Shown: piece by piece, positions 1-64,000 of the stretch
Layout: the number at the start of each line of letters is the position of its first letter
How positions within the stretch are numbered: the first letter of the stretch is position 1
NCBI RefSeq assembly: GCF_011045215.1
Contig: NZ_CP049201.1
Direction: 5' to 3' (one strand)
Length of the DNA: 64,000 nucleotides
From: Escherichia coli
Lineage (GTDB): Bacteria; Pseudomonadota; Gammaproteobacteria; Enterobacterales; Enterobacteriaceae
Notes under the pieces: generated by a model
Database searches by the model: none
What the model was told of the DNA's origin: nothing
The model's input: only the letters and a program-made list of their open reading frames with translations
Made by a program: the position numbers and the translations under genes

Positions 1-4
1 AAAC

Positions 5-37
5 AATAATGGCGTTGACATCTTCAACGCCATTATT
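5..37. terminator. Stem-loop (about 11-14 bp arms, 5-nt loop) downstream of ykgA; candidate bidirectional intrinsic terminator
   Basis: aatggcgttga (8-18) pairs with tcaacgccatt (24-34), extendable to 5-37; T-rich tract follows on the + strand. Read directly from sequence. Confidence 0.4.
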
Positions 38-91
38 TATTGAATTTCCTGACAGTAGTCTCGTTATAAATTCATTTAGACATAGCGACAG

Positions 92-982
92 CTAAACCGG
101 ACGAACGGGGATAAAAATTTCGCAAACAATGTTATTGCTATCAATTTCGACGAAATTTTCATTGTAATAAAACCGCTCAATATCACTGCCGTTGACTCTG
201 GCTAACCCCCTGGCGGGTAATTCCATCAGATAGAGGTTTCGCGCCCATTCAGGGTAGTGCTCCCACTCACCTTCATAGCGGAAAGAGGCATACAGTCCTC
301 GGTTAATTGTCCACTCTTTCGGCATCTCTGAATCGGTTTGTTTGCATACCGTACCGGCAAAAGTTTCAACCGTGAGCAAATCGACCGATTTTGTTGACGG
401 TTCAAACGTGGAGACGAAATAGATATCCGTCTTAAAATTATTCATACATCTGGCTAAATGATGACGTCGCAGTTTGACTTCTTCATCCGGTGATTTATTC
501 GACACTTCAATATCATATTTAAATGAATTGCCAAAAATAGGTGTCTCAGGAAAGTTGACTAATCTACACTCCGTCTTTTGCTGTTGACGTATTAAAAAAG
601 AAGGGAAGATATTTGCGAGATCCCAATAATCACGGTGGCGGTATACACGGGGAGAGCAGCCGAATAACTTTTTAAATTCGCGGCTGAATGACTGCTGTGA
701 ATCAAAATGCAAAGAGAGTGCAATATCAAGCATAGATTTCGCGGTGAGCCGGACAAGAATGGCGGCACGACAAAGCCTTCGTTTGCGAATGTATTCTCCC
801 AAAGGCACATGCATGAAATTTCGGAACAGAAGCTGGATGTTGCGTCTGCTGTAGCCAGATTTCTGTGCGATATCTTCGATTGAAATAGGGTGCTCAAGAT
901 TGCACTCAATCCACTCCAGGAGCTGCTGTAGAATCTTCTGCCTGATCATCACATTCTCCATTAATTCTTCGTCATATCGCAC
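92..982 (-). CDS. ykgA: AraC/XylS-family transcriptional regulator with C-terminal GyrI-like effector domain
   Basis: 296-aa ORF; AraC-type HTH signature in the N-terminal third (SIEDIAQKSGYSRRNIQLLFRNF...SQQSFSREFKKLFGCSP); sits immediately beside the rcl locus as ykgA does in E. coli. Appears full length here. Confidence 0.75.
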   Translation of the reverse strand: MRYDEELMENVMIRQKILQQLLEWIECNLEHPISIEDIAQKSGYSRRNIQLLFRNFMHVPLGEYIRKRRLCRAAILVRLTAKSMLDIALSLHFDSQQSFSREFKKLFGCSPRVYRHRDYWDLANIFPSFLIRQQQKTECRLVNFPETPIFGNSFKYDIEVSNKSPDEEVKLRRHHLARCMNNFKTDIYFVSTFEPSTKSVDLLTVETFAGTVCKQTDSEMPKEWTINRGLYASFRYEGEWEHYPEWARNLYLMELPARGLARVNGSDIERFYYNENFVEIDSNNIVCEIFIPVRPV

Positions 983-1196
983 ATTTTCGTTATGCCCTGG
1001 GCCCTAAGTGTATCAAAAACAGCAAGGCCCAAGGCAAAAGCACTGATAGCGTCTGCTTCATTGCCCCAAAAATAGAGAGGTTTCAGTCCTACATTATTAA
1101 TGAATTTTTTGCATAAGTGATATCAAAATCCACATACTAATTTGAGGTTACGTTTTAACGTAGACTCATTGTTCATGCTTAATGGAGGGACTGACA

Positions 1197-2066
1197 GTGG
1201 AATTTTCCGTATTAAGTAACAATCTGAAAATGCCGATGATGGGATTTGGTGTTTTTCAGGTTACCGATAAAAACGTGTGCAAACAGTCAGTGTTGAACGC
1301 TATCCGCACGGGTTATCGACTCATCGACACTGCAGCGGTATACGGTAATGAAGATGCTGTCGGTGAAGCCGTTCGTGAAGCCATATCCGAAGGTTTATGT
1401 ACCCGAGAAGAGTTATTTATAACGTCTAAATTGTGGGTGCAGGATATGTTGAATCAGGATACGGCAGCAGCAGGTATTGAAGCATCATTAAAAAAATCGG
1501 GACTAGAATACTTCGACCTCTATTTATTGCATCAGGCTATGCGCGATTATTTCAGTGCGTGGCGTGCACTCGAAGATGCCTATGAAGAGGGCAAATTAAA
1601 AGCGATTGGGGTTTCCAATTTCTATCCTCATGTTCTGGCGAACTTTTGTGAAACGGTAAGAGTTAAACCGATGGTCAACCAGGTCGAGTTGCATCCCTAT
1701 TTTGCCCAACCAGAGGCACTGGCAACCATGAAGTATTATAACGTGCAGCCTGAAGCATGGGCTCCGTTAGGTGGTGGACGACATAAACCCTTTGAAAATA
1801 ATCTGCTTCAGAGTATTGCAGATGCCCATCAAAAATCGATTTCTCAAGTCATTCTGCGTTGGAATATTCAACGGGGAGTGGTCGTTATTCCGAAATCGAC
1901 ACATCAACAGCGTATCGAAGAAAATTTTGCTATCTGGGATTTCTCACTGACAGAGAAAGAAATGGCACAAATTAGTTCGCTTGATTTGGGTTATGTTGGA
2001 GAGTCGGTAAAACATTTTAATCCTGAATTTGTTCGTGGTTGTCTTGCTGTAAAAATACATGATTGA
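1197..2066 (+). CDS. Aldo/keto reductase family oxidoreductase (2,5-diketo-D-gluconate reductase-like)
   Basis: ORF 1182..2066; AKR hallmarks (GYRLIDTAAVYGNE, LHQ, IPKS). Start placed at GTG 1197 (MEFSVLSNNLKMPMMGFGVF) because GGAGGG lies 7 nt upstream. Confidence 0.8.
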   Translation: MEFSVLSNNLKMPMMGFGVFQVTDKNVCKQSVLNAIRTGYRLIDTAAVYGNEDAVGEAVREAISEGLCTREELFITSKLWVQDMLNQDTAAAGIEASLKKSGLEYFDLYLLHQAMRDYFSAWRALEDAYEEGKLKAIGVSNFYPHVLANFCETVRVKPMVNQVELHPYFAQPEALATMKYYNVQPEAWAPLGGGRHKPFENNLLQSIADAHQKSISQVILRWNIQRGVVVIPKSTHQQRIEENFAIWDFSLTEKEMAQISSLDLGYVGESVKHFNPEFVRGCLAVKIHD

Positions 2067-2225
2067 TATTAATCATGTATTTTACCTGAGACGACAAGAA
2101 TCTTTTAACAGGGGAGTGATATTGATCTTCACTCTGTCATATCTCAGGTAATATGGCGTCAGGCTTCATCATCAGAAAGGGGGCCTGACGCCTGAAAAAG
2201 TGAACAACAGACAGTGTTCGGATTA

Positions 2226-2819
2226 TCAATATTCAGTTTTTAACGTTGAACTGGATTCATTACTGCGTTGTTTAAGAATTTCCCGCGCCGAATCTGCCAT
2301 TATCATGACAGCACCTGCCAGCATCAGAGTATCTTTCAATACCAGACGACCAGCACCGGATAAATAAGGGAAACCATGATGAGCGTCACCCAATGCGGGT
2401 ACCCATGCCTCCGGGGTGGTGATTAAAAATGAGAGTGTTACCAACGGTGTGGTAAATGCCATCAGCCCTCCCAATAAACCTAACCAGCGATTGACAGGAT
2501 TAGCCAAAACCAGCAGAGCAATAATCACCTCCACGACGCCAAGACCGTTGGAAAAACCATAGGTATTATTGGCCGATTGCCATGCCCTTGCTTCTGGTTT
2601 GTATTCGCCTTCGTGAGTCAGATACTGTTTATAGTCTTCCGGGTGTTCATAAAAGAACGACATTAGTGGACTGTTTGCGACGAATGGTGTAATGCTGTCT
2701 GCCTCGTAAGGGACAAACTTTAATAACCCAATCCACATAAAAACAATCGCAATACTCAGACGAATCAATGTCAGGCCAATTTTATCTCCCCGACTTAACA
2801 GGTGCAGGTATTTTTCCAT
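2226..2819 (-). CDS. rclC: Inner-membrane protein RclC (DUF417), reactive chlorine resistance
   Basis: ORF 2226..2828; start taken at internal ATG (MEKYLHLLSRGDKIGL...) with AGGA 8 nt upstream, giving 197 aa as in RclC/YkgB; hydrophobic segments. Confidence 0.9.
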   Translation of the reverse strand: MEKYLHLLSRGDKIGLTLIRLSIAIVFMWIGLLKFVPYEADSITPFVANSPLMSFFYEHPEDYKQYLTHEGEYKPEARAWQSANNTYGFSNGLGVVEVIIALLVLANPVNRWLGLLGGLMAFTTPLVTLSFLITTPEAWVPALGDAHHGFPYLSGAGRLVLKDTLMLAGAVMIMADSAREILKQRSNESSSTLKTEY

Positions 2820-2830
2820 TGTGAACATCC

Positions 2831-3067
2831 TTATTTATACAATACTGCTGTTGCGGTTGAATTATTATCAATTCGCATCGATGTGACTTTCCAGGATGAA
2901 GCATTATATTTTCTGGCTATATCAGCAATGGCATCCTCCAGAACTGTCGGTGATGCTGATACTGACGAGACGCTGATATGTTTCAGAATTATTTTATCAT
3001 CTGCATTGGTGGAAAATGCCATAACGCCAGATAATAGTGTTGCAAATAAAACGGATTTTTTAAACAT
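2831..3067 (-). CDS. rclB: Small periplasmic protein RclB (DUF1471/YkgI family) with signal peptide
   Basis: ORF 2831..3082; start at ATG 3067 (MFKKSVLFATLLSGVMAFSTNA = signal peptide), 78 aa. Confidence 0.85.
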   Translation of the reverse strand: MFKKSVLFATLLSGVMAFSTNADDKIILKHISVSSVSASPTVLEDAIADIARKYNASSWKVTSMRIDNNSTATAVLYK

Positions 3068-3175
3068 ATAAAATACCATCAATGAAGTGATTAAGAAGTT
3101 ATAGAGTAACAGGGAATTAATAAGATTCTTTTCTCTGAGACGCCAGAATATTTGTTCTGGCGTCTGATTTTGAGT

Positions 3176-4501
3176 TTATTTGACTAATGAAAATAGATCA
3201 TTGAGTGATTCGCTCATCGACGGATGAGTAAATATCTGATCGCGTAATATGCTATAAGGCAGCCCGGCATCCATCACCATTTTCACTATATTAATCATCT
3301 CGTGGGAGTCAACACACAGCAGTGATGCCCCTAATATACGTTGGGTTTTATTATCAACAATCGCTTTTAATACCCCACGGGTATCGTTCATCACTCTGGC
3401 GCGCGGAATTGCAGCTACAGGCAATGTCACCACCTGAATATCAGCACCACTCTCTCTGGCTTGTTCTTCTGTCATACCAACCCTGGATAGGGGCGGTGTC
3501 ATAAATACGGAATAAGGCACATTTTTCCGATCATCAGTACTACGTTTGCCTTCACCCAGTAACTCATCACGTACAATGCGGTAATCATCCAGTGATATGT
3601 AAGTAAATTGCAGCCCGCCGGTAACATCTCCCATCGCCCAAATATTGTCTGCGGTGGTATGTAATCGCTTGTCAACGACAATTGCCCCGCGCTCGTTTAC
3701 TGCGATACCGGCATTTTCTGGATGTAACGAAGCGGTAGCCGGTTGACGACCGGAAGCTATTAACAGTGCATCCACCGCCAGTTGGGCGTGCTCGCTATGC
3801 ACTTGCACTTGATTTTCATGGTGACTGATTCGCTCCACATGGGCATTGAGGATAATATCGACGCCCTGATCGCGTAAAATCGTCGCGATATTATCAGCAA
3901 TATCCCGTTCTTCCCGAGGCAAAAACAGTGAAGCTGCTTCTAAAATGGTTACCTTGCTGCCAAAATTAGCGAACATAGAGGCGAACTCAACGCCAATATA
4001 TCCGCCGCCCAAAATACCTAAATGCCCAGGCAATTCTTTTAGATTAAGTAATCCGGTGCTGTCATATACTCCTGGCGTGGTGGTAATTCCAGTAATTGGC
4101 GGAACCACGGTTTGTGCACCGGTATTAATAAAAATTTTCTCGCCATGAATTTCCAGATTTCCCTCAGGCCGATGAACACGCAGGCTATGATTATTGATAA
4201 ACTCCGCCTGGCCGTCGATCACGTCGATATTGGGCATATCCGCAAGATTATGAAAATTCTTATTACGTAAAAAATTAACCACTTCATTTTTACGCTGTAT
4301 GGCACGGACAAAATCTGTGTGCTGCTGTGCGTCATGAACCAATGTTTTGGTTGGGATGCAGCCGATATTAATACAGGTCCCGCCATACATTGCATTTGAT
4401 TGTTCGATGAGAGCCACTCGCCAACCTGCTTTTGCCAGCGTGACGGCTAATGTTTTTCCAGCCTTGCCAAAACCAATAATCACTGCCTGATATTTATTCA
4501 T
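3176..4501 (-). CDS. rclA: RclA, FAD-dependent pyridine nucleotide-disulfide oxidoreductase
   Basis: ORF 3176..4528; start at ATG 4501 (MNKYQAVIIGFGKAGKT, Rossmann GxGxxG), 441 aa; redox-active CxxxxC motif (GGTCINIGCIPTK). Confidence 0.95.
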   Translation of the reverse strand: MNKYQAVIIGFGKAGKTLAVTLAKAGWRVALIEQSNAMYGGTCINIGCIPTKTLVHDAQQHTDFVRAIQRKNEVVNFLRNKNFHNLADMPNIDVIDGQAEFINNHSLRVHRPEGNLEIHGEKIFINTGAQTVVPPITGITTTPGVYDSTGLLNLKELPGHLGILGGGYIGVEFASMFANFGSKVTILEAASLFLPREERDIADNIATILRDQGVDIILNAHVERISHHENQVQVHSEHAQLAVDALLIASGRQPATASLHPENAGIAVNERGAIVVDKRLHTTADNIWAMGDVTGGLQFTYISLDDYRIVRDELLGEGKRSTDDRKNVPYSVFMTPPLSRVGMTEEQARESGADIQVVTLPVAAIPRARVMNDTRGVLKAIVDNKTQRILGASLLCVDSHEMINIVKMVMDAGLPYSILRDQIFTHPSMSESLNDLFSLVK

Positions 4502-4726
4502 GATGATTTCCTGTCGAAACGCGTTCATTTGACATCATGACTATAGACGCAAAAGAGCAAATAACATTTCTTCACAACGCTTGATATTTTGTCTTATCGT
4601 CTGGTATTTTCTTTTTCTTAATCAGAATCACAAAACAAAAATCATGATTAACTATTTGATGGTATTAGATTAGTTATTTACTAAGATTGTTGGTGTTTGT
4701 AATCAAAAACCACTCAGGAGTCTGAT
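4502..4726. promoter_or_regulatory. Divergent rclA / rclR intergenic control region (AT-rich)
   Basis: 225-bp AT-rich spacer between divergently transcribed rclA and rclR; AGGAG RBS at 4715-4719 for rclR. Individual promoter elements not resolved. Confidence 0.5.
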
Positions 4727-5581
4727 ATGGATGCCCTTAGCCGTTTGTTGATGCTTAACGCTCCACAAGGAACGATCGATAAGAATTGCGTGTTAGGAAG
4801 TGACTGGCAGCTTCCACATGGTGCCGGGGAATTATCGGTTATTCGTTGGCATGCGTTAACGCAAGGAGCGGCGAAGCTGGAAATGCCGACGGGGGAGATT
4901 TTTACATTACGCCCGGGAAATGTGGTCCTGCTACCACAAAATTCAGCCCATCGCCTGAGTCATGTCGATAATGAATCAACCTGTATTGTCTGCGGCACTC
5001 TTCGGCTGCAACATTCGGCGCGTTATTTTTTAACGTCTTTGCCGGAAACGCTGTTTTTAGCACCGGTTAACCACAGCGTAGAATATAACTGGCTGAGGGA
5101 GGCGATCCCGTTTTTACAACAGGAATCCAGATTGGCAATGCCGGGAGTGGATGCACTGTGTAGCCAGATCTGCGCTACATTCTTTACCCTCGCGGTGCGT
5201 GAGTGGATTGCACAGGTTAATACTGAGAAAAACATTCTCAGTTTGCTTCTGCATCCACGTCTTGGTGCGGTAATACAGCAAATGTTGGAAATGCCAGGAC
5301 ACGCCTGGACCGTCGAATCGCTGGCCAGCATCGCCCACATGTCCCGGGCAAGTTTTGCCCAGCTTTTCCGTGATGTTTCCGGAACCACGCCGCTGGCTGT
5401 ATTAACAAAGTTGCGTCTACAAATAGCGGCCCAGATGTTTTCCCGGGAAACGCTCCCTGTTGTGGTGATCGCTGAGTCAGTAGGCTATGCCAGTGAATCA
5501 TCTTTTCACAAGGCGTTTGTCCGCGAGTTTGGTTGTACTCCGGGAGAATATCGGGAAAGGGTCAGACAGCTTGCACCCTGA
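4727..5581 (+). CDS. rclR: RclR, AraC-family redox-sensing activator of rclABC
   Basis: 284-aa ORF, AraC HTH at the C-terminus (SIAHMSRASFAQLFRDVSGTTP...ESVGYASESSFHKAFVREFGCTP); divergent from rclA. Confidence 0.95.
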   Translation: MDALSRLLMLNAPQGTIDKNCVLGSDWQLPHGAGELSVIRWHALTQGAAKLEMPTGEIFTLRPGNVVLLPQNSAHRLSHVDNESTCIVCGTLRLQHSARYFLTSLPETLFLAPVNHSVEYNWLREAIPFLQQESRLAMPGVDALCSQICATFFTLAVREWIAQVNTEKNILSLLLHPRLGAVIQQMLEMPGHAWTVESLASIAHMSRASFAQLFRDVSGTTPLAVLTKLRLQIAAQMFSRETLPVVVIAESVGYASESSFHKAFVREFGCTPGEYRERVRQLAP

Positions 5582-6107
5582 ATAAAACCGCCAGAAATCA
5601 GGGCAAAGATAATCCGCATTCCGGGAGTTGTGAGCCTTTCAACTATTTCTATTTCCAACGGTGGTTTGGGCTTTATATATTTTTTTCTGATGGACTCTAG
5701 CTCAGTTTTTAAATAAAAATGCAAACTAAATTGTTTCAATTAAATAAAATCCCGACTATTACTTGATACGTGATTATTGTCGGTGATTTTTTTGTACACC
5801 ATCAGTGTATATCTCAACAACCCCTGAATAAGTAGCTCTGAATAGGTATAAGGGATGTAGCCATTTTTAAATGGATTTCTTATGCCAAAAATGATCGTCG
5901 ATTTCCCCATAAAATGTGAGCGATGCCGAAAGAAATAAAATTAGTTATTGCATTTGACGTTTGGATGAAAGATTATCATTTGTCATACAAATGAGGGGTG
6001 GTATGTTGCTAGCCAATTAAAAAAGAACGCCATATTTATTGATGATTGATCCCCCGGTGGGGGGAAACATCGGGCATAAATGGGCATGAAGTAATGGAGT
6101 ATTAGTT

Positions 6108-6827
6108 GTGAATGTCAATTTCTTTGTCACCTGTATTGGTGACGCCCTGAAATCAAGAATGGCACGAGACTCCGTGCTGCTACTGGAAAAACTCGGCTGT
6201 CGCGTAAATTTCCCGGAGAAACAGGGATGCTGCGGTCAGCCTGCGATCAATAGTGGTTATATCAAAGAAGCGATTCCAGGGATGAAAAATCTGATCGCCG
6301 CACTGGAGGATAACGACGATCCCATTATTTCACCGGCTGGCTCTTGCACCTATGCCGTAAAAAGTTACCCGACGTATCTGGCGGATGAACCTGAATGGGC
6401 ATCACGAGCCGAAAAGGTTGCCGCGCGTATGCAGGATCTCACCTCTTTTATTGTTAATAAATTAGGGGTAGTCGATGTAGGTGCCAGTTTGCAAGGGAGA
6501 GCGGTGTATCACCCATCTTGTAGCCTGGCCCGTAAGCTGGGGGTGAAGGACGAACCACTTACGCTGCTGAAAAATGTGCGTGGACTGGAGCTGTTGACCT
6601 TTGCTGAACAGGATACCTGCTGCGGATTTGGCGGCACGTTCTCGGTCAAAATGGCCGAAATATCCGGCGAGATGGTGAAAGAAAAGGTTGCGCACCTGAT
6701 GGAAGTCCGCCCTGAGTATTTAATAGGTGCTGACGTGAGTTGCCTGCTGAACATCAGTGGGCGATTACAACGGGAAGGGCAGAAAGTCAAAGTGATGCAT
6801 ATTGCTGAAGTGTTGATGAGCCGCTGA
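6108..6827 (+). CDS. ykgE: LutA-like cysteine-rich (CCG-domain) Fe-S oxidoreductase subunit
   Basis: 239-aa ORF from GTG 6108; two CCG motifs (KQGCCGQ, DTCCGFGG); first gene of ykgEFG. Confidence 0.9.
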   Translation: MNVNFFVTCIGDALKSRMARDSVLLLEKLGCRVNFPEKQGCCGQPAINSGYIKEAIPGMKNLIAALEDNDDPIISPAGSCTYAVKSYPTYLADEPEWASRAEKVAARMQDLTSFIVNKLGVVDVGASLQGRAVYHPSCSLARKLGVKDEPLTLLKNVRGLELLTFAEQDTCCGFGGTFSVKMAEISGEMVKEKVAHLMEVRPEYLIGADVSCLLNISGRLQREGQKVKVMHIAEVLMSR

Positions 6828-6837
6828 GGGTATAAAG

Positions 6838-8265
6838 ATGTCGATCAAAACCAGTAATACAGATTTTAAGACACGCATCCGTCAGCAAATTGAAGATCCG
6901 ATCATGCGCAAAGCGGTGGCAAACGCGCAGCAGCGTATTGGGGCAAATCGGCAAAAAATGGTCGATGAATTGGGGCACTGGGAGGAGTGGCGCGATCGGG
7001 CCGCCCAGATACGTGATCATGTTCTGAGTAATCTCGACGCTTATCTGTACCAGCTCTCAGAAAAAGTGACGCAAAACGGCGGTCACGTCTATTTTGCAAA
7101 AACCAAAGAAGACGCTACCCGCTACATTTTACAGGTTGCCCAACGCAAAAATGCCCGGAAGGTGGTGAAATCTAAATCGATGGTGACCGAAGAGATTGGT
7201 ATCAATCATGTGTTGCAGGATGCTGGCATTCAGGTGATTGAAACCGATCTGGGTGAATATATTCTCCAGCTGGATCAAGATCCGCCATCTCATGTTGTGG
7301 TCCCGGCAATTCATAAAGATCGCCATCAGATCCGTCGAGTGCTACACGAACGTCTGGGCTATGAGGGGCCGGAAACGCCTGAAGCGATGACCTTATTCAT
7401 CCGGCAAAAAATCCGCGAAGATTTCCTCAGTGCTGAAATAGGTATTACCGGCTGTAATTTCGCGGTGGCAGAGACAGGTTCGGTATGCCTGGTGACCAAT
7501 GAAGGTAATGCGCGAATGTGTACCACGCTGCCTAAAACGCATATTGCAGTGATGGGAATGGAGCGTATTGCCCCCACGTTTGCCGAGGTAGATGTATTGA
7601 TCACCATGCTGGCGCGCAGTGCCGTTGGTGCACGTTTGACGGGATACAACACCTGGCTGACAGGACCGCGCGAAGCGGGGCACGTTGATGGTCCTGAAGA
7701 GTTTCATCTGGTTATTGTCGATAACGGGCGTTCTGAGGTGCTGGCCTCTGAATTTCGGGATGTGCTGCGCTGTATTCGCTGCGGGGCTTGTATGAATACT
7801 TGTCCGGCATATCGCCATATTGGCGGTCATGGATATGGCTCTATTTATCCAGGGCCAATTGGTGCGGTGATTTCTCCGCTACTTGGCGGCTATAAAGATT
7901 TTAAAGATTTACCCTACGCCTGCTCTTTATGCACAGCTTGTGACAACGTGTGTCCAGTGCGTATTCCGCTGTCAAAACTGATTTTGCGTCATCGTCGGGT
8001 GATGGCTGAAAAAGGGATCACCGCAAAAGCAGAGCAACGGGCGATAAAAATGTTCGCTTATGCCAATAGTCATCCAGGATTGTGGAAAGTCGGGATGATG
8101 GCCGGCGCTCATGCGGCAAGCTGGTTTATCAATGGCGGCAAAACACCACTCAAATTTGGCGCGATTAGCGACTGGATGGAAGCACGCGATCTTCCTGAAG
8201 CTGACGGAGAGAGTTTCCGTAGTTGGTTTAAGAAACATCAGGCGCAGGAGAAAAAGAATGGATAA
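6838..8265 (+). CDS. ykgF: LutB-like 4Fe-4S ferredoxin-domain electron transport protein
   Basis: 475-aa ORF; two CxxCxxCxxxCP ferredoxin motifs (CIRCGACMNTCP, CSLCTACDNVCP). Confidence 0.9.
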   Translation: MSIKTSNTDFKTRIRQQIEDPIMRKAVANAQQRIGANRQKMVDELGHWEEWRDRAAQIRDHVLSNLDAYLYQLSEKVTQNGGHVYFAKTKEDATRYILQVAQRKNARKVVKSKSMVTEEIGINHVLQDAGIQVIETDLGEYILQLDQDPPSHVVVPAIHKDRHQIRRVLHERLGYEGPETPEAMTLFIRQKIREDFLSAEIGITGCNFAVAETGSVCLVTNEGNARMCTTLPKTHIAVMGMERIAPTFAEVDVLITMLARSAVGARLTGYNTWLTGPREAGHVDGPEEFHLVIVDNGRSEVLASEFRDVLRCIRCGACMNTCPAYRHIGGHGYGSIYPGPIGAVISPLLGGYKDFKDLPYACSLCTACDNVCPVRIPLSKLILRHRRVMAEKGITAKAEQRAIKMFAYANSHPGLWKVGMMAGAHAASWFINGGKTPLKFGAISDWMEARDLPEADGESFRSWFKKHQAQEKKNG

Positions 8266-8953
8266 TCGAGGCGAATTTTTGAATAACGTTGCTCAGGCAC
8301 TGGGTCGCCCGCTGCGACTTGAACCGCAAGCAGAAGATGCGCCGCTTAACAACTATGCTAACGAGCGGCTTACCGAACTTAACCAACAGCAGCGCTGTGA
8401 CGCGTTTATTCAGTTTGCCAGCGATGTTATGTTGACGCGCTGTGAACTGACCAGCGAGGCGAAGGCGGCAGAAGCTGCAATACGACTGTGTAAAGAGCTG
8501 GGAGATCAGTCGGTCGTGATTAGCGGTGACACGAGGCTGGAGGAATTAGGGATTAGCGAACGTTTGCAGCAGGAATGCAATGCCGTTGTTTGGGATCCGG
8601 CGAAAGGTGCCGAGAATATCTCGCAGGCAGAGCAGGCTAAAGTGGGTGTCGTGTATGCTGAATATGGTTTAACCGAATCGGGAGGCGTGGTTCTTTTTTC
8701 CGCCGCCGAGCGTGGGCGTTCATTGAGCCTGCTCCCGGAATCATCTCTTTTTATCCTGCGTAAAAGCACTATTCTGCCGCGTGTAGCGCAACTCGCAGAA
8801 AGATTGCATCAGAAAGCGCAGGCCGGTGAACGCATGCCGTCATGTATTAACATCATCAGTGGTCCCAGCTCAACGGCGGACATTGAGCTTATCAAAGTCG
8901 TCGGGGTTCATGGTCCGGTGAAAGCGGTGTATCTGATTATTGAGGATTGCTGA
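8258..8953 (+). CDS. ykgG: LutC-like protein (LUD domain)
   Basis: ORF 8111..8953; start set at ATG 8258 (MDNRGEFLNNVAQALGRP), 231 aa, overlapping the ykgF stop by 8 nt (ATGGATAA). Confidence 0.85.
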   Translation: MDNRGEFLNNVAQALGRPLRLEPQAEDAPLNNYANERLTELNQQQRCDAFIQFASDVMLTRCELTSEAKAAEAAIRLCKELGDQSVVISGDTRLEELGISERLQQECNAVVWDPAKGAENISQAEQAKVGVVYAEYGLTESGGVVLFSAAERGRSLSLLPESSLFILRKSTILPRVAQLAERLHQKAQAGERMPSCINIISGPSSTADIELIKVVGVHGPVKAVYLIIEDC

Positions 8954-9059
8954 GAGAGGTATGAAGTCTGGACATAAACCTGAAGAAGGCATACGAGGTT
9001 GAAAATAGCGTTAAGGACAACCTGACTTAACCCCGTTCCGTCATGGTTATGCTCCTCTT

Positions 9060-9100
9060 CTGTAAATATCCTGGCATTAGTAATGCCAGGATATTTACAG
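9060..9100. repeat. Perfect 41-bp palindrome (20-bp arms) between convergent ykgG and ykgH
   Basis: ctgtaaatatcctggcatta g taatgccaggatatttacag read directly; no U-tract on either side, so not a canonical intrinsic terminator. Confidence 0.7.
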
Positions 9101-9195
9101 TGAAAAAGACAGGCATCCATTCCTGAAAACGGGTTCCCTTCCCGGTCATTGTCACTTCAGCTTTATACAGGCACTCTCTATCAGAATGCTGTTTA

Positions 9196-9864
9196 TTACT
9201 GCCCAGAGTTTTGTTGGTATTCATCTACCATTTTTTTGACAAGGCAAAACATTACAGAAATTACAATGCTTATAAAAAATCCCAGAGCTAGGTAAATGGC
9301 AGCAGGGTATTTATTTTTTATTTCTGGTGAGCTTATAGTTACACAGCCATCACCGTTTGGATACAATGACCAGTTCCTGGTCAGGTATATCATTTTTGTA
9401 TAAAGCTCACTGTTAATTGCTGAAGGCGTTTGTATCTCATCGAGAACTTGCCTGCCATTATGGTATTCTGACGCATACCATTTGATAATAGACGCCTGCA
9501 CGTGAGATATTTCCGCTTCAGCAGTTGGTAAATCTCTCTTATCTCCTGACCATTCCAGCTTTATTTCTCTGTTCTTGACATCTGGGCTGGTGTGAAAAAA
9601 TGTAGTAATTCGCTGAATAACATCTTCAGTCATTGTGGTCTGACAGGCAAAGTTATTATTGCTATCACAGTTAACAAGTATACCTGGCGTTGTCTGGTTT
9701 ATTTTTAGGCTGTAAATCACTTTTATATTGTCTTTATTGATATACAGAAACAACAGCACCATAGCCATACATATAGCCATAATAAAAAGGATAACACGAA
9801 TCTTTTTCTTCAGATAAAATAAAATCTCAATCAGATCGATATCCTGTTTGATTTGTTCACTCAT
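9196..9864 (-). CDS. ykgH: Inner-membrane protein YkgH (one N-terminal and one C-terminal hydrophobic segment)
   Basis: 222-aa AT-rich ORF; hydrophobic stretches at residues ~22-42 and ~190-210. Confidence 0.85.
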   Translation of the reverse strand: MSEQIKQDIDLIEILFYLKKKIRVILFIMAICMAMVLLFLYINKDNIKVIYSLKINQTTPGILVNCDSNNNFACQTTMTEDVIQRITTFFHTSPDVKNREIKLEWSGDKRDLPTAEAEISHVQASIIKWYASEYHNGRQVLDEIQTPSAINSELYTKMIYLTRNWSLYPNGDGCVTISSPEIKNKYPAAIYLALGFFISIVISVMFCLVKKMVDEYQQNSGQ

Positions 9865-10057
9865 AATATATCCAGAAAATAAAATCTGCCGCAGATAAAT
9901 GAATTAATAGTCTGTATCAGGAATGTTCGGGTTAAATATCAGCAAAAAGCCAGCATCATGAATACTGGATATGAAGCATGAGAGTTACCTCAGTGTTTAT
10001 ATAAGGATTCGGCCCCCCTCTCTGGAACGGTAACTCTCAATCTGATCGGTTCCTGCG

Positions 10058-11746
10058 TTAGTTCACATCACGACTCATTTTTTTCGCTCTCACCGGCATC
10101 CCATTTGCCACAAAATATCCCGCCGTGCTCCTCGGCAACGCTTCCTGTCCACGAATCATGTCCGCTATTTTCTCGCCAATCATAATTGTCGTGGCGTTCA
10201 AATTCCCGGTGATAATCTGCGGCATAATTGACGCATCCACCACGCGCAGGCCTTCCAGCCCATGCACGCGGCCTTCGCCGTCAACCACGGACATCTCGTC
10301 GTAGCCCATTTTGCAGGTACCGCACGGATGGAAGGCGGTTTCGGCGTGATTACGCACGAACTCATCGAGCTGCTCATCCGTCTGACATTCCGTGCCGGGG
10401 CTGATTTCGCGGCCACGATACTGATCCAGCGCTGGTTGATGCATGATCTCGCGGGTGATGCGAATTGCGTCGCGGAACTCCTGCCAGTCCTGCTCGTGCG
10501 ACATGTAGTTAAACAGAATCGCCGGATGCTGGTGCGGGTCGCGGGATTTAATCCGCACATGCCCACGGCTTGGCGAGCGCATCGATCCGACGTGGCACTG
10601 GAAGCCGTGCTCTTTCACTGCATTCGAGCCGTTATAGTTAATCGCTACTGGCAGGAAATGGTACTGAATATTCGGCCACGCAAATTCCTCTCGGCTGCGA
10701 ATAAATCCGCCTGCTTCAAAGTGGTTGCTGGCACCAACGCCGGTGCCGCCAAACAGCCACTCCGCACCGATTTTCGGCTGATTCCACCACTGCAGGGCAG
10801 GGTAGAGGGAAACCGGTTCTTTGCACTCATATTGCAGATACATCTCCAGGTGATCCTGAAGATTTTCGCCGACGCCGGGTAAATCATGCACCAGCGGAAT
10901 ATCAAACTCCGCCAGCAGTTCAGCGCTACCCACGCCGGAACGTTGCAGGATCTGCGGAGAGGCGATCGCACCTGCACATAACAGCACCTCTTTATTCGCT
11001 GTCGCGCGGGTTGGAATGGTGCTGTCGCCTTCCTGCCACTCGACGCCCACCGCGCGTTTGCCGTCAAAAATGATGTGATCGGTCATAGCGTGAGTACGAA
11101 TGGTCAGGTTAGGGCGCGATTTGGCCTGATCGAGATAACCGCGCGCGGTACTGGCGCGACGGCCCTGCGGCGTGACGGTGCGATCCATCGGGCCAAAACC
11201 TTCCTGCTGATAGCCGTTGAGATCGTCCGTGCGCGGGTAGCCTGCCTGCACGCCCGCTTCAATCATCGCTTCAAACAGCGGATTGACGCCGGGTTTGGAG
11301 GTGGTGACGCTCACCGGGCCATCACCGCCGTGATAGTCGTTATCACCAATATCGCGCGTCTCGGCCTTGCGATAGTAGGGCAGGCAATCGAGATAGCTCC
11401 AGTTCTCCAGGCCGGGTTCTTTCGCCCAGTTGTCGAGATCCAGCGCGTTGCCACGGATGTAGCACATGCCGTTGATCAGCGACGATCCACCCAGGCCTTT
11501 ACCGCGTCCGCACTCCATGCGGCGGTTATTCATAAACGGTTCAGGTTCCGTTTCATAGGCCCAGTTGTAGCGTTTACCCTGTAGCGGGAATGCCAGGGCA
11601 GCGGGCATCTGGGTGCGGAAGTCAAAGCGATAGTCCGGGCCGCCCGCTTCAAGCAGCAGCACGGAGGTATTCGGATCTTCAGTCAGACGGGTAGCGAGAA
11701 CGTTGCCGGCTGAGCCGGCACCAATAATGATGTAGTCAAATTGCAA
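10058..11746 (-). CDS. betA: Choline dehydrogenase (GMC oxidoreductase, FAD)
   Basis: ORF 10058..11791; N-terminal FAD fold [18 protein letters not shown]. The position matching the canonical N-terminus (xQFDYIIIG) is TTG here, 5 nt after AGGAGG. C-terminus ...[10 protein letters not shown]. Confidence 0.9.
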
Positions 11747-11759
11747 ATAAACCTCCTGG

Positions 11760-13232
11760 TTAGAATATGGACTGAAATTTAGCCATCTCAACCTGGATGG
11801 ACTTCACCTGGGTGTAACTCTGGAGCGTCATCACGCCGTTCTCGCGACCAATGCCGGAGTGTTTGTAGCCGCCAACGGGCATCTCTGCCGGGGATTCGCC
11901 CCAGGTGTTGATCCAGCAAATACCCGCTTCCAGCTGATGAATGACGCGATGCGCGCGGTTCAGGTCCGCCGTCACGATGCCCGCCGCCAGGCCGTAGTCG
12001 GTATCGTTAGCGCGGCGAATGACTTCGTCTTCCGACTCGTAGGTCAGAATGGACATCACTGGCCCGAAGATCTCTTCACGCACGATGGTCATATCGTCGC
12101 TGCAATCGGTGAACACTGTCGGTGCAACCCATGCGCCGTTATCGAAGCCATCGCCTTTCAGTACATCGCCGCCGCACAGTACGCGCGCGCCTTCCTCTTT
12201 GCCTTTGGCGATATAGCGCAGCACGTTATCGCGATGCGGGAAGCTGACCAGCGGGCCGAAGTTAGTTTGCGGATCGAAAACGTCGCCCGCGCGAATGCGC
12301 TCAACGCGCGCCAGAATTTTCTGCTCAAATGCGGCTTTGCATTTCGCCGGAACGAAGACGCGGGTGCCATTGGTACACACCTGACCGGAGCTGAAGAAGT
12401 TTGCCATCATGGCGATATCGGCGGCGAGATCGAGATCCGCATCATCGAAAACGATCAGCGGTGATTTACCGCCCAGTTCCATGGTCACTTCTTTCAGGGA
12501 AGAGGCCGCCGAGTTAGCCATCACTTTTTTGCCGCTGGCGACACCGCCGGTAAATGACACTTTGGCAATGCCCGGATGCTCGGTCAGATATTGCCCGGTC
12601 TCCGCGCCCACGCCCGGCAACACGTTAAATACGCCGTCCGGCAGGCCCGCTTCGCTGTAAATTTCAGCCAGCTTTAACGCGGTAAGCGGGGTGACTTCGC
12701 TCGGTTTGAAAATCATTGCGTTGCCTGCCGCCAGCGCCGGGGCGGATTTCCACAGGGCAATCTGGATCGGGTAGTTCCATGCGCCAATCCCCGCCACCAC
12801 GCCCAGCGGTTCGCGGCGGGTATAAACAAATGACGTCTCACGCAACGGGATCTGGCTGCCTTCCAGCGCCGGGATCAGCCCGGCGTAGTACTCCAGCACG
12901 TCCGCACCGGTAACGATATCGACGGTTGAGGTTTCCGAATATGCTTTTCCGGTATCGAGGGTTTCCAGTTTTGCGAGTTCGTCATTGCGTTCACGTAGAA
13001 TATCAACGGCCCGACGCAGAATACGCGAGCGTTCCATAGCGGTCATCGCCGCCCAGATTTTTTGCCCCTGTTGGGCACTCTTCACGGCGCGATCGACATC
13101 CTCGCGCCCGGCGGCCTGCACGGTCGCCAGCACGTTACCGTTGGCCGGGTTAATGGTCTCGAAGGTGCGACCGCTGGTGGCGGAGGTATAACCACCATGT
13201 ATATAAAGCTGCTGTTCTGCCATTCGGGACAT
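11760..13232 (-). CDS. betB: Betaine-aldehyde dehydrogenase (NAD-dependent ALDH)
   Basis: ORF 11760..13235; start at second ATG ([15 protein letters not shown]), 490 aa; ALDH catalytic motifs ([20 protein letters not shown]). Confidence 0.95.
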
Positions 13233-13245
13233 CACGTCTCCTCGG

Positions 13246-13833
13246 TTAATCGGTGGGTAAATGCTGAGTAATAAAGTGACGGGTCAGCGAGTGTGCGAGA
13301 GGTTTATCCAGCGGTTTGCCGCTCAGTGCCGCGCGCAGCCATAATCCGTCAATCAGCGCGGCAAGGCCGTAGCCCGCTTCCTGTGCCTGGTGGCGCGGCA
13401 ATTCGCGGCGAAACTCGCTCACCAGATTCGACAATAAGCGGCGGCTACTGACCTGCTGCAAGCGATAGAGCATCGGCTGATGCATACTGCTGGCCCAGAA
13501 CGCCAGCCAGGCTTTCATCGCCGCACTGCTCACCTGCGTTTCATCGAAGTTTCCGCCAACAATCGCCTGTAATCGCTGCTCTGCACTGCCCTGCGGAAGT
13601 GCATGTAATCGATTCAAAACCGCGTCACGCAGCTGACTGGTGATATCGCGCATGGTTGCTTCCAGCAGACCATTTTTGTCCCTGAAATAGTGGCTGATGA
13701 TCCCCGTAGAAACGCCTGCACGGCGGGCGATCTGCGCGATCGTTGCATCGTGCATGCCCACTTCATTTATTGCTTCCAGTGTGGCGTCGATCAGTTGTCT
13801 GCGCCGGATCGACTGCATCCCCAATTTGGGCAT
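13246..13833 (-). CDS. betI: TetR-family repressor BetI
   Basis: ORF 13246..13851; start at ATG 13833 ([24 protein letters not shown]), 195 aa; TetR HTH. Confidence 0.9.
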
Positions 13834-13877
13834 TTTCGCCACTCCATTCATCAGCGTTGTTTATCTATTAAAGCGGT

Positions 13878-13899
13878 TATTGATTGGACGTTCAATATA
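13878..13899. promoter_or_regulatory. Candidate BetI operator in the betI/betT divergent promoter region
   Basis: Imperfect dyad tATTGAttggACGTtCAATat centred on ACGT, between the divergent betI and betT starts. Assignment to BetI is inference. Confidence 0.35.
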
Positions 13900-13961
13900 A
13901 AATGTGTCTTAATTGTTACGAATTTGATTTTAAATGGTAACAATAACAGTGGGGATACTGG

Positions 13962-15995
13962 ATGACAGACCTTTCACACAGCAGGGAAAAGGACAAAATC
14001 AATCCGGTGGTGTTTTACACCTCCGCCGGACTGATTTTGTTGTTTTCCCTGACAACGATCCTGTTTCGCGACTTCTCGGCCCTGTGGATTGGCCGCACGC
14101 TGGACTGGGTTTCTAAAACCTTCGGTTGGTACTATCTGCTGGCGGCAACGCTCTATATTGTCTTTGTGGTCTGTATCGCTTGTTCGCGTTTTGGTTCGGT
14201 GAAGCTCGGGCCAGAACAATCCAAACCGGAATTCAGCCTGCTGAGTTGGGCGGCGATGCTGTTTGCTGCCGGGATCGGTATCGATCTGATGTTCTTTTCC
14301 GTAGCCGAACCGGTAACGCAGTATATGCAGCCGCCGGAAGGCGCGGGACAGACGATTGAGGCCGCGCGTCAGGCGATGGTCTGGACGCTGTTTCACTACG
14401 GCTTAACCGGCTGGTCGATGTATGCGCTGATGGGCATGGCGCTCGGATACTTTAGCTATCGTTATAATTTGCCGCTCACCATCCGCTCGGCGCTGTACCC
14501 GATCTTCGGTAAACGGATTAACGGGCCGATAGGTCACTCAGTGGATATTGCGGCGGTGATCGGCACTATCTTCGGTATTGCCACTACGCTCGGTATCGGT
14601 GTGGTGCAGCTTAACTATGGCTTGAGCGTACTGTTTGATATTCCCGATTCGATGGCGGCAAAAGCGGCACTGATCGCCTTGTCGGTGATAATCGCCACTA
14701 TCTCGGTGACATCCGGTGTCGATAAGGGCATTCGCGTGTTATCGGAACTTAACGTTGCGCTGGCGCTGGGGCTGATCCTGTTCGTGTTGTTTATGGGCGA
14801 CACTTCGTTCCTGCTTAATGCACTGGTGCTGAATGTTGGCGACTATGTGAATCGCTTTATGGGCATGACGCTCAACAGTTTTGCCTTCGACCGTCCAGTT
14901 GAGTGGATGAATAACTGGACGCTCTTCTTCTGGGCATGGTGGGTGGCATGGTCGCCGTTTGTCGGCTTGTTCCTGGCGCGTATCTCGCGTGGGCGTACCA
15001 TTCGCCAGTTCGTGCTGGGCACGTTGATTATTCCGTTTACCTTCACGCTGTTATGGCTCTCGGTGTTCGGCAATAGCGCGCTGTATGAAATCATCCACGG
15101 CGGCGCGGCATTTGCCGAGGAAGCGATGGTCCATCCGGAGCGCGGCTTCTACAGCCTGCTGGCGCAGTATCCGGCGTTTACCTTTAGCGCCTCTGTCGCC
15201 ACCATTACTGGCCTGCTGTTTTATGTGACCTCGGCGGACTCCGGGGCGCTGGTGCTGGGGAATTTCACCTCGCAGCTTAAAGATATCAACAGCGACGCCC
15301 CCGGCTGGCTGCGCGTCTTCTGGTCGGTGGCGATTGGCCTGCTGACGCTCGGCATGCTGATGACCAACGGGATATCCGCGCTGCAAAACACCACGGTGAT
15401 TATGGGGCTGCCGTTCAGCTTTGTGATCTTCTTCGTGATGGCGGGGTTGTATAAATCTCTGAAGGTAGAAGATTACCGCCGTGAAAGTGCCAACCGCGAT
15501 ACCGCACCGCGACCGCTGGGGCTTCAGGATCGCCTGAGCTGGAAAAAACGTCTCTCGCGCCTGATGAATTATCCGGGCACGCGTTACACTAAACAGATGA
15601 TGGAGACGGTCTGTTACCCGGCAATGGAAGAAGTGGCGCAGGAGTTGCGGTTGCGCGGCGCGTACGTGGAGCTAAAAAGCCTGCCACCGGAAGAGGGACA
15701 GCAGTTGGGTCATCTGGATTTGTTGGTGCATATGGGCGAAGAGCAAAACTTTGTCTATCAGATTTGGCCGCAGCAATATTCGGTGCCGGGCTTTACCTAC
15801 CGCGCACGAAGCGGTAAATCGACCTACTACCGGCTGGAAACCTTCCTGTTAGAAGGCAGCCAGGGCAACGACCTGATGGACTACAGCAAAGAGCAGGTGA
15901 TCACCGATATTCTTGACCAGTACGAGCGGCACCTTAACTTTATTCATCTCCATCGTGAAGCGCCGGGCCATAGCGTGATGTTCCCGGACGCGTGA
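13962..15995 (+). CDS. betT: High-affinity choline transporter (BCCT family)
   Basis: 677-aa ORF, multi-pass membrane protein with long hydrophilic C-terminal tail; divergent from betIBA. Confidence 0.95.
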   Translation: MTDLSHSREKDKINPVVFYTSAGLILLFSLTTILFRDFSALWIGRTLDWVSKTFGWYYLLAATLYIVFVVCIACSRFGSVKLGPEQSKPEFSLLSWAAMLFAAGIGIDLMFFSVAEPVTQYMQPPEGAGQTIEAARQAMVWTLFHYGLTGWSMYALMGMALGYFSYRYNLPLTIRSALYPIFGKRINGPIGHSVDIAAVIGTIFGIATTLGIGVVQLNYGLSVLFDIPDSMAAKAALIALSVIIATISVTSGVDKGIRVLSELNVALALGLILFVLFMGDTSFLLNALVLNVGDYVNRFMGMTLNSFAFDRPVEWMNNWTLFFWAWWVAWSPFVGLFLARISRGRTIRQFVLGTLIIPFTFTLLWLSVFGNSALYEIIHGGAAFAEEAMVHPERGFYSLLAQYPAFTFSASVATITGLLFYVTSADSGALVLGNFTSQLKDINSDAPGWLRVFWSVAIGLLTLGMLMTNGISALQNTTVIMGLPFSFVIFFVMAGLYKSLKVEDYRRESANRDTAPRPLGLQDRLSWKKRLSRLMNYPGTRYTKQMMETVCYPAMEEVAQELRLRGAYVELKSLPPEEGQQLGHLDLLVHMGEEQNFVYQIWPQQYSVPGFTYRARSGKSTYYRLETFLLEGSQGNDLMDYSKEQVITDILDQYERHLNFIHLHREAPGHSVMFPDA

Positions 15996-16008
15996 TTGTT
16001 ATTGCATA

Positions 16009-16046
16009 AAACCGCGCCATGTTTGCATATGGCGCGGTTTCTCTTA
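16009..16046 (+). terminator. Candidate intrinsic terminator downstream of betT
   Basis: aaaccgcgccat / atggcgcggttt 12-bp GC-rich stem with 8-nt loop, followed by ctcttacc (weak U-tract). Confidence 0.5.
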
Positions 16047-16870
16047 CCTCTTGATACGTTATATCTGTACGGTTAAGCCCTTAGTATCGATTGATGATTG
16101 CCAGGCAACAGATAATAAAAAAGAAAAGAACTATTGAAGCCCAAAACCTACATTTGGACTGTTGTGAATGTTCAATAAGCTTAGTCTTATTTAATGTAAA
16201 TATTGGTGCTAATTTGAAATGACGCTTTATTCATGGGGAACGCGTAGCGCAAATCAACTAAAATCAATGTAACCGTTTGTTGTTTAAGGTTTAATTGTCT
16301 GTGTCTGATATTTTATTGATTGTTTTAAATATTGTTTTTATTGTCATTGTTATAATGTTGGCTATCTATTGCTGAATGGATTCAGTCTTAAAAGGCAGGT
16401 TGTTAAGGGATAGGCATAGAGTAATGACGTGTATGCATAACCAACATCTTTACTCATTATGTCATTGAATGTTGACGCTATGTGTTTATGAGGTTGAGGT
16501 ATTTTCAGTTGATCTGGATTGTTAAATTCATATAATGCGCCTTTACTCATGAGTGGGCATCAATACGTAGTGGGAAATTATAAATATCGAAATAGTCCAA
16601 CTACTTCTTCATTACCAAAAATGAGTATCTGAATTTTAATATTGCATTCTTGCGTGATTATCTCCTGAGTTTGACTTGTGATTACCTTTTTAAGGTATTT
16701 AGCGTAACTGTTTTTGAGCGAGCATCAGAGGTAAAGATAATCTTCTTGATAGTGATGTGGGATGTTATACGTATGGCATCGCTAATGTTTATGGTTACCC
16801 CTTATGTGTGCTCAGGAATCCACAGGTAATCACTCATACTGAACAGCGATAAAAGATAAAAGGTGTGTTC

Positions 16871-17959
16871 ATGAATTCATGTGATTTTCGTGTTTTTCTG
16901 CAAGAGTTCGGTACAACGGTTCATTTGTCATTGCCTGGTAGCGTATCCGAGAAAGAACGACTGCTACTCAAGCTGCTGATGCAGGGAATGTCTGTAACAG
17001 AAATATCACAGTACAGAAATCGCAGTGCAAAGACAATTTCACATCAAAAGAAACAGCTCTTTGAGAAACTGGGGATTCAGAGCGATATTACTTTCTGGCG
17101 CGATATTTTCTTTCAGTACAATCCGGAGATCATATCCGCCACGGGTAGTAATAGTCATAGATATATTAATGATAATCACTATCACCATATCGTCACGCCT
17201 GAAGCCATCAGTCTGGCGTTGGAAGACCACGAATTCAAACCGTGGATCCAACCGGTTTTCTGCGCGCAGACTGGGGTACTGACGGGCTGTGAGGTGCTTG
17301 TCCGCTGGGAACATCCACAAACGGGAATTATCCCACCGGATCAGTTTATTCCTCTGGCGGAGTCATCCGGTCTTATTGTCATAATGACCCGCCAACTGAT
17401 GAAACAGACTGCGGATATTCTGATGCCGGTAAAACATTTGCTGCCGGATAATTTCCATATTGGTATCAACGTCTCGGCGGGTTGTTTTTTGGCCGCGGGA
17501 TTTGAAAAAGAATGCCTGAATCTGGTCAAGAAATTAGGAAACGATAAAATCAAACTGGTTCTCGAGCTAACGGAACGTAACCCTATTCCGGTAACGCCAG
17601 AAGCCAGAGCGATATTTGACAGCCTTCATCAGCACAACATTACCTTTGCGCTGGATGACTTTGGTACGGGTTATGCGACCTATCGTTATCTGCAGGCGTT
17701 TCCGGTCGATTTTATTAAGATCGATAAGTCATTTGTGCAAATGGCGAGTGTCGACGAAATCTCCGGTCATATTGTGGACAATATTGTCGAACTGGCGCGT
17801 AAGCCTGGTCTGAGTATCGTAGCGGAAGGGGTAGAGACCCAGGAGCAGGCGGATTTAATGATCGGTAAAGGCGTTCACTTTTTGCAGGGCTATTTGTACT
17901 CCCCGCCAGTTCCGGGTAATAAATTTATCTCTGAATGGGTAATGAAAGCAGGTGGTTGA
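16871..17959 (+). CDS. pdeL: c-di-GMP phosphodiesterase PdeL (LuxR-type HTH + EAL domain)
   Basis: ORF 16865..17959; start at ATG 16871 (MNSCDFRVFLQEF), 362 aa; N-terminal LuxR HTH and C-terminal EAL domain (ELTE, DDFGTGYA). Confidence 0.95.
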   Translation: MNSCDFRVFLQEFGTTVHLSLPGSVSEKERLLLKLLMQGMSVTEISQYRNRSAKTISHQKKQLFEKLGIQSDITFWRDIFFQYNPEIISATGSNSHRYINDNHYHHIVTPEAISLALEDHEFKPWIQPVFCAQTGVLTGCEVLVRWEHPQTGIIPPDQFIPLAESSGLIVIMTRQLMKQTADILMPVKHLLPDNFHIGINVSAGCFLAAGFEKECLNLVKKLGNDKIKLVLELTERNPIPVTPEARAIFDSLHQHNITFALDDFGTGYATYRYLQAFPVDFIKIDKSFVQMASVDEISGHIVDNIVELARKPGLSIVAEGVETQEQADLMIGKGVHFLQGYLYSPPVPGNKFISEWVMKAGG

Positions 17960-18000
17960 TGTAAACCGCTATTCACAGCGCATCGGGAGGTTGGCAGCGA

Positions 18001-18933
18001 TTAATTCTCCCGATGCAGTAAATCCTGATAGATCCCCGTTAATATGCCATTTGGCGCAAATTGTTTTTTAATCCACTGCGTCACCTGACCCGTAGCAGAA
18101 TGCTGAGTCGCCAGCAACATGCGCGAATCCTGGCGCGGATTATGGATTTGTCGGGTAACCAGCAGGGATTGCGCCATCGCCTCACGGACCATGTAATCCG
18201 GCAAAAAACCAATTCCTTCACCTAAAATCTGGCACTGACATTTGGTGTTGAAATCTGGCACCAGAATCGACTCCTGCCCATGCAGCAACCAGCCCACTTT
18301 TTTATTAATCGTATGCGCGGTGTCCTCCACCATAATATTAGGGTAGAGACGCAGTTGGCTTTCGGCGATGGGTTCCGGCACAAAGGCTAACGGGTGATCC
18401 GGGGCGATAGCAAAAGCCCAGCGAATCGCGCCAATTTCAGTGTAATCAATACCGCCGCCGTCCAGTAGTGTATCGGGTGCGCCGATGGCGATATTGGCCT
18501 GATTATTAATAATCGCATCCCAGACGCCGTTATACACTTCGGTCGTCACGGTAATCTGGCAGGTAGGAAACTGCTTTTTCAGCACCTGTAATAAGCGCGC
18601 GGTGTGTTTGGGCGTATAAAGCAGCTGATTAATACAAATGCGCACACGCGCTTCTATGCCCTGCGAAATAGTATCTATGCTACGTTTGATGGCATAAAAA
18701 TCATTCAGCAGGTCGGTAGCTTTGCGGAAAAAATAACGCCCGGACTCGGTTAACTCAATGCTGCGGGTACTGCGAGTGAACAGCACCACATCCAGCCCCG
18801 TCTCCATACGCTTAATGGTGTAGCTAATGGCGGAAGTGGTTAAACCCAACTCTTCTGCGGCTTTACTGAAGCTGCCAAAACGCGCAGCGGTAGTAAATGC
18901 CAACAGATTCTCTTCGGTAAAAATTGAGTTCAT
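18001..18933 (-). CDS. yahB: LysR-family transcriptional regulator
   Basis: ORF 18001..18993; start at ATG 18933 (MNSIFTEENLLAFTTAARFGSFSKAAEELGLTTSAISYTIKRME = LysR HTH), 310 aa. Confidence 0.9.
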   Translation of the reverse strand: MNSIFTEENLLAFTTAARFGSFSKAAEELGLTTSAISYTIKRMETGLDVVLFTRSTRSIELTESGRYFFRKATDLLNDFYAIKRSIDTISQGIEARVRICINQLLYTPKHTARLLQVLKKQFPTCQITVTTEVYNGVWDAIINNQANIAIGAPDTLLDGGGIDYTEIGAIRWAFAIAPDHPLAFVPEPIAESQLRLYPNIMVEDTAHTINKKVGWLLHGQESILVPDFNTKCQCQILGEGIGFLPDYMVREAMAQSLLVTRQIHNPRQDSRMLLATQHSATGQVTQWIKKQFAPNGILTGIYQDLLHREN

Positions 18934-19024
18934 TAAACCATTCCCGCCATTTTCTACTTTAATTTTCTCCAGGCATAACTGTAGAGGTATCAATTAAAGA
19001 TGGGTAATCATTTTTGAATAACTT

Positions 19025-19522
19025 TTAATACCCGTCGCGTTTAGTCGTCGCTTCGCTTAATTTTTGTCCACCATATTCTGAAATTATCCCCACGCAGTTA
19101 CCCGCCAGAAAACCCAGTAACGTCACCGTCCAGTTCATCCCGCTGGCAAAAAACAGCGTCATGCCGAGAAAGCCACCGGGAATAAATGACAGTAACCAGA
19201 AACGCCCTTGCCAGACCACCACCGCCGAGAAGGGGGCGGTAGTAATTACGCTCGCCCAGAACCCAGAAATCCCACTCACCGAGGCCAGCCAACCGGCAGC
19301 CAGCGCGGCGAAAAACGCCCACACCATCCCGGAATAATTAACCGCCAGACTTCTGATAAACCCCGATTTACCGCCGCCTGCGGCATAAAAACTGCAAAAG
19401 GCGACGAAGCCAATGGTTCCTAATAATTCCCATCCCTGAGAGAGCCCGACATGTGAAGACACTAACTGCCAAAGCCCTGCACAAATACCGACGGTGACAC
19501 CCGTTGCCGTGAGTCCGTTCAT
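19025..19522 (-). CDS. yahC: Inner-membrane protein (DUF1097)
   Basis: 165-aa hydrophobic ORF upstream of yahB on the same strand. Confidence 0.85.
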   Translation of the reverse strand: MNGLTATGVTVGICAGLWQLVSSHVGLSQGWELLGTIGFVAFCSFYAAGGGKSGFIRSLAVNYSGMVWAFFAALAAGWLASVSGISGFWASVITTAPFSAVVVWQGRFWLLSFIPGGFLGMTLFFASGMNWTVTLLGFLAGNCVGIISEYGGQKLSEATTKRDGY

Positions 19523-19654
19523 CTTGTTCCCCTCTGGTTAGACATGGACGAAAGCTACTCTTACATGTGCAGACTATAGAGAAATAAAACCTGATTGAGT
19601 GAAAGGGTATCGGGTCAAAGAAACAAATATTGCACTACCGCACACTGCGAAAAG

Positions 19655-19675
19655 ATTGTTGAACATCATTCAACA
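19655..19675. promoter_or_regulatory. Perfect dyad TTGTTGAA-N5-TTCAACAA in the yahC/yahD divergent region; candidate LysR-type (YahB) box
   Basis: 8-bp perfect inverted arms with 5-bp spacer, containing a T-N11-A core, about 100 bp upstream of yahD. Binder is inferred. Confidence 0.4.
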
Positions 19676-19779
19676 AAAAGGCGAAATACGGCGAATTAAA
19701 TTTAAGCGGGTTCTTTTATCAGATTATCGTTGCTATTCTCAATTCATCGAAAACAGCCACAAAAACCAGGGGAATGTGA

Positions 19780-20385
19780 ATGAGTATAAAAAATCTACCT
19801 GCCGACTATTTATTGGCTGCACAACAGGGTGATATCGATAAAGTAAAAACCTGCCTTGCGCTGGGTGTCGATATTAATACCTGCGATCGTCAGGGGAAAA
19901 CGGCAATTACGCTGGCAAGTTTATATCAGCAATATGCTTGCGTTCAGGCATTAATTGATGCCGGAGCGGATATTAATAAACAAGATCATACCTGTTTAAA
20001 TCCTTTTTTAATTAGCTGTCTGAACGATGATTTAACGCTACTACGAATTATTTTACCGGCTAAACCCGATCTTAATTGCGTAACCCGTTTTGGCGGTGTC
20101 GGCCTGACGCCTGCCTGTGAAAAAGGCCATTTAAGTATTGTAAAAGAGCTTTTGGCGCATACGGAAATTAACGTTAACCAGACCAACCATGTAGGCTGGA
20201 CGCCGCTACTGGAAGCGATTGTGCTTAATGATGGTGGTATTAAACAACAGGCGATTGTGCAGTTATTGCTGGAACACGGTGCCAGCCCGCATCTGACCGA
20301 TAAATATGGCAAAACGCCACTGGAACTGGCGCGGGAACGGGGCTTTGACGAGATTGCGCAGTTACTGATTGCCGCAGGCGCATAA
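19780..20385 (+). CDS. yahD: Ankyrin-repeat protein
   Basis: 201-aa ORF with tandem ankyrin repeats (GKTAITLASLYQQYACVQALIDAGADIN; GWTPLLEAIVLND...LLLEHGASPH). Confidence 0.9.
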   Translation: MSIKNLPADYLLAAQQGDIDKVKTCLALGVDINTCDRQGKTAITLASLYQQYACVQALIDAGADINKQDHTCLNPFLISCLNDDLTLLRIILPAKPDLNCVTRFGGVGLTPACEKGHLSIVKELLAHTEINVNQTNHVGWTPLLEAIVLNDGGIKQQAIVQLLLEHGASPHLTDKYGKTPLELARERGFDEIAQLLIAAGA

Positions 20386-20424
20386 ACCGGGAGGCTTGCA
20401 ATCAACACACCAGAAAAACGGTGT

Positions 20425-21288
20425 ATGTGGGCGCTAACTGCGGATGCGGATTTTCTGGCGCAGCGGGGGCAAGGACAGGTTGAACAGGTCTTTGCCAGAG
20501 CGGTAAATATCGCACTCCCGGCTCGCCAGCAGTTGCTGACGCTGCTTTGTGAAGAGTACGACAATGCGCCAAACAGTTGTCGGTTGGCACTCACTCACTT
20601 TGATGATCTGTTCCGGCATGGTGATAAGGTTCAGTTTGACGATCAAGGTATTACGGTTGGTCAACATCTTCATATAGAGATGAGTCGTTGTCGGCGTTGG
20701 CTGTCCCCAACCTTGCAAATGACCGCTGTGAATTTTCACCTTATCGCCTGGCAACAGTGGCACGACATTATTCATCAGCACCTGGGGGAAAATGAAACCC
20801 TGTTTAATTATCGCGGCGATAATCCGTTTTATCAGGCGTTAAATAAAGAATTACATATTAAACGACGGGCAGTTATTCAGACAGTAAACGATAAGCAAAA
20901 TATCGCCTCAGCGGTCGCCAGTATGATGGGGTTAGGGATTGGCCTTACGCCATCAGCCGACGATTATTTAACAGGTCTGGCGCTTATTTTATTTATTCCC
21001 GGGCATCCGGCGGAAAAATACAAAGAGGAATTTTATCTCGGTCTGCAACGCGGCAGAAATAATACCACATTATTAAGTGCTATAACGCTGGAAGCCGCAT
21101 TACAACAACGTTGCCGGGAAAATATTCATCGTTTTATTCACAACATTATTTATGACATCCCTGGGAACGCAACTCAGGCAATAGAAAAAATTAAACATAT
21201 TGGCTCCAGTTCCGGCTGCGACATGCTGTATGGCATGGCCGATGGTTGTGCGCTGAGCCAAACCTACGGAGGGAATTATGTCAGTTAA
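20425..21288 (+). CDS. yahE: DUF2877-family protein (YlbF paralog)
   Basis: 287-aa ORF; 3' end overlaps the yahF start by 11 nt. Confidence 0.85.
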   Translation: MWALTADADFLAQRGQGQVEQVFARAVNIALPARQQLLTLLCEEYDNAPNSCRLALTHFDDLFRHGDKVQFDDQGITVGQHLHIEMSRCRRWLSPTLQMTAVNFHLIAWQQWHDIIHQHLGENETLFNYRGDNPFYQALNKELHIKRRAVIQTVNDKQNIASAVASMMGLGIGLTPSADDYLTGLALILFIPGHPAEKYKEEFYLGLQRGRNNTTLLSAITLEAALQQRCRENIHRFIHNIIYDIPGNATQAIEKIKHIGSSSGCDMLYGMADGCALSQTYGGNYVS

Positions 21289-22825
21289 AATAGTCATTAA
21301 ACCGAATACCTATTTTGATTCTGTCTCGCTGATGTCTATCTCCACGCGTGCAAATAAACTCGACGGCGTCGAGCAGGCATTTGTGGCGATGGCGACCGAA
21401 ATGAATAAAGGCGTGCTGAAGAATTTAGGACTGCTGACGCCGGAGCTGGAACAGGCGAAAAACGGCGACCTGATGATTGTCATCAATGGTAAATCGGGTG
21501 CGGACAACGAGCAGTTGCTGGTGGAGATTGAAGAACTGTTCAACACCAAAGCGCAAAGCGGCTCGCACGAGGCGCGTTACGCCACTATTGCCAGCGCCAA
21601 AAAGCATATCCCGGAAAGTAACCTGGCGGTGATTTCGGTCAACGGTCTGTTTGCCGCTCGCGAAGCGCGTCAGGCGCTGCAAAACGATCTCAACGTGATG
21701 CTGTTTTCCGATAACGTCTCGGTTGAAGATGAACTGGCGCTCAAACAGTTGGCCCATGAAAAAGGGCTGCTGATGATGGGGCCGGACTGCGGCACGGCGA
21801 TTATCAACGGCGCGGCGCTCTGCTTTGGTAACGCCGTGCGTCGCGGTAACATCGGTATTGTTGGCGCATCCGGCACCGGCAGCCAGGAGCTGAGCGTCCG
21901 CATTCATGAATTTGGCGGAGGCGTTTCGCAACTCATCGGCACCGGCGGGCGCGACCTGAGCGAGAAAATCGGCGGCCTGATGATGCTCGACGCCATCGGG
22001 ATGCTGGAAAACGATCCGCAAACTGAAATTATCGCGCTGATTTCAAAACCTCCCGCGCCTGCGGTGGCCCGTAAAGTGCTGGAACGCGCCCGCGCCTGCC
22101 GCAAGCCGGTGGTGGTCTGCTTCCTCGGTCGTGGCGAAACGCCAGTGGACGAGCAGGGGCTACAGTTTGCTCGCGGCAGCAAAGAAGCGGCGCTGAAAGC
22201 GGTGATGCTCTCCGGCGTGAAACAGGAACATCTCGATCTGCATACCCTGAACCAGCCGTTGATTGCGGATGTGCGTGCGCGTCTGCAACCCCAGCAGAAA
22301 TACATTCGTGGCCTGTTCTGCGGCGGTACGCTGTGTGACGAAACCATGTTCGCGGTGATGGAAAAACACGGCGATGTCTACAGCAACATCCAGCCCGATC
22401 CTGAATTCCGCCTGCAAGATATCAACCGCAGCATCAAACACACCTTCCTCGACTTTGGCGATGACGACTTCACCAACGGCAAGCCGCACCCGATGATTGA
22501 CCCCACCAACCGTATCAGCCGCTTGATCGAAGAAGCGCGCGATCCAGAAGTGGCGGTGATCGTGATGGATTTTGTGCTCGGATTTGGATCGCACGAAGAT
22601 CCGGTTGGTTCCACCATCGAGGCGATCAAAGAAGCGAAAGCGATCGCCGCTGCCGAAGGACGCGAGTTGATCATTCTCGCCTATGTGCTGGGTACCGATC
22701 TTGATACGCCATCGTTAGAACAACAAAGCCAGATGCTGCTTGATGCCGGAGTGATTCTGGCGAGCAGCAGCACCAATACCGGATTGCTGGCGCGTGAATT
22801 TATCTGCAAAGGGGAGGAAGCCTGA
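21278..22825 (+). CDS. yahF: FdrA-like protein (succinyl-CoA synthetase-like CoA-binding/ligase folds)
   Basis: 515-aa ORF; FdrA-family architecture. Confidence 0.85.
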   Translation: MSVKIVIKPNTYFDSVSLMSISTRANKLDGVEQAFVAMATEMNKGVLKNLGLLTPELEQAKNGDLMIVINGKSGADNEQLLVEIEELFNTKAQSGSHEARYATIASAKKHIPESNLAVISVNGLFAAREARQALQNDLNVMLFSDNVSVEDELALKQLAHEKGLLMMGPDCGTAIINGAALCFGNAVRRGNIGIVGASGTGSQELSVRIHEFGGGVSQLIGTGGRDLSEKIGGLMMLDAIGMLENDPQTEIIALISKPPAPAVARKVLERARACRKPVVVCFLGRGETPVDEQGLQFARGSKEAALKAVMLSGVKQEHLDLHTLNQPLIADVRARLQPQQKYIRGLFCGGTLCDETMFAVMEKHGDVYSNIQPDPEFRLQDINRSIKHTFLDFGDDDFTNGKPHPMIDPTNRISRLIEEARDPEVAVIVMDFVLGFGSHEDPVGSTIEAIKEAKAIAAAEGRELIILAYVLGTDLDTPSLEQQSQMLLDAGVILASSSTNTGLLAREFICKGEEA

Positions 22826-24243
22826 TGAGCCAGTCACTGTTTAGCCAACCATTGAACGTTATTAACGTCGGCATCGCCATGTTTAGCGATGACCTGAAAA
22901 AGCAGCATGTAGAAGTGACTCAACTCGACTGGACGCCGCCGGGGCAGGGCAATATGCAGGTGGTGCAGGCGCTGGATAACATTGCCGATTCGCCGCTGGC
23001 AGACAAAATCGCCGCCGCTAACCAGCAGGCGCTGGAGCGCATTATCCAGTCGCATCCGGTGCTGATTGGTTTTGATCAGGCGATTAACGTGGTGCCGGGC
23101 ATGACGGCGAAAACCATTCTTCACGCCGGGCCGCCGATCACCTGGGAAAAAATGTGCGGCGCGATGAAAGGCGCGGTCACCGGAGCGCTGGTGTTCGAAG
23201 GGCTGGCGAAAGATCTCGATGAGGCGGCTGACCTGGCGGCTTCCGGGGAGATCACCTTCTCGCCGTGTCACGAGCACGACTGCGTGGGATCGATGGCGGG
23301 TGTGACCTCGGCCTCGATGTTTATGCACATCGTAAAAAACAAAACCTACGGCAACATCGCTTATACCAACATGAGCGAGCAGATGGCGAAGATTTTGCGT
23401 ATGGGCGCTAACGACCAGAGCGTGATTGACCGCCTGAACTGGATGCGTGATGTGCAGGGACCAATACTGCGCGACGCGATGAAAATTATCGGCGAAATCG
23501 ATCTGCGCTTAATGCTGGCGCAGGCGCTGCATATGGGCGATGAGTGCCATAACCGCAATAACGCCGGGACGACGCTGCTGATTCAGGCGCTGACGCCGGG
23601 GATTATCCAGGCGGGCTATTCCGTGGAGCAACAGCGCGAAGTGTTTGAGTTTGTCGCCAGCAGCGACTACTTCTCCGGCCCGACGTGGATGGCGATGTGT
23701 AAAGCGGCGATGGATGCGGCGCACGGCATCGAATACAGCACCGTCGTTACCACCATGGCGCGTAACGGCGTCGAATTCGGCCTGCGAGTCAGCGGATTAC
23801 CGGGGCAATGGTTTACCGGCCCGGCGCAGCAGGTTATTGGCCCGATGTTTGCCGGTTATAAGCCGGAAGATTCAGGGCTGGATATTGGCGACAGCGCCAT
23901 CACTGAAACCTACGGTATTGGCGGGTTTGCCATGGCGACCGCGCCTGCAATCGTCGCGCTGGTCGGCGGTACGGTGGAAGAGGCTATCGATTTCTCCCGT
24001 CAGATGCGCGAAATCACTCTCGGTGAAAACCCCAACGTCACCATTCCGCTGCTCGGTTTTATGGGCGTGCCGTCGGCAATCGACATCACCCGCGTGGGTA
24101 GCAGCGGCATTCTGCCGGTGATCAACACCGCCATCGCCCATAAAGATGCGGGCGTCGGCATGATTGGCGCGGGCATTGTGCATCCACCTTTTGCCTGCTT
24201 CGAGAAAGCCATTCTTGGCTGGTGCGAACGTTACGGCGTCTGA
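22825..24243 (+). CDS. yahG: DUF1116-family protein (YlbE paralog)
   Basis: 472-aa ORF starting on the yahF stop codon (ATGA overlap). Confidence 0.85.
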   Translation: MSQSLFSQPLNVINVGIAMFSDDLKKQHVEVTQLDWTPPGQGNMQVVQALDNIADSPLADKIAAANQQALERIIQSHPVLIGFDQAINVVPGMTAKTILHAGPPITWEKMCGAMKGAVTGALVFEGLAKDLDEAADLAASGEITFSPCHEHDCVGSMAGVTSASMFMHIVKNKTYGNIAYTNMSEQMAKILRMGANDQSVIDRLNWMRDVQGPILRDAMKIIGEIDLRLMLAQALHMGDECHNRNNAGTTLLIQALTPGIIQAGYSVEQQREVFEFVASSDYFSGPTWMAMCKAAMDAAHGIEYSTVVTTMARNGVEFGLRVSGLPGQWFTGPAQQVIGPMFAGYKPEDSGLDIGDSAITETYGIGGFAMATAPAIVALVGGTVEEAIDFSRQMREITLGENPNVTIPLLGFMGVPSAIDITRVGSSGILPVINTAIAHKDAGVGMIGAGIVHPPFACFEKAILGWCERYGV

Positions 24244-24254
24244 CCTACATGTTC

Positions 24255-24715
24255 ATGCCGGATGCGGCGTGAACGCCTTATCCGGCCTACAAGTGGCGCA
24301 AGAATTTGTAGGCCTGATAAGCGTAGCGCATCAGGCATTTGTCACCATTGCCTGATGCGGCGTGAACGCCTTATCCGGCCTACGAGTGGCGCGAGAATTT
24401 GTAGGCCTGATAAGCGTAGCGCATCAGGCATTTGTCACCATTGCCGGATGCGGCGTGAACGCCTTATCCGGCCTACGAGTGGCACGAGAATTTGTAGGCC
24501 TGATAAGCGTAGCGCATCAGGCATTTGTCACCATTGCCGGATGCGGCGTGAACGCCTTATCCGGCCTACGAGTGGCACGAGAATTTGTAGGCCTGATAAG
24601 CGTAGCGCATCAGGCATTTGTCACCATTGCCGGATGCGGCGTGAACGCCTTATCCGGCCTACGAGTGGCACGAGAATTTGTAGGCCTGATAAGCGTAGCG
24701 CATCAGGCAATTTGG
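24255..24715. repeat. REP/BIME array, about 5 tandem units of 93-94 bp
   Basis: Unit gccggatgcggcgtgaacgccttatccggcctacgagtggcgcgagaatttgtaggcctgataagcgtagcgcatcaggcatttgtcaccatt recurs starting near 24258, 24351, 24444, 24538 and 24631. Confidence 0.9.
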
Positions 24716-24758
24716 CGTTGGTCACAACCCCATCATCCTCTGTAGCGGACATAACAAA

Positions 24759-25709
24759 ATGAAAGAGCTTGTGGTCGTTGCCATTGGTGGCAACAGCATT
24801 ATCAAAGATAACGCCAGCCAGTCGATTGAGCATCAGGCGGAGGCGGTGAAAGCCGTCGCCGATACGGTGCTGGAAATGCTGGCTTCCGATTACGACATTG
24901 TGCTGACCCACGGTAACGGGCCGCAGGTCGGGCTGGATTTACGCCGTGCGGAGATTGCCCACGAGCGCGAAGGGCTGCCCTTAACGCCGCTGGCGAACTG
25001 TGTGGCAGATACGCAGGGCGGCATCGGCTATCTGATCCAACAGGCGCTGAATAACCGGCTGGCGCGTCACGGCGAGAAGAAAGCCGTCACCGTGGTGACT
25101 CAGGTGGAAGTGGATAAAAACGATCCAGGTTTTGCCCATCCCACCAAGCCCATTGGTGCATTCTTCAGTGAAAGCCAGCGTGACGAATTACAAAAGGCAA
25201 ACCCTGACTGGCGTTTTGTTGAAGATGCCGGACGGGGCTATCGCCGCGTGGTCGCCTCGCCGGAACCGAAACGTATTGTCGAAGCACCCGCCATTAAGGC
25301 GCTGATCCAACAAGGCTTTGTGGTGATTGGCGCGGGCGGCGGCGGAATTCCTGTGGTGCGTACTGACGCGGGAGATTACCAAAGCGTGGACGCGGTTATC
25401 GACAAAGATCTCTCTACCGCGCTACTGGCTCGCGAAATTCACGCCGACATTCTGGTGATCACCACTGGCGTGGAAAAAGTGTGTATTCATTTTGGTAAAC
25501 CGCAGCAACAGGCGCTCGATCGGGTGGATATTGCCACCATGACCCGCTATATGCAGGAAGGGCATTTCCCGCCCGGCAGCATGTTGCCAAAAATCATCGC
25601 CAGCCTGACGTTCCTGGAACAGGGCGGCAAAGAAGTGATTATCACCACGCCGGAATGCCTGCCTGCGGCGCTGCGCGGTGAAACGGGCACCCATATTATT
25701 AAAACGTAA
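24759..25709 (+). CDS. yahI: Carbamate kinase-family protein
   Basis: 316-aa ORF; amino-acid kinase fold motifs (VVVAIGGNSI, THGNGPQVG, VIGAGGGGIPV). Confidence 0.9.
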   Translation: MKELVVVAIGGNSIIKDNASQSIEHQAEAVKAVADTVLEMLASDYDIVLTHGNGPQVGLDLRRAEIAHEREGLPLTPLANCVADTQGGIGYLIQQALNNRLARHGEKKAVTVVTQVEVDKNDPGFAHPTKPIGAFFSESQRDELQKANPDWRFVEDAGRGYRRVVASPEPKRIVEAPAIKALIQQGFVVIGAGGGGIPVVRTDAGDYQSVDAVIDKDLSTALLAREIHADILVITTGVEKVCIHFGKPQQQALDRVDIATMTRYMQEGHFPPGSMLPKIIASLTFLEQGGKEVIITTPECLPAALRGETGTHIIKT

Positions 25710-25718
25710 GGACGTAAG

Positions 25719-27101
25719 ATGAAAGAAAGCAATAGCCGCCGTGAATTTCTGAGCCAGAGCGGTAAGATGGTCACCGCCGCCGCGCTGTTTGGTACCTCTG
25801 TGCCGCTCGCCCATGCGGCGGTAGCTGGCACCCTAAACTGCGAAGCGAACAACACCATGAAAATCACTGACCCGCATTACTATCTCGACAACGTGCTGCT
25901 GGAAACTGGATTTGACTACGAAAATGGCGTGGCGGTGCAGACCCGCACGGCGCGCCAGACCGTGGAGATTCAGGACGGCAAAATTGTCGCGCTGCGCGAG
26001 AACAAGCAGCATCCGGACGCCACGCTGCCGCACTATGACGCTGGCGATAAGCTGATGCTGCCCACCACCCGCGACATGCATATTCATCTCGACAAAACCT
26101 TCTACGGCGGGCCGTGGCGCTCGCTCAATCGTCCGGCAGGCACCACTATCCAGGACATGATCAAACTCGAGCAGAAAATGCTGCCGGAGTTACAACCGTA
26201 TACGCAGGAGCGGGCGGAAAAACTGATCGATCTATTGCAGTCGAAAGGCACCACCATTGCCCGCAGCCACTGCAATATCGAACCGGTTTCCGGTCTGAAA
26301 AATCTGCAAAATTTGCAGGCGGTGCTGGCGCGACGTCAGGCGGGCTTCGAGTGTGAAATCGTCGCCTTCCCGCAGCACGGTTTGCTGCTGTCGAAATCGG
26401 AACCCTTAATGCGCGAAGCGATGCAGGCGGGTGCGCATTACGTCGGCGGGCTGGACCCGACCAGTGTCGATGGCGCGATGGAAAAATCCCTCGACACCAT
26501 GTTCCAGATTGCGCTGGACTACGACAAAGGCGTCGATATTCACCTGCACGAAACCACTCCGTCGGGCGTGGCAGCCATCAATTATATGGTTGAAACGGTA
26601 GAGAAAACGCCTCAACTGAAAGGTAAGCTGACCATCAGCCACGCCTTTGCGCTGGCTACGCTCAACGAGCAACAGGTAGATGAACTGGCGCATCGCATGG
26701 CGGCGCAGCAAATTTCTATCGCCTCGACGGTGCCGATTGGCACGCTGCATATGCCGCTCAAACAGTTGCACGACAAAGGCGTAAAAGTGATGACTGGCAC
26801 TGACAGCGTTATCGACCACTGGTCGCCTTATGGTCTGGGCGACATGCTGGAAAAAGCCAATCTCTACGCGCAGCTCTATATTCGTCCTAACGAACAGAAC
26901 CTCTCCCGTTCGCTGTTTTTAGCCACTGGCGATGTATTGCCGCTGAATGAAAAAGGCGAGCGTGTATGGCCAAAAGCGCAGGATGACGCCAGCTTTGTGC
27001 TGGTGGACGCCTCCTGTTCCGCCGAGGCGGTGGCGCGTATCTCGCCGAGAACCGCAACGTTCCATAAAGGGCAACTGGTGTGGGGGAGTGTGGCAGGTTG
27101 A
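25719..27101 (+). CDS. yahJ: Amidohydrolase-superfamily deaminase with twin-arginine (Tat) signal peptide
   Basis: 460-aa ORF; N-terminal SRREFLSQSGKMVTAAALFGTSVPLAHA (Tat motif S-R-R-x-F-L); metal-binding HxH motif (HIH). Confidence 0.9.
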   Translation: MKESNSRREFLSQSGKMVTAAALFGTSVPLAHAAVAGTLNCEANNTMKITDPHYYLDNVLLETGFDYENGVAVQTRTARQTVEIQDGKIVALRENKQHPDATLPHYDAGDKLMLPTTRDMHIHLDKTFYGGPWRSLNRPAGTTIQDMIKLEQKMLPELQPYTQERAEKLIDLLQSKGTTIARSHCNIEPVSGLKNLQNLQAVLARRQAGFECEIVAFPQHGLLLSKSEPLMREAMQAGAHYVGGLDPTSVDGAMEKSLDTMFQIALDYDKGVDIHLHETTPSGVAAINYMVETVEKTPQLKGKLTISHAFALATLNEQQVDELAHRMAAQQISIASTVPIGTLHMPLKQLHDKGVKVMTGTDSVIDHWSPYGLGDMLEKANLYAQLYIRPNEQNLSRSLFLATGDVLPLNEKGERVWPKAQDDASFVLVDASCSAEAVARISPRTATFHKGQLVWGSVAG

Positions 27102-27477
27102 TGCGCATTTGAAACGCCTGCAACGGTGAATAGTAAGAGATTTAAGCCCCAGGGAGTGGGGCAATCTGAATATGAGTGTGTCGGCAGAAATGGACATTAT
27201 CTTTTAGGAATATGCCCTTATTGACGTTGTGTAGATAACTATTTGTCTACGTGAAAAGATCATCAGTTTTGCCGATTTTAGTCTTTTACGGATAGCAAAT
27301 ATCACACTTACAGGCGCTCGCCTTATGGGGAACGTTGCTGCTCTGTTTCATTCAGGCTCGCGGCATGTTGGGGCTGGATCGGGTGGTTTAAATATTGGCT
27401 ATATTCAATGGACGCGTTTTGCCGCGATGACATATCAGGCGTCGCCAAATACACATAGCTAATCAGGAGTAAACACA

Positions 27478-28527
27478 ATGAAGATCAAAGCTGTTGGTGC
27501 ATATTCCGCTAAACAACCACTTGAACCGATGGATATCACCCGGCGTGAACCGGGACCGAATGATGTCAAAATCGAAATCGCTTACTGTGGCGTCTGCCAT
27601 TCCGATCTCCACCAGGTCCGTTCCGAGTGGGCGGGGACGGTTTATCCCTGCGTGCCGGGTCATGAAATTGTGGGGCGTGTGGTAGCCGTTGGTGATCAGG
27701 TAAAAAAATATGCGCCGGGCGATCTGGTCGGTGTCGGCTGCATTGTCGACAGTTGTAAACATTGCGAAGAGTGTGAAGACGGGCTGGAAAACTACTGTGA
27801 TCACATGACCGGCACCTATAACTCGCCGACGCCGGACGAACCGGGCCATACTCTGGGCGGCTACTCACAACAGATCGTCGTTCATGAGCGATATGTTCTG
27901 CGTATTCGTCACCCGCAAGAGCAGCTGGCGGCGGTGGCTCCTTTGTTGTGTGCAGGGATCACCACGTATTCGCCGCTACGTCACTGGCAGGCCGGACCGG
28001 GTAAAAAAGTGGGCGTGGTCGGCATCGGCGGTCTGGGACATATGGGGATCAAGCTGGCCCACGCGATGGGGGCGCATGTGGTGGCATTTACCACTTCTGA
28101 GTCAAAACGCGAAGCGGCAAAAGCCCTGGGGGCCGATGAAGTTGTTAACTCACGCAATGCCGATGAGATGGCGGCTCATGTGAAGAGTTTCGATTTCATT
28201 TTGAATACAGTAGCTGCGCCACATAATCTCGACGATTTTACCACCTTGCTGAAGCGTGATGGCACCATGACGCTGGTTGGTGCGCCTGCGACACCGCATA
28301 AATCGCCGGAAGTTTTCAACCTGATCATGAAACGCCGTGCGATAGCCGGTTCTATGATTGGCGGCATTCCAGAAACTCAGGAGATGCTCGATTTTTGCGC
28401 CGAACATGGCATCGTGGCTGATATAGAGATGATTCGGGCCGATCAAATTAATGAAGCCTATGAGCGAATGCTGCGTGGTGATGTGAAATATCGTTTTGTT
28501 ATCGATAATCGCACACTAACAGACTGA
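27478..28527 (+). CDS. yahK: NADPH-dependent aldehyde reductase (Zn-dependent MDR/ADH family)
   Basis: 349-aa ORF; zinc-ADH signature GHEIVGRV, structural Zn Cys cluster (CKHCEECEDGLENYC), Rossmann GxGxxG (VGIGGLG). Confidence 0.95.
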   Translation: MKIKAVGAYSAKQPLEPMDITRREPGPNDVKIEIAYCGVCHSDLHQVRSEWAGTVYPCVPGHEIVGRVVAVGDQVKKYAPGDLVGVGCIVDSCKHCEECEDGLENYCDHMTGTYNSPTPDEPGHTLGGYSQQIVVHERYVLRIRHPQEQLAAVAPLLCAGITTYSPLRHWQAGPGKKVGVVGIGGLGHMGIKLAHAMGAHVVAFTTSESKREAAKALGADEVVNSRNADEMAAHVKSFDFILNTVAAPHNLDDFTTLLKRDGTMTLVGAPATPHKSPEVFNLIMKRRAIAGSMIGGIPETQEMLDFCAEHGIVADIEMIRADQINEAYERMLRGDVKYRFVIDNRTLTD

Positions 28528-28769
28528 AAAAATTAATAAATACGTTGTGGTTTAACATATTAACTTCGCTCTCCACTTAACTTTTTAGTTAAGGAGAGCG
28601 AAATAATATCAAAGTAGCAGTAAAACCTATAACGTAAATTCAAATTGTTAAATTAACTCCCTCCAGTACACAATACTTCACACGTTAGTTATGAGCGATT
28701 TCTGATAGTGCCTGGTTTAATCAGAGCTTTATTATCTGCGACGTTTATTTTTATTTAAGAGAGATCGCG

Positions 28770-29585
28770 ATGATATCATTAAAAGCTCCGCACAATAATT
28801 TGATGCCATATACGCAACAAAGCATACTTAATACGGTTAAAAACAATCAGTTACCAGAGGATATCAAAAGCTCCCTGGTTTCCTGTGTCGATATATTCAA
28901 GGTTTTGATTAAACAATATTATGATTATCCTTATGATTGTCGTGATGATTTAGTCGATGACGACAAACTCATTCATCTCATGGCTGCCGTACGAGACTGT
29001 GAGTGGTCAGACGATAACGCACTCACCATAAATGTGCAGTTTAATGATTTCCCTGGATTTTATGACTGGATGGATTACCCTGATCACCCGGTTAAGTTTG
29101 TTTTTCGCATACTTGAAAATCAAAAAGGGACAGTTTGGGTATATGACCAGGATGATGCGTTTCTTGATATTAAAGCAAATGTGCAGGCTGGACGCTTTAC
29201 CGGGCTTAAGAAATTAGTGCAGTTTATCGATTCAGTGCGAACAGATTGCAAATGTATTCTTCTTGAACACCATATGCCTTTGCTGAGAATTTTCCCTAAA
29301 GGGAAAGAGTGTATGCATGTGGAAAAATGGCTTCGCGAAATGTCGTCTATTCCGGAGACAGACGCGCCCATTAAGCAGGCGCTTGCGCATGGATTATTAT
29401 TACACTTAAAAAATATCTACCCTGTTTTTCCTGAATCACTGGTGATGTTATTGCTCTCTGTTCTGGACGTAAAAACATACAGAGATGATGCGCGATTAAA
29501 TCAATGGATATCTAATAGAGTCCAGGAATTAGGTGACAGATATTATCCTGTAAATAAGCACGTTAAAATCCGCTACACTCTTTAG
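28770..29585 (+). CDS. yahL: Uncharacterised protein YahL (no recognisable domain)
   Basis: 271-aa ORF in an AT-rich segment. Confidence 0.7.
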   Translation: MISLKAPHNNLMPYTQQSILNTVKNNQLPEDIKSSLVSCVDIFKVLIKQYYDYPYDCRDDLVDDDKLIHLMAAVRDCEWSDDNALTINVQFNDFPGFYDWMDYPDHPVKFVFRILENQKGTVWVYDQDDAFLDIKANVQAGRFTGLKKLVQFIDSVRTDCKCILLEHHMPLLRIFPKGKECMHVEKWLREMSSIPETDAPIKQALAHGLLLHLKNIYPVFPESLVMLLLSVLDVKTYRDDARLNQWISNRVQELGDRYYPVNKHVKIRYTL

Positions 29586-29996
29586 GTCAGAAAGGGTTCC
29601 ACCTGCAAGTTGTTATTCCACCAGAGAGTGAATCGCAATGCAGGTAATCATTTCATCTGTATATCTGTATGCCACTGGCATTCCATCTCTTTTTTCGCCG
29701 ATATTTTGTTGTGATCGGCGACACTTCGCTTAAAAAAGCACCAGTAGTGGTTTCGCAGCCATGCGGTGTATAAAAAATGATCTCATGCAGATGTTTTGTG
29801 AATGTGTGGGTTGACATTCATATGAAAAAAATCATAATTCCATCATGTTTGTGTGGGGTCTTTTCTGTATCTTACGCATCGCACTCAAGCCTGACAGAAA
29901 ATATGCTGTAAGGCTCATATCAAAAACCGCCATTAGCTCATCAGGAAGAGCAGACGACAACCAGGATTGTTGTATGGTACGGGGTTCGAGGCCTCG

Positions 29997-30242
29997 ATGG
30001 CGGTCCAACTTTTCAAAACTCTTCTGAATCAGATCCCCTTATTATCATCCCTGCAAAGTGGAATATTGCCATTGTTTGGCTATTCAGGACGGGTCAGACC
30101 AATGAAAAAAGCCCACACAGGGGAGAGTGGGCTGAAATGGGAAGCTAAAGACTCAAGTAAACTTATCGGAAATAAGGACCACGCATTACGGGGGCTATCA
30201 TCGCCGATGGTCGGGATTCGGCAAATCAGGTTGATTACGTAG
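29997..30242 (+). CDS. yahM: Small uncharacterised protein YahM
   Basis: ORF 29967..30242; start placed at internal ATG (MAVQLFKTLLNQ...), 81 aa. Weak call. Confidence 0.5.
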   Translation: MAVQLFKTLLNQIPLLSSLQSGILPLFGYSGRVRPMKKAHTGESGLKWEAKDSSKLIGNKDHALRGLSSPMVGIRQIRLIT

Positions 30243-30258
30243 AGAGTAAATTATCTGC

Positions 30259-30930
30259 TCACCGCTGCGTCACACCTTCGTAAATCAGGCGTAGCGCGAA
30301 TACACCAATAATTGCACCAATAACCCGACTGGCAACGCGTTGCATACGCCCATAAGCACGACGCACAGCGGGCAAAGAAAACGCCTGACTAAGAAAAACT
30401 CGCCAGATAATTGATGCGAGCACAATCCCCGCCCAGGCCATTAAACGTGCCCATGTTGGTGTTTCGGCATTTAATGTTACTGAGAAAATACTGATAAAAA
30501 ATAAAACGGTTTGCGGGTTAGAGAGATCGGTAATTAATCCACGGCGAAAAAAGACATACCAGGGGGCGCTAATCGGTTGTTGTAGTGTGCTCATTTGCGG
30601 TGTTGACTGGCGGCGCATGCTGCACCACGCAAACCATAAGAGATAAGCGCCGCCGACGATTCTGATAAGCGAAAAAATCTCCTCACACTGCGTAATTAGT
30701 GTTGCAAGACCAAACAAACCCAACCCGGAATAAAATGCATCGCCCAGCGCCACGCCCAGCCCGGTCAGCACCCCTGCGCGTCGACCGGAAGCCAGGCTGG
30801 TTTGTACTACCACAAAGAGATTGGCTCCCGGATTAAAAAAAGTAATCACGAACAGTCCTACGGTCAGGTAAACGGCGTGCAAAGGATCCATAGTGATTTC
30901 ATCCATAAATAAGTGAAGTAACTTCATCAT
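30259..30930 (-). CDS. yahN: LysE/RhtB-family amino-acid exporter
   Basis: 223-aa hydrophobic ORF, LysE-type translocator topology. Confidence 0.9.
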   Translation of the reverse strand: MMKLLHLFMDEITMDPLHAVYLTVGLFVITFFNPGANLFVVVQTSLASGRRAGVLTGLGVALGDAFYSGLGLFGLATLITQCEEIFSLIRIVGGAYLLWFAWCSMRRQSTPQMSTLQQPISAPWYVFFRRGLITDLSNPQTVLFFISIFSVTLNAETPTWARLMAWAGIVLASIIWRVFLSQAFSLPAVRRAYGRMQRVASRVIGAIIGVFALRLIYEGVTQR

Positions 30931-31076
30931 ATTTCTACCAAAAATAATGGGGTGCGAGAGAGATCACAAAGTGTCTTATTTCCGGTTACTGGCGTTTATG
31001 CCCTGACTGAACTAATTATTAATCAACCCAATAATGTCGGTGGGTGATAGTGTGATAACAACTCTGGAGCCGTAAT

Positions 31077-31352
31077 ATGAAAATAATCTCTAAAATGTTA
31101 GTCGGTGCGTTAGCGTTTGCCGTTACCAATGTCTATGCCGCTGAATTGATGACTAAAGCGGAATTTGAAAAAGTCGAATCGCAATATGAAAAAATAGGTG
31201 ATATTTCAACCAGCAATGAAATGTCGACCGCAGATGCGAAAGAGGATTTGATCAAAAAAGCGGATGAAAAAGGGGCTGATGTGTTGGTACTGACCTCCGG
31301 TCAAACTGACAATAAGATCCACGGCACGGCAAATATTTATAAGAAGAAGTAA
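31077..31352 (+). CDS. yahO: Periplasmic DUF1471 (YhcN-like) small protein with signal peptide
   Basis: 91-aa ORF, signal peptide [21 protein letters not shown]. Confidence 0.9.
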
Positions 31353-31449
31353 TTCTGAACCCTATGTAAACATCCCCGATGCGTAAGTTTATCGGTGATC
31401 ATCTATTGAAATTTATGCCGGATAAAGCGTTCGCGCTGCATTCGGCAGT

Positions 31450-33036
31450 TCAGTTTTTCAGCCGCCGCCAGAACGTCGTCCGGCTTATGCCTAAATAATT
31501 CGCCGCTGCTGTTTTATCGCCTTTAAATTTCTCCAGTGCCTGTTGTGGTGTCAGTAAGCGTGGAGCGGGAATTTTCGCCGACTCGCGCGCCAGTTCCGGC
31601 AGTAGCAGCTGCAAAAACTGCGGCGTTAAATCCGGCGTCGGTTCCACACTTAAAAACAGCGCCAGTCGCTCCATCATATTGCGCAGTTCACGAATATTAC
31701 CTGGCCAGTCGTAGCGCAGCAGCACAGTTTCACTTGCCTGTAACCCCTGGCGTAATGCAGCAGAAAATGGGGCGGAGAGCGCCGCCAGAGACACTTTCAA
31801 AAAGCTTTCCGCCAGTGGCAGAATATCTGCCACCCGCTCGCGCAGTGGTGGCAATTGCAGACGCAAAATACTCAGCCGATAAAACAGATCACGGCGAAAC
31901 TGCCCTTGCCGCATATCTTCTTCCAGATTGCAGTGAGTGGCGCTAATGACCCGCACATCCACCGGAACAGGCTGATGCCCGCCGACGCGAGTAACCTCTT
32001 TTTCTTCCAGCACCCGTAACAGGCGAGTCTGCAAAGGTAGCGGCATTTCGCCAATCTCATCCAAAAACAGCGTGCCACCGTGGGCGATTTCAAACAGCCC
32101 GGCACGACCTCCGCGTCGCGAGCCGGTAAACGCCCCTTCCTCATAGCCAAACAGCTCCGCTTCCAGCAGCGATTCGGCAATCGCCCCGCAGTTGACGGCA
32201 ACAAATGGATGCGACTTTTTGCCCTGTCGCGCATCGTGGCGGGCAAAATATTCCCGATGAATTGCCTGGGCCGCCAGCTCTTTGCCCGTCCCCGTTTCCC
32301 CCTCAATCAACACCGCTGCACTGGAGCGGGCATACAGCAAAATAGTCTGCCGTACTTGTTCCATCTGTGGTGATTGACCGAGCATATCGCCCAGCACGTA
32401 ACGAGTTCTCAGGGCGTTGCGGGTGGCATCGTGAGTGTTATGGCGTAACGACATGCGCGTCATATCCAGCGCATCGCTGAACGCCTGGCGCACGGTGGCG
32501 GCGGAATAGATAAAAATTCCGGTCATTCCGGCTTCTTCTGCCAGATCGGTAATCAACCCCGCGCCGACCACCGCTTCGGTGCCGTTAGCTTTTAGCTCGT
32601 TAATCTGCCCGCGTGCGTCTTCTTCGGTAATGTAGCTACGTTGATCGAGGCGCAAATTAAAGGTTTTTTGAAACGCCACCAGTGCCGGAATAGTTTCCTG
32701 ATAAGTGACAACGCCGATAGAAGAGGTGAGCTTTCCGGCTTTTGCCAGTGCCTGTAACACATCGTAGCCGCTCGGTTTAATCAAAATAACTGGCACTGAC
32801 AGGCGGCTTTTCAGGTACGCGCCGTTAGAGCCAGCGGCGATGATGGCGTCGCAGCGTTCGTTTGCCAGTTTCTTGCGGATATAGGTCACTGCTTTTTCAA
32901 AGCCAAGCTGAATAGGGGTAATGTTCGCCAGGTGATCAAACTCGAGGCTGATATCGCGAAACAGCTCGAACAGGCGCGTTACAGATACCGTCCAGATAAC
33001 CGGTTTGTCGTCATTCAGCCGTGGTGGATGTGCCAT
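31450..33036 (-). CDS. prpR: Sigma-54-dependent activator of propionate catabolism (AAA+ enhancer-binding protein)
   Basis: ORF 31450..33048; start at ATG 33036 ([13 protein letters not shown]), 528 aa; Walker [15 protein letters not shown] sigma-54 contact motif, C-terminal HTH. Confidence 0.95.
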
Positions 33037-33079
33037 AGCGCACCGCAAAGTTAAGAAACCGAATATTGGGTTTAGCCTT

Positions 33080-33137
33080 GTTTCATAATTGTTGCAATGA
33101 AACGCGGTGAAACATTGTCTGAAACGTTAACTGAAAC
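33080..33137. promoter_or_regulatory. Cluster of TGAAAC hexamers (four direct, one inverted) upstream of the prpB sigma-54 promoter; candidate PrpR enhancer
   Basis: GTTTCA at 33080-85; TGAAAC at 33098, 33108, 33120, 33132 (10-12 bp phasing), 75-130 bp upstream of the -24/-12 element. Binder is inferred. Confidence 0.45.
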
Positions 33138-33212
33138 GCATATTTGCGGATTAGTTCATGACTTTATCTCTAACAAATTGAAACTAAACATTTAATTTTA
33201 TTCAGTCAATTG

Positions 33213-33228
33213 TGGCACACCCCTTGCT
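33213..33228 (+). promoter_or_regulatory. Sigma-54 (-24/-12) promoter of prpBCDE
   Basis: TGGCAC-N5-TTGCT (GG and GC spaced exactly as in the consensus), about 50 bp upstream of the prpB ATG, with prpR divergent. Confidence 0.75.
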
Positions 33229-33274
33229 TTGTCTTTATCAACGCAAATAACAAGTTGATAACAAAGGATGGGCT

Positions 33275-34165
33275 ATGTCTCTACACTCTCCAGGTAAAGC
33301 GTTTCGCGCTGCACTGTCTAAAGAAAATCCATTGCAGATTGTTGGCACCATTAACGCCAACCATGCGCTGTTGGCGCAGCGTGCCGGATATCAGGCAATT
33401 TATCTCTCCGGCGGTGGCGTGGCGGCAGGGTCGCTGGGGCTGCCCGATCTCGGTATTTCTACTCTTGATGACGTGTTGACAGATATTCGCCGTATCACCG
33501 ACGTTTGTTCGCTGCCGCTGCTGGTGGATGCGGATATCGGTTTTGGTTCTTCTGCTTTTAACGTGGCGCGCACCGTGAAATCGATGATTAAAGCCGGTGC
33601 GGCAGGATTGCATATTGAAGATCAGGTTGGTGCGAAACGCTGCGGTCATCGTCCGAATAAAGCGATCGTCTCGAAAGAGGAGATGGTGGATCGGATCCGC
33701 GCGGCGGTGGATGCGAAAACCGATCCTGATTTTGTGATCATGGCGCGCACCGATGCGCTGGCGGTTGAAGGACTGGATGCGGCGATCGAGCGTGCGCAGG
33801 CCTATGTTGAAGCGGGTGCCGAGATGTTGTTCCCGGAGGCGATTACCGAACTCGCCATGTACCGCCAGTTTGCCGATGCGGTGCAGGTGCCAATCCTCGC
33901 CAACATTACCGAATTTGGTGCCACGCCGCTGTTTACCACCGACGAATTACGCAGCGCCCATGTCGCAATGGCGCTGTACCCGCTTTCAGCGTTCCGTGCC
34001 ATGAACCGCGCCGCTGAACATGTCTACAACGTCCTGCGTCAGGAAGGCACGCAGAAAAGTGTCATCGACACCATGCAAACCCGCAACGAGCTGTACGAAA
34101 GCATCAACTACTACCAGTACGAAGAGAAGCTCGACGACCTGTTTGCCCGTAACCAGGCGAAATAA
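33275..34165 (+). CDS. prpB: 2-methylisocitrate lyase
   Basis: 296-aa ORF, isocitrate lyase/PEP mutase family (catalytic motif KRCGH). Confidence 0.95.
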
Positions 34166-34194
34166 AAAACGCCCGTTGGTTGTATTTGACAACC

Positions 34195-34295
34195 GATGCC
34201 TGATGCGCCGCTGACGCGACTTATCAGGCCTACGGGGTGTACTGAACTGTAGGTCGGATAAGACGCATGGCGTCGCATCCGACAACAATCTCGAC
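34195..34295. repeat. REP pair (BIME) in the prpB-prpC intergenic region
   Basis: gcctgatgcgccgctgacgcgacttatcaggcctac and gtaggtcggataagacgcatggcgtcgcatccgac palindromic units. Confidence 0.8.
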
Positions 34296-34325
34296 CCTAC
34301 AAATGATAACAATGACGAGGACAAT

Positions 34326-35495
34326 ATGAGCGACACAACAATCCTGCAAAACAGTACCCATGTCATTAAACCGAAAAAATCTGTGGCACTTTCTGGCGTT
34401 CCGGCGGGCAATACGGCGCTCTGCACCGTGGGTAAAAGCGGCAATGACCTGCATTACCGCGGCTACGATATTCTTGATCTGGCGGAACATTGCGAATTTG
34501 AAGAAGTGGCGCATCTGCTGATCCACGGCAAACTGCCGACCCGTGACGAACTCGCCGCTTACAAAACGAAACTGAAAGCCCTGCGCGGTTTACCGGCTAA
34601 CGTGCGTACCGTGCTGGAAGCCTTACCGGCGGCGTCACACCCGATGGATGTTATGCGCACCGGCGTTTCCGCGCTCGGCTGCACGCTGCCAGAAAAAGAG
34701 GGGCATACCGTCTCTGGCGCGCGGGATATTGCCGACAAACTGCTGGCATCACTTAGCTCGATTCTCCTTTATTGGTATCACTACAGCCATAACGGCGAAC
34801 GCATCCAGCCGGAAACCGATGACGACTCCATCGGCGGTCACTTCCTGCATCTGCTGCACGGCGAAAAGCCGTCGCAAAGCTGGGAAAAGGCGATGCATAT
34901 TTCGCTGGTGCTGTACGCCGAACACGAGTTTAACGCCTCCACCTTTACCAGTCGGGTGATTGCGGGCACTGGCTCTGATATGTATTCCGCGATTATTGGC
35001 GCGATTGGCGCACTGCGCGGGCCGAAACACGGCGGGGCGAATGAAGTGTCGCTGGAGATCCAGCAACGCTACGAAACGCCAGACGAAGCCGAAGCCGATA
35101 TCCGCAAGCGGGTGGAAAACAAAGAAGTGGTCATTGGTTTTGGTCATCCGGTTTATACCATCGCCGACCCGCGCCACCAGGTGATTAAACGTGTGGCGAA
35201 GCAGCTCTCGCAGGAAGGCGGCTCGCTGAAGATGTACAACATCGCCGATCGCCTGGAAACGGTGATGTGGGAAACGAAAAAGATGTTCCCCAATCTCGAC
35301 TGGTTCTCCGCTGTTTCCTACAACATGATGGGCGTTCCCACCGAGATGTTCACACCACTGTTTGTTATCGCCCGCGTCACCGGCTGGGCGGCGCACATTA
35401 TCGAACAACGTCAGGACAACAAAATTATCCGTCCTTCCGCCAATTATGTTGGACCGGAAGACCGCCAGTTTGTCGCGCTGGATAAGCGCCAGTAA
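34326..35495 (+). CDS. prpC: 2-methylcitrate synthase
   Basis: 389-aa ORF, citrate synthase family (GFGHPVY motif). Confidence 0.95.
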
Positions 35496-35528
35496 ACCTC
35501 TACGAATAACAATAAGGAAACGTACCCA

Positions 35529-36980
35529 ATGTCAGCTCAAATCAACAACATCCGCCCGGAATTTGATCGTGAAATCGTTGATATCGTCGATTACGTCATG
35601 AACTACGAAATCAGCTCTAAAGTGGCCTACGACACCGCACATTTCTGCCTGCTCGACACTCTCGGCTGCGGTCTGGAAGCTCTCGAATACCCGGCCTGTA
35701 AAAAACTGCTGGGGCCAGTTGTCCCCGGCACCGTCGTACCTAACGGCGTGCGCGTCCCCGGAACTCAGTTCCAGCTCGACCCCGTCCAGGCGGCATTTAA
35801 CATCGGCGCGATGATCCGCTGGCTCGATTTCAACGATACCTGGCTTGCGGCAGAGTGGGGCCATCCTTCCGACAACCTCGGCGGCATTCTGGCAACGGCG
35901 GACTGGCTTTCACGCAACGCGGTCGCCAGCGGCAAAGCGCCGTTGACCATGAAACAGGTACTGACCGGAATGATTAAAGCTCATGAAATTCAGGGCTGCA
36001 TCGCGCTGGAAAACTCCTTTAACCGCGTCGGCCTCGACCACGTTCTGTTAGTGAAAGTGGCTTCCACCGCCGTGGTCGCCGAAATGCTCGGTCTGACCCG
36101 CGAGGAAATTCTCAATGCCGTTTCGCTGGCGTGGGTGGACGGTCAGTCGCTGCGCACCTATCGCCATGCGCCGAACACCGGCACGCGTAAATCCTGGGCA
36201 GCGGGCGATGCCACTTCCCGCGCGGTACGTCTGGCACTGATGGCGAAAACGGGCGAAATGGGTTATCCGTCAGCCCTGACTGCGCCTGTGTGGGGCTTCT
36301 ACGACGTTTCCTTCAAAGGTGAATCGTTCCGCTTCCAGCGCCCGTACGGTTCTTACGTGATGGAAAATGTGCTGTTCAAAATCTCCTTCCCGGCGGAGTT
36401 CCACTCCCAGACGGCAGTTGAAGCAGCGATGACGCTCTATGAACAGATGCAGGCAGCAGGCAAAACGGCGGCGGATATCGAAAAAGTGACCATTCGCACC
36501 CACGAAGCCTGTATTCGCATCATCGACAAAAAGGGGCCGCTTAATAACCCGGCAGACCGCGACCACTGCATTCAGTACATGGTGGCGATCCCGCTGCTGT
36601 TCGGGCGCTTAACGGCGGCAGATTACGAGGACAACGTTGCGCAAGATAAACGCATCGACGCCCTGCGCGAGAAGATCAATTGCTTTGAAGATCCGGCGTT
36701 TACCGCTGACTACCACGACCCGGAAAAACGCGCCATCGCCAATGCCATTACTCTTGAGTTCACCGACGGCACGCGCTTTGAAGAAGTGGTGGTGGAGTAC
36801 CCCATTGGTCATGCTCGCCGCCGTCAGGATGGCATTCCGAAGCTGGTGGATAAATTCAAAATCAATCTCGCGCGCCAGTTCCCGACTCGCCAGCAGCAGC
36901 GCATTCTGGAGGTTTCTCTCGACAGAGCTCGCCTGGAACAGATGCCGGTCAATGAGTATCTCGACCTGTACGTCATTTAA
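35529..36980 (+). CDS. prpD: 2-methylcitrate dehydratase
   Basis: 483-aa ORF, MmgE/PrpD family. Confidence 0.95.
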
Positions 36981-37019
36981 GCAAACAGCGGTAAGGCGTA
37001 AGTTCAACAGGAGAGCATT

Positions 37020-38906
37020 ATGTCTTTTAGCGAATTTTATCAGCGTTCGATTAACGAACCGGAGCAGTTCTGGGCCGAGCAGGCCCGGCGTATTGACTGG
37101 CAGACGCCCTTTACGCAAACGCTCGATCACAGCAATCCTCCGTTTGCTCGTTGGTTTTGTGAAGGCCGAACCAACTTGTGTCACAACGCTATCGATCGCT
37201 GGCTGGAGAAACAGCCAGAGGCGCTGGCGCTGATTGCCGTCTCTTCGGAAACAGAAGAAGAGCGCACCTTTACCTTTCGTCAGCTGCATGACGAAGTGAA
37301 CGCGGTGGCGTCAATGCTGCGCTCACTGGGCGTGCAGCGTGGCGAACGGGTGCTGGTGTATATGCCGATGATTGCCGAAGCGCATATAACCCTGCTGGCT
37401 TGCGCGCGCATTGGCGCTATTCACTCGGTGGTGTTTGGTGGATTTGCCTCTCATAGCGTGGCGGCGCGAATTGATGATGCTAAACCGGTGCTGATTGTCT
37501 CGGCTGATGCCGGAGCGCGCGGTGGCAAAATCATTCCCTATAAAAAATTGCTCGACGATGCGATAAGTCAGGCGCAGCACCAGCCGCGCCATGTTTTGCT
37601 GGTGGATCGCGGGCTGGCGAAAATGGCGCGCGTCAGCGGGCGGGATGTCGATTTCGCGTCGTTGCGCCATCAACACATCGGCGCGCGGGTACCGGTGGCG
37701 TGGCTGGAATCCAACGAAACCTCCTGCATTCTCTACACCTCCGGCACGACCGGCAAACCTAAAGGCGTGCAGCGCGACGTCGGCGGATATGCGGTGGCGC
37801 TGGCGACCTCGATGGACACCATTTTTGGCGGCAAAGCGGGCGGTGTGTTCTTTTGTGCTTCGGATATCGGCTGGGTGGTGGGGCATTCGTATATCGTCTA
37901 CGCGCCGCTGCTGGCGGGGATGGCGACTATCGTTTACGAAGGATTACCGACCTGGCCGGACTGCGGCGTGTGGTGGAAAATCGTCGAGAAATATCAGGTT
38001 AGCCGGATGTTCTCAGCGCCGACCGCCATTCGCGTGCTGAAAAAATTCCCTACCGCTGAAATTCGCAAACACGATCTCTCGTCGCTGGAAGTACTCTATC
38101 TGGCGGGGGAGCCGCTGGACGAGCCAACCGCCAGTTGGGTAAGCAATACGCTGGATGTGCCGGTTATCGACAACTACTGGCAGACCGAATCCGGCTGGCC
38201 GATTATGGCGATTGCTCGCGGTCTGGACGACAGGCCGACGCGTCTGGGAAGCCCCGGCGTGCCGATGTATGGCTATAACGTGCAGTTGCTTAATGAAGTC
38301 ACCGGCGAACCGTGTGGCGTCAACGAGAAAGGGATGCTGGTGGTGGAAGGGCCGCTGCCGCCGGGCTGTATTCAGACCATCTGGGGCGACGACGACCGCT
38401 TTGTGAAGACTTACTGGTCGCTGTTTTCCCGCCCGGTGTACGCCACCTTTGACTGGGGCATCCGTGACGCTGACGGTTATCACTTTATTCTCGGGCGCAC
38501 TGACGATGTAATTAACGTCGCCGGGCATCGGCTGGGCACGCGCGAGATTGAAGAGAGTATCTCCAGTCATCCGGGCGTTGCCGAAGTGGCGGTGGTTGGG
38601 GTGAAAGATGCGCTGAAAGGGCAGGTGGCGGTGGCGTTTGTCATTCCGAAAGAGAGCGACAGTCTGGAAGACCGCGAGGTGGCGCATTCACAAGAGAACG
38701 CGATTATGGCGCTGGTGGACAGCCAGATTGGCAACTTTGGCCGCCCGGCGCACGTCTGGTTTGTCTCGCAATTGCCAAAAACGCGATCCGGAAAAATGCT
38801 GCGCCGCACGATCCAGGCGATTTGCGAAGGACGCGATCCTGGGGATCTGACGACCATTGATGATCCTGCGTCGTTGGATCAGATCCGCCAGGCGATGGAA
38901 GAGTAA
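37020..38906 (+). CDS. prpE: Propionyl-CoA synthetase (acyl-CoA synthetase, AMP-forming)
   Basis: 628-aa ORF; AMP-binding signature YTSGTTGKPKG. Confidence 0.95.
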   Translation: MSFSEFYQRSINEPEQFWAEQARRIDWQTPFTQTLDHSNPPFARWFCEGRTNLCHNAIDRWLEKQPEALALIAVSSETEEERTFTFRQLHDEVNAVASMLRSLGVQRGERVLVYMPMIAEAHITLLACARIGAIHSVVFGGFASHSVAARIDDAKPVLIVSADAGARGGKIIPYKKLLDDAISQAQHQPRHVLLVDRGLAKMARVSGRDVDFASLRHQHIGARVPVAWLESNETSCILYTSGTTGKPKGVQRDVGGYAVALATSMDTIFGGKAGGVFFCASDIGWVVGHSYIVYAPLLAGMATIVYEGLPTWPDCGVWWKIVEKYQVSRMFSAPTAIRVLKKFPTAEIRKHDLSSLEVLYLAGEPLDEPTASWVSNTLDVPVIDNYWQTESGWPIMAIARGLDDRPTRLGSPGVPMYGYNVQLLNEVTGEPCGVNEKGMLVVEGPLPPGCIQTIWGDDDRFVKTYWSLFSRPVYATFDWGIRDADGYHFILGRTDDVINVAGHRLGTREIEESISSHPGVAEVAVVGVKDALKGQVAVAFVIPKESDSLEDREVAHSQENAIMALVDSQIGNFGRPAHVWFVSQLPKTRSGKMLRRTIQAICEGRDPGDLTTIDDPASLDQIRQAMEE

Positions 38907-38911
38907 GGTAT

Positions 38912-39838
38912 TGTCGGATGCGTCGCGTGGCGCATCCGACAGTTGTGCGCAGATGCCTGATGCGACGCTGGCGCGTCTTATCATGCCTACAGGCCTGAAC
39001 CGTAGGTCGGATAAGGCGCTCGCACCGCATCCGACACCGTGCTCAGTGCCTGATGCGACGCAGGCGCGTCTTATCATACCTACAGGCCTGAACCGTAGGT
39101 CGGATAAGGCGCTCGCGGCGCATCCGACACCATGCGCAGATGCCTGATGCGACGCTGATGCGTCTTATCATGCCTACAGGCCTGAACCGTAGGTCGGATA
39201 AGGCGCTCGCGCCGCATCCGACACCATGCGCAGATGCCTGATGCGACGCTGATGCGTCTTATCATGCCTACAGGCCTGAACCGTAGGTCGGATAAGGCGC
39301 TCGCGCCGCATCCGACACCATGCGCCGATGCCTGATGCGACGCAGGCGCGTCTTATCATGCCTACAGGCCTGAACCGTAGGTCGGATAAGGCGCTCGCAC
39401 CGCATCCGACACCGTGCTCAGTGCCTGATGCGACGCTGATGCGTCTTATCATGCCTACAGGCCTGAACCGTAGGTCGGATAAGGCGCTCGCGCCGCATCC
39501 GACACCATGCGCAGATGCCTGATGCGACGCTGATGCGTCTTATCATGCCTACAGGCCTGAACCGTAGGTCGGATAAGGCGCTCGCGCCGCATCCGACACC
39601 ATGCGCCGATGCCTGATGCGACGCTGGCGCGTCTTATCATGCCTACAGGCCTGAACCGTAGGTCGGATAAGGCGCTCGCGCCGCATCCGACACCGTGCGC
39701 AGATGCCTGATACGACGCAGGCGCGTCTTATCATGCCTACAGGCCTGAACCGTAGGTCGGATAAGGCGCTCGCGCCGCATCCGACACCATGCGCCGATGC
39801 CTGATGCGACGCTTACCGCGTCTTATCATGCCTACCCA
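38912..39838. repeat. Large REP/BIME array: about 10 tandem units of 93-94 bp between prpE and codB
   Basis: Unit gcctgatgcgacgctg[g/a][c/t]gcgtcttatcatgcctacaggcctgaaccgtaggtcggataaggcgctcgcgccgcatccgacacc[a/g]tgcgcagat recurs starting at 38955, 39048, 39142, 39236, 39330, 39423, 39517, 39611, 39705, 39799; each unit holds two opposed REP palindromes. Confidence 0.9.
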
Positions 39839-39905
39839 CTGTTTTTACACCGATAATTTTCCCCCCACCTTTTTGCACTCATTCATATAAAAAATATATT
39901 TCCCC

Positions 39906-39921
39906 ACGAAAACGATTGCTT
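39906..39921. promoter_or_regulatory. Candidate PurR box in the codB promoter region
   Basis: ACGAAAACGATTGCTT resembles the PurR operator core (AAAACG/TTTGC halves) about 70 bp upstream of the codB GTG start. Low-moderate confidence. Confidence 0.35.
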
Positions 39922-39987
39922 TTTATCTTCAGATGAATAGAATGCGGCGGATTTTTTGGGTTTCAAACAGCAAAAAGGGGGAATTTC

Positions 39988-41247
39988 GTGTCGCAAGATA
40001 ACAACTTTAGCCAGGGGCCAGTCCCGCAGTCGGCGCGGAAAGGGGTATTGGCATTGACGTTCGTCATGCTGGGATTAACCTTCTTTTCCGCCAGTATGTG
40101 GACCGGCGGCACTCTCGGAACCGGTCTTAGCTATCATGATTTCTTCCTCGCAGTTCTCATCGGCAACCTTCTCCTCGGTATTTACACTTCATTTCTCGGT
40201 TACATTGGCGCAAAAACCGGCCTGACCACTCATCTTCTTGCTCGCTTCTCGTTTGGTGTTAAAGGCTCATGGCTGCCTTCACTGCTGCTGGGCGGCACCC
40301 AGGTTGGCTGGTTTGGCGTCGGTGTGGCGATGTTTGCTATTCCGGTGGGCAAGGCAACCGGGCTGGATATTAATTTGCTGATTGCCGTTTCCGGTTTACT
40401 GATGACCGTCACCGTCTTCTTTGGCATTTCGGCGCTGACAGTTCTTTCGGTGATTGCGGTTCCGGCGATCGCCTGTCTTGGCGGTTATTCCGTGTGGCTG
40501 GCCGTTAACGGCATGGGCGGCCTGGACGCCTTAAAAGCGGTCGTTCCCGCACAACCATTAGATTTCAATGTCGCGCTGGCGCTGGTTGTGGGGTCATTTA
40601 TCAGTGCGGGTACGCTCACCGCCGACTTTGTCCGGTTTGGTCGCAATGCCAAACTGGCGGTGCTGGTGGCGATGGTGGCCTTTTTCCTCGGCAACTCGTT
40701 GATGTTTATTTTCGGTGCAGCGGGCGCTGCGGCACTGGGGATGGCGGATATCTCTGATGTGATGATTGCTCAGGGCCTGCTGTTGCCTGCGATTGTGGTG
40801 CTGGGGCTAAATATCTGGACCACCAACGATAACGCGCTCTATGCGTCGGGTTTAGGTTTCGCCAACATTACCGGGATGTCGAGCAAAACCCTTTCGGTAA
40901 TCAACGGTATTATCGGTACGGTCTGCGCATTATGGCTGTATAACAATTTTGTCGGCTGGTTGACCTTCCTTTCGGCAGCTATTCCTCCGGTGGGTGGCGT
41001 GATCATTGCCGACTATCTGATGAACCGTCGCCGCTATGAGCACTTTGCGACCACGCGTATGATGAGTATCAATTGGGTGGCGATTCTGGCGGTCGCCTTG
41101 GGGATTGCTGCAGGCCACTGGTTACCGGGAATTGTTCCGGTCAACGCGGTATTAGGTGGCGCGCTGAGCTATCTGATCCTTAACCCGATTTTGAATCGTA
41201 AAACGACAGCAGCAATGACGCATGTGGAGGCTAACAGTGTCGAATAA
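39988..41247 (+). CDS. codB: Cytosine permease (NCS1 family)
   Basis: 419-aa ORF from GTG ([19 protein letters not shown]), AGGGGGAA RBS upstream; 12-TM-like hydrophobic profile. Confidence 0.95.
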
Positions 41248-42520
41248 CGCTTTACAAACAATTATTAACGCCCGGTTACCAGGCGAAGAGGGGCTGTGGC
41301 AGATTCATCTGCAGGACGGAAAAATCAGCGCCATTGATGCGCAATCCGGCGTGATGCCCATAACTGAAAACAGCCTGGATGCCGAACAAGGTTTAGTTAT
41401 ACCGCCGTTTGTGGAGCCACATATTCACCTGGACACCACGCAAACCGCCGGACAACCGAACTGGAATCAGTCCGGCACGCTGTTTGAAGGCATTGAACGC
41501 TGGGCCGAGCGCAAAGCGTTATTAACCCATGACGATGTGAAACAACGCGCATGGCAAACGCTGAAATGGCAGATTGCCAACGGCATTCAGCATGTGCGTA
41601 CCCATGTCGATGTTTCGGATGCAACGCTAACTGCGCTGAAAGCAATGCTGGAAGTGAAGCAGGAAGTCGCGCCGTGGATTGATCTGCAAATCGTCGCCTT
41701 CCCTCAGGAAGGGATTTTGTCGTATCCCAACGGTGAAGCGTTGCTGGAAGAGGCGTTACGCTTAGGGGCAGATGTAGTGGGGGCGATTCCGCATTTTGAA
41801 TTTACCCGTGAATACGGCGTGGAGTCGCTGCATAAAACCTTCGCCCTGGCGCAAAAATACGACCGTCTCATCGACGTTCACTGTGATGAGATCGATGACG
41901 AGCAGTCGCGCTTTGTCGAAACCGTTGCTGCCCTGGCGCACCATGAAGGCATGGGCGCGCGAGTCACCGCCAGCCACACCACGGCAATGCACTCCTATAA
42001 CGGGGCGTATACCTCACGCCTGTTCCGCTTGCTGAAAATGTCCGGTATTAACTTTGTCGCCAATCCGCTGGTCAATATTCATCTGCAAGGACGTTTCGAT
42101 ACGTATCCAAAACGTCGCGGCATCACGCGCGTTAAAGAGATGCTGGAGTCCGGCATTAACGTCTGCTTTGGTCACGATGATGTCTTCGATCCGTGGTATC
42201 CGCTGGGAACGGCGAATATGCTGCAAGTGCTGCATATGGGGCTGCATGTGTGTCAGTTGATGGGTTACGGGCAGATTAACGATGGTCTGAATTTGATCAC
42301 CTACCACAGCGCCAGAACGTTGAATTTGCAGGATTACGGCATTGCCACCGGAAACAGCGCCAACCTGATTATCCTGCCGGCTGAAAATGGATTTGATGCG
42401 CTGCGCCGTCAGGTTCCGGTACGTTATTCGGTACGTGGCGGCAAGGTGATTGCCAGCACACAACCGGCACAAACCACCGTATATCTGGAGCAGCCGGAAG
42501 CCATCGATTACAAACGGTGA
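41237..42520 (+). CDS. codA: Cytosine deaminase (amidohydrolase superfamily)
   Basis: ORF 41222..42520; start at GTG 41237 ([19 protein letters not shown]) with GGAGG 6 nt upstream, 427 aa; overlaps the codB stop by 11 nt; metal-binding HIHLD. Confidence 0.95.
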
Positions 42521-42554
42521 TCGGCTGGGCTGTGTGTTGACAAAGCGAGCGTAG

Positions 42555-42640
42555 TTTATGCCGGATGCGGCGTGAACGCCTTATCCGGCCTACGTAGAGC
42601 ACCGAACTCGTAGGCCTGATAAGCGTAGCGCATCAGGCAA
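42555..42640. repeat. REP pair (BIME) between codA and cynR
   Basis: gccggatgcggcgtgaacgccttatccggcctac ... gtaggcctgataagcgtagcgcatcaggc. Confidence 0.85.
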
Positions 42641-42652
42641 TTGTGTCAGTGG

Positions 42653-43552
42653 CTACCGTGATTCATTCCCGCCAACATCCGCGCATTCCTCCAACGCCAT
42701 GTGCAAAAATGCCTTCGCAGCGGCAGTCTGCCAGCTATTTTTCCGCCGCAACAAAACCGCCGTTCTCTCCAGTAGTGGCGGGGCAAGAGAAATAGCTTTA
42801 AGCCCGTCATGTTGTGTGGCAATCGCTGCTGGTAACAATGTGGAAAGGGAAGTGCGGCGAATCAGCTCCAGAACCGCGCTAATTGAGTTCGCCTCAATTA
42901 CCACCTGTGGATGCAGCCCCGCTTTCTCGCAGTAGTGGTCAATTTGCTCTCTGGTGGCAAATTCCGCGCTGAGCAGTACCAGTTTTTCATCATGCAAGCG
43001 ACTCAACGCCACCTGTTCATGGACTGCCAGCGGATGATGTTGCGCCACGACTAACGCTAAACTTTCTGTCAGTAAAGGAATTGCCTCCAGCTCCGGCGAA
43101 TGCACAGGCGCGAAGGCAATCCCAACGTCCAACTCGTCGCGGCAAAGCATATCCTCGATTTTCTCCTGCGACATTTCCTGTAGCTGGAGCGTGATGCCGG
43201 GATAGCGCGCATAGAAATCCGCCATTAAGGGGCCGATAAAGTAGCTCGTAAAGGTGGGGGTGACGGCGATACGCAGCGATCCTCGCGTCAGATCGGCAAC
43301 ATCATGAATCGCCCGTTTACCCGCCCCCAGTTCCTGTAACGCCCGGCTGGCGTACTGTCGCCAGACTTCTCCTGCATCAGTGAGACGAATCGTTCGCCCG
43401 CTACGGTCAAACAGCGGCACGCCTAAACTCTCCTCTAACTGGCGGATCTGCTGGGAAAGCGCAGGCTGGGAGACGTGCAACGCACTGGCGGCACGGGTGA
43501 AGCTGCCATGTTCAGCCACGGCAAGAAAATAATTGATATGTCGAGAGAGCAT
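42653..43552 (-). CDS. cynR: LysR-family activator of the cyn operon
   Basis: ORF 42653..43576; start at ATG 43552 ([41 protein letters not shown]), 299 aa; divergent from cynT. Confidence 0.95.
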
Positions 43553-43661
43553 TCGCCAACCTATAAGTAAATCCAATAGAACTCATCATAAATGAGACTT
43601 TTACCTTATGACAATCGGCGAGTAGTCTGCCTCTCATTCCAGAGACAGACAGAGGTTAACG

Positions 43662-44321
43662 GTGAAAGAGATTATTGATGGATTCCTTAAATTCCAGCGC
43701 GAGGCATTTCCGAAGCGGGAAGCCTTGTTTAAACAGCTGGCGACACAGCAAAGCCCGCGCACACTTTTTATCTCCTGCTCCGACAGCCGTCTGGTCCCTG
43801 AGCTGGTGACGCAACGTGAGCCTGGCGATCTGTTCGTTATTCGCAATGCGGGCAATATCGTCCCTTCCTACGGGCCGGAACCCGGTGGCGTTTCTGCTTC
43901 GGTGGAGTATGCCGTCGCCGCGCTTCGGGTATCTGACATTGTGATTTGCGGTCATTCCAACTGTGGCGCGATGACCGCCATTGCCAGCTGTCAGTGCATG
44001 GACCATATGCCTGCCGTCTCCCACTGGCTGCGTTATGCCGATTCAGCCCGCGTCGTTAATGAGGCGCGCCCGCATTCCGATTTACCGTCAAAAGCTGCGG
44101 CGATGGTACGTGAAAACGTCATTGCTCAGTTGGCTAATTTGCAAACTCATCCATCGGTGCGCCTGGCGCTCGAAGAGGGGCGGATCGCCCTGCACGGCTG
44201 GGTCTACGACATTGAAAGCGGCAGCATCGCAGCGTTTGACGGCGCAACCCGCCAGTTTGTGCCACTGGCCGCTAATCCTCGCGTTTGTGCCATACCGCTA
44301 CGCCAACCGACCGCAGCGTAA
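43662..44321 (+). CDS. cynT: Beta-class carbonic anhydrase
   Basis: 219-aa ORF from GTG; beta-CA zinc ligand motifs (CSDSR, HSNCG). Confidence 0.95.
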
Positions 44322-44333
44322 CCTTATTTTTAA

Positions 44334-44822
<489 letters not shown>

Positions 44823-44827
44823 CAGCC

Positions 44828-46009
44828 ATGCGCAACCATCAAAAGACGTTCACGATACTGCTGGTTCTGGTGCTGATTGGTCTTAATATGCGACCTCTGC
44901 TCACCTCCGTCGGGCCACTGCTACCGCAATTGCGCCAGGCAAGCGGAATGAGCTTTAGCGTGGCTGCCCGGTTGACCGCTCTGCCGGTGGTTACCATGGG
45001 CGGGCTGGCGCTGGCCGGAAGCTGGCTTCATCAGCATGTCAGCGAACGTCGCAGCGTCGCCATCAGTTTGTTACTGATTGCCGTCGGTGCATTGATGCGT
45101 GAGCTTTACCCCCAAAGTGCGCTGCTGCTTAGCAGCGCACTGCTCGGTGGGGTGGGGATCGGCATCATTCAGGCGGTGATGCCTTCGGTGATTAAACGGC
45201 GGTTTCAGCAGCGCACGCCACTGGTGATGGGGCTGTGGTCCGCGGCTCTGATGGGCGGCGGTGGGCTTGGTGCCGCCCTGACACCCTGGTTAGTTCAACA
45301 TAGCGAAACCTGGTATCAAACACTCGCCTGGTGGGCGCTGCCTGCCGTTGTTGCGCTCTTTGCCTGGTGGTGGTGAAGCGCCCGCGAGGTCGCCTCTTCC
45401 CACAAGACAACAACCACTCCGGTTCGCGTGGTTTTCACTCCTCGCGCGTGGACGCTGGGTGTTTACTTCGGTCTGATTAACGGTGGTTACGCCAGCCTGA
45501 TTGCCTGGTTACCCGCCTTCTATATTGAGATTGGTGCCAGCGCGCAGTACAGCGGTTCCTTGCTGGCATTGATGACGCTTGGGCAAGCCGCAGGAGCTTT
45601 GCTGATGCCTGCTATGGCTCGCCATCAGGATCGGCGCAAACTTTTGCTGTTGGCACTGGCGTTACAACTGGTGGGTTTCTGCGGCTTTATCTGGCTGCCG
45701 CTGCAATTGCCGGTATTGTGGGCGATGGTGTGTGGTTTAGGTCTGGGCGGCGCATTTCCGCTCTGTTTGCTGCTGGCTCTCGATCACTCTGTGCAACCGG
45801 CTATTGCTGGCAAGCTGGTGGCGTTTATGCAGGGGATCGGTTTTATCATCGCCGGGCTTGCCCCGTGGTTTTCTGGCGTGCTGCGTAGTATCAGCGGCAA
45901 TTACCTGATGGACTGGGCGTTTCATGCGCTGTGCGTCGTTGGGCTGATGATTATAACCCTGCGTTTTGCACCAGCACGTTTTCCGCAGCTGTGGGTCAAA
46001 GAGGCATAA
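44828..46009 (+). pseudogene. cynX: MFS cyanate transporter cynX, interrupted by an in-frame TGA at 45374-45376
   Basis: ORFs 44828..45376 (182 aa, ...ALFAWWW*) and 45428..46009 (193 aa) lie in the same frame (offset 600 nt); the 51 nt after the TGA continue in frame as SAREVASSHKTTTTPVRVVFTP, the contiguous CynX sequence. Confidence 0.7.
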
Positions 46010-46019
46010 TGCGACGCTT

Positions 46020-46095
46020 GTTTCTGCGCTTTGTTCACGCCGGATGCGGCCTACGTAGATCACTGAATTTGTAGGCCTGATAAGCGAAGCGTATC
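46020..46095. repeat. REP pair between cynX and lacA
   Basis: gccggatgcggcctacgtagatcactgaatttgtaggcctgataagcgaagcgtatcaggc. Confidence 0.8.
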
Positions 46096-46111
46096 AGGCA
46101 ATTTTTATAAT

Positions 46112-46723
46112 TTAAACTGACGATTCAACTTTGTAATCTCTGAAATAATATTGCTTATCCCGGTCGTTTATTTCGCGAATAACCCGACAAGGAACGCCAG
46201 CCGCCACGACGTTTGGTGGAATGTCTTTTGTGACGATACTACCCGCGCCAATAACAGAATTATCCCCGATGGTGACGCCTGGATTAATAACCACATGACT
46301 TCCGATCCAGACGTTATTGCCAATCGTTATCGGAAAAGAGTACATCTCACCGTTTTTTCTCAATTCATGGTGTACAGGGTGTCCCGTAACGGAAAGAGTA
46401 ACGTTGGGTGCAATCAGTACGTTATCACCGATTGTTACCGTGTAGTCATCGACAATGGTTAAATTGAAATTTGCATAAAAATTGCGGCCTATATGGATGT
46501 TGGAACCGTAAGAGAAATAGACGGGGGGTTCTACCCAGGCGTTTTCCCCTACCGTGGCAAACATTTCTTTAATCAGGCTTTCTCTTTTTTCAACTTCTGA
46601 TGGATGCGAGTGATTAAACTCATACATTAACGTTTTCCCACGAAGTCTTTTTTCCGGTAAGCCTTCGCACATATCGGTAAATAGCTTGCCTGCTTTTATT
46701 CTTTCTGTCATCGACATGTTCAT
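46112..46723 (-). CDS. lacA: Galactoside O-acetyltransferase (hexapeptide-repeat acyltransferase)
   Basis: ORF 46112..46774; start at ATG 46723 (MNMSMTERIKAGKLFTDMCEGLP), 203 aa; the upstream in-frame extension (MRRERLIRPT...) is REP-derived. Confidence 0.95.
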   Translation of the reverse strand: MNMSMTERIKAGKLFTDMCEGLPEKRLRGKTLMYEFNHSHPSEVEKRESLIKEMFATVGENAWVEPPVYFSYGSNIHIGRNFYANFNLTIVDDYTVTIGDNVLIAPNVTLSVTGHPVHHELRKNGEMYSFPITIGNNVWIGSHVVINPGVTIGDNSVIGAGSIVTKDIPPNVVAAGVPCRVIREINDRDKQYYFRDYKVESSV

Positions 46724-46749
46724 TGCGATCATTCCGTTATGATATGTTG

Positions 46750-46779
46750 GTCGGATAAGGCGCTCGCGCCGCATCCGAC
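46750..46779. repeat. Single REP palindrome between lacY and lacA
   Basis: gtcggataaggcgctcgcgccgcatccgac. Confidence 0.8.
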
Positions 46780-46788
46780 ATTGATTGC

Positions 46789-48087
<1,299 letters not shown>

Positions 48088-48093
48088 TTATTA

Positions 48094-51206
<3,113 letters not shown>

Positions 51207-51212
51207 TCACAC

Positions 51213-51242
51213 AACATACGAGTCGGACGCATAAAGTGTAAA
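51213..51242 (-). promoter_or_regulatory. lac promoter (-35 TTTACA, 18-bp spacer, -10 TATGTT)
   Basis: - strand TTTACA at 51242-51237 and TATGTT at 51218-51213. Confidence 0.95.
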
Positions 51243-51254
51243 GCCTGGGGTGCC

Positions 51255-51278
51255 TAATGAGTGAGCTGACTCACATTA
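51255..51278 (-). promoter_or_regulatory. CRP (CAP) binding site of the lac promoter
   Basis: - strand TAATGTGAGTCAGCTCACTCATTA; TGTGA / TCACA half-sites intact. Confidence 0.9.
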
Positions 51279-51290
51279 ATTGCGTTGCGC

Positions 51291-52373
51291 TCACTGCCCG
51301 CTTTCCAGTCGGGAAACTTGTCGTGCCAGCTGCATTAATGAATCGGCCAACGCGCGGGGAGAGGCGGTTTGCGTCTTGGGCGCCAGGGTGGTTTTTCTTT
51401 TCACCAGAGAGACGGGCAAAAGCTGATTGCCCTTCACCGCCAGGCCCTGAGAGAGTTGCAGCAAGCGGTCCACGCTGGTTTGCCCCAGCAGGCGAAAATC
51501 CTGTTTGATGGTGGTTAACGGCGGGATATAACACGAGCTGTCTTCGGTATCGTCGTATCCCACTACCGAGATATCCGCACCAACGCGCAACCCGGACTCG
51601 GTAATGGCGCGCATTGCGCCCAGCGCCATCTGATCGTTGGCAACCAGCATCGCAGTGGGAACGATGCCCTCATTTAGCATTTGCATGGTTTGTTGAAAAC
51701 CGGACATGGCACTCCAGTCGCCCTCCCGTTCCGCTATCGGCTGAATTTGATTGCGAGTGAGATATTTATGCCAGCCCGCCAGACGCAGACGCGCCGAGAC
51801 AGAACTTAATGGGCCCGCTAACAGCGCGATTTGCTGGTGACCCAATGCGACCAGATGCTCCACGCCCAGTCGCGTACCGTCTTCATGGGAGAAAATAATA
51901 CTGTTGATGGGAGTCTGGTCAGAGACATCAAGAAATAACGCCGGAACATTAGCGCAGGCAGCTTCCACAGCAATGGCATCCTGGTCATCCAGCGGATAGT
52001 TAATGATCAGCCCACTGACGCGTTGCGCGAGAAGATTGTGCACCGCCGCTTTACAGGCTTCGACGCCGCTTCGTTCTACCATCGACACCACCACGCTGGC
52101 ACCCAGTTGATCGGCGCGAGATTTAATCGCCGCGACAATTTGCGACGGCGCGTGCAGGGCCAGACTGGAGGTGGCAACGCCAATCAGCAACGACTGTTTC
52201 CCCGCCAGTTGTTGTGCCACGCGGTTGGGAATGTAATTCAGCTCCGCCATCGCCGCTTCCACTTTTTCCCGCGTTTTCGCAGAAACGTGGCTGGCCTGAT
52301 TCACCACGCGGGAAACGGTCTGATAAGAGACACCGGCATACTCTGCGACATCGTATAGCGTTACTGGTTTCAC
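51291..52373 (-). CDS. lacI: Lactose operon repressor
   Basis: ORF 51291..52382; start at GTG 52373 (VKPVTLYDVAEYAGVSYQTVSRVVNQ), 360 aa. Confidence 0.98.
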   Translation of the reverse strand: MKPVTLYDVAEYAGVSYQTVSRVVNQASHVSAKTREKVEAAMAELNYIPNRVAQQLAGKQSLLIGVATSSLALHAPSQIVAAIKSRADQLGASVVVSMVERSGVEACKAAVHNLLAQRVSGLIINYPLDDQDAIAVEAACANVPALFLDVSDQTPINSIIFSHEDGTRLGVEHLVALGHQQIALLAGPLSSVSARLRLAGWHKYLTRNQIQPIAEREGDWSAMSGFQQTMQMLNEGIVPTAMLVANDQMALGAMRAITESGLRVGADISVVGYDDTEDSSCYIPPLTTIKQDFRLLGQTSVDRLLQLSQGLAVKGNQLLPVSLVKRKTTLAPKTQTASPRALADSLMQLARQVSRLESGQ

Positions 52374-52449
52374 ATTCACCACCCTGAATTGACTCTCTTC
52401 CGGGCGCTATCATGCCATACCGCGAAAGGTTTTGCGCCATTCGATGGTG

Positions 52450-53283
52450 TCAACGTAAATGCACGCCGCTTCGCCGTCCGGCTACCAGAATAGCCTGCGA
52501 TTCAACCCCTTCTTCGATCTGTTTTGCTACCCGTTGTAGCGCCGGAAGATGCTTTTCCGCTGCCTGTTCGATGGTCATTGCGCTCGCCATATACACCAGA
52601 TTCAGACAGCCAATCACCCGTTGTTCACTGCGCAGCGGTACGGCGATAGAGGCGATCTTCTCCTCCTGATCCCAGCCGCGGTAGTTCTGTCCGTAACCCT
52701 CTTTGCGCGCGCGCGCCAGAATGGCTTCCAGCTTTAACGGTTCTCGTGCCAGTTGATAGTCATCACCGGGGCGGGAGGCTAACATCTCGATTAATTCCTT
52801 GCGTTCTTGTTCCGGGCAAAAGGCCAGCCAGGTCAGGCCCGAGGCGGTTTTCAGAAGCGGCAAACGTCGCCCGACCATTGCCCGGTGAAAGGATAAGCGG
52901 CTGAAACGGTGGGTGGTTTCGCGTACCACCATTGCATCAACATCCAGCGTAGACACATCTGTCGGCCATACCACTTCGCGCAACAGATCGCCCAGCAGTG
53001 GGGCCGCCAGTGCAGAAATCCACTGTTCGTCACGAAATCCTTCGCTTAATTGCCGCACTTTGATGGTCAGACGAAAACTATCATCGGAGGGACTACGCCG
53101 GACATATCCCTCTTCCTGCAGCGTCTCCAGCAGTCGCCGCACAGTGGTGCGATGCAGGCCGCTGAGTTCCGCCAGCAGCCCGACGCTGGCACCGCCGTCA
53201 AGTTTATTTAACATATTTAATAACATTAGACCGCGGGTTAAGCCGCGCACGGTTTTGTATTCCGTCTGCTCATTGTTCTGCAT
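52450..53283 (-). CDS. mhpR: IclR-family activator of the mhp operon
   Basis: ORF 52450..53397; start placed at ATG 53283 (MQNNEQTEYKTVRGLTRG), 277 aa; an alternative ATG lies at 53295. Confidence 0.9.
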   Translation of the reverse strand: MQNNEQTEYKTVRGLTRGLMLLNMLNKLDGGASVGLLAELSGLHRTTVRRLLETLQEEGYVRRSPSDDSFRLTIKVRQLSEGFRDEQWISALAAPLLGDLLREVVWPTDVSTLDVDAMVVRETTHRFSRLSFHRAMVGRRLPLLKTASGLTWLAFCPEQERKELIEMLASRPGDDYQLAREPLKLEAILARARKEGYGQNYRGWDQEEKIASIAVPLRSEQRVIGCLNLVYMASAMTIEQAAEKHLPALQRVAKQIEEGVESQAILVAGRRSGVHLR

Positions 53284-53325
53284 ATTAATTGACATTTCTA
53301 TAGTTAAAACAACGTTGTGCACCTG

Positions 53326-53342
53326 GTGCACATTCGGGCATG
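53326..53342. promoter_or_regulatory. Dyad TGTGCACC-T-GGTGCACA in the mhpR/mhpA divergent region; candidate MhpR operator
   Basis: Perfect 8-bp inverted arms around a single central base, between the mhpR start and the mhpA start. Assignment to MhpR is from memory of IclR-type palindromic sites. Confidence 0.5.
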
Positions 53343-53473
53343 TTTTGATTGTAGCCGAAAACACCCTTCCTATACTGAGCGCACAATAAAAAATCATTTA
53401 CATGTTTTTAACAAAATAAGTTGCGCTGAACTGTGCGCGCAACGGCATTTTGTCCGAGTCGTGAGGTACTGAA

Positions 53474-55138
53474 ATGGCAATACAACACCCTGACATCCAG
53501 CCTGCTGTTAACCATAGCGTTCAGGTGGCGATCGCTGGTGCCGGTCCGGTCGGGCTGATGATGGCGAACTATCTCGGCCAGATGGGCATTGACGTGCTGG
53601 TGGTGGAGAAACTCGATAAGTTGATCGACTACCCGCGTGCGATTGGTATTGATGACGAGGCGCTGCGCACCATGCAGTCGGTCGGCCTGGTCGATAATGT
53701 TCTGCCGCATACAACGCCGTGGCACGCGATGCGTTTTCTCACCCCGAAGGGCCGCTGTTTTGCTGATATTCAGCCAATGACCGATGAATTTGGCTGGCCG
53801 CGCCGTAACGCCTTTATTCAGCCGCAGGTCGATGCGGTGATGCTGGAAGGGGTGTCGCGTTTTCCGAATGTGCGCTGCTTGTTTTCCCGCGAGCTGGAGG
53901 CCTTCAGTCAGCAAGATGACGAAGTGACCTTGCACCTGAAAACGGCAGAAGGGCAGCGGGAAATAGTCAAATCCCAGTGGCTGGTGGCCTGTGATGGTGG
54001 GGCAAGTTTTGTCCGTCGCACCCTGAATGTGCCGTTTGAAGGTAAAACTGCGCCAAATCAGTGGATTGTGGTAGATATCGCCAACGATCCGTTAAGTACG
54101 CCGCATATCTATTTGTGTTGCGATCCGGTGCGCCCGTATGTTTCTGCCGCGCTACCTCATGCGGTACGTCGCTTTGAATTTATGGTGATGCCAGGAGAAA
54201 CCGAAGAACAGCTGCGTGAGCCGCAAAATATGCGCAAGCTGTTAAGCAAAGTGCTGCCTAATCCGGACAATGTTGAATTGATTCGCCAGCGTGTCTACAC
54301 CCACAACGCGCGACTGGCGCAACGTTTCCGTATTGATCGCGTACTGCTGGCGGGCGATGCCGCGCACATCATGCCGGTATGGCAGGGGCAGGGCTATAAC
54401 AGTGGCATGCGCGACGCCTTTAACCTCGCATGGAAACTGGCGTTGGTTATCCAGGGGAAAGCCCGCGATGCGCTGCTCGATACCTATCAACAAGAACGTC
54501 GCGATCACGCCAAAGCGATGATTGACCTGTCCGTGACGGCGGGCAACGTGCTGGCTCCGCCGAAACGCTGGCAGGGTACGTTACGTGACGGCATTTCCTG
54601 GCTGCTGAATTATCTGCCGCCAGTAAAACGCTACTTCCTCGAAATGCGCTTCAAGCCGATGCCGCAATATTACGGCGGTGCGCTGGTACGTGAGGGCGAA
54701 GCGAAGCACTCTCCGGTCGGCAAGATGTTTATTCAGCCGAAAGTCACGCTGGAAAACGGCGACGTGACGCTACTCGATAACGCGATCGGCGCGAACTTCG
54801 CGGTAATTGGCTGGGGATGCAATCCACTGTGGGGGATGAGCGACGAGCAAATCCAGCAGTGGCGCGCGTTGGGCACACGCTTCATTCAGGTGGTGCCGGA
54901 AGTGCAAATTCATACCGCACAGGATAACCACGACGGCGTACTACGCGTGGGGGATACGCAATGTCGTCTGCGTAGCTGGTTCGCGCAACACAATGCTTCG
55001 CTGGTGGTGATGCGCCCGGATCGCTTTGTTGCCGCCACCGCCATTCCGCAAACCCTGGGCAAGACCCTGAATAAACTGGCGTCGGTGATGACGCTGACCC
55101 GCCCTGATGCCGACGTTTCTGTCGAAAAGGTAGCCTGA
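53474..55138 (+). CDS. mhpA: 3-(3-hydroxyphenyl)propionate hydroxylase (FAD monooxygenase)
   Basis: 554-aa ORF; FAD fold [19 protein letters not shown]. Confidence 0.95.
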
Positions 55139-55139
55139 T

Positions 55140-56084
55140 ATGCACGCTTATCTTCATTGTCTTTCCCACTCGCCGCTGGTGGGGTATGTCGACCCAGCAC
55201 AAGAGGTACTCGATGAGGTCAATGGCGTGATTGCCAGCGCCCGCGAGCGTATTGCGGCTTTCTCCCCTGAACTGGTGGTGCTGTTTGCGCCAGATCACTA
55301 CAACGGCTTTTTCTATGACGTGATGCCACCGTTCTGTTTAGGCGTTGGAGCGACGGCAATTGGTGATTTCGGCAGTGCGGCAGGAGAGCTGCCCGTGCCT
55401 GTGGAGCTGGCGGAGGCCTGTGCGCATGCCGTCATGAAGAGCGGGATCGATCTTGCCGTTTCTTATTGTATGCAGGTGGACCACGGGTTCGCCCAGCCGC
55501 TGGAGTTCCTGCTCGGTGGGCTGGATAAGGTGCCAGTTCTGCCTGTGTTCATCAACGGTGTCGCCACGCCGCTGCCCGGTTTCCAGCGTACCCGCATGTT
55601 GGGTGAAGCCATTGGACGTTTCACCAGCACTCTCAATAAACGCGTGCTGTTCCTGGGTTCCGGTGGGCTTTCCCATCAGCCGCCGGTGCCCGAACTGGCG
55701 AAAGCCGATGCCCATATGCGCGACCGCCTGTTGGGGAGCGGGAAAGATTTACCCGCCAGTGAGCGCGAATTGCGTCAGCAACGGGTGATTAGCGCCGCTG
55801 AGAAGTTTGTTGAGGATCAGAGAACTCTGCATCCGCTCAACCCGATTTGGGATAACCAGTTCATGACTTTGCTGGAGCAGGGACGCATACAGGAACTGGA
55901 TGCCGTCAGTAACGAAGAGCTTTCCGCCATTGCCGGAAAGTCGACACATGAAATCAAAACCTGGGTCGCCGCTTTTGCCGCTATTTCTGCATTTGGCAAC
56001 TGGCGTAGCGAAGGGCGTTATTACCGCCCAATCCCGGAGTGGATTGCCGGATTTGGCTCGTTAAGCGCCAGAACAGAGAACTGA
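55140..56084 (+). CDS. mhpB: 2,3-dihydroxyphenylpropionate 1,2-dioxygenase (extradiol)
   Basis: 314-aa ORF; starts 1 nt after the mhpA stop. Confidence 0.95.
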
Positions 56085-56101
56085 ATATGCAGGAGAAGAT
56101 G

Positions 56102-56968
56102 ATGAGTTATCAGCCACAAACCGAAGCCGCCACCAGCCGTTTTCTGAATGTAGAAGAAGCGGGTAAAACGCTGCGCATCCATTTTAATGACTGCGGACAA
56201 GGCGACGAAACCGTTGTCCTGCTGCATGGTTCCGGCCCGGGTGCTACTGGCTGGGCGAACTTCAGCCGCAATATCGATCCGCTGGTAGAGGCGGGCTATC
56301 GGGTGATCCTGCTGGATTGTCCGGGTTGGGGCAAGAGCGATTCGATCGTTAATAGTGGTTCGCGATCGGATCTTAATGCACGAATCCTGAAAAGCGTGGT
56401 GGATCAACTGGAAATCGCCAAAATCCACCTGCTGGGCAACTCGATGGGTGGTCATAGTTCTGTGGCGTTCACCCTTAACTGGCCGGAGCGCGTCGGCAAA
56501 CTGGTGCTGATGGGCGGCGGTACGGGCGGCATGAGTTTGTTTACGCCGATGCCAACCGAAGGTATTAAGCGACTGAATCAGCTTTATCGTCAGCCGACTA
56601 TCGAAAACCTGAAGCTGATGATGGATATCTTCGTTTTTGATACCAGCGATTTGACCGACGCCCTGTTTGAAGCGCGCCTGAATAATATGCTGTCGCGCCG
56701 CGATCACCTGGAAAATTTCGTTAAGAGCCTGGAAACTAATCCGAAACAGTTCCCGGATTTTGGCCCACGTCTGGCGGAAATCAAAGCGCAAACCCTGATT
56801 GTCTGGGGGCGCAACGACCGCTTTGTGCCGATGGATGCGGGTCTGCGTCTGCTGTCCGGCATTGCCGGTTCTGAACTGCATATCTTCCGCGACTGTGGTC
56901 ACTGGGCGCAGTGGGAACATGCCGACGCTTTCAATCAACTGGTGCTGAATTTCCTCGCACGTGCTTAA
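56102..56968 (+). CDS. mhpC: 2-hydroxy-6-ketonona-2,4-dienedioate hydrolase (alpha/beta hydrolase)
   Basis: ORF 56039..56968; start at ATG 56102 ([15 protein letters not shown]), 288 aa; GNSMGG nucleophile elbow. ATG 56087 or 56099 are alternative starts. Confidence 0.9.
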
Positions 56969-58730
<1,762 letters not shown>

Positions 58731-58734
<4 letters not shown>

Positions 58735-59744
58735 ACGGTAAAAAACTTTATATCTCGGACGTCACGTTGCGTGACGGTATGCACGCCATTCGTCATCAGT
58801 ATTCGCTGGAAAACGTTCGCCAGATTGCCAAAGCACTGGACGATGCCCGCGTGGATTCGATTGAAGTGGCCCACGGCGACGGTTTGCAGGGTTCCAGCTT
58901 TAACTATGGTTTCGGCGCACATAGCGACCTTGAATGGATTGAAGCAGCGGCGGATGTGGTGAAGCACGCCAAAATCGCGACGTTGTTGCTGCCAGGAATC
59001 GGCACTATTCACGATCTGAAAAATGCCTGGCAGGCTGGCGCGCGGGTGGTTCGTGTGGCAACGCACTGTACCGAAGCTGATGTTTCCGCCCAGCATATTC
59101 AGTATGCCCGCGAGCTCGGAATGGACACCGTTGGTTTTCTGATGATGAGCCATATGACCACGCCGGAGAATCTCGCCAAGCAGGCAAAGCTGATGGAAGG
59201 CTACGGTGCGACCTGCATTTATGTGGTGGATTCTGGCGGTGCGATGAACATGAGCGATATCCGTGACCGTTTCCGCGCCCTGAAAGCAGTGCTGAAACCA
59301 GAAACGCAAACCGGCATGCACGCTCACCATAACCTGAGTCTTGGCGTGGCGAACTCTATCGCGGCGGTGGAAGAGGGCTGCGACCGAATCGACGCCAGCC
59401 TCGCGGGAATGGGAGCGGGCGCAGGTAACGCGCCGCTGGAAGTATTTATTGCCGCCGCGGATAAACTGGGTTGGCAGCATGGGGCCGATCTCTATGCGTT
59501 AATGGATGCCGCTGACGACCTGGTGCGTCCGTTGCAGGATCGACCGGTACGAGTCGATCGCGAAACGCTGGCGCTGGGATACGCTGGTGTTTACTCCAGC
59601 TTCCTGCGTCACTGTGAAACGGCGGCGGCGCGTTATGGCTTAAGCGCGGTGGATATTCTCGTTGAGCTGGGCAAACGCCGGATGGTTGGCGGCCAGGAGG
59701 ATATGATCGTCGACGTGGCGCTGGATCTGCGCAACAACAAATAA
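58731..59744 (+). CDS. mhpE: 4-hydroxy-2-oxovalerate aldolase
   Basis: 337-aa ORF; ATGA overlap with mhpF. Confidence 0.95.
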
Positions 59745-59784
59745 TATTGACTGCCGAGAACGTGCATTTTGTATGCCCATCCCA

Positions 59785-60145
<361 letters not shown>

Positions 60146-60222
60146 GTCATTAAATAGTTCTGATGACGCGGCTGGCAATGTATCCGTCGCGATTCACCTG
60201 CACACGCAACGAGGTTCATCTT

Positions 60223-61434
60223 ATGTCGACTCGTACCCCTTCATCATCTTCATCCCGCCTGATGCTGACCATCGGGCTTTGTTTTTTGGTCGCTCTGATG
60301 GAAGGGCTGGATCTTCAGGCGGCTGGCATTGCGGCGGGTGGCATCGCCCAGGTTTTCGCACTCGATAAAATGCAAATGGGCTGGATATTCAGCGCCGGAA
60401 TACTCGGTTTGCTACCCGGCGCGTTGGTTGGCGGAATGCTGGCGGACCGTTATGGTCGCAAGCGCATTTTGATTGGCTCAGTTGCGCTGTTTGGTTTGTT
60501 CTCGCTGGCAACGGCGATTGCCTGGGATTTCCCCTCACTGGTCTTTGCGCGGCTGATGACCGGTGTCGGGCTGGGGGCGGCGTTGCCGAATCTTATCGCC
60601 CTGACGTCTGAAGCCGCGGGTCCACGTTTTCGTGGGACGGCAGTGAGCCTGATGTATTGCGGTGTTCCCATTGGCGCGGCGCTGGCGGCGACACTGGGTT
60701 TCGCGGGGGCAAACTTAGCATGGCAAACGGTGTTTTGGGTAGGTGGTGTGGTGCCGTTGATTCTGGTGCCGCTATTAATGCGCTGGTTGCCGGAGTCGGC
60801 GGTTTTCGCTGGCGAAAAACAGGCTGCGCCACCACTGCGTGCGTTATTTGCGCCAGAAACGGCAACCGCGACGCTGCTGCTGTGGCTGTGTTATTTCTTC
60901 ACTCTGCTGGTGGTTTACATGTTGATCAACTGGCTACCGCTGCTTTTGGTGGAGCAAGGATTCCAGCCATCGCAGGCGGCAGGGGTGATGTTTGCACTGC
61001 AAATGGGGGCGGCAAGCGGGACGTTAATGTTGGGCGCATTGATGGATAAGCTGCGTCCAGTAACCATGTCGCTACTGATTTATAGCGGCATGTTAGCTTC
61101 GCTGCTGGCGCTGGGAACGGTGTCGTCATTTAACGGTATGTTGCTGGCGGGATTTGTCGCGGGGTTGTTTGCGACAGGTGGGCAAAGCGTTTTGTATGCC
61201 CTGGCACCGTTGTTTTACAGTTCGCAGATCCGCGCAACAGGTGTGGGAACAGCCGTGGCGGTAGGGCGTCTGGGGGCTATGAGCGGTCCGTTACTGGCCG
61301 GGAAAATGCTGGCATTAGGCACTGGCACGGTCGGCGTAATGGCCGCTTCTGCACCGGGTATTCTTGTTGCTGGGTTGGCGGTGTTTATTTTGATGAGTCA
61401 GAGATCAAGAATGCAGCCGTGTGCCGATGCCTGA
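60223..61434 (+). CDS. mhpT: 3-hydroxyphenylpropionate transporter (MFS)
   Basis: ORF 60163..61434; start at ATG 60223 (MSTRTPSSSSSRLMLTIGL) with GAGG RBS, 403 aa. Confidence 0.9.
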   Translation: MSTRTPSSSSSRLMLTIGLCFLVALMEGLDLQAAGIAAGGIAQVFALDKMQMGWIFSAGILGLLPGALVGGMLADRYGRKRILIGSVALFGLFSLATAIAWDFPSLVFARLMTGVGLGAALPNLIALTSEAAGPRFRGTAVSLMYCGVPIGAALAATLGFAGANLAWQTVFWVGGVVPLILVPLLMRWLPESAVFAGEKQAAPPLRALFAPETATATLLLWLCYFFTLLVVYMLINWLPLLLVEQGFQPSQAAGVMFALQMGAASGTLMLGALMDKLRPVTMSLLIYSGMLASLLALGTVSSFNGMLLAGFVAGLFATGGQSVLYALAPLFYSSQIRATGVGTAVAVGRLGAMSGPLLAGKMLALGTGTVGVMAASAPGILVAGLAVFILMSQRSRMQPCADA

Positions 61435-61535
61435 CGCGCCTTATTAAGCAGGGGCGAAAGGGACTTGCCCCCAATACACCCACGGCGTTTACAGGTATAC
61501 TCGCTAAAAATTATTCAGCGGGTTTGGAAACAAAG

Positions 61536-62075
61536 ATGGCAAAACTTACCTTACAAGAGCAGTTGCTCAAAGCAGGATTAGTCACCAGCAAAAAAGCGGC
61601 GAAGGTCGAGAGAACGGCGAAAAAATCGCGCGTTCAGGCGCGTGAAGCTCGGGCGGCGGTAGAAGAAAATAAAAAGGCACAGCTTGAGCGTGATAAACAG
61701 CTTAGCGAACAGCAAAAACAAGCGGCGTTGGCGAAAGAATATAAAGCCCAGGTGAAGCAGCTCATTGAAATGAACCGAATCACCATTGCCAATGGCGATA
61801 TTGGTTTTAACTTCACTGACGGCAATCTGATTAAGAAGATTTTTGTCGATAAGCTCACACAGGCGCAGTTGATTAATGGTCGTCTGGCGATTGCCCGCTT
61901 GTTGGTCGATAACAATAGCGAAGGTGAATACGCCATTATTCCCGCCAGCGTTGCCGATAAAATTGCTCAGCGTGATGCCAGCAGTATTGTGTTGCACAGC
62001 GCGCTCAGTGCCGAAGAGCAGGATGAAGACGATCCGTATGCCGACTTCAAAGTGCCTGATGATTTGATGTGGTAA
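61536..62075 (+). CDS. yaiL: DUF2058-family protein
   Basis: ORF 61419..62075; start at ATG 61536 (MAKLTLQEQLLKAGLVTSKK), 179 aa; lysine-rich N-terminal half. Confidence 0.85.
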   Translation: MAKLTLQEQLLKAGLVTSKKAAKVERTAKKSRVQAREARAAVEENKKAQLERDKQLSEQQKQAALAKEYKAQVKQLIEMNRITIANGDIGFNFTDGNLIKKIFVDKLTQAQLINGRLAIARLLVDNNSEGEYAIIPASVADKIAQRDASSIVLHSALSAEEQDEDDPYADFKVPDDLMW

Positions 62076-62087
62076 ACATAGATAAGT

Positions 62088-62198
62088 CGTGCGCAGATGC
62101 CTGATGCGACGCTATGCGCGTCTTATCATGCCTACGGCCTGCGGGCGAAATGTAGGCGGATAAGGCGTTCACGCCGCATCCGGCAGTCGTGCACTATT
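62088..62198. repeat. REP pair (BIME) between yaiL and frmB
   Basis: gcctgatgcgacgctatgcgcgtcttatcatgcctac ... ggcggataaggcgttcacgccgcatccggc. Confidence 0.8.
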
Positions 62199-62199
62199 A

Positions 62200-63033
62200 T
62201 CAACGCATATTCAGTTTATTGGCGTGGTAGGCAATATGCTCGCCAATAAAACTGGAGACAAAATAATAGCTGTGGTCGTAACCCTCGTGATAACGGATTA
62301 ACGTCTTGATATTCATCTCCTGGCAGATCTTTTCAAGATTTTGAGTCCGCAGCTGTTCCGCGTAAAAATCATCACTCAACCCCTGATCAACCATGATTTC
62401 CGCAACGCGTTGACCTTGTGAAATAAGACTCACCGGGTCGTAATCCAACCAGGCCTCTTTATTTTCACCAAGATATGCAGCAAAGGCTTGCTGTCCCCAC
62501 GGCACTTGCGATGGGGAGACAATGGGCGAAAACGCCGAGACGCTGACATATTCATCTGGGTTACGTAACGCCAGCACCAGCGCGCCCAGCCCGCCCATAG
62601 AATGACCAGAGATAGACTTTTTGGCCGTTGCCGGAAAATGTTGCATCACTAAATCCGGCAGCTCGTTGCGGATATAGTCATACATTTTGTAATGTTCATT
62701 CCACGGCGCTTGCGTCGCGTTCAGGTAAAACCCGGCACCTTGCCCGAGATCGTAACGGTCGGCATCTGCGACATGACTGCCTCGCGGACTGGTGTCCGGC
62801 GCAACAATAATAATGTTGTGCTCAGCCGCGTAACGCTGCATCCCCGATTTAGTAATGAAATTCTGCTCATTGCAGGTCAGGCCCGAAAGCCAGTACAGCA
62901 CAGGTAATTTTTCACCTGCAGCTTTTGGTGGGAGATAGACGCCGACATTCATTTCACATTTCAGTGATGCGGAATAATGCCGATACACATTTTGCCAGCC
63001 GCCAAAGCTGGCATGTTTTTCAATGAGTTCCAT
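62200..63033 (-). CDS. frmB: S-formylglutathione hydrolase (esterase D family)
   Basis: 277-aa ORF; GHSMGG serine hydrolase motif. Confidence 0.95.
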   Translation of the reverse strand: MELIEKHASFGGWQNVYRHYSASLKCEMNVGVYLPPKAAGEKLPVLYWLSGLTCNEQNFITKSGMQRYAAEHNIIIVAPDTSPRGSHVADADRYDLGQGAGFYLNATQAPWNEHYKMYDYIRNELPDLVMQHFPATAKKSISGHSMGGLGALVLALRNPDEYVSVSAFSPIVSPSQVPWGQQAFAAYLGENKEAWLDYDPVSLISQGQRVAEIMVDQGLSDDFYAEQLRTQNLEKICQEMNIKTLIRYHEGYDHSYYFVSSFIGEHIAYHANKLNMR

Positions 63034-63125
63034 CAGTCATTATCTCACGGTTAATCCCCCGGACGGCTGCCCGGGGAGAGTATTAAGAACCCCGCCTGAA
63101 CTGGACGGGGTAAACCAGCGGGAAA

Positions 63126-64000
<875 letters not shown>

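Follow-up and report, generated by a model that had tools for sequence, protein, structure and literature searches.

The ykgA gene and the adjacent aldo/keto reductase (AKR) gene are both intact in this E. coli strain, and they are very probably the ordinary ancestral alleles of two chromosomal Escherichia genes lying between fdeC and the rcl operon, whereas K-12 is the derived state at this locus. The window, meaning the whole stretch of 64,000 nucleotides that was analysed, had been described in an earlier note as carrying full-length copies of both genes, with the K-12 equivalents given as disrupted. Both statements held: the positions were confirmed, the Pfam matches are strong, the catalytic tetrad of the AKR is present, and the K-12 MG1655 counterparts are the pseudogenes b0300 and b4631, with IS3 in ykgA and two deletions in the AKR gene, so that neither K-12 copy is intact. 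About half of sequenced E. coli are in the ancestral intact state, and the intact pair is therefore real but ordinary. Nothing in the sequence hints at a new kind of system, and the finding itself matters little.

The longest open reading frame of ykgA is 92..982 on the minus strand and encodes 296 aa from a GTG. There are in-frame starts upstream of 949, and the likely start is the ATG at 949, which follows GGAG at a spacing of 6 nt and agrees with the PGAP/RefSeq models (858 nt) in ETEC6335, PapM-32-1, Sakai, CFT073 and E2348/69. The AKR frame reaches at most 1182..2066 on the plus strand (294 aa), and its likely start is the GTG at 1197, which has GGAGGG before it at a spacing of 7 nt, again in agreement with the models in the same five strains. 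The orthologues in other genera have the same lengths, 285 aa for ykgA and 289 aa for the AKR. The features of the locus are collected in Table 1.

Table 1. Features of the ykgA-AKR locus, in window coordinates
Feature	Position	Strand	Description	Basis
Hairpin between fdeC end and ykgA end	5..37		14-bp stem; fold -19 kcal/mol, z = -5.9 (plus)	Terminator scan
ykgA CDS	92..949	minus	285 aa; Rob-like AraC/XylS regulator	ORF list, Pfam, PGAP models
YkgA GyrI-like effector-binding domain	101..571	minus	aa 127-283	Pfam, residues 138-294 of the 296-aa ORF
YkgA double helix-turn-helix DNA-binding domain	632..871	minus	aa 27-106	Pfam HTH_18, residues 38-117 of the 296-aa ORF
Divergent ykgA/AKR control region	950..1196		247 bp; two direct copies of TAAGTG(N0-1)TATCAAAA at 1005-1018 and 1114-1128	
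AKR CDS, intact counterpart of K-12 pseudogene ykgQ	1197..2066	plus	289 aa, GTG start	ORF list, Pfam, tetrad
AKR segment 1 deleted in K-12-type genomes	1213..1797	plus	585 nt; AATCTG direct repeat at bounds	BLAST against BW25113, NT1F25; junction sequences
AKR segment 2 deleted in K-12-type genomes	1847..1937	plus	91 nt, frame shift; 9-nt GATTTCTCA direct repeat at bounds	
A/T-rich perfect hairpin across AKR stop codon	2049..2086	plus	-19 kcal/mol, z = -5.8	Self-reverse-complement BLAST match 2052-2083

K-12 is a degraded reference here, since eaeH/fdeC, ykgA and ykgQ are all pseudogenes in it. In the MG1655 RefSeq record these are eaeH (b0297), ykgA (b0300) and ykgQ (b4631), with IS3A between eaeH and ykgA, and BW25113 was also examined. 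BLAST against BW25113 showed that the K-12 homology to ykgA ends at window position 289, left of which the sequence is replaced by IS3; the last ~65 codons of ykgA, within the GyrI-like domain, are thereby taken away. A single IS3-associated deletion has removed the 3' part of fdeC/eaeH together with the end of ykgA in K-12, and IS3 at the eaeH/ykgA junction has also been described previously (PMC11148124). The two AKR deletions together cost K-12 676 of the 870 nt of the gene. They lie between short direct repeats and are common to many genomes, including K-12, W3110, C600 and NT1F25.

The intact state is frequent and old. The full-length AKR region was found in 2933 of 5426 complete E. coli genomes, including CFT073, E2348/69, O157 Sakai and ST131, where the threshold of at least 80% BLAST coverage means that not every one of these copies need be an intact ORF; ykgA reached the same coverage in 4633 of the 5426. 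About half of E. coli keep these genes, UPEC, EPEC and EHEC reference strains among them, and both genes are intact in the reference strains of phylogroups B2 and E. Losses are also common: about 39% of genomes carry the AKR deletions, ykgA is still full-length in at least 1700 E. coli genomes that have lost the AKR, and in at least one genome IS2 lies inside ykgA. The order fdeC-ykgA-AKR is intact in a non-coli Escherichia (locus L011, with ykgEFG at 91% nucleotide identity). For ykgA, dN/dS was 0.146 in the comparison with the non-coli Escherichia, 0.129 with Salmonella and 0.230 with the E. coli allele of 283 aa, and that of the AKR gene was 0.055 and 0.056; judged by these ratios, both genes are under purifying selection. 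The G+C content is low over the whole stretch of these genes, 43-45% as compared to 52% for the window. The suggestion of the earlier note that this strain may retain a functional pair is partly supported: both genes look functional by their dN/dS and by their transcription in CFT073, but their retention is nothing unusual, and the oddity is K-12.

YkgA classes by sequence as a Rob-type protein but not as an orthologue of Rob. It belongs to the AraC/XylS family (Pfam HTH_18, 6.3e-19, 68.5 bits against a cut-off of 33.6; HTH_AraC, 1.9e-14), and the Rob-type architecture is given by a C-terminal GyrI-like domain matched at 3.9e-12 over profile positions 2-155 of 155. Like Rob, it combines an N-terminal double HTH with this C-terminal domain, and it aligns with Rob end to end, residues 5-283 against 5-288, at E = 4e-39 (structures 7vwy and 1d5y). 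The Q-Q-x-x-x-R residues of Rob helix 6 are also found in YkgA. However, it falls below the RobA equivalog cut-offs, with 194.8 bits against 380 for NCBIfam NF012228 and 172.7 against 426 for PRK15121, and its distribution is narrow and its evolution fast, with identity of 86% in another Escherichia and 67% in Salmonella. The RclR model gave only 33.9 bits against a cut-off of 400. In the Rob alignment two residues of helix 3 that contact the marbox are replaced, W36 by R and R40 by L, and since these base-contacting residues differ from both Rob and MarA, the DNA target of YkgA is probably not the marbox. No marbox with two or fewer mismatches was found in the control region of ykgA (950-1196), and the 19 matches across the window, against 16.9 expected, are at chance level. 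With its helix-3 contacts changed and its own control region free of marboxes, YkgA does not look like an activator of the mar/sox/rob regulon. It was described in PMC2064960 as the fourth homologue of SoxS, MarA and Rob, with function and targets given there as unidentified.

The AKR is a member of the aldo/keto reductase superfamily (Pfam Aldo_ket_red, 5.5e-43; alignment with 1vp5), and the catalytic tetrad D44/Y49/K78/H112 lies within the motifs LIDTAA, AAVYGNE, ITSKLW and LLHQ. It stays below the NCBIfam equivalog cut-offs of DkgA (234.6 against 425) and DkgB (164.4 against 327). Its best solved relatives are Thermotoga maritima TM1009 (1vp5, 7.6e-85) and the Bacillus subtilis proteins YtbE (3b3d, 6.5e-74) and YvgN (3d3f, 5e-69), with 4mhb also among them. 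TM1009, YtbE and YvgN are small AKRs of the 2,5-diketogluconate-reductase type, with the same size of about 280-290 aa and the tetrad conserved, whereas the E. coli protein and its orthologues make up a closely conserved group of their own, with 81-86% identity over the range from E. coli to Vibrio. Because the protein is 82% identical to Vibrio proteins, a recent transfer was considered; it was rejected, as nucleotide identity is only 74-80% and synonymous sites are saturated, which indicates strong constraint at the protein level and not transfer.

If YkgA works by analogy with Rob, the binding of a small molecule to the GyrI-like domain would free the MarA/SoxS-type double HTH or activate it, and the double HTH would then recruit RNA polymerase. 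The AKR, being of the DkgA/YvgN/YtbE type, would by homology most likely reduce reactive aldehydes or ketones with NAD(P)H. The earlier note had treated the two genes as a regulator-reductase pair, and it is possible, by analogy, that YkgA regulates the divergent AKR gene as YqhC does with yqhD-dkgA. YqhC is an AraC-type activator of E. coli divergent from the aldehyde reductase genes yqhD-dkgA. As both loci place an AraC-family regulator divergent from a DkgA-like AKR, it is the natural model if ykgA and the AKR gene are a pair; however, YqhC, unlike YkgA, is not known to have a GyrI-like domain, and the AKR here is not DkgA. The one basis for the pairing is the divergent adjacency, which is limited to Escherichia. 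Orthologues of the AKR with 81-86% identity occur in four other genera (Klebsiella, Enterobacter, Salmonella salamae and Vibrio), where their surroundings are unrelated and include neither ykgA nor rcl, and the E. coli genomes that keep ykgA but not the AKR add to this, so that comparative genomics argues against an obligatory link.

The control region itself offers a lead. The TAAGTG(N0-1)TATCAAAA pattern, drawn up after the data were seen, has only these two matches within the 64 kb, and both boxes are invariant in the non-coli Escherichia, CFT073, E2348/69 and Sakai. As a YkgA operator the boxes were kept only as a lead, because the block around the second box (TTATTAATGAAtTTTTTGCATAAGTnAtATCA) is retained upstream of the AKR orthologues in S. 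salamae and Klebsiella, where ykgA is not adjacent; this block thus belongs, at least in part, to the promoter region of the AKR itself. The promoter scan found no consensus sigma-70 promoter in 950-1196, total matches being at chance level.

The partner of YkgA could instead be the inverse-autotransporter adhesin FdeC (EaeH), for example in control of the adhesin by a small molecule derived from the host, a reading we regard as unlikely. Of the neighbourhoods compared, only the convergent fdeC-ykgA arrangement is kept from one genus to another: the Salmonella ykgA orthologues adjoin fdeC, without AKR and without rcl, and at one S. enterica locus (L010) an FdeC orthologue (70% identity over 1414 aa) lies beside the YkgA orthologue (67%), a second locus (L013) being alike. 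The IS3-associated event in K-12 struck both genes at once, ykgA remains full-length and the allele still constrained in the E. coli that lost the AKR, and in published RNA-seq of HOCl-treated UPEC CFT073, a strain with both ykgA and the AKR gene intact, fdeC (c0415) moved together with ykgA, with a log2FC of 1.41. But a tail-to-tail layout is unusual for a regulator and its target, and the region upstream of fdeC showed no TAAGTG..TATCAAAA boxes in Sakai, L011 or L010. Among the listed papers naming fdeC together with AraC, none is about YkgA to judge by title and abstract, and fdeC is outside the window.

A further reading, that ykgA and the AKR gene are an accessory arm of the RclR reactive-chlorine response which K-12 has lost, is improbable. 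In E. coli the pair directly adjoins rclC, and RclR with rclABC likewise combines a regulator of AraC type with divergent oxidoreductase genes; the low G+C content of the whole stretch would also fit. The earlier note had proposed expression under HOCl as a check, and both genes did rise in CFT073: ykgA (baseMean 842) by a log2FC of 2.04 (padj 1e-8), or 4.1-fold, and the AKR gene (c0417, baseMean 3318) by 1.33 (padj 3e-8), or 2.5-fold. This induction is small beside that of rclC, rclB, rclA and rclR (log2FC of 7.40, 6.72, 6.12 and 3.19; 70-170-fold for rclABC, which is 20- to 70-fold stronger), it falls within a response in which 757 genes go up, and the AKR stays under the authors' cut-off of 1.5. 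The rclCBA-rclR block (window 2061-5671) is precisely missing from L011, which retains ykgA and the AKR, so rcl is inherited as a separate block, and neither the AKR orthologues of the other genera nor the Salmonella ykgA orthologues lie beside rcl. The ykgA/AKR and rclA-rclR control regions have no k-mer of at least 10 nt in common, and a shared control motif was not found. Furthermore, the RclR response of K-12 works without the pair, and EPEC E2348/69, in which the pair is intact, was reported to be no more tolerant of HOCl than MG1655. The functional reading as a whole, as a regulator-reductase pair tied to rcl, is weakly supported. Our literature searches found nothing relevant on ECs0337, ECs0338, Z0376 or Z0377 and nothing joining rclR with an aldo-keto reductase, and ykgQ appeared only in an AtoC site-prediction paper.

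With little confidence, YkgA may be pictured as a ligand-gated Rob-like activator of non-marbox specificity driving the AKR and possibly fdeC, in an oxidant- or electrophile-inducible module beside rcl that was wholly lost in K-12. The joint modest HOCl rise of fdeC, ykgA and the AKR gene in CFT073 and the paired invariant TAAGTG(N)TATCAAAA boxes are compatible with it. If it were true, one branch of the way in which E. coli responds to oxidants or aldehydes from the host would have escaped work based on K-12, which is wholly without such a module. That the two genes are silent relics, intact only by chance and heading for decay as in K-12, is hardly credible: frequent independent loss, by AKR deletion or by IS3 or IS2 insertion in ykgA, and a low G+C content suggestive of a silenced region speak for it, but dN/dS holds at 0.05-0.23 over divergences up to genus level, the AKR protein is 81-86% identical across genera with its synonymous sites saturated, and both genes are clearly transcribed in CFT073.

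The Rfam search returned nothing in 1-2400, and elsewhere in the window only REP-derived naRNA4 elements. The fdeC gene ends just left of the window. The stem at 5..37 forms on the minus strand as well, where it follows the stop codon of ykgA, and this hairpin is probably a bidirectional terminator; the hairpin at 2049..2086 probably serves as the terminator of the AKR gene.

At its left end the window holds a typical stretch of E. coli chromosome, with the gene order fdeC (just outside the window), ykgA, AKR, rclC-rclB-rclA, rclR, ykgEFG, ykgH, betABIT, pdeL and yah genes, and the closest complete genome, PapM-32-1, is 99.2% identical across 25 kb. Based on the ORF list and strong domain matches, ykgA and the divergent aldo/keto reductase gene (AKR, counterpart of the K-12 pseudogene ykgQ) are both intact, as the earlier note had read them, and the chosen starts agree with the RefSeq models in five genomes and with orthologue lengths in other genera.

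Coordinates (window) of the two genes and of the deletions in K-12 AKR
Feature	Position	Strand	Length	Detail
ykgA, maximal ORF	92..982	minus	296 aa	
ykgA, best start	ATG at 949	minus	285 aa	GGAG + 6 nt spacing
AKR, maximal ORF	1182..2066	plus		ORF list
AKR, best start	GTG at 1197	plus	289 aa	GGAGGG + 7 nt spacing
K-12 AKR deletion 1	1213-1797		585 nt	AATCTG repeats at both ends
K-12 AKR deletion 2	1847-1937		91 nt	GATTTCTCA repeats at both ends

The earlier note had both genes annotated as disrupted in K-12, which is correct according to the RefSeq pseudogene annotation and to three lesions in the alignment of the window with K-12. In MG1655, eaeH (b0297), ykgA (b0300) and ykgQ (b4631) are annotated as pseudogenes with IS3A lying between eaeH and ykgA, and the three genes are the same in BW25113. 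K-12 is homologous to ykgA only from window position 289 onward; some 220 codons survive, and the GyrI-like domain has lost 65 of its 157 residues. The two deletions in AKR remove 676 of 870 nt in total. Strain NT1F25 carries both AKR deletions and yet has a full-length ykgA of 283 aa, so the loss of AKR is older and more widespread than the IS3 event of K-12. A binding site for AtoC has been reported between ykgA and ykgQ of K-12, ACTATACGGAAAATTCCACT (PMC3118216); its reverse complement is found in K-12 (L001:4904-4923) across the join left by the AKR deletion (window 1212|1798), and its final bases differ in intact strains (window 1196-1215).

Among 5426 complete E. coli genomes, the whole 1-2400 region was present in 2933, as was the whole AKR, while about 2100 carried the AKR remnant alone; ykgA at a coverage of 80% or above was found in 4633. 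CFT073, E2348/69 and O157:H7 Sakai have intact copies of the two genes, and ST131 has their full-length DNA. Since fdeC-ykgA-AKR is also intact in a non-coli Escherichia (91% nucleotide identity in ykgEFG), sequence comparison indicates that the intact state is ancestral and that of K-12 derived. This intact state is common and already annotated. Judged from dN/dS, ykgA (0.13-0.23) and AKR (about 0.055) are both under purifying selection (ykgE and ykgF, 0.02 for comparison). NT1F25 is 91.6% identical to the window over 1-1212 and 98.7% over 1938-3200. E. coli ykgA occurs as two deep haplotypes, with the ~94% allele (283 aa) in about 1400 genomes, which points to ancient recombination near fdeC and ykgA.

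YkgA matches the Pfam HTH_18, HTH_AraC and GyrI-like families and shares the domain layout of Rob, to whose structures it aligns from end to end (E = 4e-39), and it falls below the NCBIfam equivalog cut-off for RobA. The two proteins differ in helix 3, where YkgA has R and L in place of W36 and R40 of Rob; because of these residues, and because no marbox was found in the ykgA control region, the DNA specificity of YkgA is probably different. The AKR protein (Pfam Aldo_ket_red, 5.5e-43) retains the tetrad D44/Y49/K78/H112, has T. maritima 1vp5 and B. subtilis YtbE and YvgN as its closest solved structures, and is below the equivalog cut-offs for DkgA and DkgB. YkgA may act like Rob, with a ligand on its GyrI-like domain, and AKR would use NAD(P)H to reduce reactive carbonyls, as YvgN, YtbE and DkgA do. 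YqhC and yqhD-dkgA serve as the model for a possible link in which YkgA regulates the divergent AKR. Two direct copies of TAAGTG(N0-1)TATCAAAA at 1005-1018 and 1114-1128, the sole matches in 64 kb, are invariant in the non-coli Escherichia, although 146 bp are inserted between them in that genome. They are a candidate operator, and only a lead, because S. salamae and Klebsiella, which have no ykgA adjacent to AKR, also keep the block around the second box upstream of their AKR orthologues. The function and targets of YkgA were described as unidentified in a 2007 paper (PMC2064960), and nothing changing this statement was found in the later literature. The K-12 ykgA remnant is transcribed, with a slight rise after acid shock, and in an AIEC strain ykgA is among the pleiotropic stress response genes accompanying growth on ethanolamine.

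The proposal that the pair belongs to the rcl reactive chlorine response is weak. The non-coli Escherichia carrying both genes lacks precisely the rclCBA-rclR block (window 2061-5671), with about 50 bp between its AKR stop and sequence upstream of ykgE (L011:4690-4743). No k-mer of at least 10 nt is common to the ykgA-AKR and rclA-rclR control regions. In published RNA-seq of CFT073 after 15 min with 2.25 mM HOCl (Table S1, Sultana et al. 2022, PMC9600549), ykgA (c0416) and AKR (c0417) did rise, with log2 fold changes of 2.04 and 1.33, but modestly as compared to rclC (7.40), rclB (6.72) and rclA (6.12); rclR and fdeC (c0415) rose by 3.19 and 1.41. As 757 genes were up-regulated at the authors' cut-off (log2FC > 1.5), the rise of ykgA is a modest part of a very wide response, and AKR lies under the cut-off. 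The HOCl sensitivity of MG1655 is reported as no different from that of EPEC O127:H6 (PMC9600549), a strain with the intact pair; this counts against a major protective role, weakly, given the many other differences between these strains.

Compared across genera, the histories of ykgA and AKR are very different. AKR is 81-86% identical in Klebsiella, Enterobacter, Kluyvera, S. enterica subsp. salamae and Vibrio. At the loci in Klebsiella, Enterobacter, S. salamae and Vibrio it has no adjacent ykgA or rcl gene, and its neighbours are unrelated: a LysR-hydrolase-MFS cluster (Klebsiella), a LysR-SDR cluster (Enterobacter), an ATP synthase operon (Vibrio) or SDR and TetR genes (S. salamae). Its upstream block is kept with it in two of these, S. 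salamae and Klebsiella. The YkgA protein has a narrow distribution and evolves rapidly (86% identity in another Escherichia, 64-67% in Salmonella-like genomes), and the one neighbour of its gene that is conserved across genera is fdeC, a convergent gene for an inverse autotransporter. At the S. enterica locus L010, FdeC shows 70% full-length identity and YkgA 67%, with no AKR or rcl gene nearby. Convergent fdeC-ykgA loci were seen in S. enterica (L010:6001-11233, L013:6001-9814) and the non-coli Escherichia (L011:6001-11229); in our strain fdeC falls immediately outside the window, to the left of position 1. Two more AKR genes (about 283 and 329 aa) lie upstream of fdeC, outside the window, in PapM-32-1 (L014:1-1152), CFT073 (L023:13279-15146), E2348/69 (L025:6594-8461) and the non-coli Escherichia, so the ancestral locus had three AKR genes around fdeC. 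The K-12 annotation has no extra AKR genes between ykgR and eaeH, the pseudogene ykgP alone being listed.

Within 92-5581, G+C content is 43.6% in ykgA, 42.6% in AKR and 44.7% in the rcl genes, markedly lower than in ykgEFG (50.8%) and than the window mean of 51.9%. In the window and PapM-32-1, ykgH is followed directly by betA (about 8960-10100); hyxB-hyxA-hyxR-ipbA lies between them in CFT073 and many other genomes, with remnants in Sakai. REP-derived naRNA4 (RF02564) arrays, ordinary in E. coli intergenic regions, are located at 24311-24659, 39005-39832 and 59847-60126.

Follow-up and report, generated by a model that had tools for sequence, protein, structure and literature searches.

What does the three-gene unit ykgEFG do in Escherichia coli, which substrate does it serve, and how much of the 526 bp in front of it belongs to its control region? 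In the inflamed gut, host and microbiota supply lactate, a major source of carbon and electrons. Among the three respiratory lactate dehydrogenases of E. coli, the one encoded by ykgEFG is the least understood, and it combines LUD and CCG domains without a recognizable flavin site. The operon, its role in L-lactate use and its regulation by YieP and FNR have already been described, and the window analyzed here (a 64,000-nucleotide stretch of E. coli contig NZ_CP049201.1) brings nothing new on the enzyme. Its additions are modest: the published YieP operator is placed exactly with respect to a phylogenetically conserved promoter, conservation of that operator is followed as far as Proteus, and most of the 526-bp "leader" proves to be part of an rcl block that other Escherichia species are without. 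Together the results lead us to conclude that ykgEFG very probably encodes an L-lactate dehydrogenase of the LutABC/LldEFG type, repressed by YieP, raised by FNR and serving as a back-up to LldD.

Three intact reading frames were found at 6108-8953, and the coordinates given in the earlier note are correct (Table 1). The operon is real and conserved rather than a pattern arising by chance. The layout is that of K-12, from whose proteins YkgE differs by one residue, YkgF by two and YkgG by three. The GTG start of ykgE is kept in 33 related loci. In the mechanical list of open reading frames the ykgG frame begins at 8111, and the annotated ATG at 8258 was taken as the start because it is conserved in relatives and is preceded by an AGGAG. 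Since the ykgF TAA occupies 8263-8265 and the ykgG ATG 8258-8260, the two genes overlap by 8 nt, as had been claimed for this junction. The gap between ykgE and ykgF is 10 nt, with the ykgF ATG at 6838.

Table 1. Features of the ykgEFG region (window coordinates; a dot marks a feature without strand)
Feature	Position	Strand	Details
ykgE (lutA/lldE-type subunit)	6108..6827	+	239 aa, GTG start; ORF list
ykgF (lutB/lldF-type subunit)	6838..8265	+	475 aa; Pfam and NCBIfam
ykgG (lutC/lldG-type subunit)	8258..8953	+	231 aa, single LUD domain; Pfam
Distal AT-rich intergenic part, 329 bp	5582..5910	+	within the rclCBA-rclR block (2061-5910)
Proximal intergenic part	5911..6107	+	promoter, operator, 5'UTR, GGAG Shine-Dalgarno 6096-6099
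Probable sigma-70 promoter of ykgEFG	5948..5976	+	-35 TTGCAT 5948-5953, 17-nt spacer, -10 GATTAT 5971-5976
Operator of YieP (GntR/FCD-family repressor)	5978..5992	+	ATTTGT-CAT-ACAAAT
ykgE-ykgF junction	6826..6840	+	TGA 6825-6827 overlaps GAGGG Shine-Dalgarno 6826-6830
ykgF/ykgG overlap	8258..8265	+	8 nt (ATGGATAA); AGGAG Shine-Dalgarno 8246-8250 inside ykgF
Perfect 20-bp inverted repeat	9060..9100	.	between convergent ykgG and ykgH; 100% complementary

The order E-F-G was seen in all 78 related loci, from Enterobacterales and Pasteurellaceae, with junctions of -10 to +32 nt. The E-F distance lies between -10 and +13 nt in each of the 78; F and G overlap by 8, 4 or 1 nt in 51 of them and never stand more than 32 nt apart. 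The ykgF/ykgG geometry fits translational coupling, which would be expected from a junction of this kind. Among 5426 complete E. coli genomes, 5132 carry ykgEFG, and approximately 5% are without an intact copy. Identity to E. whittamii is 91% at the nucleotide level and 94-98% at the amino-acid level, and selection on the operon is purifying. In some E. coli a second genomic place holds a diverged extra copy of ykgEFG, sometimes on a plasmid. A mobile repeat was ruled out as the explanation for the second place, given that the leader region is single-copy in E. coli genomes and the palindrome at 9060-9100 is likewise single-copy and specific to this locus.

The assignment to the LutABC type, which the earlier note had made, is borne out by the Pfam domains of the subunits, by a pass of the LutB model and by the gene order. 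YkgE contains two CCG stretches (PF02754 twice, E 2.9e-34, 117.5 bits), with cysteines 9, 31, 41, 42 and 80 in the first CCG domain and 138, 171, 172 and 212 in the second; Cys41-42 and Cys171-172 form the CCG motifs. No curated LutA-specific model matched YkgE at its cut-off in NCBIfam. YkgF had been called a double-ferredoxin protein, and two CxxCxxCxxxC 4Fe-4S motifs are indeed present (Cys 312-322 and 362-372), but the description was incomplete as the N-terminal 290 residues are a LUD domain. The Pfam matches of YkgF, all above cut-offs, are LUD_dom (PF02589, 1.9e-52), Fer4_8 (PF13183, 2.1e-14) and LutB_C (PF11870, DUF3390, 7.7e-10), and the LutB/LldF equivalog TIGR00273 is matched over model positions 1-432 of 432 with 778.9 bits against a cut-off of 444.8. 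YkgG, whose homologues go by the names LutC, YkgG and LldG in the sources, has a LUD domain only (PF02589, 9.8e-31, 107 bits), as a LutC should; it had no match in NCBIfam. YkgG aligns with the D. radiodurans LutC structure 2g40 (E 1.4e-9), placing His218 of its C-terminal GVHGP motif on the proposed catalytic histidine of that protein. The best 120 matches in the YkgG homologue search were all from Enterobacterales. With the LutB model and architecture, a two-CCG LutA, a LUD-only LutC and adjacent, co-oriented genes in the order A-B-C all found, the LutABC/LldEFG assignment is supported. All three subunits lack a predicted transmembrane segment (19-residue hydropathy peaks at 1.0-1.4), Pfam found no flavin- or NAD-binding domain in the three proteins, and a search of the PDB returned no structure of any LutABC complex.

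The CCG and 2x[4Fe-4S] domains of HdrBC, GlcF and GlpC are homologous to those of YkgE and YkgF. Residues 5-216 of YkgE are a distant match to HdrB (5odc_B), and YkgE together with the YkgF ferredoxin module matches HdrB plus HdrC of heterodisulfide reductase. However, the scores fall far below the family cut-offs (GlcF, 100.4 against 333; GlpC, 80 against 278 and 61 against 280; HdrB, 27 against 345). The catalytic partners of those modules are flavoproteins or a heterodisulfide site, whereas ykgEFG has LUD domains. With its CCG subunit below the cut-offs and no FAD-binding partner gene found in the unit by Pfam, ykgEFG does not belong to the GlcDEF or GlpABC systems. In GlcF and GlpC, such modules link a dehydrogenase to the quinone pool by electron transfer. 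HdrB has five cysteines per CCG domain; YkgE, taken at four per CCG domain, departs from this number, so that the type of its clusters is uncertain.

A closer relative is LdhH (NF045670), the large subunit of a quinone-dependent L-lactate dehydrogenase of sulfate reducers, in which LutB and LutA are fused. YkgF aligns to positions 2-464 of this model (427 bits) and YkgE to 468-705 (185 bits), each short of the 800-bit cut-off that applies to the fused protein. These consecutive alignments indicate that YkgF plus YkgE is a split form of the LdhH module, two polypeptides in place of one, to which E. coli adds a LUD subunit, YkgG.

Among systems of known function, LutABC of B. subtilis (YvfV-YvfW-YvbY) consists of three proteins in the same order as ykgEFG, namely a two-CCG LutA, a LutB with LUD, 2x[4Fe-4S] and LutB_C, and a LUD-only LutC, and is needed for L-lactate use; YkgEFG, in contrast, is redundant with LldD. 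Similarly, S. oneidensis LldEFG (SO_1520-1518) and C. jejuni Cj0075c-0073c share the family and the three-gene unit, and each is an NAD-independent, non-flavin Fe-S L-lactate dehydrogenase that feeds the respiratory chain. Both are a main L-lactate route in their organisms, whereas the E. coli operon shows a phenotype only under nitrate respiration. An NAD-dependent, not NAD-independent, activity has been reported for the H. pylori homologue. C. necator LldEFG is 34, 40 and 31% identical to YkgEFG.

Mapping of the ykgE promoter has already been published: Reg-Seq, in which YieP was found on this promoter by mass spectrometry and knockout, names FNR as the activator (PMC7567609), and ChIP-exo gives the YieP motif, together with an approximately 10-fold repression of ykgEFG (PMC7642389). 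The probable promoter in Table 1 agrees in position with Reg-Seq, which puts RNA polymerase upstream of YieP. The window, K-12, three other Escherichia species and ten Citrobacter species share the same two hexamers at the same 17-nt distance, while the sequence between them varies. Transcription would begin near 5983, and the 5'UTR would then measure some 125 nt. A consensus promoter scan missed this pair, and the sites that it reported were no more numerous than in shuffled sequence. One such match, TTGTCA (5980)-16-TATGTT (6007) with an extended -10, was rejected as the promoter because its spacing is about 20 nt in sister Escherichia (counted by eye), because Reg-Seq places YieP downstream of RNA polymerase, and because the TTGCAT-17-GATTAT arrangement is perfectly conserved. 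No FNR consensus with two or fewer mismatches was found in 5582-6130, and a search of the same interval for CRP, ArcA and NarL boxes gave nothing beyond a half-site resembling that of CRP (TGTGA at 5915).

A single nucleotide separates the conserved -10 from the YieP operator downstream of it. Read on the opposite strand, the operator equals the ChIP-exo motif atTTGTaTGAcaAAT (PMC7642389) at 15 of 15 positions, and it is the sole match in the window when up to two mismatches are allowed. The box stands 5' of ykgE with no more than one mismatch in Escherichia, Citrobacter, Leminorella and Proteus. In one locus, L016, dld separates the operator from ykgE, and the box there precedes dld-ykgEFG. 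The B. subtilis operon follows a shared logic, with a GntR-family repressor and an inverted-repeat operator downstream of the promoter. LutR, however, is linked to lutABC, responds to L-lactate and recognizes TCATC-N1-GATGA, while YieP is unlinked to ykgEFG, is no close relative of LutR and recognizes a box of the ATTTGT-N3-ACAAT type (ATTTGTCATACAAAT). Neither a YieP nor an LldR homologue is encoded next to ykgEFG in any of 80 related loci. Because the operator is kept before ykgE in genera as far apart as Escherichia and Proteus, the ligand of YieP may be L-lactate, pyruvate or some other small hydroxy acid. We propose only tentatively, as a possibility with the odds against it, that YieP has ancestrally sensed hydroxy acids for the enterobacterial lutABC operon. 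If so, ykgEFG, the yohJK exporter and rydC/cfa membrane remodeling would be parts of a single organic-acid response, and YieP would open a tractable genetic route to the expression and purification of flavin-free LutABC.

The earlier note had held that the substrate could not be read from sequence, a statement that is now outdated since a published L-lactate phenotype largely supplies the answer. In E. coli MP1, a strain deleted for ykgEFG was less fit on L-lactate under nitrate respiration, and D-lactate revealed no such defect. The deletion had no phenotype under aerobic conditions, under anaerobic conditions lacking nitrate, or in mouse models of colitis; LldD is dominant aerobically and in the gut (PMC9701030). 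The stereospecificity matches that of the S. oneidensis and C. jejuni systems. Overexpression of ykgEFG left lactate titers unchanged, and, as a citing paper reports, Chai et al. (2009) observed K-12 to be without a lactate phenotype. The genomic context also points to lactate, as a lactate permease gene (PF02652) lies directly 5' of the unit in 50 of 72 related loci. In B. subtilis the permease gene lutP is co-regulated with the operon, whereas in the window, as in other Escherichia species, the neighbors of ykgEFG are rclR and ykgH, with no lactate permease or lactate-responsive regulator.

Based on these results, we propose that YkgEFG would act as a soluble or peripheral, three-subunit iron-sulfur L-lactate dehydrogenase free of flavin domains, oxidizing L-lactate, with some looseness towards similar 2-hydroxy acids, to the 2-keto acid, with the respiratory quinone pool as electron acceptor. 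The substrate would be oxidized at paired LUD domains, those of the YkgF N-terminus and YkgG, and electrons may then pass through the two YkgF [4Fe-4S] clusters and the CCG clusters of YkgE, in the manner of HdrB, GlpC and GlcF, to quinone. Production from one transcript with abutting or overlapping frames would probably keep the subunit amounts matched. The promoter is predicted to be weak; YieP, bound across the predicted start site, shuts transcription off, and expression is raised anaerobically through FNR. Repression by YieP combined with anaerobic FNR control suggests a conditionally expressed back-up to LldD that matters mainly in anaerobic (nitrate) respiration. LldD, encoded in the lldPRD operon, shares the overall reaction and the respiratory role in the same cell, but it is unrelated to YkgEFG, has a single FMN subunit, is induced by lactate via LldR and has a permease in its operon.

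In a rival reading, the main substrate in E. coli would be another 2- or 3-hydroxy acid or a broad range of them, with ykgEFG part of a YieP-controlled stress and utilization regulon for hydroxy acids and L-lactate just one substrate of a promiscuous enzyme. YieP co-represses ykgEFG and yohJK, the 3-hydroxypropionate tolerance transporter, but deletion of ykgEFG did not alter 3-hydroxypropionate tolerance, which was credited to yohJK (PMC7642389). Oxidation of 2,4-dihydroxybutyrate, for which lldD, dld and ykgEFG together account in Malfoy 2024 as cited in PMC13279387, and thus YkgEFG in part, fits a wide substrate range. So does the fact that the permease of most relatives was lost from, or never stood at, the E. 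coli locus, and L-lactate is already served by LldD, with no gut phenotype of the deletion (PMC9701030). The stereospecific defect under nitrate respiration in that same study argues for L-lactate instead, as do the permease linkage of most relatives and the dld linkage in L016, and we regard a broad-substrate role as unlikely.

Less probable still, and in our judgment very much so, is that ykgEFG is a largely silent leftover, redundant with LldD, silenced by YieP and without a significant present function. Its approximately 10-fold repression in laboratory conditions (PMC7642389), the lack of a phenotype in most conditions tested and the genomes without an intact copy would fit such a leftover. 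It is difficult to reconcile, however, with three intact frames on which selection is purifying in Escherichia, Citrobacter and further relatives, with conservation of promoter, operator and junctions, with the gain of second copies even on plasmids, and with a measurable phenotype on L-lactate with nitrate (PMC9701030). L-lactate oxidation by a conditionally expressed enzyme thus remains the reading that we prefer.

The region upstream of ykgE had been described as a 526-bp leader. The spacer does have this length, equal to that in K-12, between the rclR stop at 5581 and the ykgE start; its status as a leader does not hold, with the promoter and operator at 5948-5992 and the distal 329 bp in the rcl block. 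By blastn, window positions 5911-8956 align with three other Escherichia loci (L003-L005) at 89-91% identity, and homology ends at 5911. Only about 197 bp of the spacer (5911-6107) therefore go with ykgE. The rclCBA-rclR block, including the distal 329 bp, is absent from sister Escherichia species, and neither K-12 nor other genomes have an annotated feature in 5582-5910. Control of ykgEFG by a long structured leader or a regulatory RNA such as a riboswitch or attenuator is hardly credible, for although the intergenic distance is unusually long and the 5'UTR contains a G/C hairpin (6050-6063), a search of 4500-10100 on both strands gave no Rfam match at E <= 1 apart from a spurious miRNA hit, the 5'UTR folds no better than shuffles (z = -0.5), the distal part is missing from those sister species, Citrobacter aligns (blastn) only over the last ~22 nt before ykgE, and the conserved promoter and operator stand a mere ~130-160 nt upstream, with a box-to-start distance that varies from 136 to 223 nt in Citrobacter.

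At the other end of the operon, the inverted repeat between ykgG and ykgH folds with -29 to -33 kcal/mol on either strand. Having no U-tract, it is not an intrinsic terminator; it is a candidate for a hairpin that marks the transcript ends of both convergent genes.

The operon examined here, ykgEFG, is a known operon of a known family, its substrate and promoter architecture having been published before, and the earlier note identified it correctly: the three co-oriented genes, their positions, the 8-nt overlap of ykgF with ykgG and the 526-bp spacer before ykgE all recur in the ORF list and the sequence. We consider it very probable that ykgEFG is an L-lactate-oxidising operon of the LutABC/LldEFG type that works as proposed below, repressed by YieP and raised in expression anaerobically.

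The locus runs rclC-rclB-rclA on the minus strand, rclR (ending at 5581) and ykgE-F-G on the plus strand, and ykgH and betA on the minus strand. K-12 MG1655 has the identical layout, 526-bp spacer included, and its YkgE, YkgF and YkgG differ from those of the window by 1, 2 and 3 residues. Of 5426 complete E. coli genomes, 5132 match the 3.6-kb stretch at a coverage of at least 80% (best identity, 99.5%), and the same search found 29 plasmid-borne places for it. In strain O157:H16 Santai (locus L001, 7469-9616), the autotransporter gene hyxB follows ykgH, where betA stands in the window and in K-12.

Features of the ykgEFG region and of the related Citrobacter locus L016 (L016 rows in coordinates of that locus)
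Feature	Coordinates	Strand	Details	Basis
Probable ykgEFG promoter	5948-5953, 5971-5976	+	TTGCAT, 17-nt spacer, GATTAT	conservation
YieP operator	5978-5992		ATTTGTCATACAAAT	exact reverse complement of ChIP-exo YieP motif (PMC7642389)
ykgE	6108-6827	+	GTG start, 239 aa	ORF list and raw sequence
ykgF	6838-8265	+	475 aa; TAA stop 8263-8265	ORF list and raw sequence
ykgG	8258-8953	+	231 aa; ATG 8258-8260 within ykgF end	ORF list and raw sequence
ykgH	9196-9864	-	222 aa	
L016 YieP box	185-195			
L016 D-lactate dehydrogenase gene	252-1949		followed by ykgEFG	PF09330 and PF01565
L016 stretch, YieP box to ykgEFG	185-4923			

In the raw sequence ykgF and ykgG share ATGGATAA, and the ykgG Shine-Dalgarno, AGGAG at 8246-8250, lies 7 nt upstream of the ATG; a 10-nt gap separates ykgE from ykgF, and GAGGG spans the stop codon of ykgE. 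A YkgF scan with one genome per species gave 80 related loci at 71-99% identity, covering Escherichia, Citrobacter, Pectobacterium, Serratia, Edwardsiella, Proteus, Pasteurellaceae and others. All 78 loci having sequence available keep the order E-F-G and an E-F junction of -10 to +13 nt, F and G overlap in 51 of them, by 8, 4 or 1 nt (greatest gap, 32 nt), and the last codons of F hold a purine-rich Shine-Dalgarno. The tight stop-start geometry is a conserved property of the unit, and it offers support, not proof, for the probable translational coupling.

Gene content, family membership, synteny, the identity of the operator, repression by YieP and the deletion phenotype are all demonstrated. 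In Pfam searches YkgE has two CCG domains, YkgF a LUD domain, a 4Fe-4S dicluster domain and a LutB C-terminal domain, and YkgG a single LUD domain. The description of YkgF as a double-ferredoxin protein overlooks the LUD domain; the protein has two canonical CxxCxxCxxxC motifs. YkgF passes the curated NCBIfam LutB/LldF equivalog at 778.9 bits (cut-off 444.8), and YkgF and YkgE together cover the fused LdhH model over its whole length. Each CCG domain of YkgE contains four cysteines whereas those of HdrB contain five, which leaves the type of cluster bound by YkgE uncertain. YkgG matches D. radiodurans 2g40, the sole solved LutC-like structure, keeping the GVHGP histidine proposed to be catalytic there and not the neighbouring arginine; two E. 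coli protein clusters, P0076 and P0079, are 65-67% identical to YkgG. No hydrophobic stretch in any of the three proteins is long enough to cross the membrane. Pfam detects no flavin or nicotinamide domain in any of them, and thus the K-12 RefSeq name for ykgF (L002, 4839-6266), 'putative amino acid dehydrogenase with NAD(P)-binding domain and ferridoxin-like domain', is outdated. The PDB contains no LutABC complex; among solved structures the HdrB and HdrC subunits come closest (E ~1e-4), and the window makes the family-level puzzle of flavin-free lactate oxidation no more approachable.

In the proposed mechanism, the LUD-domain pair formed by the YkgF N-terminus and YkgG would oxidise L-lactate to pyruvate. 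Electrons would then reach quinone by way of the two YkgF [4Fe-4S] clusters and the YkgE CCG clusters, and go on to nitrate reductase or an oxidase. YieP, lying across the start site, would normally hold the operon off, with expression raised anaerobically, which fits a phenotype confined to nitrate respiration. The deletion experiment suggested earlier has been done in part: in the murine commensal E. coli MP1, loss of ykgEFG caused a competitive defect when L-lactate and nitrate were supplied anaerobically. The defect was absent when D-lactate was given, when nitrate was left out, and in two mouse models of colitis, in which LldD is dominant (PMC9701030). This speaks against the operon lacking any 2-hydroxy-acid oxidation phenotype. 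A broader hydroxy-acid role is improbable, although 2,4-dihydroxybutyrate is oxidised by LldD, Dld and YkgEFG according to Malfoy et al. 2024, as cited in a later paper. That ykgEFG is a silent remnant is more improbable still, given the L-lactate defect. In strains engineered not to consume lactate, ykgF was deleted together with lldD, dld and glcD. The C. jejuni homologue has been described as an NAD-independent, non-flavin Fe-S L-lactate dehydrogenase whereas that of H. pylori was reported to be NAD-dependent, a discrepancy within the family.

The earlier note held that the substrate could not be read from sequence. No lactate-permease gene is present at the Escherichia locus, but in relatives the context points to lactate because permease and D-lactate dehydrogenase genes adjoin ykgEFG. 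In 50 of the 72 loci whose upstream sequence reaches 2 kb or more, the gene immediately upstream of ykgE belongs to the PF02652 lactate-permease family, an assignment that Pfam confirmed for five representatives; 40 are co-directional at 53-242 nt and 10 divergent (nine Citrobacter, one Tenebrionibacter). In Citrobacter sp. Res13-Sevr-PEB04-36 (L016, a 47.5-kb contig), a D-lactate dehydrogenase gene stands between operator and ykgE. This cluster would be a combined D-/L-lactate oxidation operon behind a YieP operator, and it resembles the lctP-dld-ykgEFG cluster reported for plasmid pFec10.

Two diverged copies of ykgEFG occur in the single genome of Samsonia erythrinae DSM 16730, one (L027; YkgF identity 84%) with a lactate permease gene directly upstream and one (L046; 75%) with none. 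The same two types are seen in Kosakonia spp., L022 (87%) with a permease and L045, L047 and L049 (~75%) without. In Chimaeribacter arupi (L038, 3526-3969) a glyoxalase-family gene immediately 5' of ykgE takes the position of the permease in other taxa, and may tie the operon to methylglyoxal-derived lactate.

The 526 bp upstream of ykgE, first described as a leader, are instead a composite region. In E. whittamii (L003), Escherichia sp. E1V33 (L004) and 'E. coli' SCPM-O-B-8794 (L005), homology to the window spans 5911 to 8956; upstream of 5911, the next gene in these loci is that for the aldo/keto reductase (1182-2066 in the window), which there lies ~500 nt from ykgE. The block 2061-5910, comprising the reactive-chlorine resistance cluster (rclC, rclB, rclA, rclR) and the 329 bp that follow rclR, is missing from these loci, and so has the appearance of an insertion or deletion with respect to them.

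The 197 bp that accompany ykgE in other Escherichia contain the probable promoter and the operator; promoter mapping, proposed in the earlier note, was already published. No other site in the 64-kb window matches the YieP box with two or fewer mismatches. Deletion of yieP derepressed ykgEFG ~10-fold in the study that defined the motif (PMC7642389). In independent Reg-Seq work, mass spectrometry and a knockout identified YieP at the ykgE promoter. Its site fell downstream of the footprint of RNA polymerase, and the promoter was assigned one activator (FNR) and one repressor (PMC7567609). We found no convincing FNR box in the ykgE upstream region. Both promoter hexamers and their spacing are identical in the window, K-12, the three Escherichia and ten Citrobacter species, with a freely varying spacer sequence and the YieP box beginning 1-4 nt past the -10. 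The box recurs with at most one mismatch in Leminorella and five Proteus species, within DNA that is otherwise unalignable. From these conserved positions we infer a transcription start near 5983 and a 5'UTR of ~125 nt. Another promoter, suggested by a consensus scan, was rejected as wrong. That the region acts as a structured RNA leader is scarcely credible, since no Rfam family matches it and the 5'UTR folds no better than shuffles. A G/C hairpin (CCCCCGGTGGGGGG, 6050-6063) lies in the predicted ykgE 5'UTR, its G-run 1 nt different in length from K-12.

YieP, a GntR/FCD protein, is not a close relative of B. subtilis LutR. The logic at ykgE is nevertheless the same, LutR being a GntR-family repressor just downstream of the lutA promoter that L-lactate releases. 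YieP might conceivably be the ancestral hydroxy-acid sensor of the enterobacterial lutABC operon, a suggestion we regard as doubtful.

Between the convergent ykgG and ykgH lies a perfect 20-bp inverted repeat (CTGTAAATATCCTGGCATTA / TAATGCCAGGATATTTACAG, 9060-9100), single-copy in E. coli, folding at -29 to -33 kcal/mol on either strand and having no U-tract. K-12 keeps the stem and differs at three near-loop positions. The repeat could act as a terminator in both directions or as a palindrome bound by a protein. ykgH has no Pfam family above cut-off (a weak DUF6520 match only) and no NCBIfam match. The sister Escherichia loci, in which homology stops at 8956, lack the gene, and its product differs from that of K-12 by 8 amino acids, far more than its neighbours.

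Follow-up and report, generated by a model that had tools for sequence, protein, structure and literature searches.

A 41-bp palindrome between the convergent genes ykgG and ykgH of Escherichia coli as a candidate 3'-terminal RNA hairpin of the ykgEFG transcript

Transcript ends located immediately after stable stem-loops that lack a U-rich tail, with rut sequences just downstream, have been described by Dar & Sorek 2018 (PMC6061677), together with a model in which Rho terminates transcription downstream, exonucleases trim the RNA back, and the stem-loop protects the remaining RNA against PNPase and RNase II. For REP elements located in 3'UTRs, a dual role as terminators and stabilisers has been reported (Harris et al. 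2026 preprint, 10.64898/2026.03.23.713779). In addition, hairpin-encoding bidirectional terminators that operate between convergent genes in a Rho-independent manner have been described (Ju 2019; Wang et al. 2022 preprint).

Here, we compared with these systems a palindrome located in a 64,000-nucleotide stretch of E. coli DNA (hereafter the window). A preliminary description made from the sequence had proposed that this element could be a protein-binding site, an RNA processing or stability hairpin for both convergent transcripts, or a recombination-prone cruciform.

The palindrome, its setting and its predicted fold

The locus comprises ykgEFG (6108-8953, +), a lutABC-type lactate-utilisation operon, the LUD domain PF02589 being recorded on YkgG homologues, and, on the opposite strand, ykgH, an AT-rich, Escherichia-only orphan membrane-protein gene (36% GC vs 51% for ykgEFG) whose product carries no Pfam domain. 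As originally described, the palindrome lies between the convergent genes ykgG and ykgH, as seen both in the ORF list and in the RefSeq annotation of near-identical loci (Table 1). Window positions were converted to MG1655 coordinates by adding 315,500, a conversion verified at the ykgE start, the ykgG stop, the palindrome and ykgH; the palindrome thereby occupies 324560-324600 in MG1655.

Table 1. Coordinates of the features discussed in the text (window numbering)
Feature	Position	Strand	Basis or remark
ykgEFG TSS	5983	+	K-12 TSS 321483 by coordinate transfer; inferred for the window
ykgE	6108-6827	+	ORF list, RefSeq annotation of near-identical loci
ykgF	6838-8265	+	ORF list, RefSeq annotation of near-identical loci
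ykgG	8258-8953	+	ORF list, RefSeq annotation of near-identical loci
TCTT, can pair with AAGA (9106-9109) below the palindrome	9056-9059	.	folds
Left arm CTGTAAATATCCTGGCATTA	9060-9079	+	
Central base G	9080	.	
Right arm TAATGCCAGGATATTTACAG	9081-9100	+	
TG followed by the A5/T5 tract	9101-9107	.	both convergent RNAs end here: + at 9102 (up to 9107), - at 9103
Candidate rut region, C-rich, G-poor	9101-9180	+	composition; function by the Dar & Sorek model
ykgH 3'UTR, putative Hfq-bound 3'UTR-derived RNA	9103-9195	-	ends UCUUUUU, without the palindrome
ykgH ORF	9196-9864	-	ORF list, RefSeq annotation of near-identical loci
Rho region for + read-through, antisense to ykgH	~9413	+	Adams 2021 supplementary file 2; approximate position

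The palindrome (CTGTAAATATCCTGGCATTA-G-TAATGCCAGGATATTTACAG; 9060-9100) is a perfect 41-mer whose two 20-nt arms are 100% complementary around a single central base, in agreement with the preliminary description. Only 6.5e-7 hairpins (about 7e-7) with arms of at least 20 nt and a spacer of 0-10 nt are expected in 64 kb of the same composition, so the palindrome is far beyond chance and its arms were rightly regarded as unusually long. No other perfect hairpin in the window has arms longer than 11 bp, and no second copy of the 20-mer was found in the window, even when 3 mismatches were allowed.

Immediately after the palindrome, the sequence reads UGAAAAAG on the + strand and AAGAGGAG on the - strand, a U-tract being present on neither, and a consensus terminator scan made no call on the palindrome. 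Because no U-tract follows the hairpin on either strand, the element was rejected as a canonical intrinsic terminator, as had already been concluded from the lack of a flanking U-tract. A point missed in that first reading is an A5/T5 run at 9103-9107, which adjoins the right side of the palindrome and corresponds, on the ykgH (-) strand, to a U5 run immediately upstream of it.

As RNA, the 41-mer is predicted to fold, from either strand, into a 19-bp stem with a 3-nt loop (-27.8 kcal/mol). Within an 81-nt context, the folds reach -37.8 kcal/mol (+) and -39.0 kcal/mol (-), with z = -7.2 and -8.3, respectively, and the context z-scores of the palindrome folds span -6.3 to -8.3. The stem-loop element of a canonical intrinsic terminator is accordingly present (-27.8 kcal/mol, z -7 to -8), and the 19-20-bp stem falls within the size expected for an RNase III substrate (~20-22 bp of near-continuous dsRNA), RNase III being able to accommodate ~22 bp dsRNA. 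A 20-bp AT-rich stem is atypical for the protective stem-loop class.

Pairing of the TCTT and AAGA segments below the palindrome would lengthen the stem, with a 5-nt bulge in the + transcript or a 2-3-nt bulge in the - transcript; this pairing is weak. Symmetry did not extend significantly into the flanks (anchored extension score 0 vs a shuffle mean of 1.1). Since neither flank extension nor local alignment performed better than shuffles, the unit is a discrete 41-mer, and a larger imperfect palindrome or MITE was rejected on these grounds.

Transcript ends on the two strands

All transcript data considered here were obtained in K-12, which carries an imperfect allele of the palindrome (see below); the window carries the perfect allele. 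The Term-seq, TRS and Rho data are given as they stand in the retrieved portions of the published datasets.

On the + strand, SMRT-Cappable-seq, in which primary transcripts are read at full length, reports in K-12 a forward-strand transcript extending from TSS 321483 to TTS 324602 and spanning b0306, b0307 and b0308. The TTS corresponds to window position 9102, i.e. 2 nt past the palindrome end at 324600. This TSS is represented by 228 reads, of which 40 stop at the TTS, 20 more stop no further than 50 nt beyond it, and 15 continue past it (median 78 nt), amounting to substantial read-through (35/75 reads ending beyond the TTS). The method adds an A-tail and genomic AAAAA follows 324602, which places the true end anywhere in 324602-324607; moreover, the + strand end comes from this one dataset, in which internal oligo-dT priming on read-through RNA is possible. 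No + strand end at the palindrome is present in the retrieved portions of the Term-seq and TRS data. A terminator formed by the inner stem (CCUGGCAU..AUGCCAGG, then AUAUUUAC) was rejected, as the scan made no call and none of the retrieved 3' ends lies 7-9 nt after it.

Evidence for Rho action was obtained further downstream. Adams 2021 (supplementary file 2) lists a Rho termination region at 324913 (+) with a score of 6.7 (p = 2e-23), a score which is computed from 800-nt windows, whose position is therefore approximate, and which does not distinguish the source promoter of the underlying reads. As far as these data go, read-through is stopped by Rho ~300 nt beyond the hairpin. Directly after the hairpin, the + strand of 9101-9180 has a C/G ratio of 1.64, compared to 1.08 and 0.62 in the next two 80-nt blocks. 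Two features of protective 3' stem-loops were thus found at this locus, namely a transcript end after a hairpin without U-tail and bicyclomycin-sensitive termination downstream.

We favour, with a probability of roughly 55%, the interpretation that the palindrome is a very stable 3'-terminal RNA hairpin of the ykgEFG mRNA which lacks a U-tract. In this model, the + strand transcript would fold into a 19-20-bp hairpin (~-21 to -28 kcal/mol depending on the allele), and a part of transcription would pass the hairpin and be stopped by Rho within ~300 nt, inside antisense ykgH. The steady-state 3' end would then be set by the hairpin, most likely through a block of 3'-to-5' exonucleases, and the hairpin may in addition pause RNA polymerase. 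For the window, the model presumes that the K-12 results carry over to its perfect allele. The hairpin and its stability, the two 3' ends in K-12 and the Rho sensitivity downstream are the established steps of this interpretation.

The situation on the - strand is different. In the retrieved Term-seq data, a strong 3' end, scored at 43,492 in one condition and at 126,276 in another, maps to 324603 (-), and the TRS data place the primary ykgH terminus at 324600 (-), with a 97-nt 3'UTR and a coverage ~10x that of the CDS, which itself is covered at ~0.02. By the Term-seq position, the final U of GCCUGUCUUUUU is the terminal base of the ykgH RNA, which stops 3 nt short of the palindrome on the - strand, and 324600 (-) is the first palindrome base on that strand; the hairpin is thus outside the mature ykgH RNA in both retrieved datasets. 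Strand mis-assignment or a mapping artefact was rejected for this end, given that reads from a + and a - end at this coordinate would differ wholly in sequence and that four independent strand-specific methods agree on a - strand RNA. Within the TRS table rows covered, no corresponding end is listed for EPEC, which carries the B2-type allele.

The proposal of a processing or stability hairpin for both convergent transcripts therefore does not hold as such: it stands for ykgEFG, whose RNA ends 2 nt past the hairpin, and falls for ykgH, whose RNA ends (324603/324600) lie before or at the first base of the palindrome in the retrieved data. The 3'-end mapping that had been suggested as a check consequently gives, from the retrieved K-12 data, a ykgEFG end after the hairpin and a ykgH end before it.

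A Rho score of 3.5 is centred at 324578 (-), and bicyclomycin raises - strand read-through 3.5-fold in the same retrieved data. According to RIL-seq studies, a putative sRNA that binds Hfq and carries a 5-nt U-tract derives from the ykgH 3'UTR; it was not detected on Northern blots with probes at 9114-9153, a region in which RNA-seq reads nevertheless accumulate. The hairpin followed by a U-tail that characterises the terminators of Hfq-dependent sRNAs was not found in the mature RNA as mapped in the retrieved data, the U5 run preceding the palindrome, and the 48 nt upstream of the U-run contain no significant hairpin (-10.3 kcal/mol, z = +0.4). In the predicted fold of the read-through RNA, the U-run pairs with AAGAG beyond the palindrome, and the mapped end is located at a bulge, at the foot of a ~27-bp stem. 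Candidate origins of the ykgH end are a weak factor-assisted intrinsic terminator, cleavage by RNase III or RNase E combined with Hfq protection of the U-tail, and a roadblock.

Lineage history, alleles and rival explanations

Using a 61-nt query, the element was found in 5,141 of 5,426 complete E. coli genomes (~95%), in each case at a single site, whose two strands account for the 2 places that BLAST reports per genome. The sole plasmid matches were F' plasmids or mislabelled chromosomal records, and no match to the element was obtained in phages and viral contigs. A repeat family was rejected, no other copy being found in the window, the E. coli genomes, plasmids, phages or viral contigs; the suggested search for the same palindrome elsewhere in the genome hence returned no further site, either in the window or in the complete E. 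coli genomes. Membership in a known RNA family was rejected as well, given that Rfam yielded spurious eukaryotic matches only (E > 1).

YkgH homologues retrieved from 5.8 billion proteins are all at least 75% identical, and all of those with a named source are labelled Escherichia; seemingly divergent YkgH homologues were rejected as frameshifted or IS-disrupted E. coli assemblies, and a scan of a genome collection with YkgH returned two E. coli contaminant contigs and nothing else. In other enterics, ykgG orthologues are 84-87% identical and the downstream DNA is unrelated (a short GC-rich hairpin and other genes), the palindrome being absent from that region. The suggested assessment of conservation across strains is therefore positive within E. 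coli and negative for the other enterics.

This distribution, together with the unrelated downstream DNA of other enterics, identifies the 242-bp spacer including the palindrome as a novelty of the E. coli lineage, and the spacer and palindrome appear to have accompanied an AT-rich orphan gene inserted convergent to ykgG. No target-site duplication was found, the flanks CTCCTCTT and GTGAAAAAG not being direct repeats, and a MITE or IS-end relic was rejected for want of further copies, of a target-site duplication and of mobile-element matches. As judged by genome comparison, the inverted repeat is young, present in one copy and restricted to the E. coli lineage.

Allele-specific 41-mer searches assigned 5,133 of the ~5,141 carriers to three alleles. 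The perfect allele (centre G or C, no difference in the arms) occurs in 2,082 genomes, i.e. in only ~40% of carriers; the K-12-type (1,876 genomes) differs by a C>T change in the left arm, a central C and a T>C change of the first base of the right arm (9081), and the B2-type (1,175 genomes) by a G>A change in the left arm and a central A. The allele-defining positions in the left arm are 9074 and 9075 (G>A in the B2-type, C>T in the K-12-type), and at the central position, 9080, the window has G, whereas O157 and K-12 have C and B2 has A. The K-12-type and B2-type alleles thus carry one uncompensated arm mismatch each. All arm changes are transitions that result in G.U in one transcript and A.C in the other, as reflected in the folds of the K-12 allele (-25.8 kcal/mol (+), -21.1 kcal/mol (-)) and of the B2 allele (-20.6 kcal/mol (+), -25.1 kcal/mol (-)); because the affected strand differs between the two, nothing points to a preferred strand. 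A parsimony argument would make the perfect form ancestral and decaying.

Column variability was measured in 19 diverse strains. Across the whole palindrome, 17% of columns are variable, with 31% at the apex and 7-14% in the outer arms, compared to 20% in the left spacer, 10.5% in the ykgH 3'UTR (equal to the CDS level) and 9-10% in coding sequences. Five independent arm substitutions were observed in these strains, none of which is compensated (0/5), and no covariation was found within E. coli, to which such an analysis is limited because the DNA downstream of ykgG is unrelated in other enterics. As all five arm substitutions are uncompensated, and with the palindrome as variable as the neutral spacer, selection on pairing is not detectable; per-site selection would be weak in any case, since no allele folds less stably than -20.6 kcal/mol. 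In the three major alleles, both arms are intact over their outer 14 bp, outer-arm changes being confined in the 19-strain sample to three single strains. In strain RM9088, the right arm is interrupted by an IS1.

Metagenomes yielded neither deletion nor single-arm alleles, in a search of limited power whose positive control recovered full alleles only (the same three alleles, 13 times). With three alleles covering 5,133 of ~5,141 carriers and no deletion or single-arm alleles found, the suggestion of a recombination-prone cruciform was not borne out.

These data bear on the strongest alternative, which we regard as possible, though clearly less probable than a 3'-terminal hairpin of the ykgEFG mRNA: the palindrome may be a neutral relic that arose once, e.g. 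by a template-switch inverted duplication during ykgH acquisition, the transcript ends being incidental. Its lineage-specific occurrence and its arrival with an orphan gene and a novel 242-bp spacer agree with such an origin, as do a variability equal to that of the neutral spacer, the five uncompensated arm changes, a perfect form found in only 2,082 of ~5,141 carriers (ancestral and decaying if parsimony holds), and the tolerance of an IS1 within the palindrome in one strain. On the other hand, a single mismatch barely weakens a 20-bp stem, so that weak per-site constraint is expected even of a useful element, the outer 14 bp of both arms are intact in the three major alleles, and the metagenome search, limited in power, yielded no deletion alleles. 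Irrespective of how it arose, the element coincides with the ends of two transcripts. The ykgEFG end could nevertheless be incidental to any stable hairpin, given that the arm substitutions are uncompensated and that variability resembles that of the left spacer.

An unlikely alternative is that the palindrome is part of an RNase III or RNase E site, in which a ~27-bp read-through stem, formed on either strand by the palindrome together with the UCUU/AAGA lower stem, would be cut at the bulge on the ykgH side, to give a hairpin-capped ykgEFG mRNA from one strand and a ykgH 3'UTR RNA with an Hfq-protected U-tail from the other. In the predicted fold, the - end at 9103 indeed falls where a bulge separates the 20-bp stem from the lower stem; further, ~22 bp of dsRNA fits RNase III, the ends of both strands are located on the same 5-nt tract in the retrieved data, no significant hairpin precedes the - end (an intrinsic terminator being weak at best), and the ykgH 3'UTR RNA is Hfq-associated with a U5 tail. 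The lower stem is, however, statistically unsupported, and the 3.5-fold effect of bicyclomycin on the - strand in the retrieved Rho data points to a transcriptional component. Moreover, RNase E prefers U at +2, which does not fit a cut between UUUUU and CAC.

Similarly doubtful is a reading in which the hairpin and the one-sided A5/T5 tract together form a common, essentially non-overlapping 3' boundary for the two convergent units. If true, a hairpin-capped ykgEFG mRNA would be produced on one strand and a U-tailed, Hfq-binding ykgH RNA on the other, and the 3' end of the ykgH RNA would be set by a downstream structure, through either cleavage at its foot or termination without an upstream hairpin.

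Less probable still is a hairpin-programmed bidirectional terminator of the type described by Ju 2019 and Wang et al. 2022, which would act through pausing and head-on or trailing collisions. Convergent genes, a strong hairpin, the lack of intrinsic-terminator features and sharp ends on both strands are what such an element would display. The model, however, has both RNAs crossing the hairpin and overlapping, whereas the - RNA stops before the hairpin in the retrieved data; in addition, this class is Rho-independent and Rho scores are significant here on both strands. Both genes are weakly expressed (ykgH CDS coverage ~0.02), a situation that disfavours multi-polymerase collisions. Only 1 nt separates the two ends, unless they overlap, by 5 nt at most. 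Given the footprints of RNA polymerase, the active sites of two collided enzymes should be tens of bp apart; the ends are too close for this, and a head-on collision with a polymerase paused after the hairpin does not fit.

Lastly, the proposal of a protein-binding site, i.e. a DNA site for a dimeric regulator or roadblock that would stop the ykgH-strand polymerase ~13 nt before a CCTGG...CCAGG core, is very improbable and received no direct support: although the element has dyad symmetry, the - strand RNA ends 13 nt ahead of the inner core edge (a typical roadblock geometry) and SELEX with the RpoE holoenzyme gave a weak in vitro peak in the spacer, the literature on ykgG and ykgH yielded no ChIP or binding data, the apex, the expected place of an operator core, shows the highest variability (31% of columns) and differs among the three major alleles, the usual half-sites are all far shorter than a 20-bp arm, and a symmetric roadblock should stop + polymerases before the palindrome, which they transcribe through. 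The resemblances of the palindrome to what we take to be the sigma-54 core spacing (TGGCA-N7-TGC), and of the K-12 allele to what is presumably a GntR-type motif (TGGT-N3-ACCA), are noted in passing.

Comparison with known stem-loops and terminators

Overall, a 3'-terminal hairpin of the ykgEFG mRNA would be of modest practical value, as it provides a 3' boundary for this lactate-utilisation operon, and the palindrome likewise gives a 3' boundary for the candidate Hfq-bound ykgH 3'UTR RNA. Beyond this, the locus offers a clean and datable case in which the acquisition of a convergent gene was accompanied or followed by the appearance de novo of a hairpin that, lacking a U-tract, insulates two transcription units from each other. 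As the locus also illustrates, perfect symmetry in a long palindrome is not in itself a sign of selection: only ~40% of strains have the perfect form, which apparently decays without compensation.

Among the systems compared, phage lambda sib, in which RNase III retroregulation involves a long hairpin 3' of a gene and the effect hinges on whether transcription stops or reads through, may serve as a lead, the shared trait being a long hairpin downstream of a gene. With a canonical intrinsic terminator, the palindrome shares a stable stem-loop and a 3' end near its base; unlike such a terminator, it has no 7-8-nt U-tract on either strand, and 35 of 75 reads end beyond the TTS.

Like REP elements, the palindrome is extragenic, lies in a 3'UTR between convergent genes, and combines partial Rho-dependent termination with protection of the upstream mRNA, the latter as proposed above. 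Unlike them, it is single-copy, and the MG1655 annotation shows no REP feature at its position; presumably, it also lacks the REP consensus. An assignment to REP or BIME was rejected on the basis of one site per genome and no dispersed copies.

As in the elements of Ju 2019 and Wang et al. 2022, a hairpin that does not resemble an intrinsic terminator is positioned between convergent genes. In contrast to these, only one of the two transcripts holds the hairpin, and Rho scores are significant on both strands in the retrieved data. Membership was rejected on the basis of 3' ends that do not overlap across the hairpin and of the retrieved Rho scores at 324578 (-) and 324913 (+), 3.5 and 6.7, respectively.

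The closest resemblance is to the stem-loops of Dar & Sorek, with which the palindrome shares a stable hairpin without U-rich tail, a 3' end a few nt after its foot, Rho-sensitive read-through and, within the first 80 nt downstream, a region in which C exceeds G. It differs from them in that its stem is about twice the usual length, AT-rich, perfectly symmetric, young and lineage-specific, and in that a convergent transcript ends on the same tract, before the hairpin. The ending of both convergent RNAs on the same A5/T5 tract is the only mildly surprising point. Taken together, these comparisons suggest that the element is ordinary in kind, most likely an unusually long and young 3' stem-loop without U-tract that caps a Rho-dependent mRNA on one strand.

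The ykgG downstream region and variation at the palindrome

In other enterics, a short GC-rich hairpin of the type CCGCTCTGGC...GCCAGAGCGG is found within tens of nucleotides 3' of ykgG and likewise lacks a U-tract. This hairpin is lost in E. coli, where a 242-bp spacer carrying the palindrome stands in its place. At the foot of the palindrome, a single metagenome allele carries A6 in place of A5, which points to slippage in the tract that holds the 3' ends of both RNAs.

In E. coli RM9088, an IS1A element sits within the right arm (junction ...CAGGATAT|GGTGATGCTGCC...). Since this arm is interrupted by the insertion, the palindrome can be disrupted in a natural isolate.

Coordinates of the features discussed, with L handles denoting loci of other genomes or contigs
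Feature	Window position	Other coordinates
ykgH 3'UTR (- strand)	9103-9195	
K-12 allele, apex substitutions	9072-9086	L002:421-461
TGGCA-N7-TGC, perfect allele	9072-9088	
IS1A in right arm, RM9088	9090-9091	L004:401-500
A6 allele, metagenome		L046:162-236
GC-rich hairpin downstream of ykgG, other enterics		L020:3125-3173; L021:3197-3240; L018:1410-1450; L023:3197-3251
RpoE-holoenzyme peak (K-12 spacer)	8954-9195	W3110 323832
Rho termination region (+ strand)	~9413	K-12 324913
Annotated ykgH pseudogenes		L001:3497-4165; L028:497-801

Transcripts and gene state on the ykgH side

The ykgH 3'UTR is conserved at the level of coding sequence, with 10.5% variable columns as compared to 20% in the left spacer, and its 3' terminus reads UCUUUUU, with no convincing hairpin upstream. 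In K-12, coverage of this 3'UTR was reported to be ∼10-fold that of the ykgH coding sequence, and RIL-seq has identified it as an Hfq-bound sRNA candidate, which Northern blotting did not confirm. A genomic SELEX study placed an RpoE-holoenzyme binding peak in the spacer between ykgG and ykgH, one of only seven between convergent genes in that study. A strong Rho termination region (score 6.7) has been described antisense inside ykgH; + strand transcription therefore enters ykgH in antisense orientation for ∼300 nt before being stopped by Rho.

The window copy of ykgH is intact (222 aa). Some strains have the gene annotated as a pseudogene: O157:H7 TR01, with an internal stop, and 06-00048, with a frameshift. 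E. coli ykgH sequence was also encountered on two tiny contigs (L011 and L012) whose assemblies go under the names Nocardioides malaquae and Amycolatopsis orientalis, almost certainly as E. coli contamination.

Resemblance of the apex to known promoter and operator motifs

In the perfect allele, TGGCA-N7-TGC is present on each strand, a spacing that resembles that of the sigma-54 -24/-12 promoter core. In the K-12 allele, two K-12-specific substitutions generate TGGT-ATT-ACCAAT at the apex, adjoining the lactate-utilisation operon. This sequence resembles GntR/FadR-type (PdhR/LldR) operator cores, a likeness whose occurrence beside that operon may be a coincidence.

Follow-up and report, generated by a model that had tools for sequence, protein, structure and literature searches.

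The TTG start codon of betA and its Shine-Dalgarno context are conserved in Escherichia coli and close relatives

Background

In the 64,000-nucleotide stretch of Escherichia coli DNA analysed here (the window; contig NZ_CP049201.1), the choline dehydrogenase gene betA lies directly downstream of the betaine-aldehyde dehydrogenase gene betB and appears to begin with TTG. The question raised by this locus is whether the TTG is a variant of one strain, in which the ATG of other strains has been replaced at some cost to BetA translation, or the ordinary start of the gene. An earlier note on this DNA, taking betA of K-12 to start with ATG at this position, had favoured a start-codon polymorphism.

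UUG is one of the three standard start codons of E. coli. It starts approximately 3% of E. coli genes and belongs to a class of codons that initiate at 10-100% of the level of AUG (bioRxiv 10.1101/063800), and an 8- to 12-fold reduction has been quoted for GTG or TTG (PMC11445065). GTG starts are conserved across genera of Enterobacteriaceae in lacI, cra and mlc, for which low expression with fitness consequences has been argued (PMC11445065). A literature search found no published work on the start codon, translation or N-terminus of betA. The TTG start is itself already known, in that it is recorded in reference annotations, and it is an ordinary UUG start led by a Shine-Dalgarno (SD) sequence.

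In this study, we report the anatomy of the betB-betA junction, a census of the betA start codon in complete E. coli genomes, its state in other genera, and the nucleotide-level conservation and predicted RNA structure of the region in which it lies.

Methods

The census sample comprised 5,426 complete E. coli genomes, which were searched with a 701-nt probe across the junction, a 55-mer carrying the first T of the TTG at position 28, and the 30-mer AACCAGGAGGTTTATTTGCAATTTGACTAC. Megablast needs an exact word of 28 bases and every 28-mer of the 55-mer includes position 28, so that a match of the 55-mer proves the presence of the T. Any 28-mer of the 30-mer spans the SD sequence, the spacer, the TTG and the next ten bases.

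Other species were surveyed by an N-terminal pattern search using one genome per species, which covered at least 120 loci, and the nearest in-frame start was located in each. Third codon positions were scanned along betB and betA over 1,044 codons in 12 sequences, which came from five named genera and one metagenome-assembled genome (MAG).

Results

The betB-betA junction in the window

Direct reading of the minus strand across the junction gave CAG TCC ATA TTC TAA, CC, AGGAGG, TTTAT and TTG, followed by CAA TTT GAC TAC ATC ATT ATT GGT GCC GGC TCA GCC GGC. The betB stop codon (TAA, positions 11760-11762, minus strand) lies 13 nt 5' of the betA start codon (TTG, 11744-11746, minus strand, read as fMet). 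The SD sequence AGGAGG (11752-11757, minus strand) is separated from the TTG by the 5 nt TTTAT (11751-11747), which agrees with the distance of about 5-9 nt expected of SD-led initiation. The earlier note had described a TTG placed 5 nt past AGGAGG and followed by the canonical N-terminus of BetA; the minus-strand reading confirmed the former, and translation bore out the latter, with the 14-residue match as described. The interval 11744-11757 given there corresponds exactly to the SD sequence through the start codon, the strand having gone unstated.

The betA coding sequence (10058-11746, minus strand) specifies 562 amino acids plus stop, as indicated by the open reading frame, by profile matches and by the annotation of E. 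coli PapM-32-1, which was the nearest found among complete E. coli genomes, at 99.2% identity over 12 kb. In PapM-32-1 the junction is identical and betA is annotated over the same span from the TTG. The betB coding sequence (11760-13232, minus strand; open reading frame and annotation) starts with ATG and encodes 490 amino acids. The context is that of the betIBA operon, since the open reading frames of the window and the PapM-32-1 annotation give betI-betB-betA with a divergent betT. At the betI-betB junction (13230-13248, minus strand), the betI stop TAA is followed by the 13 nt CC GAGGAG ACGTG and then by the betB ATG, a layout that matches the one between betB and betA. The betIBA operon as a whole may use translational coupling with fixed 13-nt spacers.

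Identity of BetA and its reading frame

The product scored 1031.8 bits against the NCBIfam equivalog TIGR01810 (cutoff 732.1) and 1001.4 bits against PRK02106 (cutoff 605). The TIGR01810 profile opens at DYIIIG, directly past the TTG start. The dinucleotide-binding motif GAGSAG (GXGXXG, FAD-binding; codons 9-14, positions 11705-11722, minus strand), seen on translation, begins eight residues past the TTG, and this placement excludes any downstream start for betA.

On the other side, no in-frame ATG occurs 5' of the TTG, as the frame is closed 20 codons upstream by a TGA at 11806-11804. The upstream in-frame ATG that the earlier note had considered, with the N-terminal extension that it would add, does not exist. 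The only other start-like codon between this TGA and the betA start is a TTG at 11791-11789. The sequence supports initiation at the TTG at 11746-11744 as the sole start that would keep the FAD-binding N-terminus.

The start codon within E. coli

The 701-nt probe matched 5,183 records from 5,179 of the 5,426 genomes, and the 55-mer matched exactly this set. Identity of the 55-mer extended over all 55 nt in 5,148 of the 5,183 records, and in the 35 records with less than 100% identity the first T of the TTG was still present. By the logic of this probe, ATG at the betA start was found in none of the 5,179 junction-bearing complete E. coli genomes. The 30-mer matched 5,177 records from 5,173 genomes, in which the SD sequence, spacer and TTG are exact; the six junction records that hold no exact 28-mer of this probe keep the first T of the TTG. 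Since 5,177 of 5,183 junction records match exactly over 28 bases or more, the arrangement of SD sequence, spacer and TTG is, as judged from this census, not a product of chance. Ten of the junction matches sit on plasmids. The remaining 247 of the 5,426 genomes gave no match to the junction, and the bet locus is presumably absent from them.

The same state was seen in individual reference genomes. The junction of K-12 MG1655 carries the identical sequence TAACCAGGAGGTTTATTTGCAATTTGAC, and over the segment running from the betB stop into the first codons of betA no difference from the window was seen in K-12 MG1655, in the O157 strain TR01 or in the divergent strain 06-00048. In these three genomes RefSeq places the betA start at locus position 1855, the T of the TTG, so that together with PapM-32-1 four E. 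coli genomes are annotated from this codon. RefSeq betA of K-12 and other E. coli (e.g. WP_001159094.1 in NZ_CP097882.1) shares the betB stop, SD sequence, spacer, TTG and operon context of the window. At the level of the genomes compared, TTG is universal at the betA start in E. coli, K-12 included. K-12 therefore does not have the ATG assumed in the earlier note, and the proposed start-codon polymorphism is refuted by a T in every one of the junction-bearing records; comparison with other strains shows TTG to be the common state in reference genomes.

A difference between K-12 and other strains was observed at the opposite end of the gene. BetA of the window has 562 amino acids, as in most of the non-K-12 strains sampled, whereas that of K-12 has 556. 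A run of seven A residues (10078-10084, minus strand), within GCG AAA AAA ATG AGT CGT GAT GTG AAC TAA, leads to the 562-residue form, and this run and protein length are common to the window, O157 TR01, 06-00048 and PapM-32-1. In K-12 MG1655 the run near the betA 3' end has six A residues and the frame shifts into a TGA, giving 556 amino acids. K-12 is thus the odd one among the sampled strains, at the C-terminus and not at the N-terminus.

The start codon in other genera

TTG was found at the homologous codon (TTG-CAx-TTT) in 13 of the 120 species listed. By their record labels, which may be wrong, the matches listed include several Enterobacter species, Lelliottia nimipressuralis, Pseudocitrobacter faecalis, Citrobacter sp. 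R56, Klebsiella oxytoca, a Klebsiella MAG, Raoultella ornithinolytica and one other MAG. All 13 species have a gap of 13-14 nt past the betB stop and the SD sequence (A/G)GGAGGT. A 13-nt gap is shared by E. coli, Enterobacter, Citrobacter, Lelliottia and Pseudocitrobacter; in Klebsiella and Raoultella it measures 14 nt, and the additional nucleotide there shifts the frame and leaves the homologous TTG as the only in-frame start candidate. In the TTG genera, only 56-66% of third positions in the first 200 codons of betA matched those of the window, with 80% in Pseudocitrobacter.

The other 107 species among the 120 listed have ATG at the betA start, and they include members of Trabulsiella, Pluralibacter, Pantoea, Erwinia, Kosakonia, Cedecea, Xenorhabdus, Pseudomonas, Halomonas/Vreelandella and Salinicola. 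Two of these have junctions of the short-spacer type, with ATG CAA TTT after a 12-nt gap in Trabulsiella odontotermitis (L077) and ATG GAA TTT after a 13-nt gap in Pluralibacter (L022, L106). Trabulsiella and Pluralibacter are natural ATG comparators of the same short-spacer junction.

The comparison of these genomes showed the TTG start, as a sequence feature, to be fixed across seven genera of core Enterobacteriaceae. By parsimony, we infer a single origin of the TTG near the base of the Escherichia-Klebsiella-Enterobacter-Citrobacter group, in which it has since been kept.

Some record names clash with the betA junction sequence they carry (L111, L112, L005, L008 and L100). The records named 'Pseudomonas sp. 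T1-3-2 plasmid p1' and 'Enterobacter ludwigii EnVs2' have Pantoea-type junctions, and the junctions of 'Enterobacter sp. Ag1' and 'Enterobacter sp. Cy-643' match Cedecea neteri. The record 'Enterobacter sp. Bisph1' has a long-spacer ATG junction, unlike true Enterobacter.

Synonymous constraint at the 3' end of betB

Mean pairwise identity at third positions was 0.63 over the 1,044 codons and 12 sequences of betB and betA. The maximum over the 3.1 kb was located in the last 20 or so codons of betB, where it reached 0.91 for the ten codons at -67 to -38 from the TTG (permutation p = 0.023 for this 10-codon peak). A 20-codon window spanning the junction gave a permutation p of 0.0006. As measured by third-position identity, synonymous change in the betB-betA region is suppressed most strongly in the betB 3' coding stretch at 11769-11813 (minus strand).

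Within the betB 3' end, the nucleotides TCC ATC CAG GTT GAG ATG G are identical in all 12 sequences. The same stretch is present in Pluralibacter, and in Trabulsiella it differs by one synonymous change, GTT to GTC. Relatives with spacers of 19-29 nt and an ATG start have the same betB residues encoded by varied codons.

Predicted RNA structure at the junction

Folding of 110 nt around the junction predicted a hairpin of -30.3 kcal/mol, for which the z-score, obtained from a single sequence, was a modest -2.1. The predicted hairpin (11744-11810, minus strand) pairs the 3' end of betB, ..AAG UCC AUC CAG GUU GAG AUG G.., with ..CCAUAUUCUAACC AGGAGG UUUAU UUG, and would occlude the SD sequence and the start codon. 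In this fold the partner of the SD sequence is UCC AUC C of the betB codons, and the UUG is likewise paired.

Pairing of the SD sequence was retained in a consensus fold of 14 sequences. Folds of the individual TTG-start species had 6-8 of the 9 scored bases upstream of the start, SD sequence included, in paired state in every species. The 14-sequence consensus fold contained no compensatory substitutions in the predicted hairpin, and a shuffle control did not separate the hairpin from chance, which it cannot do because the alignment columns are almost invariant. Since this betB arm also occurs with an ATG start, in Trabulsiella and Pluralibacter, the hairpin is not strictly tied to the TTG.

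Discussion

The results are best explained if the TTG of betA is the normal and ancestral start in E. coli and its close relatives and not a variant, a reading to which we assign a probability of about 0.85. The opposite proposal, that an ATG-to-TTG polymorphism relative to K-12 lowers BetA translation in this strain, retains practically no credence, given that K-12 MG1655 is annotated from TTG at the same position and that the census returned the T in all junction records, nearly all of them with the SD sequence, spacer and TTG exact. With the ATG/TTG polymorphism non-existent, there is no strain-specific effect on osmoprotection to infer. Lower translation of BetA, as the earlier note had suggested, would be plausible only as a general consequence of UUG being a weaker start than AUG. 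It is also very improbable that translation starts elsewhere, either 15 residues further upstream at the TTG at 11791-11789 or at a downstream in-frame codon. The upstream TTG is in frame and is conserved in the species with a 13-nt spacer, but it falls inside the coding part of betB and lacks an SD sequence at a suitable distance, the AGG of a CCAGG abutting it directly. Its frame is lost with the 14-nt spacer of Klebsiella and Raoultella, in which BetA is nonetheless conserved, and the 15-residue extension has no counterpart in the BetA profiles, which begin within about five positions of the start; this codon was rejected as the betA start. A downstream start, for its part, would cost the protein its GAGSAG motif (residues 9-14).

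A more serious alternative accepts the TTG as the true start and regards it as a neutral frozen accident, in which T and A would be interchangeable by drift in the presence of a strong SD sequence and coupling. The ATG starts of Trabulsiella (12-nt spacer) and Pluralibacter (13-nt spacer) show both states to be viable, and the predicted hairpin has no covariation, both of which favour drift. The alternative is nevertheless unlikely, though it deserves some weight, since not one T-to-A change was seen in 5,179 E. coli genomes and 13 further species, since the TTG has been kept in those 13 species while synonymous sites have diverged by 34-44% in most of them, and since nucleotide-level constraint peaks around the junction. 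The lack of T-to-A changes, taken with the constraint peak, points to purifying selection acting across the whole initiation region.

As a normal start maintained in this way, the TTG of betA can be compared with known cases. Like ordinary UUG-initiated genes of E. coli, betA has a near-cognate start for fMet-tRNA with an SD sequence at normal spacing; it differs from them in having an SD sequence of above-average strength (AGGAGGT) and a start placed 13 nt past an upstream stop. It resembles lacI, cra and mlc in that a non-ATG start is maintained across genera, but its product is an enzyme, where theirs are regulators, and its start codon is TTG in place of GTG. The start codon of lacI has switched repeatedly and in a non-monophyletic manner (PMC11445065), whereas that of betA is invariant in E. 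coli and fixed clade-wide.

The position of the start so close to the end of betB also suggests how a UUG could serve this gene. The distance between the betB stop and the betA start, 13 nt in the window and 12-14 nt across the clade, is within the few tens of nt expected of translationally coupled pairs. In polycistronic operons, adjacent cistrons can be coupled through a structure that occludes the SD sequence by pairing with the upstream coding region. The betB-betA pair is like such coupled pairs in its 13-nt gap and in the predicted pairing of the SD sequence and start with the constrained last codons of betB; it is unlike those with established support in that the coupling is predicted from sequence and the hairpin shows no covariation. 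Under such a mechanism, the weaker UUG would be offset by the near-consensus SD sequence and by translational coupling to betB. Ribosomes finishing betB would stop 13 nt upstream, open the hairpin that pairs the SD sequence and UUG, and reinitiate, so that BetA synthesis would be tied to the translation of betB and capped below it. BetA makes betaine aldehyde, and BetB must remove it. An output of BetA no higher than that of BetB would for this reason plausibly be advantageous, as it might avoid a build-up of betaine aldehyde.

The coupling hairpin at the betB-betA junction is a predicted structure. We propose tentatively, and at rather less than even odds, that the TTG, the strong SD sequence, the 13-nt gap and the constrained end of betB form a conserved coupling module of the Escherichia-Klebsiella-Enterobacter-Citrobacter group that would hold BetA output at or below that of BetB. 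The synonymous constraint could also stem from another cause; a ribosome standby site and an RNase site are examples.

Conclusions

The TTG start of betA says nothing particular about the strain from which the window comes. The nucleotide-level constraint at the 3' end of betB is the only mildly new element, and it makes translational coupling between betB and betA directly testable. A by-product of this analysis is thus a testable picture in which BetA synthesis is perhaps tied to the translation of betB. If this picture is true, the coupling module would keep betaine aldehyde from accumulating when the bet operon is induced.

Follow-up and report, generated by a model that had tools for sequence, protein, structure and literature searches.

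A seven-adenine run in the last codons of Escherichia coli betA and the ordinary long allele that it defines

Two lengths of the choline dehydrogenase BetA are found in Escherichia coli. In K-12 MG1655 the protein has 556 residues (WP_001159094.1, b0311): the run near the end of the gene counts six adenines (A6), TGA follows in frame directly after ...RAKK without any six-residue tail, and the next 18 nt (GTCGTGATGTGAACTAA...) stay untranslated past the stop. The longer protein, of 562 residues, is that of the type strain ATCC 11775 (WP_001159135.1) and of other strains in which a seven-adenine run (A7) leads into an MSRDVN tail. O157:H7 also has A7 and 562 residues (e.g., WP_001159114.1), with a G to T change in the Val codon that makes the tail MSRDLN and with a TGA stop; just upstream of the run, O157:H7 strain F3113 differs (GCCAGTAAGAGCG), whereas TR01 has the common GCCGGTGAGAGCG. 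The RefSeq betA coding sequence is 1,689 nt long and annotated as an intact choline dehydrogenase in ATCC 11775, O157:H7, EM10-18-28 and PapM-32-1, and both alleles are annotated as intact in RefSeq and GenBank; the 562-aa betA is an ordinary, already known polymorphism. A literature search on the BetA C-terminus, swamped by matches to "beta", returned nothing relevant. Outside E. coli, the enterobacterial BetA orthologues and the oxygen-dependent choline dehydrogenase of structure 9lq0 share the full-length GMC-oxidoreductase fold, conserved through ...ANGxPVR; past PVR, the orthologues have no A-run and end in unrelated tails of 1 to 15 residues (e.g., R*, KRSFA* and KPAQR*), and 9lq0 continues with GKSL plus one residue.

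The window analyzed here is a stretch of 64,000 nt from E. coli (contig NZ_CP049201.1), which carries the following features at and around the betA 3' end:

10058..11746, minus strand: betA (choline dehydrogenase), 562-aa long allele, 1,689 nt, with its TTG start at 11744-11746 and its TAA stop at 10058-10060
10078..10084, minus strand: homopolymeric A7 tract (T7 on the plus strand), which covers Lys555 and Lys556 and contributes the A of the following ATG; K-12 has A6 at this polymorphic site
10075..10077, minus strand: latent TGA, out of frame in the window, which is the stop codon in A6 alleles
10061..10078, minus strand: six tail codons ATG AGT CGT GAT GTG AAC, coding for MSRDVN; only the A7 allele translates them, and in A6 strains they lie untranslated past the stop
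10058..10060, minus strand: TAA stop of the long allele, within a K-12-like 3' flank (..AACTAACGC); other A7 strains have TGA there (..AACTGACTC)
9950..9968, minus strand: terminator-like hairpin with a T-rich tail, about 90 nt past the betA stop, called by consensus match only

On the minus strand, the 3' end of the window gene reads ...CCG GTG AGA GCG AAA AAA ATG AGT CGT GAT GTG AAC TAA (ccggtgagagcgAAAAAAAtgagtcgtgatgtgaacTAAcgcagg), with the tail ATG at 10076-10078, AAC as the final sense codon (10061-10063) and the A7 tract in codons 555 to 557 of 562. This minus-strand sequence and the ORF translation agree exactly with the original prediction, which had pointed out an A7 run and an MSRDVN tail at this place; its statement that BetA ends shortly after ...VRAKK, one A fewer creating TGA (AAAAAATGA), also holds for K-12, as MG1655 is A6 and reads GCG AAA AAA TGA. 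The window betA is thus a long allele by definition, namely, A7 followed by in-frame ATG AGT CGT GAT KTG AAC and a stop. Both the domains and the operon context identify the product as BetA, a GMC-family choline dehydrogenase: PF00732 (GMC_oxred_N) covers residues 3-300 (E 8e-64), PF05199 (GMC_oxred_C) covers residues 393-524 (E 2e-41), structure 9lq0, a choline dehydrogenase, is matched at 1044 bits, betB lies directly upstream of betA, and PapM-32-1, which is collinear with the first 25 kb of the window, has its neighboring genes annotated ykgEFG, ykgH, betA, betB, betI and betT. Translation starts at a TTG placed 5 nt past AGGAGG. The ORF list gives 577 aa because it opens mechanically at the first start codon following a stop, here an upstream TTG, while 562 aa and 1,689 nt are the RefSeq betA lengths in relatives. 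In a panel of 17 sequences (the window, 15 loci and ATCC 11775), TTG is the start in all 14 of those whose start was printed (the window and 13 strains), and in ATCC 11775 too. A run of seven is in itself unremarkable, the window having 8 A/T runs of that length and 72 of at least 6.

Compared with the described forms, the window shares with K-12 MG1655 the gene, the order betI-betB-betA beside betT, the TTG start and, the run excepted, the 3' flank over the 101 nt compared. With ATCC 11775 and the other A7/MSRDVN strains it shares A7, the 562-aa length and an identical C-terminus; however, ATCC 11775 stops at TGA rather than TAA, has a different mosaic gene body and carries an ipbA/hyxR island downstream instead of ykgH. 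O157:H7 matches the window in run and length and differs from it in tail and stop. The particular combination in the window is A7 on a K-12-like flank (...GTGAACTAACGC, TAA), as opposed to the AACTGACTC and TGA of the other A7 strains examined.

Allele frequencies were counted over 5,426 complete RefSeq E. coli genomes, with word-11 blastn for the A7 31-mers. Megablast queries of 37 nt for A7 were discarded, since they went unmatched even for the existing O157 haplotype, most likely through low-complexity masking that left no 28-base seed; they were replaced by queries with a long unmasked flank or by word-11 blastn. The A6 30-mer (GCCGGTGAGAGCG-A6-TGAGTCGTGAT) was exact in 3,964 records, the A7 31-mer with G in the Val codon (MSRDVN) in 511 and that with T in the Leu codon (MSRDLN) in 445, which makes about 956 A7 records and places about 4,920 of the roughly 4,925-4,934 matched records in one of the two classes. 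Classification by run and G/T single-nucleotide polymorphism (SNP) from identity bands gave about 3,524 A6-G, 444-453 A6-T, 511 A7-G and 445 A7-T records, and the two 31-mer searches agree. Therefore, A7 is the minority allele, at 19 to 20% of complete genomes against about 80% for A6. It occurs in the O157:H7 strains sampled, EDL933 and TW14359 included, where the haplotype is MSRDLN. The oddity that the original prediction had implied for the tail does not hold, because 511 complete-genome records, including the type strain, contain the exact A7 and MSRDVN 31-mer; likewise, the comparison with other E. coli betA ends that it had proposed found MSRDVN in many reference BetA proteins, such as the 562-aa protein of ATCC 11775. 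Two rarer endings were also seen: strain D8 (L006) has A7 with an MSCDLN tail, and strain M2021-10044802/2-E (L012) has A6 with ...RVKK, owing to GCG to GTG just before the run.

The original prediction had left two possibilities for the tract, a slippage-type length polymorphism or a sequencing error, and it is the former that stands. An error would mean that the true sequence is A6 and K-12-like with one artefactual extra A. Such a reading could draw on the flanks, which are identical to those of K-12-type A6 haplotypes, and on the complete genomes: none of the 5,426 matches the window haplotype exactly over 101 nt or 64 nt, the 64-nt query finding 2,542 records at 98.4% and all twelve matches listed spanning 63 nt, i.e., A6, which taken alone would fit a private error. 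However, 18 public contigs, drawn from independent assemblies, encode the exact 562-aa window protein (EEY3527756.1, EFN7309703.1, EFN7353066.1 and EFN8637438.1; UPI0013DE60D4, entered as "choline dehydrogenase [Escherichia coli]"), and the identical A7 and GTGAACTAACGC DNA is present in three fetched loci, L097 to L099 (GCA_910665095.1, GCA_013049485.1 and the Logan assembly of ERR3329057). Across the 4.7 kb compared, 20-21 sites separate each of L098 and L099 from the window, which marks them as different strains. Nor does the assembly look error-prone: in about 60 kb compared with PapM-32-1, the nearest complete relative (99.2% over 25 kb), all net indels fall between genes, no gene is frameshifted, and gaps within coding sequence are confined to a compensating pair in lacZ. 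With A7 itself present in about 956 complete-genome records, we consider it extremely improbable that the seventh A is artefactual; the independent identical assemblies and the purely intergenic net indels effectively exclude sequencing error as its source. The haplotype of A7 with this flank is rare, absent from the complete RefSeq genomes and present in draft and read-derived assemblies. Two other homopolymers differ between the window and PapM-32-1 in the rclR-ykgE intergenic region, T7 versus T6 at 5680-5686 and G6 versus G7 at 6053-6058.

It seems very probable, and we hold it with high confidence, that the window carries an ordinary long betA allele which arose by homopolymer slippage at no essential cost to the enzyme. 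Under this explanation, the short A:T homopolymer in the last betA codons would let replication slippage, which we infer as the mutational mechanism, convert a run of 6 bases into one of 7 or the reverse, probably on more than one occasion. With A6 the frame would meet TGA right after ...RAKK and give the 556-aa K-12 form; with A7 it would take in six further codons, MSRD(V/L)N, before a TAA or TGA 18 nt on. Both lengths would then be maintained by stable, lineage-associated inheritance at about 80% and 20%. The distribution of run lengths over flanks bears on recurrence. Seven of the eight combinations of A6/A7, the G/T SNP 12 nt downstream and TAACGC/TGACTC are present in the 17-sequence panel, and all four combinations of run and G/T are common in the complete genomes. 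Only 2 of 207 downstream nt distinguish ATCC 11775 (A7) from ST131 (A6); ATCC 11775 and EM10 (A7) closely resemble ST131 and EcPF14 (A6); and between the window (A7) and EJN001 (A6) there are three differences in about 400 nt, of which the run is one. Since run length varies in this way between near-identical flanking haplotypes, recurrent slippage is probable, with at least two independent changes as the simplest reading.

Recombination, rather than repeated slippage, could lie behind some of the combinations of run and flank because betA is strongly mosaic. Among the 5,426 complete genomes, the window gene finds at best 98.8% identity, and 1,240 records reach only 90-95%. In 100-nt bins, the window is closest to O157 TR01/D8 over the first 1,300 nt or so, then to EJN001/PapM-32-1, and around the run to K-12/EJN001; this switching of the nearest relative along the gene is, as judged from the alignments, a signature of recombination. 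Strain 09-00049, K-12-like up to the run and O157-like beyond it, is explained by recombination, whereas the contrasts between ATCC 11775 and ST131 and between the window and EJN001 are harder to explain in that way. For polarizing A6 against A7, the genome-contig scan returned 80 loci from other Enterobacteriaceae, Pantoea, Pseudomonas and Moraxella, none of them from Escherichia. Parsimony over three local haplotype groups seems to favor A7 slightly as the ancestral state (two losses versus three gains). The closest loci of the scan were two from Pseudocitrobacter (L016 and L017), whose BetA has 96-97% amino acid identity as against at most 95% in the other genera returned, and this may reflect exchange of the bet locus between genera.

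The position of the tract would account for the tolerance of its length changes. It lies past the end of GMC_oxred_C at residue 524, and the 80 orthologues from other genera, all of which lack the A-run, are conserved up to ..PVR and then add 1-15 variable residues for totals of 554-568 aa. Because the tail is thus beyond the conserved fold, in a segment of varying length among orthologues, run-length variation in betA is probably neutral, as far as sequence position and tail variability can indicate. When run lengths from 4 to 10 were modeled on the window flanks, 0, 3 (NES) or 6 (MSRDVN) residues followed the lysines of the run, so that a stop always came within six codons and the enzyme core was never lost; together with the location past the GMC fold, this is why we see no essential cost to the enzyme. 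The 18-nt shift of the stop also touches nothing else, as almost 200 nt lie between betA and the end of the next downstream gene, ykgH, at 9864, and the hairpin at 9950-9968 is probably the operon terminator, which the run length would leave unaffected.

Three further readings would give the tract a function. One takes it as a contingency tract, with frequent within-lineage switching between BetA isoforms or expression levels; the run is indeed a homopolymer whose length probably changed more than once on near-identical backgrounds. Yet a tract of only 6-7 bases in the last codons cannot switch betA off, with the core intact at each modeled length, and the genome records point to stable inheritance: 362 records share the exact O157-type A7 62-mer, the sampled O157:H7 strains are all exact, and beside 3,114 records with the exact K-12-type A6 36-mer there are only 6 one-difference variants. 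The records therefore reveal neither the on/off placement nor the high-frequency variation within a clonal lineage that characterize contingency loci, and phase variation has, in our judgment, scarcely any chance of being correct. Programmed recoding, in which RNA polymerase slippage or a ribosomal frameshift at the A-run would yield both C-termini from one allele, is hardly better placed and very unlikely, though it may occur at trace level. A-runs are known slippery sites, as in dnaX and IS elements, and if tRNA-Lys shifted by +1 on AAA AAA A in the A7 allele, it would bring TGA into frame and the protein would end as in K-12. However, E. coli RNA polymerase slips efficiently at roughly 9 or more bases, above the seven present here; a G precedes the run, which is therefore out of register with the canonical X XXY YYZ motif; a cursory look revealed no stimulatory element; and the orthologues without the run offer no conservation argument. 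Nothing here requires recoding. A slightly larger, though still small, chance goes to the proposal that the tail or the choice between A6 and A7 is selectable, e.g., through membrane association, C-terminal proteolytic stability or low-level slippage giving mixed C-termini, in which case selection, not neutral slippage, would lie behind the split of about 80:20 and the repeated length changes. Returning to harmless homopolymer slippage as the preferred explanation, its biological weight is small, and the locus is a tidy case of a last-codon homopolymer drifting harmlessly where all frames stop within a few codons. For annotators and variant callers that use the K-12 reference, it means that a 562-aa BetA should not be flagged as a frameshift or a homopolymer error.

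Several other features were observed around betA and elsewhere in the window. The region downstream of betA (9196-10057) is a variable junction, occupied by ykgH in the window, K-12 and PapM-32-1 and by an island with ipbA (a fimX-like invertase) and hyxR in O157:H7, ST131, EcPF14 and ATCC 11775; the downstream sequences diverge about 60-100 nt past the stop. Just 3' of the betA stop lies a perfect 11-nt inverted repeat at 9979-9989 and 10029-10039 (TGAGAGTTACC and GGTAACTCTCA, 39 nt between the arms), whose betA-proximal arm is kept in nearly all strains compared. At about 52443-52454 the window lacks some 1.8 kb that PapM-32-1 has between mhpR and lacI, a segment with genes for an MBL-fold hydrolase and a GlxA-family regulator. 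Finally, at positions 24256-24714 a 93-nt unit made of REP-like palindromes is repeated in tandem 4.9 times (a BIME-type array, 98% matching), and the equivalent region of PapM-32-1 is annotated "hypothetical protein".

What the first reader, a model, noticed from the sequence alone, without database searches (positions are those of the whole stretch)
15996..16870. 875-bp AT-rich non-coding region upstream of pdeL
This is an unusually long intergenic region for E. coli, AT-rich with many A/T tracts, in front of a c-di-GMP phosphodiesterase that also carries a DNA-binding domain. That architecture fits a nucleoid-protein-silenced, autoregulated promoter, and the region could also hold an unannotated small RNA or small protein. 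The only ORF in it (16362..16550, minus strand, 62 aa) has no convincing RBS or domain.
Basis: partly seen in the sequence, partly recalled or inferred. Interest (0 to 1): 0.3.

Follow-up and report, generated by a model that had tools for sequence, protein, structure and literature searches.

The report
Known pdeL control region, with yahV
This AT-rich 875-bp gap is the already-studied control region of the E. coli c-di-GMP phosphodiesterase gene pdeL; it also holds the tiny gene yahV, and its promoter module matches the one in front of the adhesin gene ehaA in other strains.

Summary
betT ends at 15995 and pdeL starts at 16871. The 875 bp between them are 34.9% G+C, the lowest of any 875-bp stretch in the 64-kb window.

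Published K-12 oligonucleotides place the parts in the window:
- distal PdeL box (CIB), 16174-16191
- Cra box, 16371-16386
- sigma-70 promoter TTGATC-16-TATAAT, 16509-16536, about 330 nt upstream of the ATG rather than next to it

The region is not fully non-coding. The 24-codon ORF yahV (16301-16375) is intact; its K-12 orthologue is a detected protein. The 62-aa minus-strand ORF is not conserved.

New here: 1,400 of 5,426 complete E. coli genomes carry ehaA (O-island 15) in this gap instead. An identical Cra box, a full PdeL-box palindrome and the same promoter precede ehaA. The two alleles are old: dS is 0.90 across the first 104 pdeL codons and 0.11 in the rest. PdeL/Cra control of ehaA is a prediction, not shown.

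Verdict: a real, known feature of modest interest.

The parts
15996..16870 (.). The whole betT-pdeL spacer (K-12-type allele): 875 bp, 34.9% G+C
   Evidence: At least 80% of it is present in 3,650 of 5,426 complete E. coli genomes.
16009..16040 (+). Terminator-like hairpin after betT (12-bp perfect stem, 8-nt loop). This is the last sequence shared with the ehaA-type allele.
   Evidence: Inverted repeat I1. The equivalent hairpin in L048 was flagged as terminator-like, on the minus strand only; nothing was flagged in the window. Identity to L048 is 100% up to 16035.
16174..16191 (.). Distal PdeL box (CIB, Cra-independent): palindrome AATAAG-N6-CTTATT, overlapping a published H-NS site
   Evidence: The K-12 CIB EMSA oligos map to 16161-16227. 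The pattern is unique in the 64-kb window. Its half-sites are invariant in 10 E. coli genomes and in two diverged Escherichia lineages, while the flanks vary.
16301..16375 (+). yahV orthologue: 24-codon GTG-initiated ORF, VSDILLIVLNIVFIVIVIMLAIYC, a hydrophobic single helix. Its stop codon lies inside the Cra box.
   Evidence: K-12 annotation b4730; alignment; translation. Intact in 10 of 10 sampled E. coli spacers. Disrupted in L004 and L005. Tagged protein detected in K-12 (PMC6001520).
16371..16386 (.). Cra box GCTGAATGGATTCAGT
   Evidence: Identical to the K-12 sequence in the Cra EMSA oligo. It is the only match in the window to the Cra-type palindrome GCTGAATCGATTCAGC at up to 3 mismatches. 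The 15-mer GCTGAATGGATTCAG is invariant in all alleles, including the one upstream of ehaA.
16384..16399 (.). [quoted passage not shown]
   Evidence: The window differs from the 30-nt K-12 CB/CDB oligo at 5 positions, all in the CDB half. This segment varies between strains.
16509..16536 (+). pdeL sigma-70 promoter: -35 TTGATC, 16-nt spacer, -10 TATAAT. The transcription start is inferred at about 16543.
   Evidence: Consensus scan, 10 of 12. The same hexamers are listed for the betT-yahA spacer in RpoD genomic SELEX (PMC3946193). It lies inside the published RNAP-binding fragment, which maps to 16370-16548. Conserved in all alleles, including E. albertii.
16544..16870 (+). Inferred pdeL leader of about 327 nt. 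The last roughly 100 nt (16765-16870, including SD AAGG at 16860-16863) are much more conserved than the rest of the spacer.
   Evidence: Invariant fraction 0.80-0.88 against a spacer mean of 0.52. No significant RNA structure (z = -1.27 and +0.69). Little covariation.
16362..16550 (-).
   Evidence: Open in close E. coli relatives but broken in L004 and L005. No family match reaches significance. It lies antisense to the Cra box and promoter, whose conservation explains why it stays open.
16871..17959 (+). pdeL (LuxR-type HTH plus EAL c-di-GMP phosphodiesterase)
   Evidence: Pfam GerE and EAL; annotation of relatives.
16036..17170 (.). Deeply diverged haplotype block: the spacer plus the first ~100 codons of pdeL. 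It alternates with the ehaA / O-island 15 allele in other E. coli.
   Evidence: Against the ehaA-type E. coli L048, the betT 3' end is 98.9% identical, pdeL nt 1-300 are 77-83%, and 96-99% in the next bins (93-100% across the rest). dS is 0.90 against 0.11.

Best explanation
The segment is the cis-regulatory region of pdeL, in the K-12-type allele of the betT-pdeL spacer. In order it holds:
- the betT terminator hairpin
- a distal PdeL operator (CIB)
- the small ORF yahV
- a Cra box with an adjacent weak PdeL site (CDB)
- a near-consensus sigma-70 promoter
- a leader of about 327 nt ending at the pdeL ribosome-binding site

Mechanism, shown for K-12 in the literature and inferred here from sequence identity: H-NS coats the AT-rich DNA and silences the promoter. 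Cra binds its box and helps PdeL bind next to it. When c-di-GMP is low, PdeL tetramers engage both CDB and CIB, displace H-NS and recruit RNA polymerase. The result is a cooperative, bistable positive feedback loop.

The spacer is long because the operators are spread over about 370 bp upstream of a promoter that itself sits about 330 bp from the gene. yahV is translated in K-12, but its sequence is not under detectable purifying selection.
For: - The locus is betI-betT / pdeL-yahB-yahC.
- The published K-12 oligos for CIB, the Cra box plus CDB, and the RNAP fragment map to 16161-16227, 16370-16399 and up to 16548.
- Published functional data cover Cra and PdeL binding, H-NS competition at CIB, hns derepression and c-di-GMP dependence. 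H-NS repression is restated.
- RpoD SELEX lists TTGATC-16-TATAAT and H-NS for this spacer. The scan finds the same promoter at 16509-16536.
- Phylogenetic footprint. Between spacer-type lineages the spacer diverges at about the neutral rate: 78% and 74% identity, where pdeL dS is 0.17-0.38. CIB, the Cra box, the core promoter and the proximal leader nevertheless stay invariant.
- The yahV ORF is intact here and in all 10 sampled E. coli. The protein was detected in K-12.
Against: - No experiment exists for this strain.
- I could not read a measured transcription start. The position of about 16543 is inferred from the -10 element and from the limits of the published RNAP fragment.
- The CDB half-site differs from K-12 at 5 positions, so the strength of autoregulation here is uncertain.
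- The H-NS high-affinity motif is no more frequent than composition predicts. H-NS binding rests on the K-12 literature and on AT content.
- The strongly conserved last ~100 nt of the leader has no assigned function, and its folding is not significant.
Confidence: 0.85

Rival explanations
1. The spacer is mainly an evolutionary leftover. It is the K-12-side counterpart of O-island 15, formed when an ehaA-pdeL unit lost ehaA or when a foreign ehaA-less allele replaced it. On this view its length reflects history more than function, and the pdeL promoter is the former ehaA promoter.
For: - 1,400 of 5,426 genomes have ehaA in this gap. OI-15 is a 4,643-bp island holding only ehaA.
- An identical Cra box and a homologous TTGATT-16-TATAAT promoter, 131 versus 133 nt apart, precede ehaA.
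- E. whittamii has ehaA upstream of pdeL, and E. albertii has ehaA fragments behind the same promoter.
- No sigma-70-like promoter is seen between ehaA and pdeL.
- The allelic block is ancient: dS 0.90 in pdeL codons 1-104.
Against: - tblastn finds no EhaA remnant in the window, K-12, L004 or L005 spacers.
- Outside the Cra box and core promoter, similarity to OI-15 is no better than shuffled sequence. A simple deletion is therefore not demonstrable.
- Conserved islands inside the spacer show present-day function.
- This reading is compatible with the best explanation rather than an alternative to it.
Confidence: 0.35
2. The region's main product is YahV, a functional small membrane protein that acts on BetT, PdeL or osmotic and motility signalling. 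On this view the gap is really two ordinary intergenic regions.
For: - The ORF is annotated in K-12 and was detected as a tagged protein.
- It is kept open in 10 of 10 sampled E. coli, with a hydrophobic helix retained.
- An SD-like AAGG lies 11 nt upstream of the start.
- A role in osmotic stress or motility has been suggested from co-occurrence (PMC9976479).
Against: - All 8 nucleotide differences between the window and K-12 ORFs change the amino acid, giving 7 of 24 residues different.
- The ORF is destroyed in the two diverged spacer-type lineages, while the flanking DNA motifs persist.
- There is no family model and no clear promoter.
- Its stop codon overlaps the Cra box, so part of its conservation is due to DNA-level constraint.
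Confidence: 0.2
3. The spacer encodes an independent small or antisense RNA, for example one made by sigma-S RNA polymerase, that regulates pdeL or yahV. A variant of this idea is a type-I-toxin-like yahV/antisense pair.
For: - In vitro run-off arrays on K-12 DNA show the reverse strand of this spacer favoured 2.07-fold by sigma-S RNA polymerase.
- A weak minus-strand promoter-like site lies inside yahV, at 16347 to 16319.
- YahV is short and very hydrophobic.
Against: - No Rfam family matches, even at E <= 1.
- No terminator-like site lies inside the spacer.
- The minus-strand hexamers are weaker in K-12.
- No conserved structure was found.
- The in vitro signal was obtained on naked DNA without H-NS.
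Confidence: 0.08

Closest known systems
K-12 pdeL (yahA) regulatory region: H-NS-silenced, activated by Cra and PdeL (Reinders et al. 2016 and 2021; Rangarajan and Schnetz 2018; Shimada et al. 2005 and 2014)
   Same: It is the orthologous locus, 93% identical over the whole 875 bp with a single 1-nt length difference near pdeL. The Cra box, core promoter and leader architecture are the same, and CIB differs only by one substitution in its spacer.
   Different: There are about 60 substitutions. The CDB half-site differs at 5 of its ~16 positions, and YahV differs at 7 of 24 residues. The function of this allele has not been tested.
O-island 15 / ehaA promoter region of E. coli O157:H7 and other ehaA-positive strains
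   Same: It occupies the same chromosomal slot between the betT terminator and the pdeL ribosome-binding site. The Cra box 15-mer is identical. The promoter is homologous (TTGATT-16-TATAAT) at the same distance from the Cra box. An exact PdeL-box pattern, AATAAG-N6-CTTAT, is present.
   Different: It carries the 3,984-bp autotransporter gene ehaA and has no CIB-distal region or yahV. The PdeL palindrome lies 23 nt after the Cra box. The remaining sequence is unalignable, and the pdeL 5' end belongs to a different old allele. Its regulation is not described in the papers I could search.
Other H-NS-silenced E. coli promoters with extended upstream and downstream AT-rich elements and IS-mediated activation (bgl, proU, flhDC); from general knowledge
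   Same: The DNA is AT-rich and long, silencing is opposed by a specific activator, and insertion sequences land in the region. IS1 at 16424-16431 and at about 16609-16626, and ISEcp1-blaCTX-M-15 at 16487, occur in other strains.
   Different: Here the anti-silencer is the product of the regulated gene itself, and its activity is set by c-di-GMP. Whether the observed IS insertions activate pdeL is untested.

Membership tests
pdeL autoregulatory promoter region (K-12 type) | Located between betT and pdeL, with sequence orthologous to the K-12 spacer | tested here: met
   93% identity over the full length to K-12-like genomes, with the same flanking genes.
pdeL autoregulatory promoter region (K-12 type) | Distal PdeL box (CIB) palindrome AATAAG-N6-CTTATT | tested here: met
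   Found at 16174-16191 and unique in the window. It lies within the mapped EMSA fragment.
pdeL autoregulatory promoter region (K-12 type) | Cra-dependent PdeL box (CDB) next to the Cra box | tested here: inconclusive
   The position is conserved, but 5 substitutions relative to the K-12 oligo all fall in the CDB half. The segment varies among strains.
pdeL autoregulatory promoter region (K-12 type) | PdeL and Cra binding, and positive autoregulation sensitive to c-di-GMP | not testable with these tools
   Published for K-12 only.
Cra (FruR) regulon promoter | A Cra operator matching the palindromic consensus | tested here: met
   GCTGAATGGATTCAGT at 16371-16386 has 2 mismatches to the idealised palindrome GCTGAATCGATTCAGC. 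It is identical to the K-12 site bound by Cra with a Kd of 49 nM.
H-NS-silenced AT-rich locus | G+C well below the genome average, with A/T tracts | tested here: met
   G+C 0.349 against 0.52, the lowest in the window. A/T-tract density is 2.7-fold the window average.
H-NS-silenced AT-rich locus | H-NS occupancy, and derepression in an hns mutant | not testable with these tools
   Reported for K-12. The motif count here does not exceed the expectation from composition.
YahV small protein | Intact ORF at the orthologous position with the same start and stop | tested here: met
   16301-16375, GTG to TGA, 24 codons, 17 of 24 residues identical to K-12.
YahV small protein | Conservation consistent with selection on the protein | tested here: not met
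   All 8 differences between the window and K-12 are non-synonymous. The ORF is lost in L004 and L005.
Described RNA families (Rfam: sRNA, riboswitch, leader) | Covariance-model match | tested here: not met
   No match up to E = 1 on either strand of 15500-17400.
ehaA pseudogene or deletion remnant | Residual EhaA coding sequence | tested here: not met
   tblastn with EhaA gives nothing significant in the window (best E = 6.7) and no hit in K-12. E. albertii, as a positive control, shows four fragments.

The most novel reading that the evidence does not exclude
The Cra/PdeL/H-NS-controlled 'pdeL promoter' is one version of an older module that drives the autotransporter adhesin gene ehaA in about a quarter of E. 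coli, including O157:H7, and in other Escherichia species. In those strains an identical Cra box and a complete PdeL-box palindrome sit in front of ehaA, and pdeL lies directly downstream with no recognisable promoter of its own. PdeL would then be a local regulator, responsive to c-di-GMP and metabolic flux, of an adhesin that promotes biofilm. The K-12 'autoregulatory switch' would be the same circuit with the adhesin missing. The two forms are an ancient allelic pair that also includes the N-terminal 100 codons of PdeL.
Probability: 0.45. Interest if true: 0.55.

Novelty: already known. Interest (0 to 1): 0.3.

Why it matters
The flagged feature is a textbook-style example of a silenced promoter with an anti-silencing feedback loop. 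It is well studied, so it adds little by itself.

The comparison with other strains does give a testable idea. The c-di-GMP 'digitiser' PdeL may have evolved as the local regulator of the EhaA adhesin, which would tie sugar-flux sensing (Cra) and c-di-GMP directly to adhesion in EHEC. It also shows that K-12 results on pdeL autoregulation should not be carried over unchecked to the ~26% of strains with the ehaA allele. Nor should they be carried over to strains such as this one, whose proximal PdeL site has diverged.

yahV is also a reminder that annotation pipelines miss diverged small ORFs.

Tried and rejected
- Rfam scan of 15500-17400 with permissive thresholds: no match.
- Terminator scan: nothing inside the spacer.
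- RNA folding of the inferred leader (z = -1.27) and of its conserved 3' part (z = +0.69): not significant. Consensus folding of four alleles showed an SD-sequestering helix, but with almost no covariation, so it was not adopted.
- A 24-25-codon upstream ORF in the conserved leader (about 16755-16829) stays open in all spacer-type alleles. Its substitutions are mostly non-synonymous and show no third-position bias, so it was judged to reflect nucleotide-level conservation.
- The 62-aa minus-strand ORF and a 59-aa plus-strand ORF have no family match that reaches significance and are broken in diverged lineages.
- The second promoter-like site at 16714-16741 has a -10 element that is not conserved in L004 or L005.
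- The H-NS high-affinity motif is not enriched beyond composition.
- tblastn for ehaA remnants in the spacer was negative.
- Similarity of the leader and upstream parts to O-island 15 is not above shuffled controls.
- Papers that would give the measured transcription start (Reinders 2016, Rangarajan and Schnetz 2018, Yilmaz 2020, Thomason 2015) are not held in the library.
- No paper linking ehaA to Cra or PdeL was found.

Full report
**Observation.** The window carries the E. coli bet-yah locus. betI lies on the minus strand, betT runs from 13962 to 15995, pdeL from 16871 to 17959, and yahB and yahC follow on the minus strand. This matches the RefSeq annotation of K-12 and of the closest genome, EC1515, which is 99.8% identical over the spacer. 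The gap 15996-16870 is exactly 875 bp. Its G+C is 0.349 against 0.52 for the window, and only 0.16% of 875-bp windows in the 64 kb are as low. Runs of six or more A/T are 2.7 times denser than elsewhere. The 62-aa minus-strand ORF at 16362-16550 exists.

**What is annotated and published.** K-12 annotates a 24-codon gene, yahV (b4730), inside this spacer. The alignment places its orthologue at 16301-16375 in the window. It is an intact GTG-to-TGA ORF encoding VSDILLIVLNIVFIVIVIMLAIYC. YahV was found by chromosomal tagging in K-12 (PMC6001520) and is described as a single-helix membrane peptide (PMC9976479). PGAP does not call it in EC1515. It calls "hypothetical protein" or "protein YahV" in other sub-alleles.

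For pdeL, a preprint from the Jenal group (10.1101/2021.10.01.462762) reports the following.
- There are two PdeL sites: a distal Cra-independent box (CIB) and a Cra-dependent box (CDB) that overlaps the Cra box.
- Cra binds with a Kd of 49 nM.
- PdeL and H-NS compete at CIB.
- An hns mutant is strongly derepressed.
- At low c-di-GMP, PdeL tetramers produce cooperative, hysteretic autoactivation.

Yilmaz and Schnetz restate the H-NS repression. A genomic SELEX table for RpoD holoenzyme lists the betT-yahA spacer with H-NS and the promoter TTGATC-16-TATAAT (PMC3946193).

**Mapping onto the window.** I used the oligonucleotides in the preprint's Table S4.
- The CIB fragment maps to 16161-16227.
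- The Cra/CDB oligo maps to 16370-16399.
- The reverse primer of the RNA polymerase binding fragment maps to 16529-16548.
- The CIB palindrome AATAAG-N6-CTTATT lies at 16174-16191 and is the only match to that pattern in 64 kb.
- The Cra box GCTGAATGGATTCAGT lies at 16371-16386 and overlaps the yahV stop codon.
- The promoter scan finds TTGATC-16-TATAAT at 16509-16536, matching 10 of 12 consensus positions. These are the same hexamers as in the SELEX table.

I infer a transcription start near 16543 and a leader of about 327 nt. I could not read a paper with the measured start. The hairpin at 16009-16040 is the likely betT terminator.

**Conservation.** I recovered spacer-type alleles from two diverged Escherichia lineages, L004 (Escherichia sp. 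E1V33) and L005. In both, ykgEFG takes the place of the bet operon upstream. Their spacers are 78% and 74% identical to the window, and pdeL synonymous divergence is 0.17-0.38. The spacer as a whole therefore drifts at roughly the neutral rate. Against that background, these elements stay invariant:
- CIB
- the Cra box (15 of 15 positions)
- a block at 16450-16478
- the core promoter, 16521-16543
- above all, the last ~100 nt before the ATG

CIB's half-sites and the promoter are also unchanged in ten sampled E. coli genomes, whereas the CDB segment varies. The window differs from K-12 at 5 positions there.

**Small ORFs.** yahV is open in all ten E. coli sampled. It has lost its start and gained an early stop in L004, and it is frameshifted in L005. 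All eight nucleotide differences between the window and K-12 copies are non-synonymous. The ORF is therefore expressed, at least in K-12, but shows no sign of selection on its sequence. The 62-aa minus-strand ORF, a 59-aa plus-strand ORF and the other small ORFs are not conserved and match no family at a significant score.

**RNA.** Rfam gives no match. Folding of the leader is not significant and shows little covariation. The only hint of further transcription is in vitro: the forward strand of the spacer is favoured by sigma-70 RNA polymerase and the reverse strand by sigma-S RNA polymerase (PMC3141248).

**An unexpected relative.** In E. coli FDAARGOS_944 only the first 40 nt of the spacer match. 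The gap there holds ehaA, a 3,984-bp autotransporter adhesin gene. This is O-island 15 of O157:H7 (PMC8565820). Of 5,426 complete genomes, 3,650 carry at least 80% of the window-type spacer and 1,400 carry the ehaA type.

Upstream of ehaA there is the identical Cra box. Twenty-three nt further on lies an exact AATAAG-N6-CTTAT palindrome, which is unique in that 12-kb locus. A TTGATT-16-TATAAT promoter sits 131 nt from the Cra box, against 133 nt in the window. The same arrangement is present in an O157:H7 genome. No promoter-like site lies between ehaA and pdeL. E. whittamii has ehaA upstream of pdeL, and E. albertii has ehaA fragments behind the same promoter.

The window, K-12, L004 and L005 spacers hold no EhaA remnant. 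Outside the Cra box and core promoter they are no more similar to O-island 15 than shuffled sequence.

**Age of the two alleles.** The allelic difference extends into pdeL. Nucleotides 1-300 are 77-83% identical between the two types. Identity returns to 96-99% in the next bins (93-100% across the remainder), and betT is 98.9% identical. dS is 0.90 for codons 1-104 and 0.11 for codons 105-362. The helix-turn-helix core, residues 25-81, is almost invariant at the protein level, so the same DNA boxes are probably recognised by both PdeL forms. For the N-terminal segment, the ehaA-type E. coli allele groups with E. whittamii (dS 0.32) and E. albertii (dS 0.40). The window type is the outlier.

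**Interpretation.** The best-supported account is that this is the known pdeL control region working as described for K-12. Its length comes from widely spaced operators plus a long leader.
- The region is not wholly non-coding.
- The 62-aa ORF is neither the only ORF nor a real gene.
- The promoter is distal.

The ehaA comparison suggests that the module originally drove, or in many strains still drives, an adhesin gene with pdeL downstream. The shared motifs are shown. PdeL/Cra control of ehaA is a prediction. I found no paper describing it, but many relevant journals are not in the library.

**Verdict.** The feature is real, its main content is already known, and it is of modest interest.

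Noticed in passing
window 16036-17170; L048 6041-10998: The spacer and the first ~100 codons of pdeL form a deeply diverged allelic block. dS against the ehaA-type E. coli allele is 0.90, compared with 0.11 for the rest of pdeL. The low-G+C zone coincides with this block.
   Followed up: yes
L048 6169-6331; L052 728-782: In ehaA-positive E. coli, including O157:H7, an identical Cra box, an exact PdeL-box palindrome 23 nt later and a homologous TTGATT-16-TATAAT promoter precede ehaA. No promoter-like site lies between ehaA and pdeL.
   Followed up: partly
window 16765-16870: The last ~100 nt of the pdeL leader are 80-88% invariant across alleles whose synonymous sites differ by 0.2-0.4. No significant RNA fold, conserved coding pattern or recognisable site explains this.
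   Followed up: partly
window 16424-16431, about 16609-16626, and 16487 (insertion points seen in L049, L050, L051): Other strains carry mobile elements inside this spacer. IS1 sits between the Cra box and the promoter (GN04204). IS1A sits in the leader (LR-33). An ISEcp1-blaCTX-M-15 unit sits just upstream of the -35 element, and the spacer beyond 16487 (including pdeL) is missing from the fetched locus (EC2257).
   Followed up: partly
window 16384-16399: The Cra-dependent PdeL box differs from K-12 at 5 positions and varies among E. coli sub-alleles, whereas the distal box and the Cra box do not.
   Followed up: partly
L006 329-1039: E. albertii NBRC 107761 has four EhaA-coding fragments, a decayed ehaA, between the conserved promoter and pdeL.
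   Followed up: partly
L004 and L005, 1-3100: In Escherichia sp. E1V33 the spacer-type allele follows ykgE/F/G directly (ORFs read). In both E1V33 (L004) and SCPM-O-B-8794 (L005) no betT sequence aligns upstream.
   Followed up: no
window 15996-16870, minus strand (K-12 IG330721_331594-r): Published in vitro run-off arrays show the reverse strand of this spacer transcribed 2.07-fold better by sigma-S than by sigma-70 RNA polymerase. A weak minus-strand promoter-like site lies at 16347 to 16319, inside yahV.
   Followed up: no
L008 (Stappia sp. BW2, 385-nt contig); L013 (Collinsella MAG contig): These contigs hold E. coli-like pdeL or ehaA-pdeL sequence (99% and 82-98% protein identity). They are most likely contamination of those assemblies.
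   Followed up: no
summary: Eleven matches to the spacer lie on records labelled as plasmids in the E. coli collection. These were not examined.
   Followed up: no
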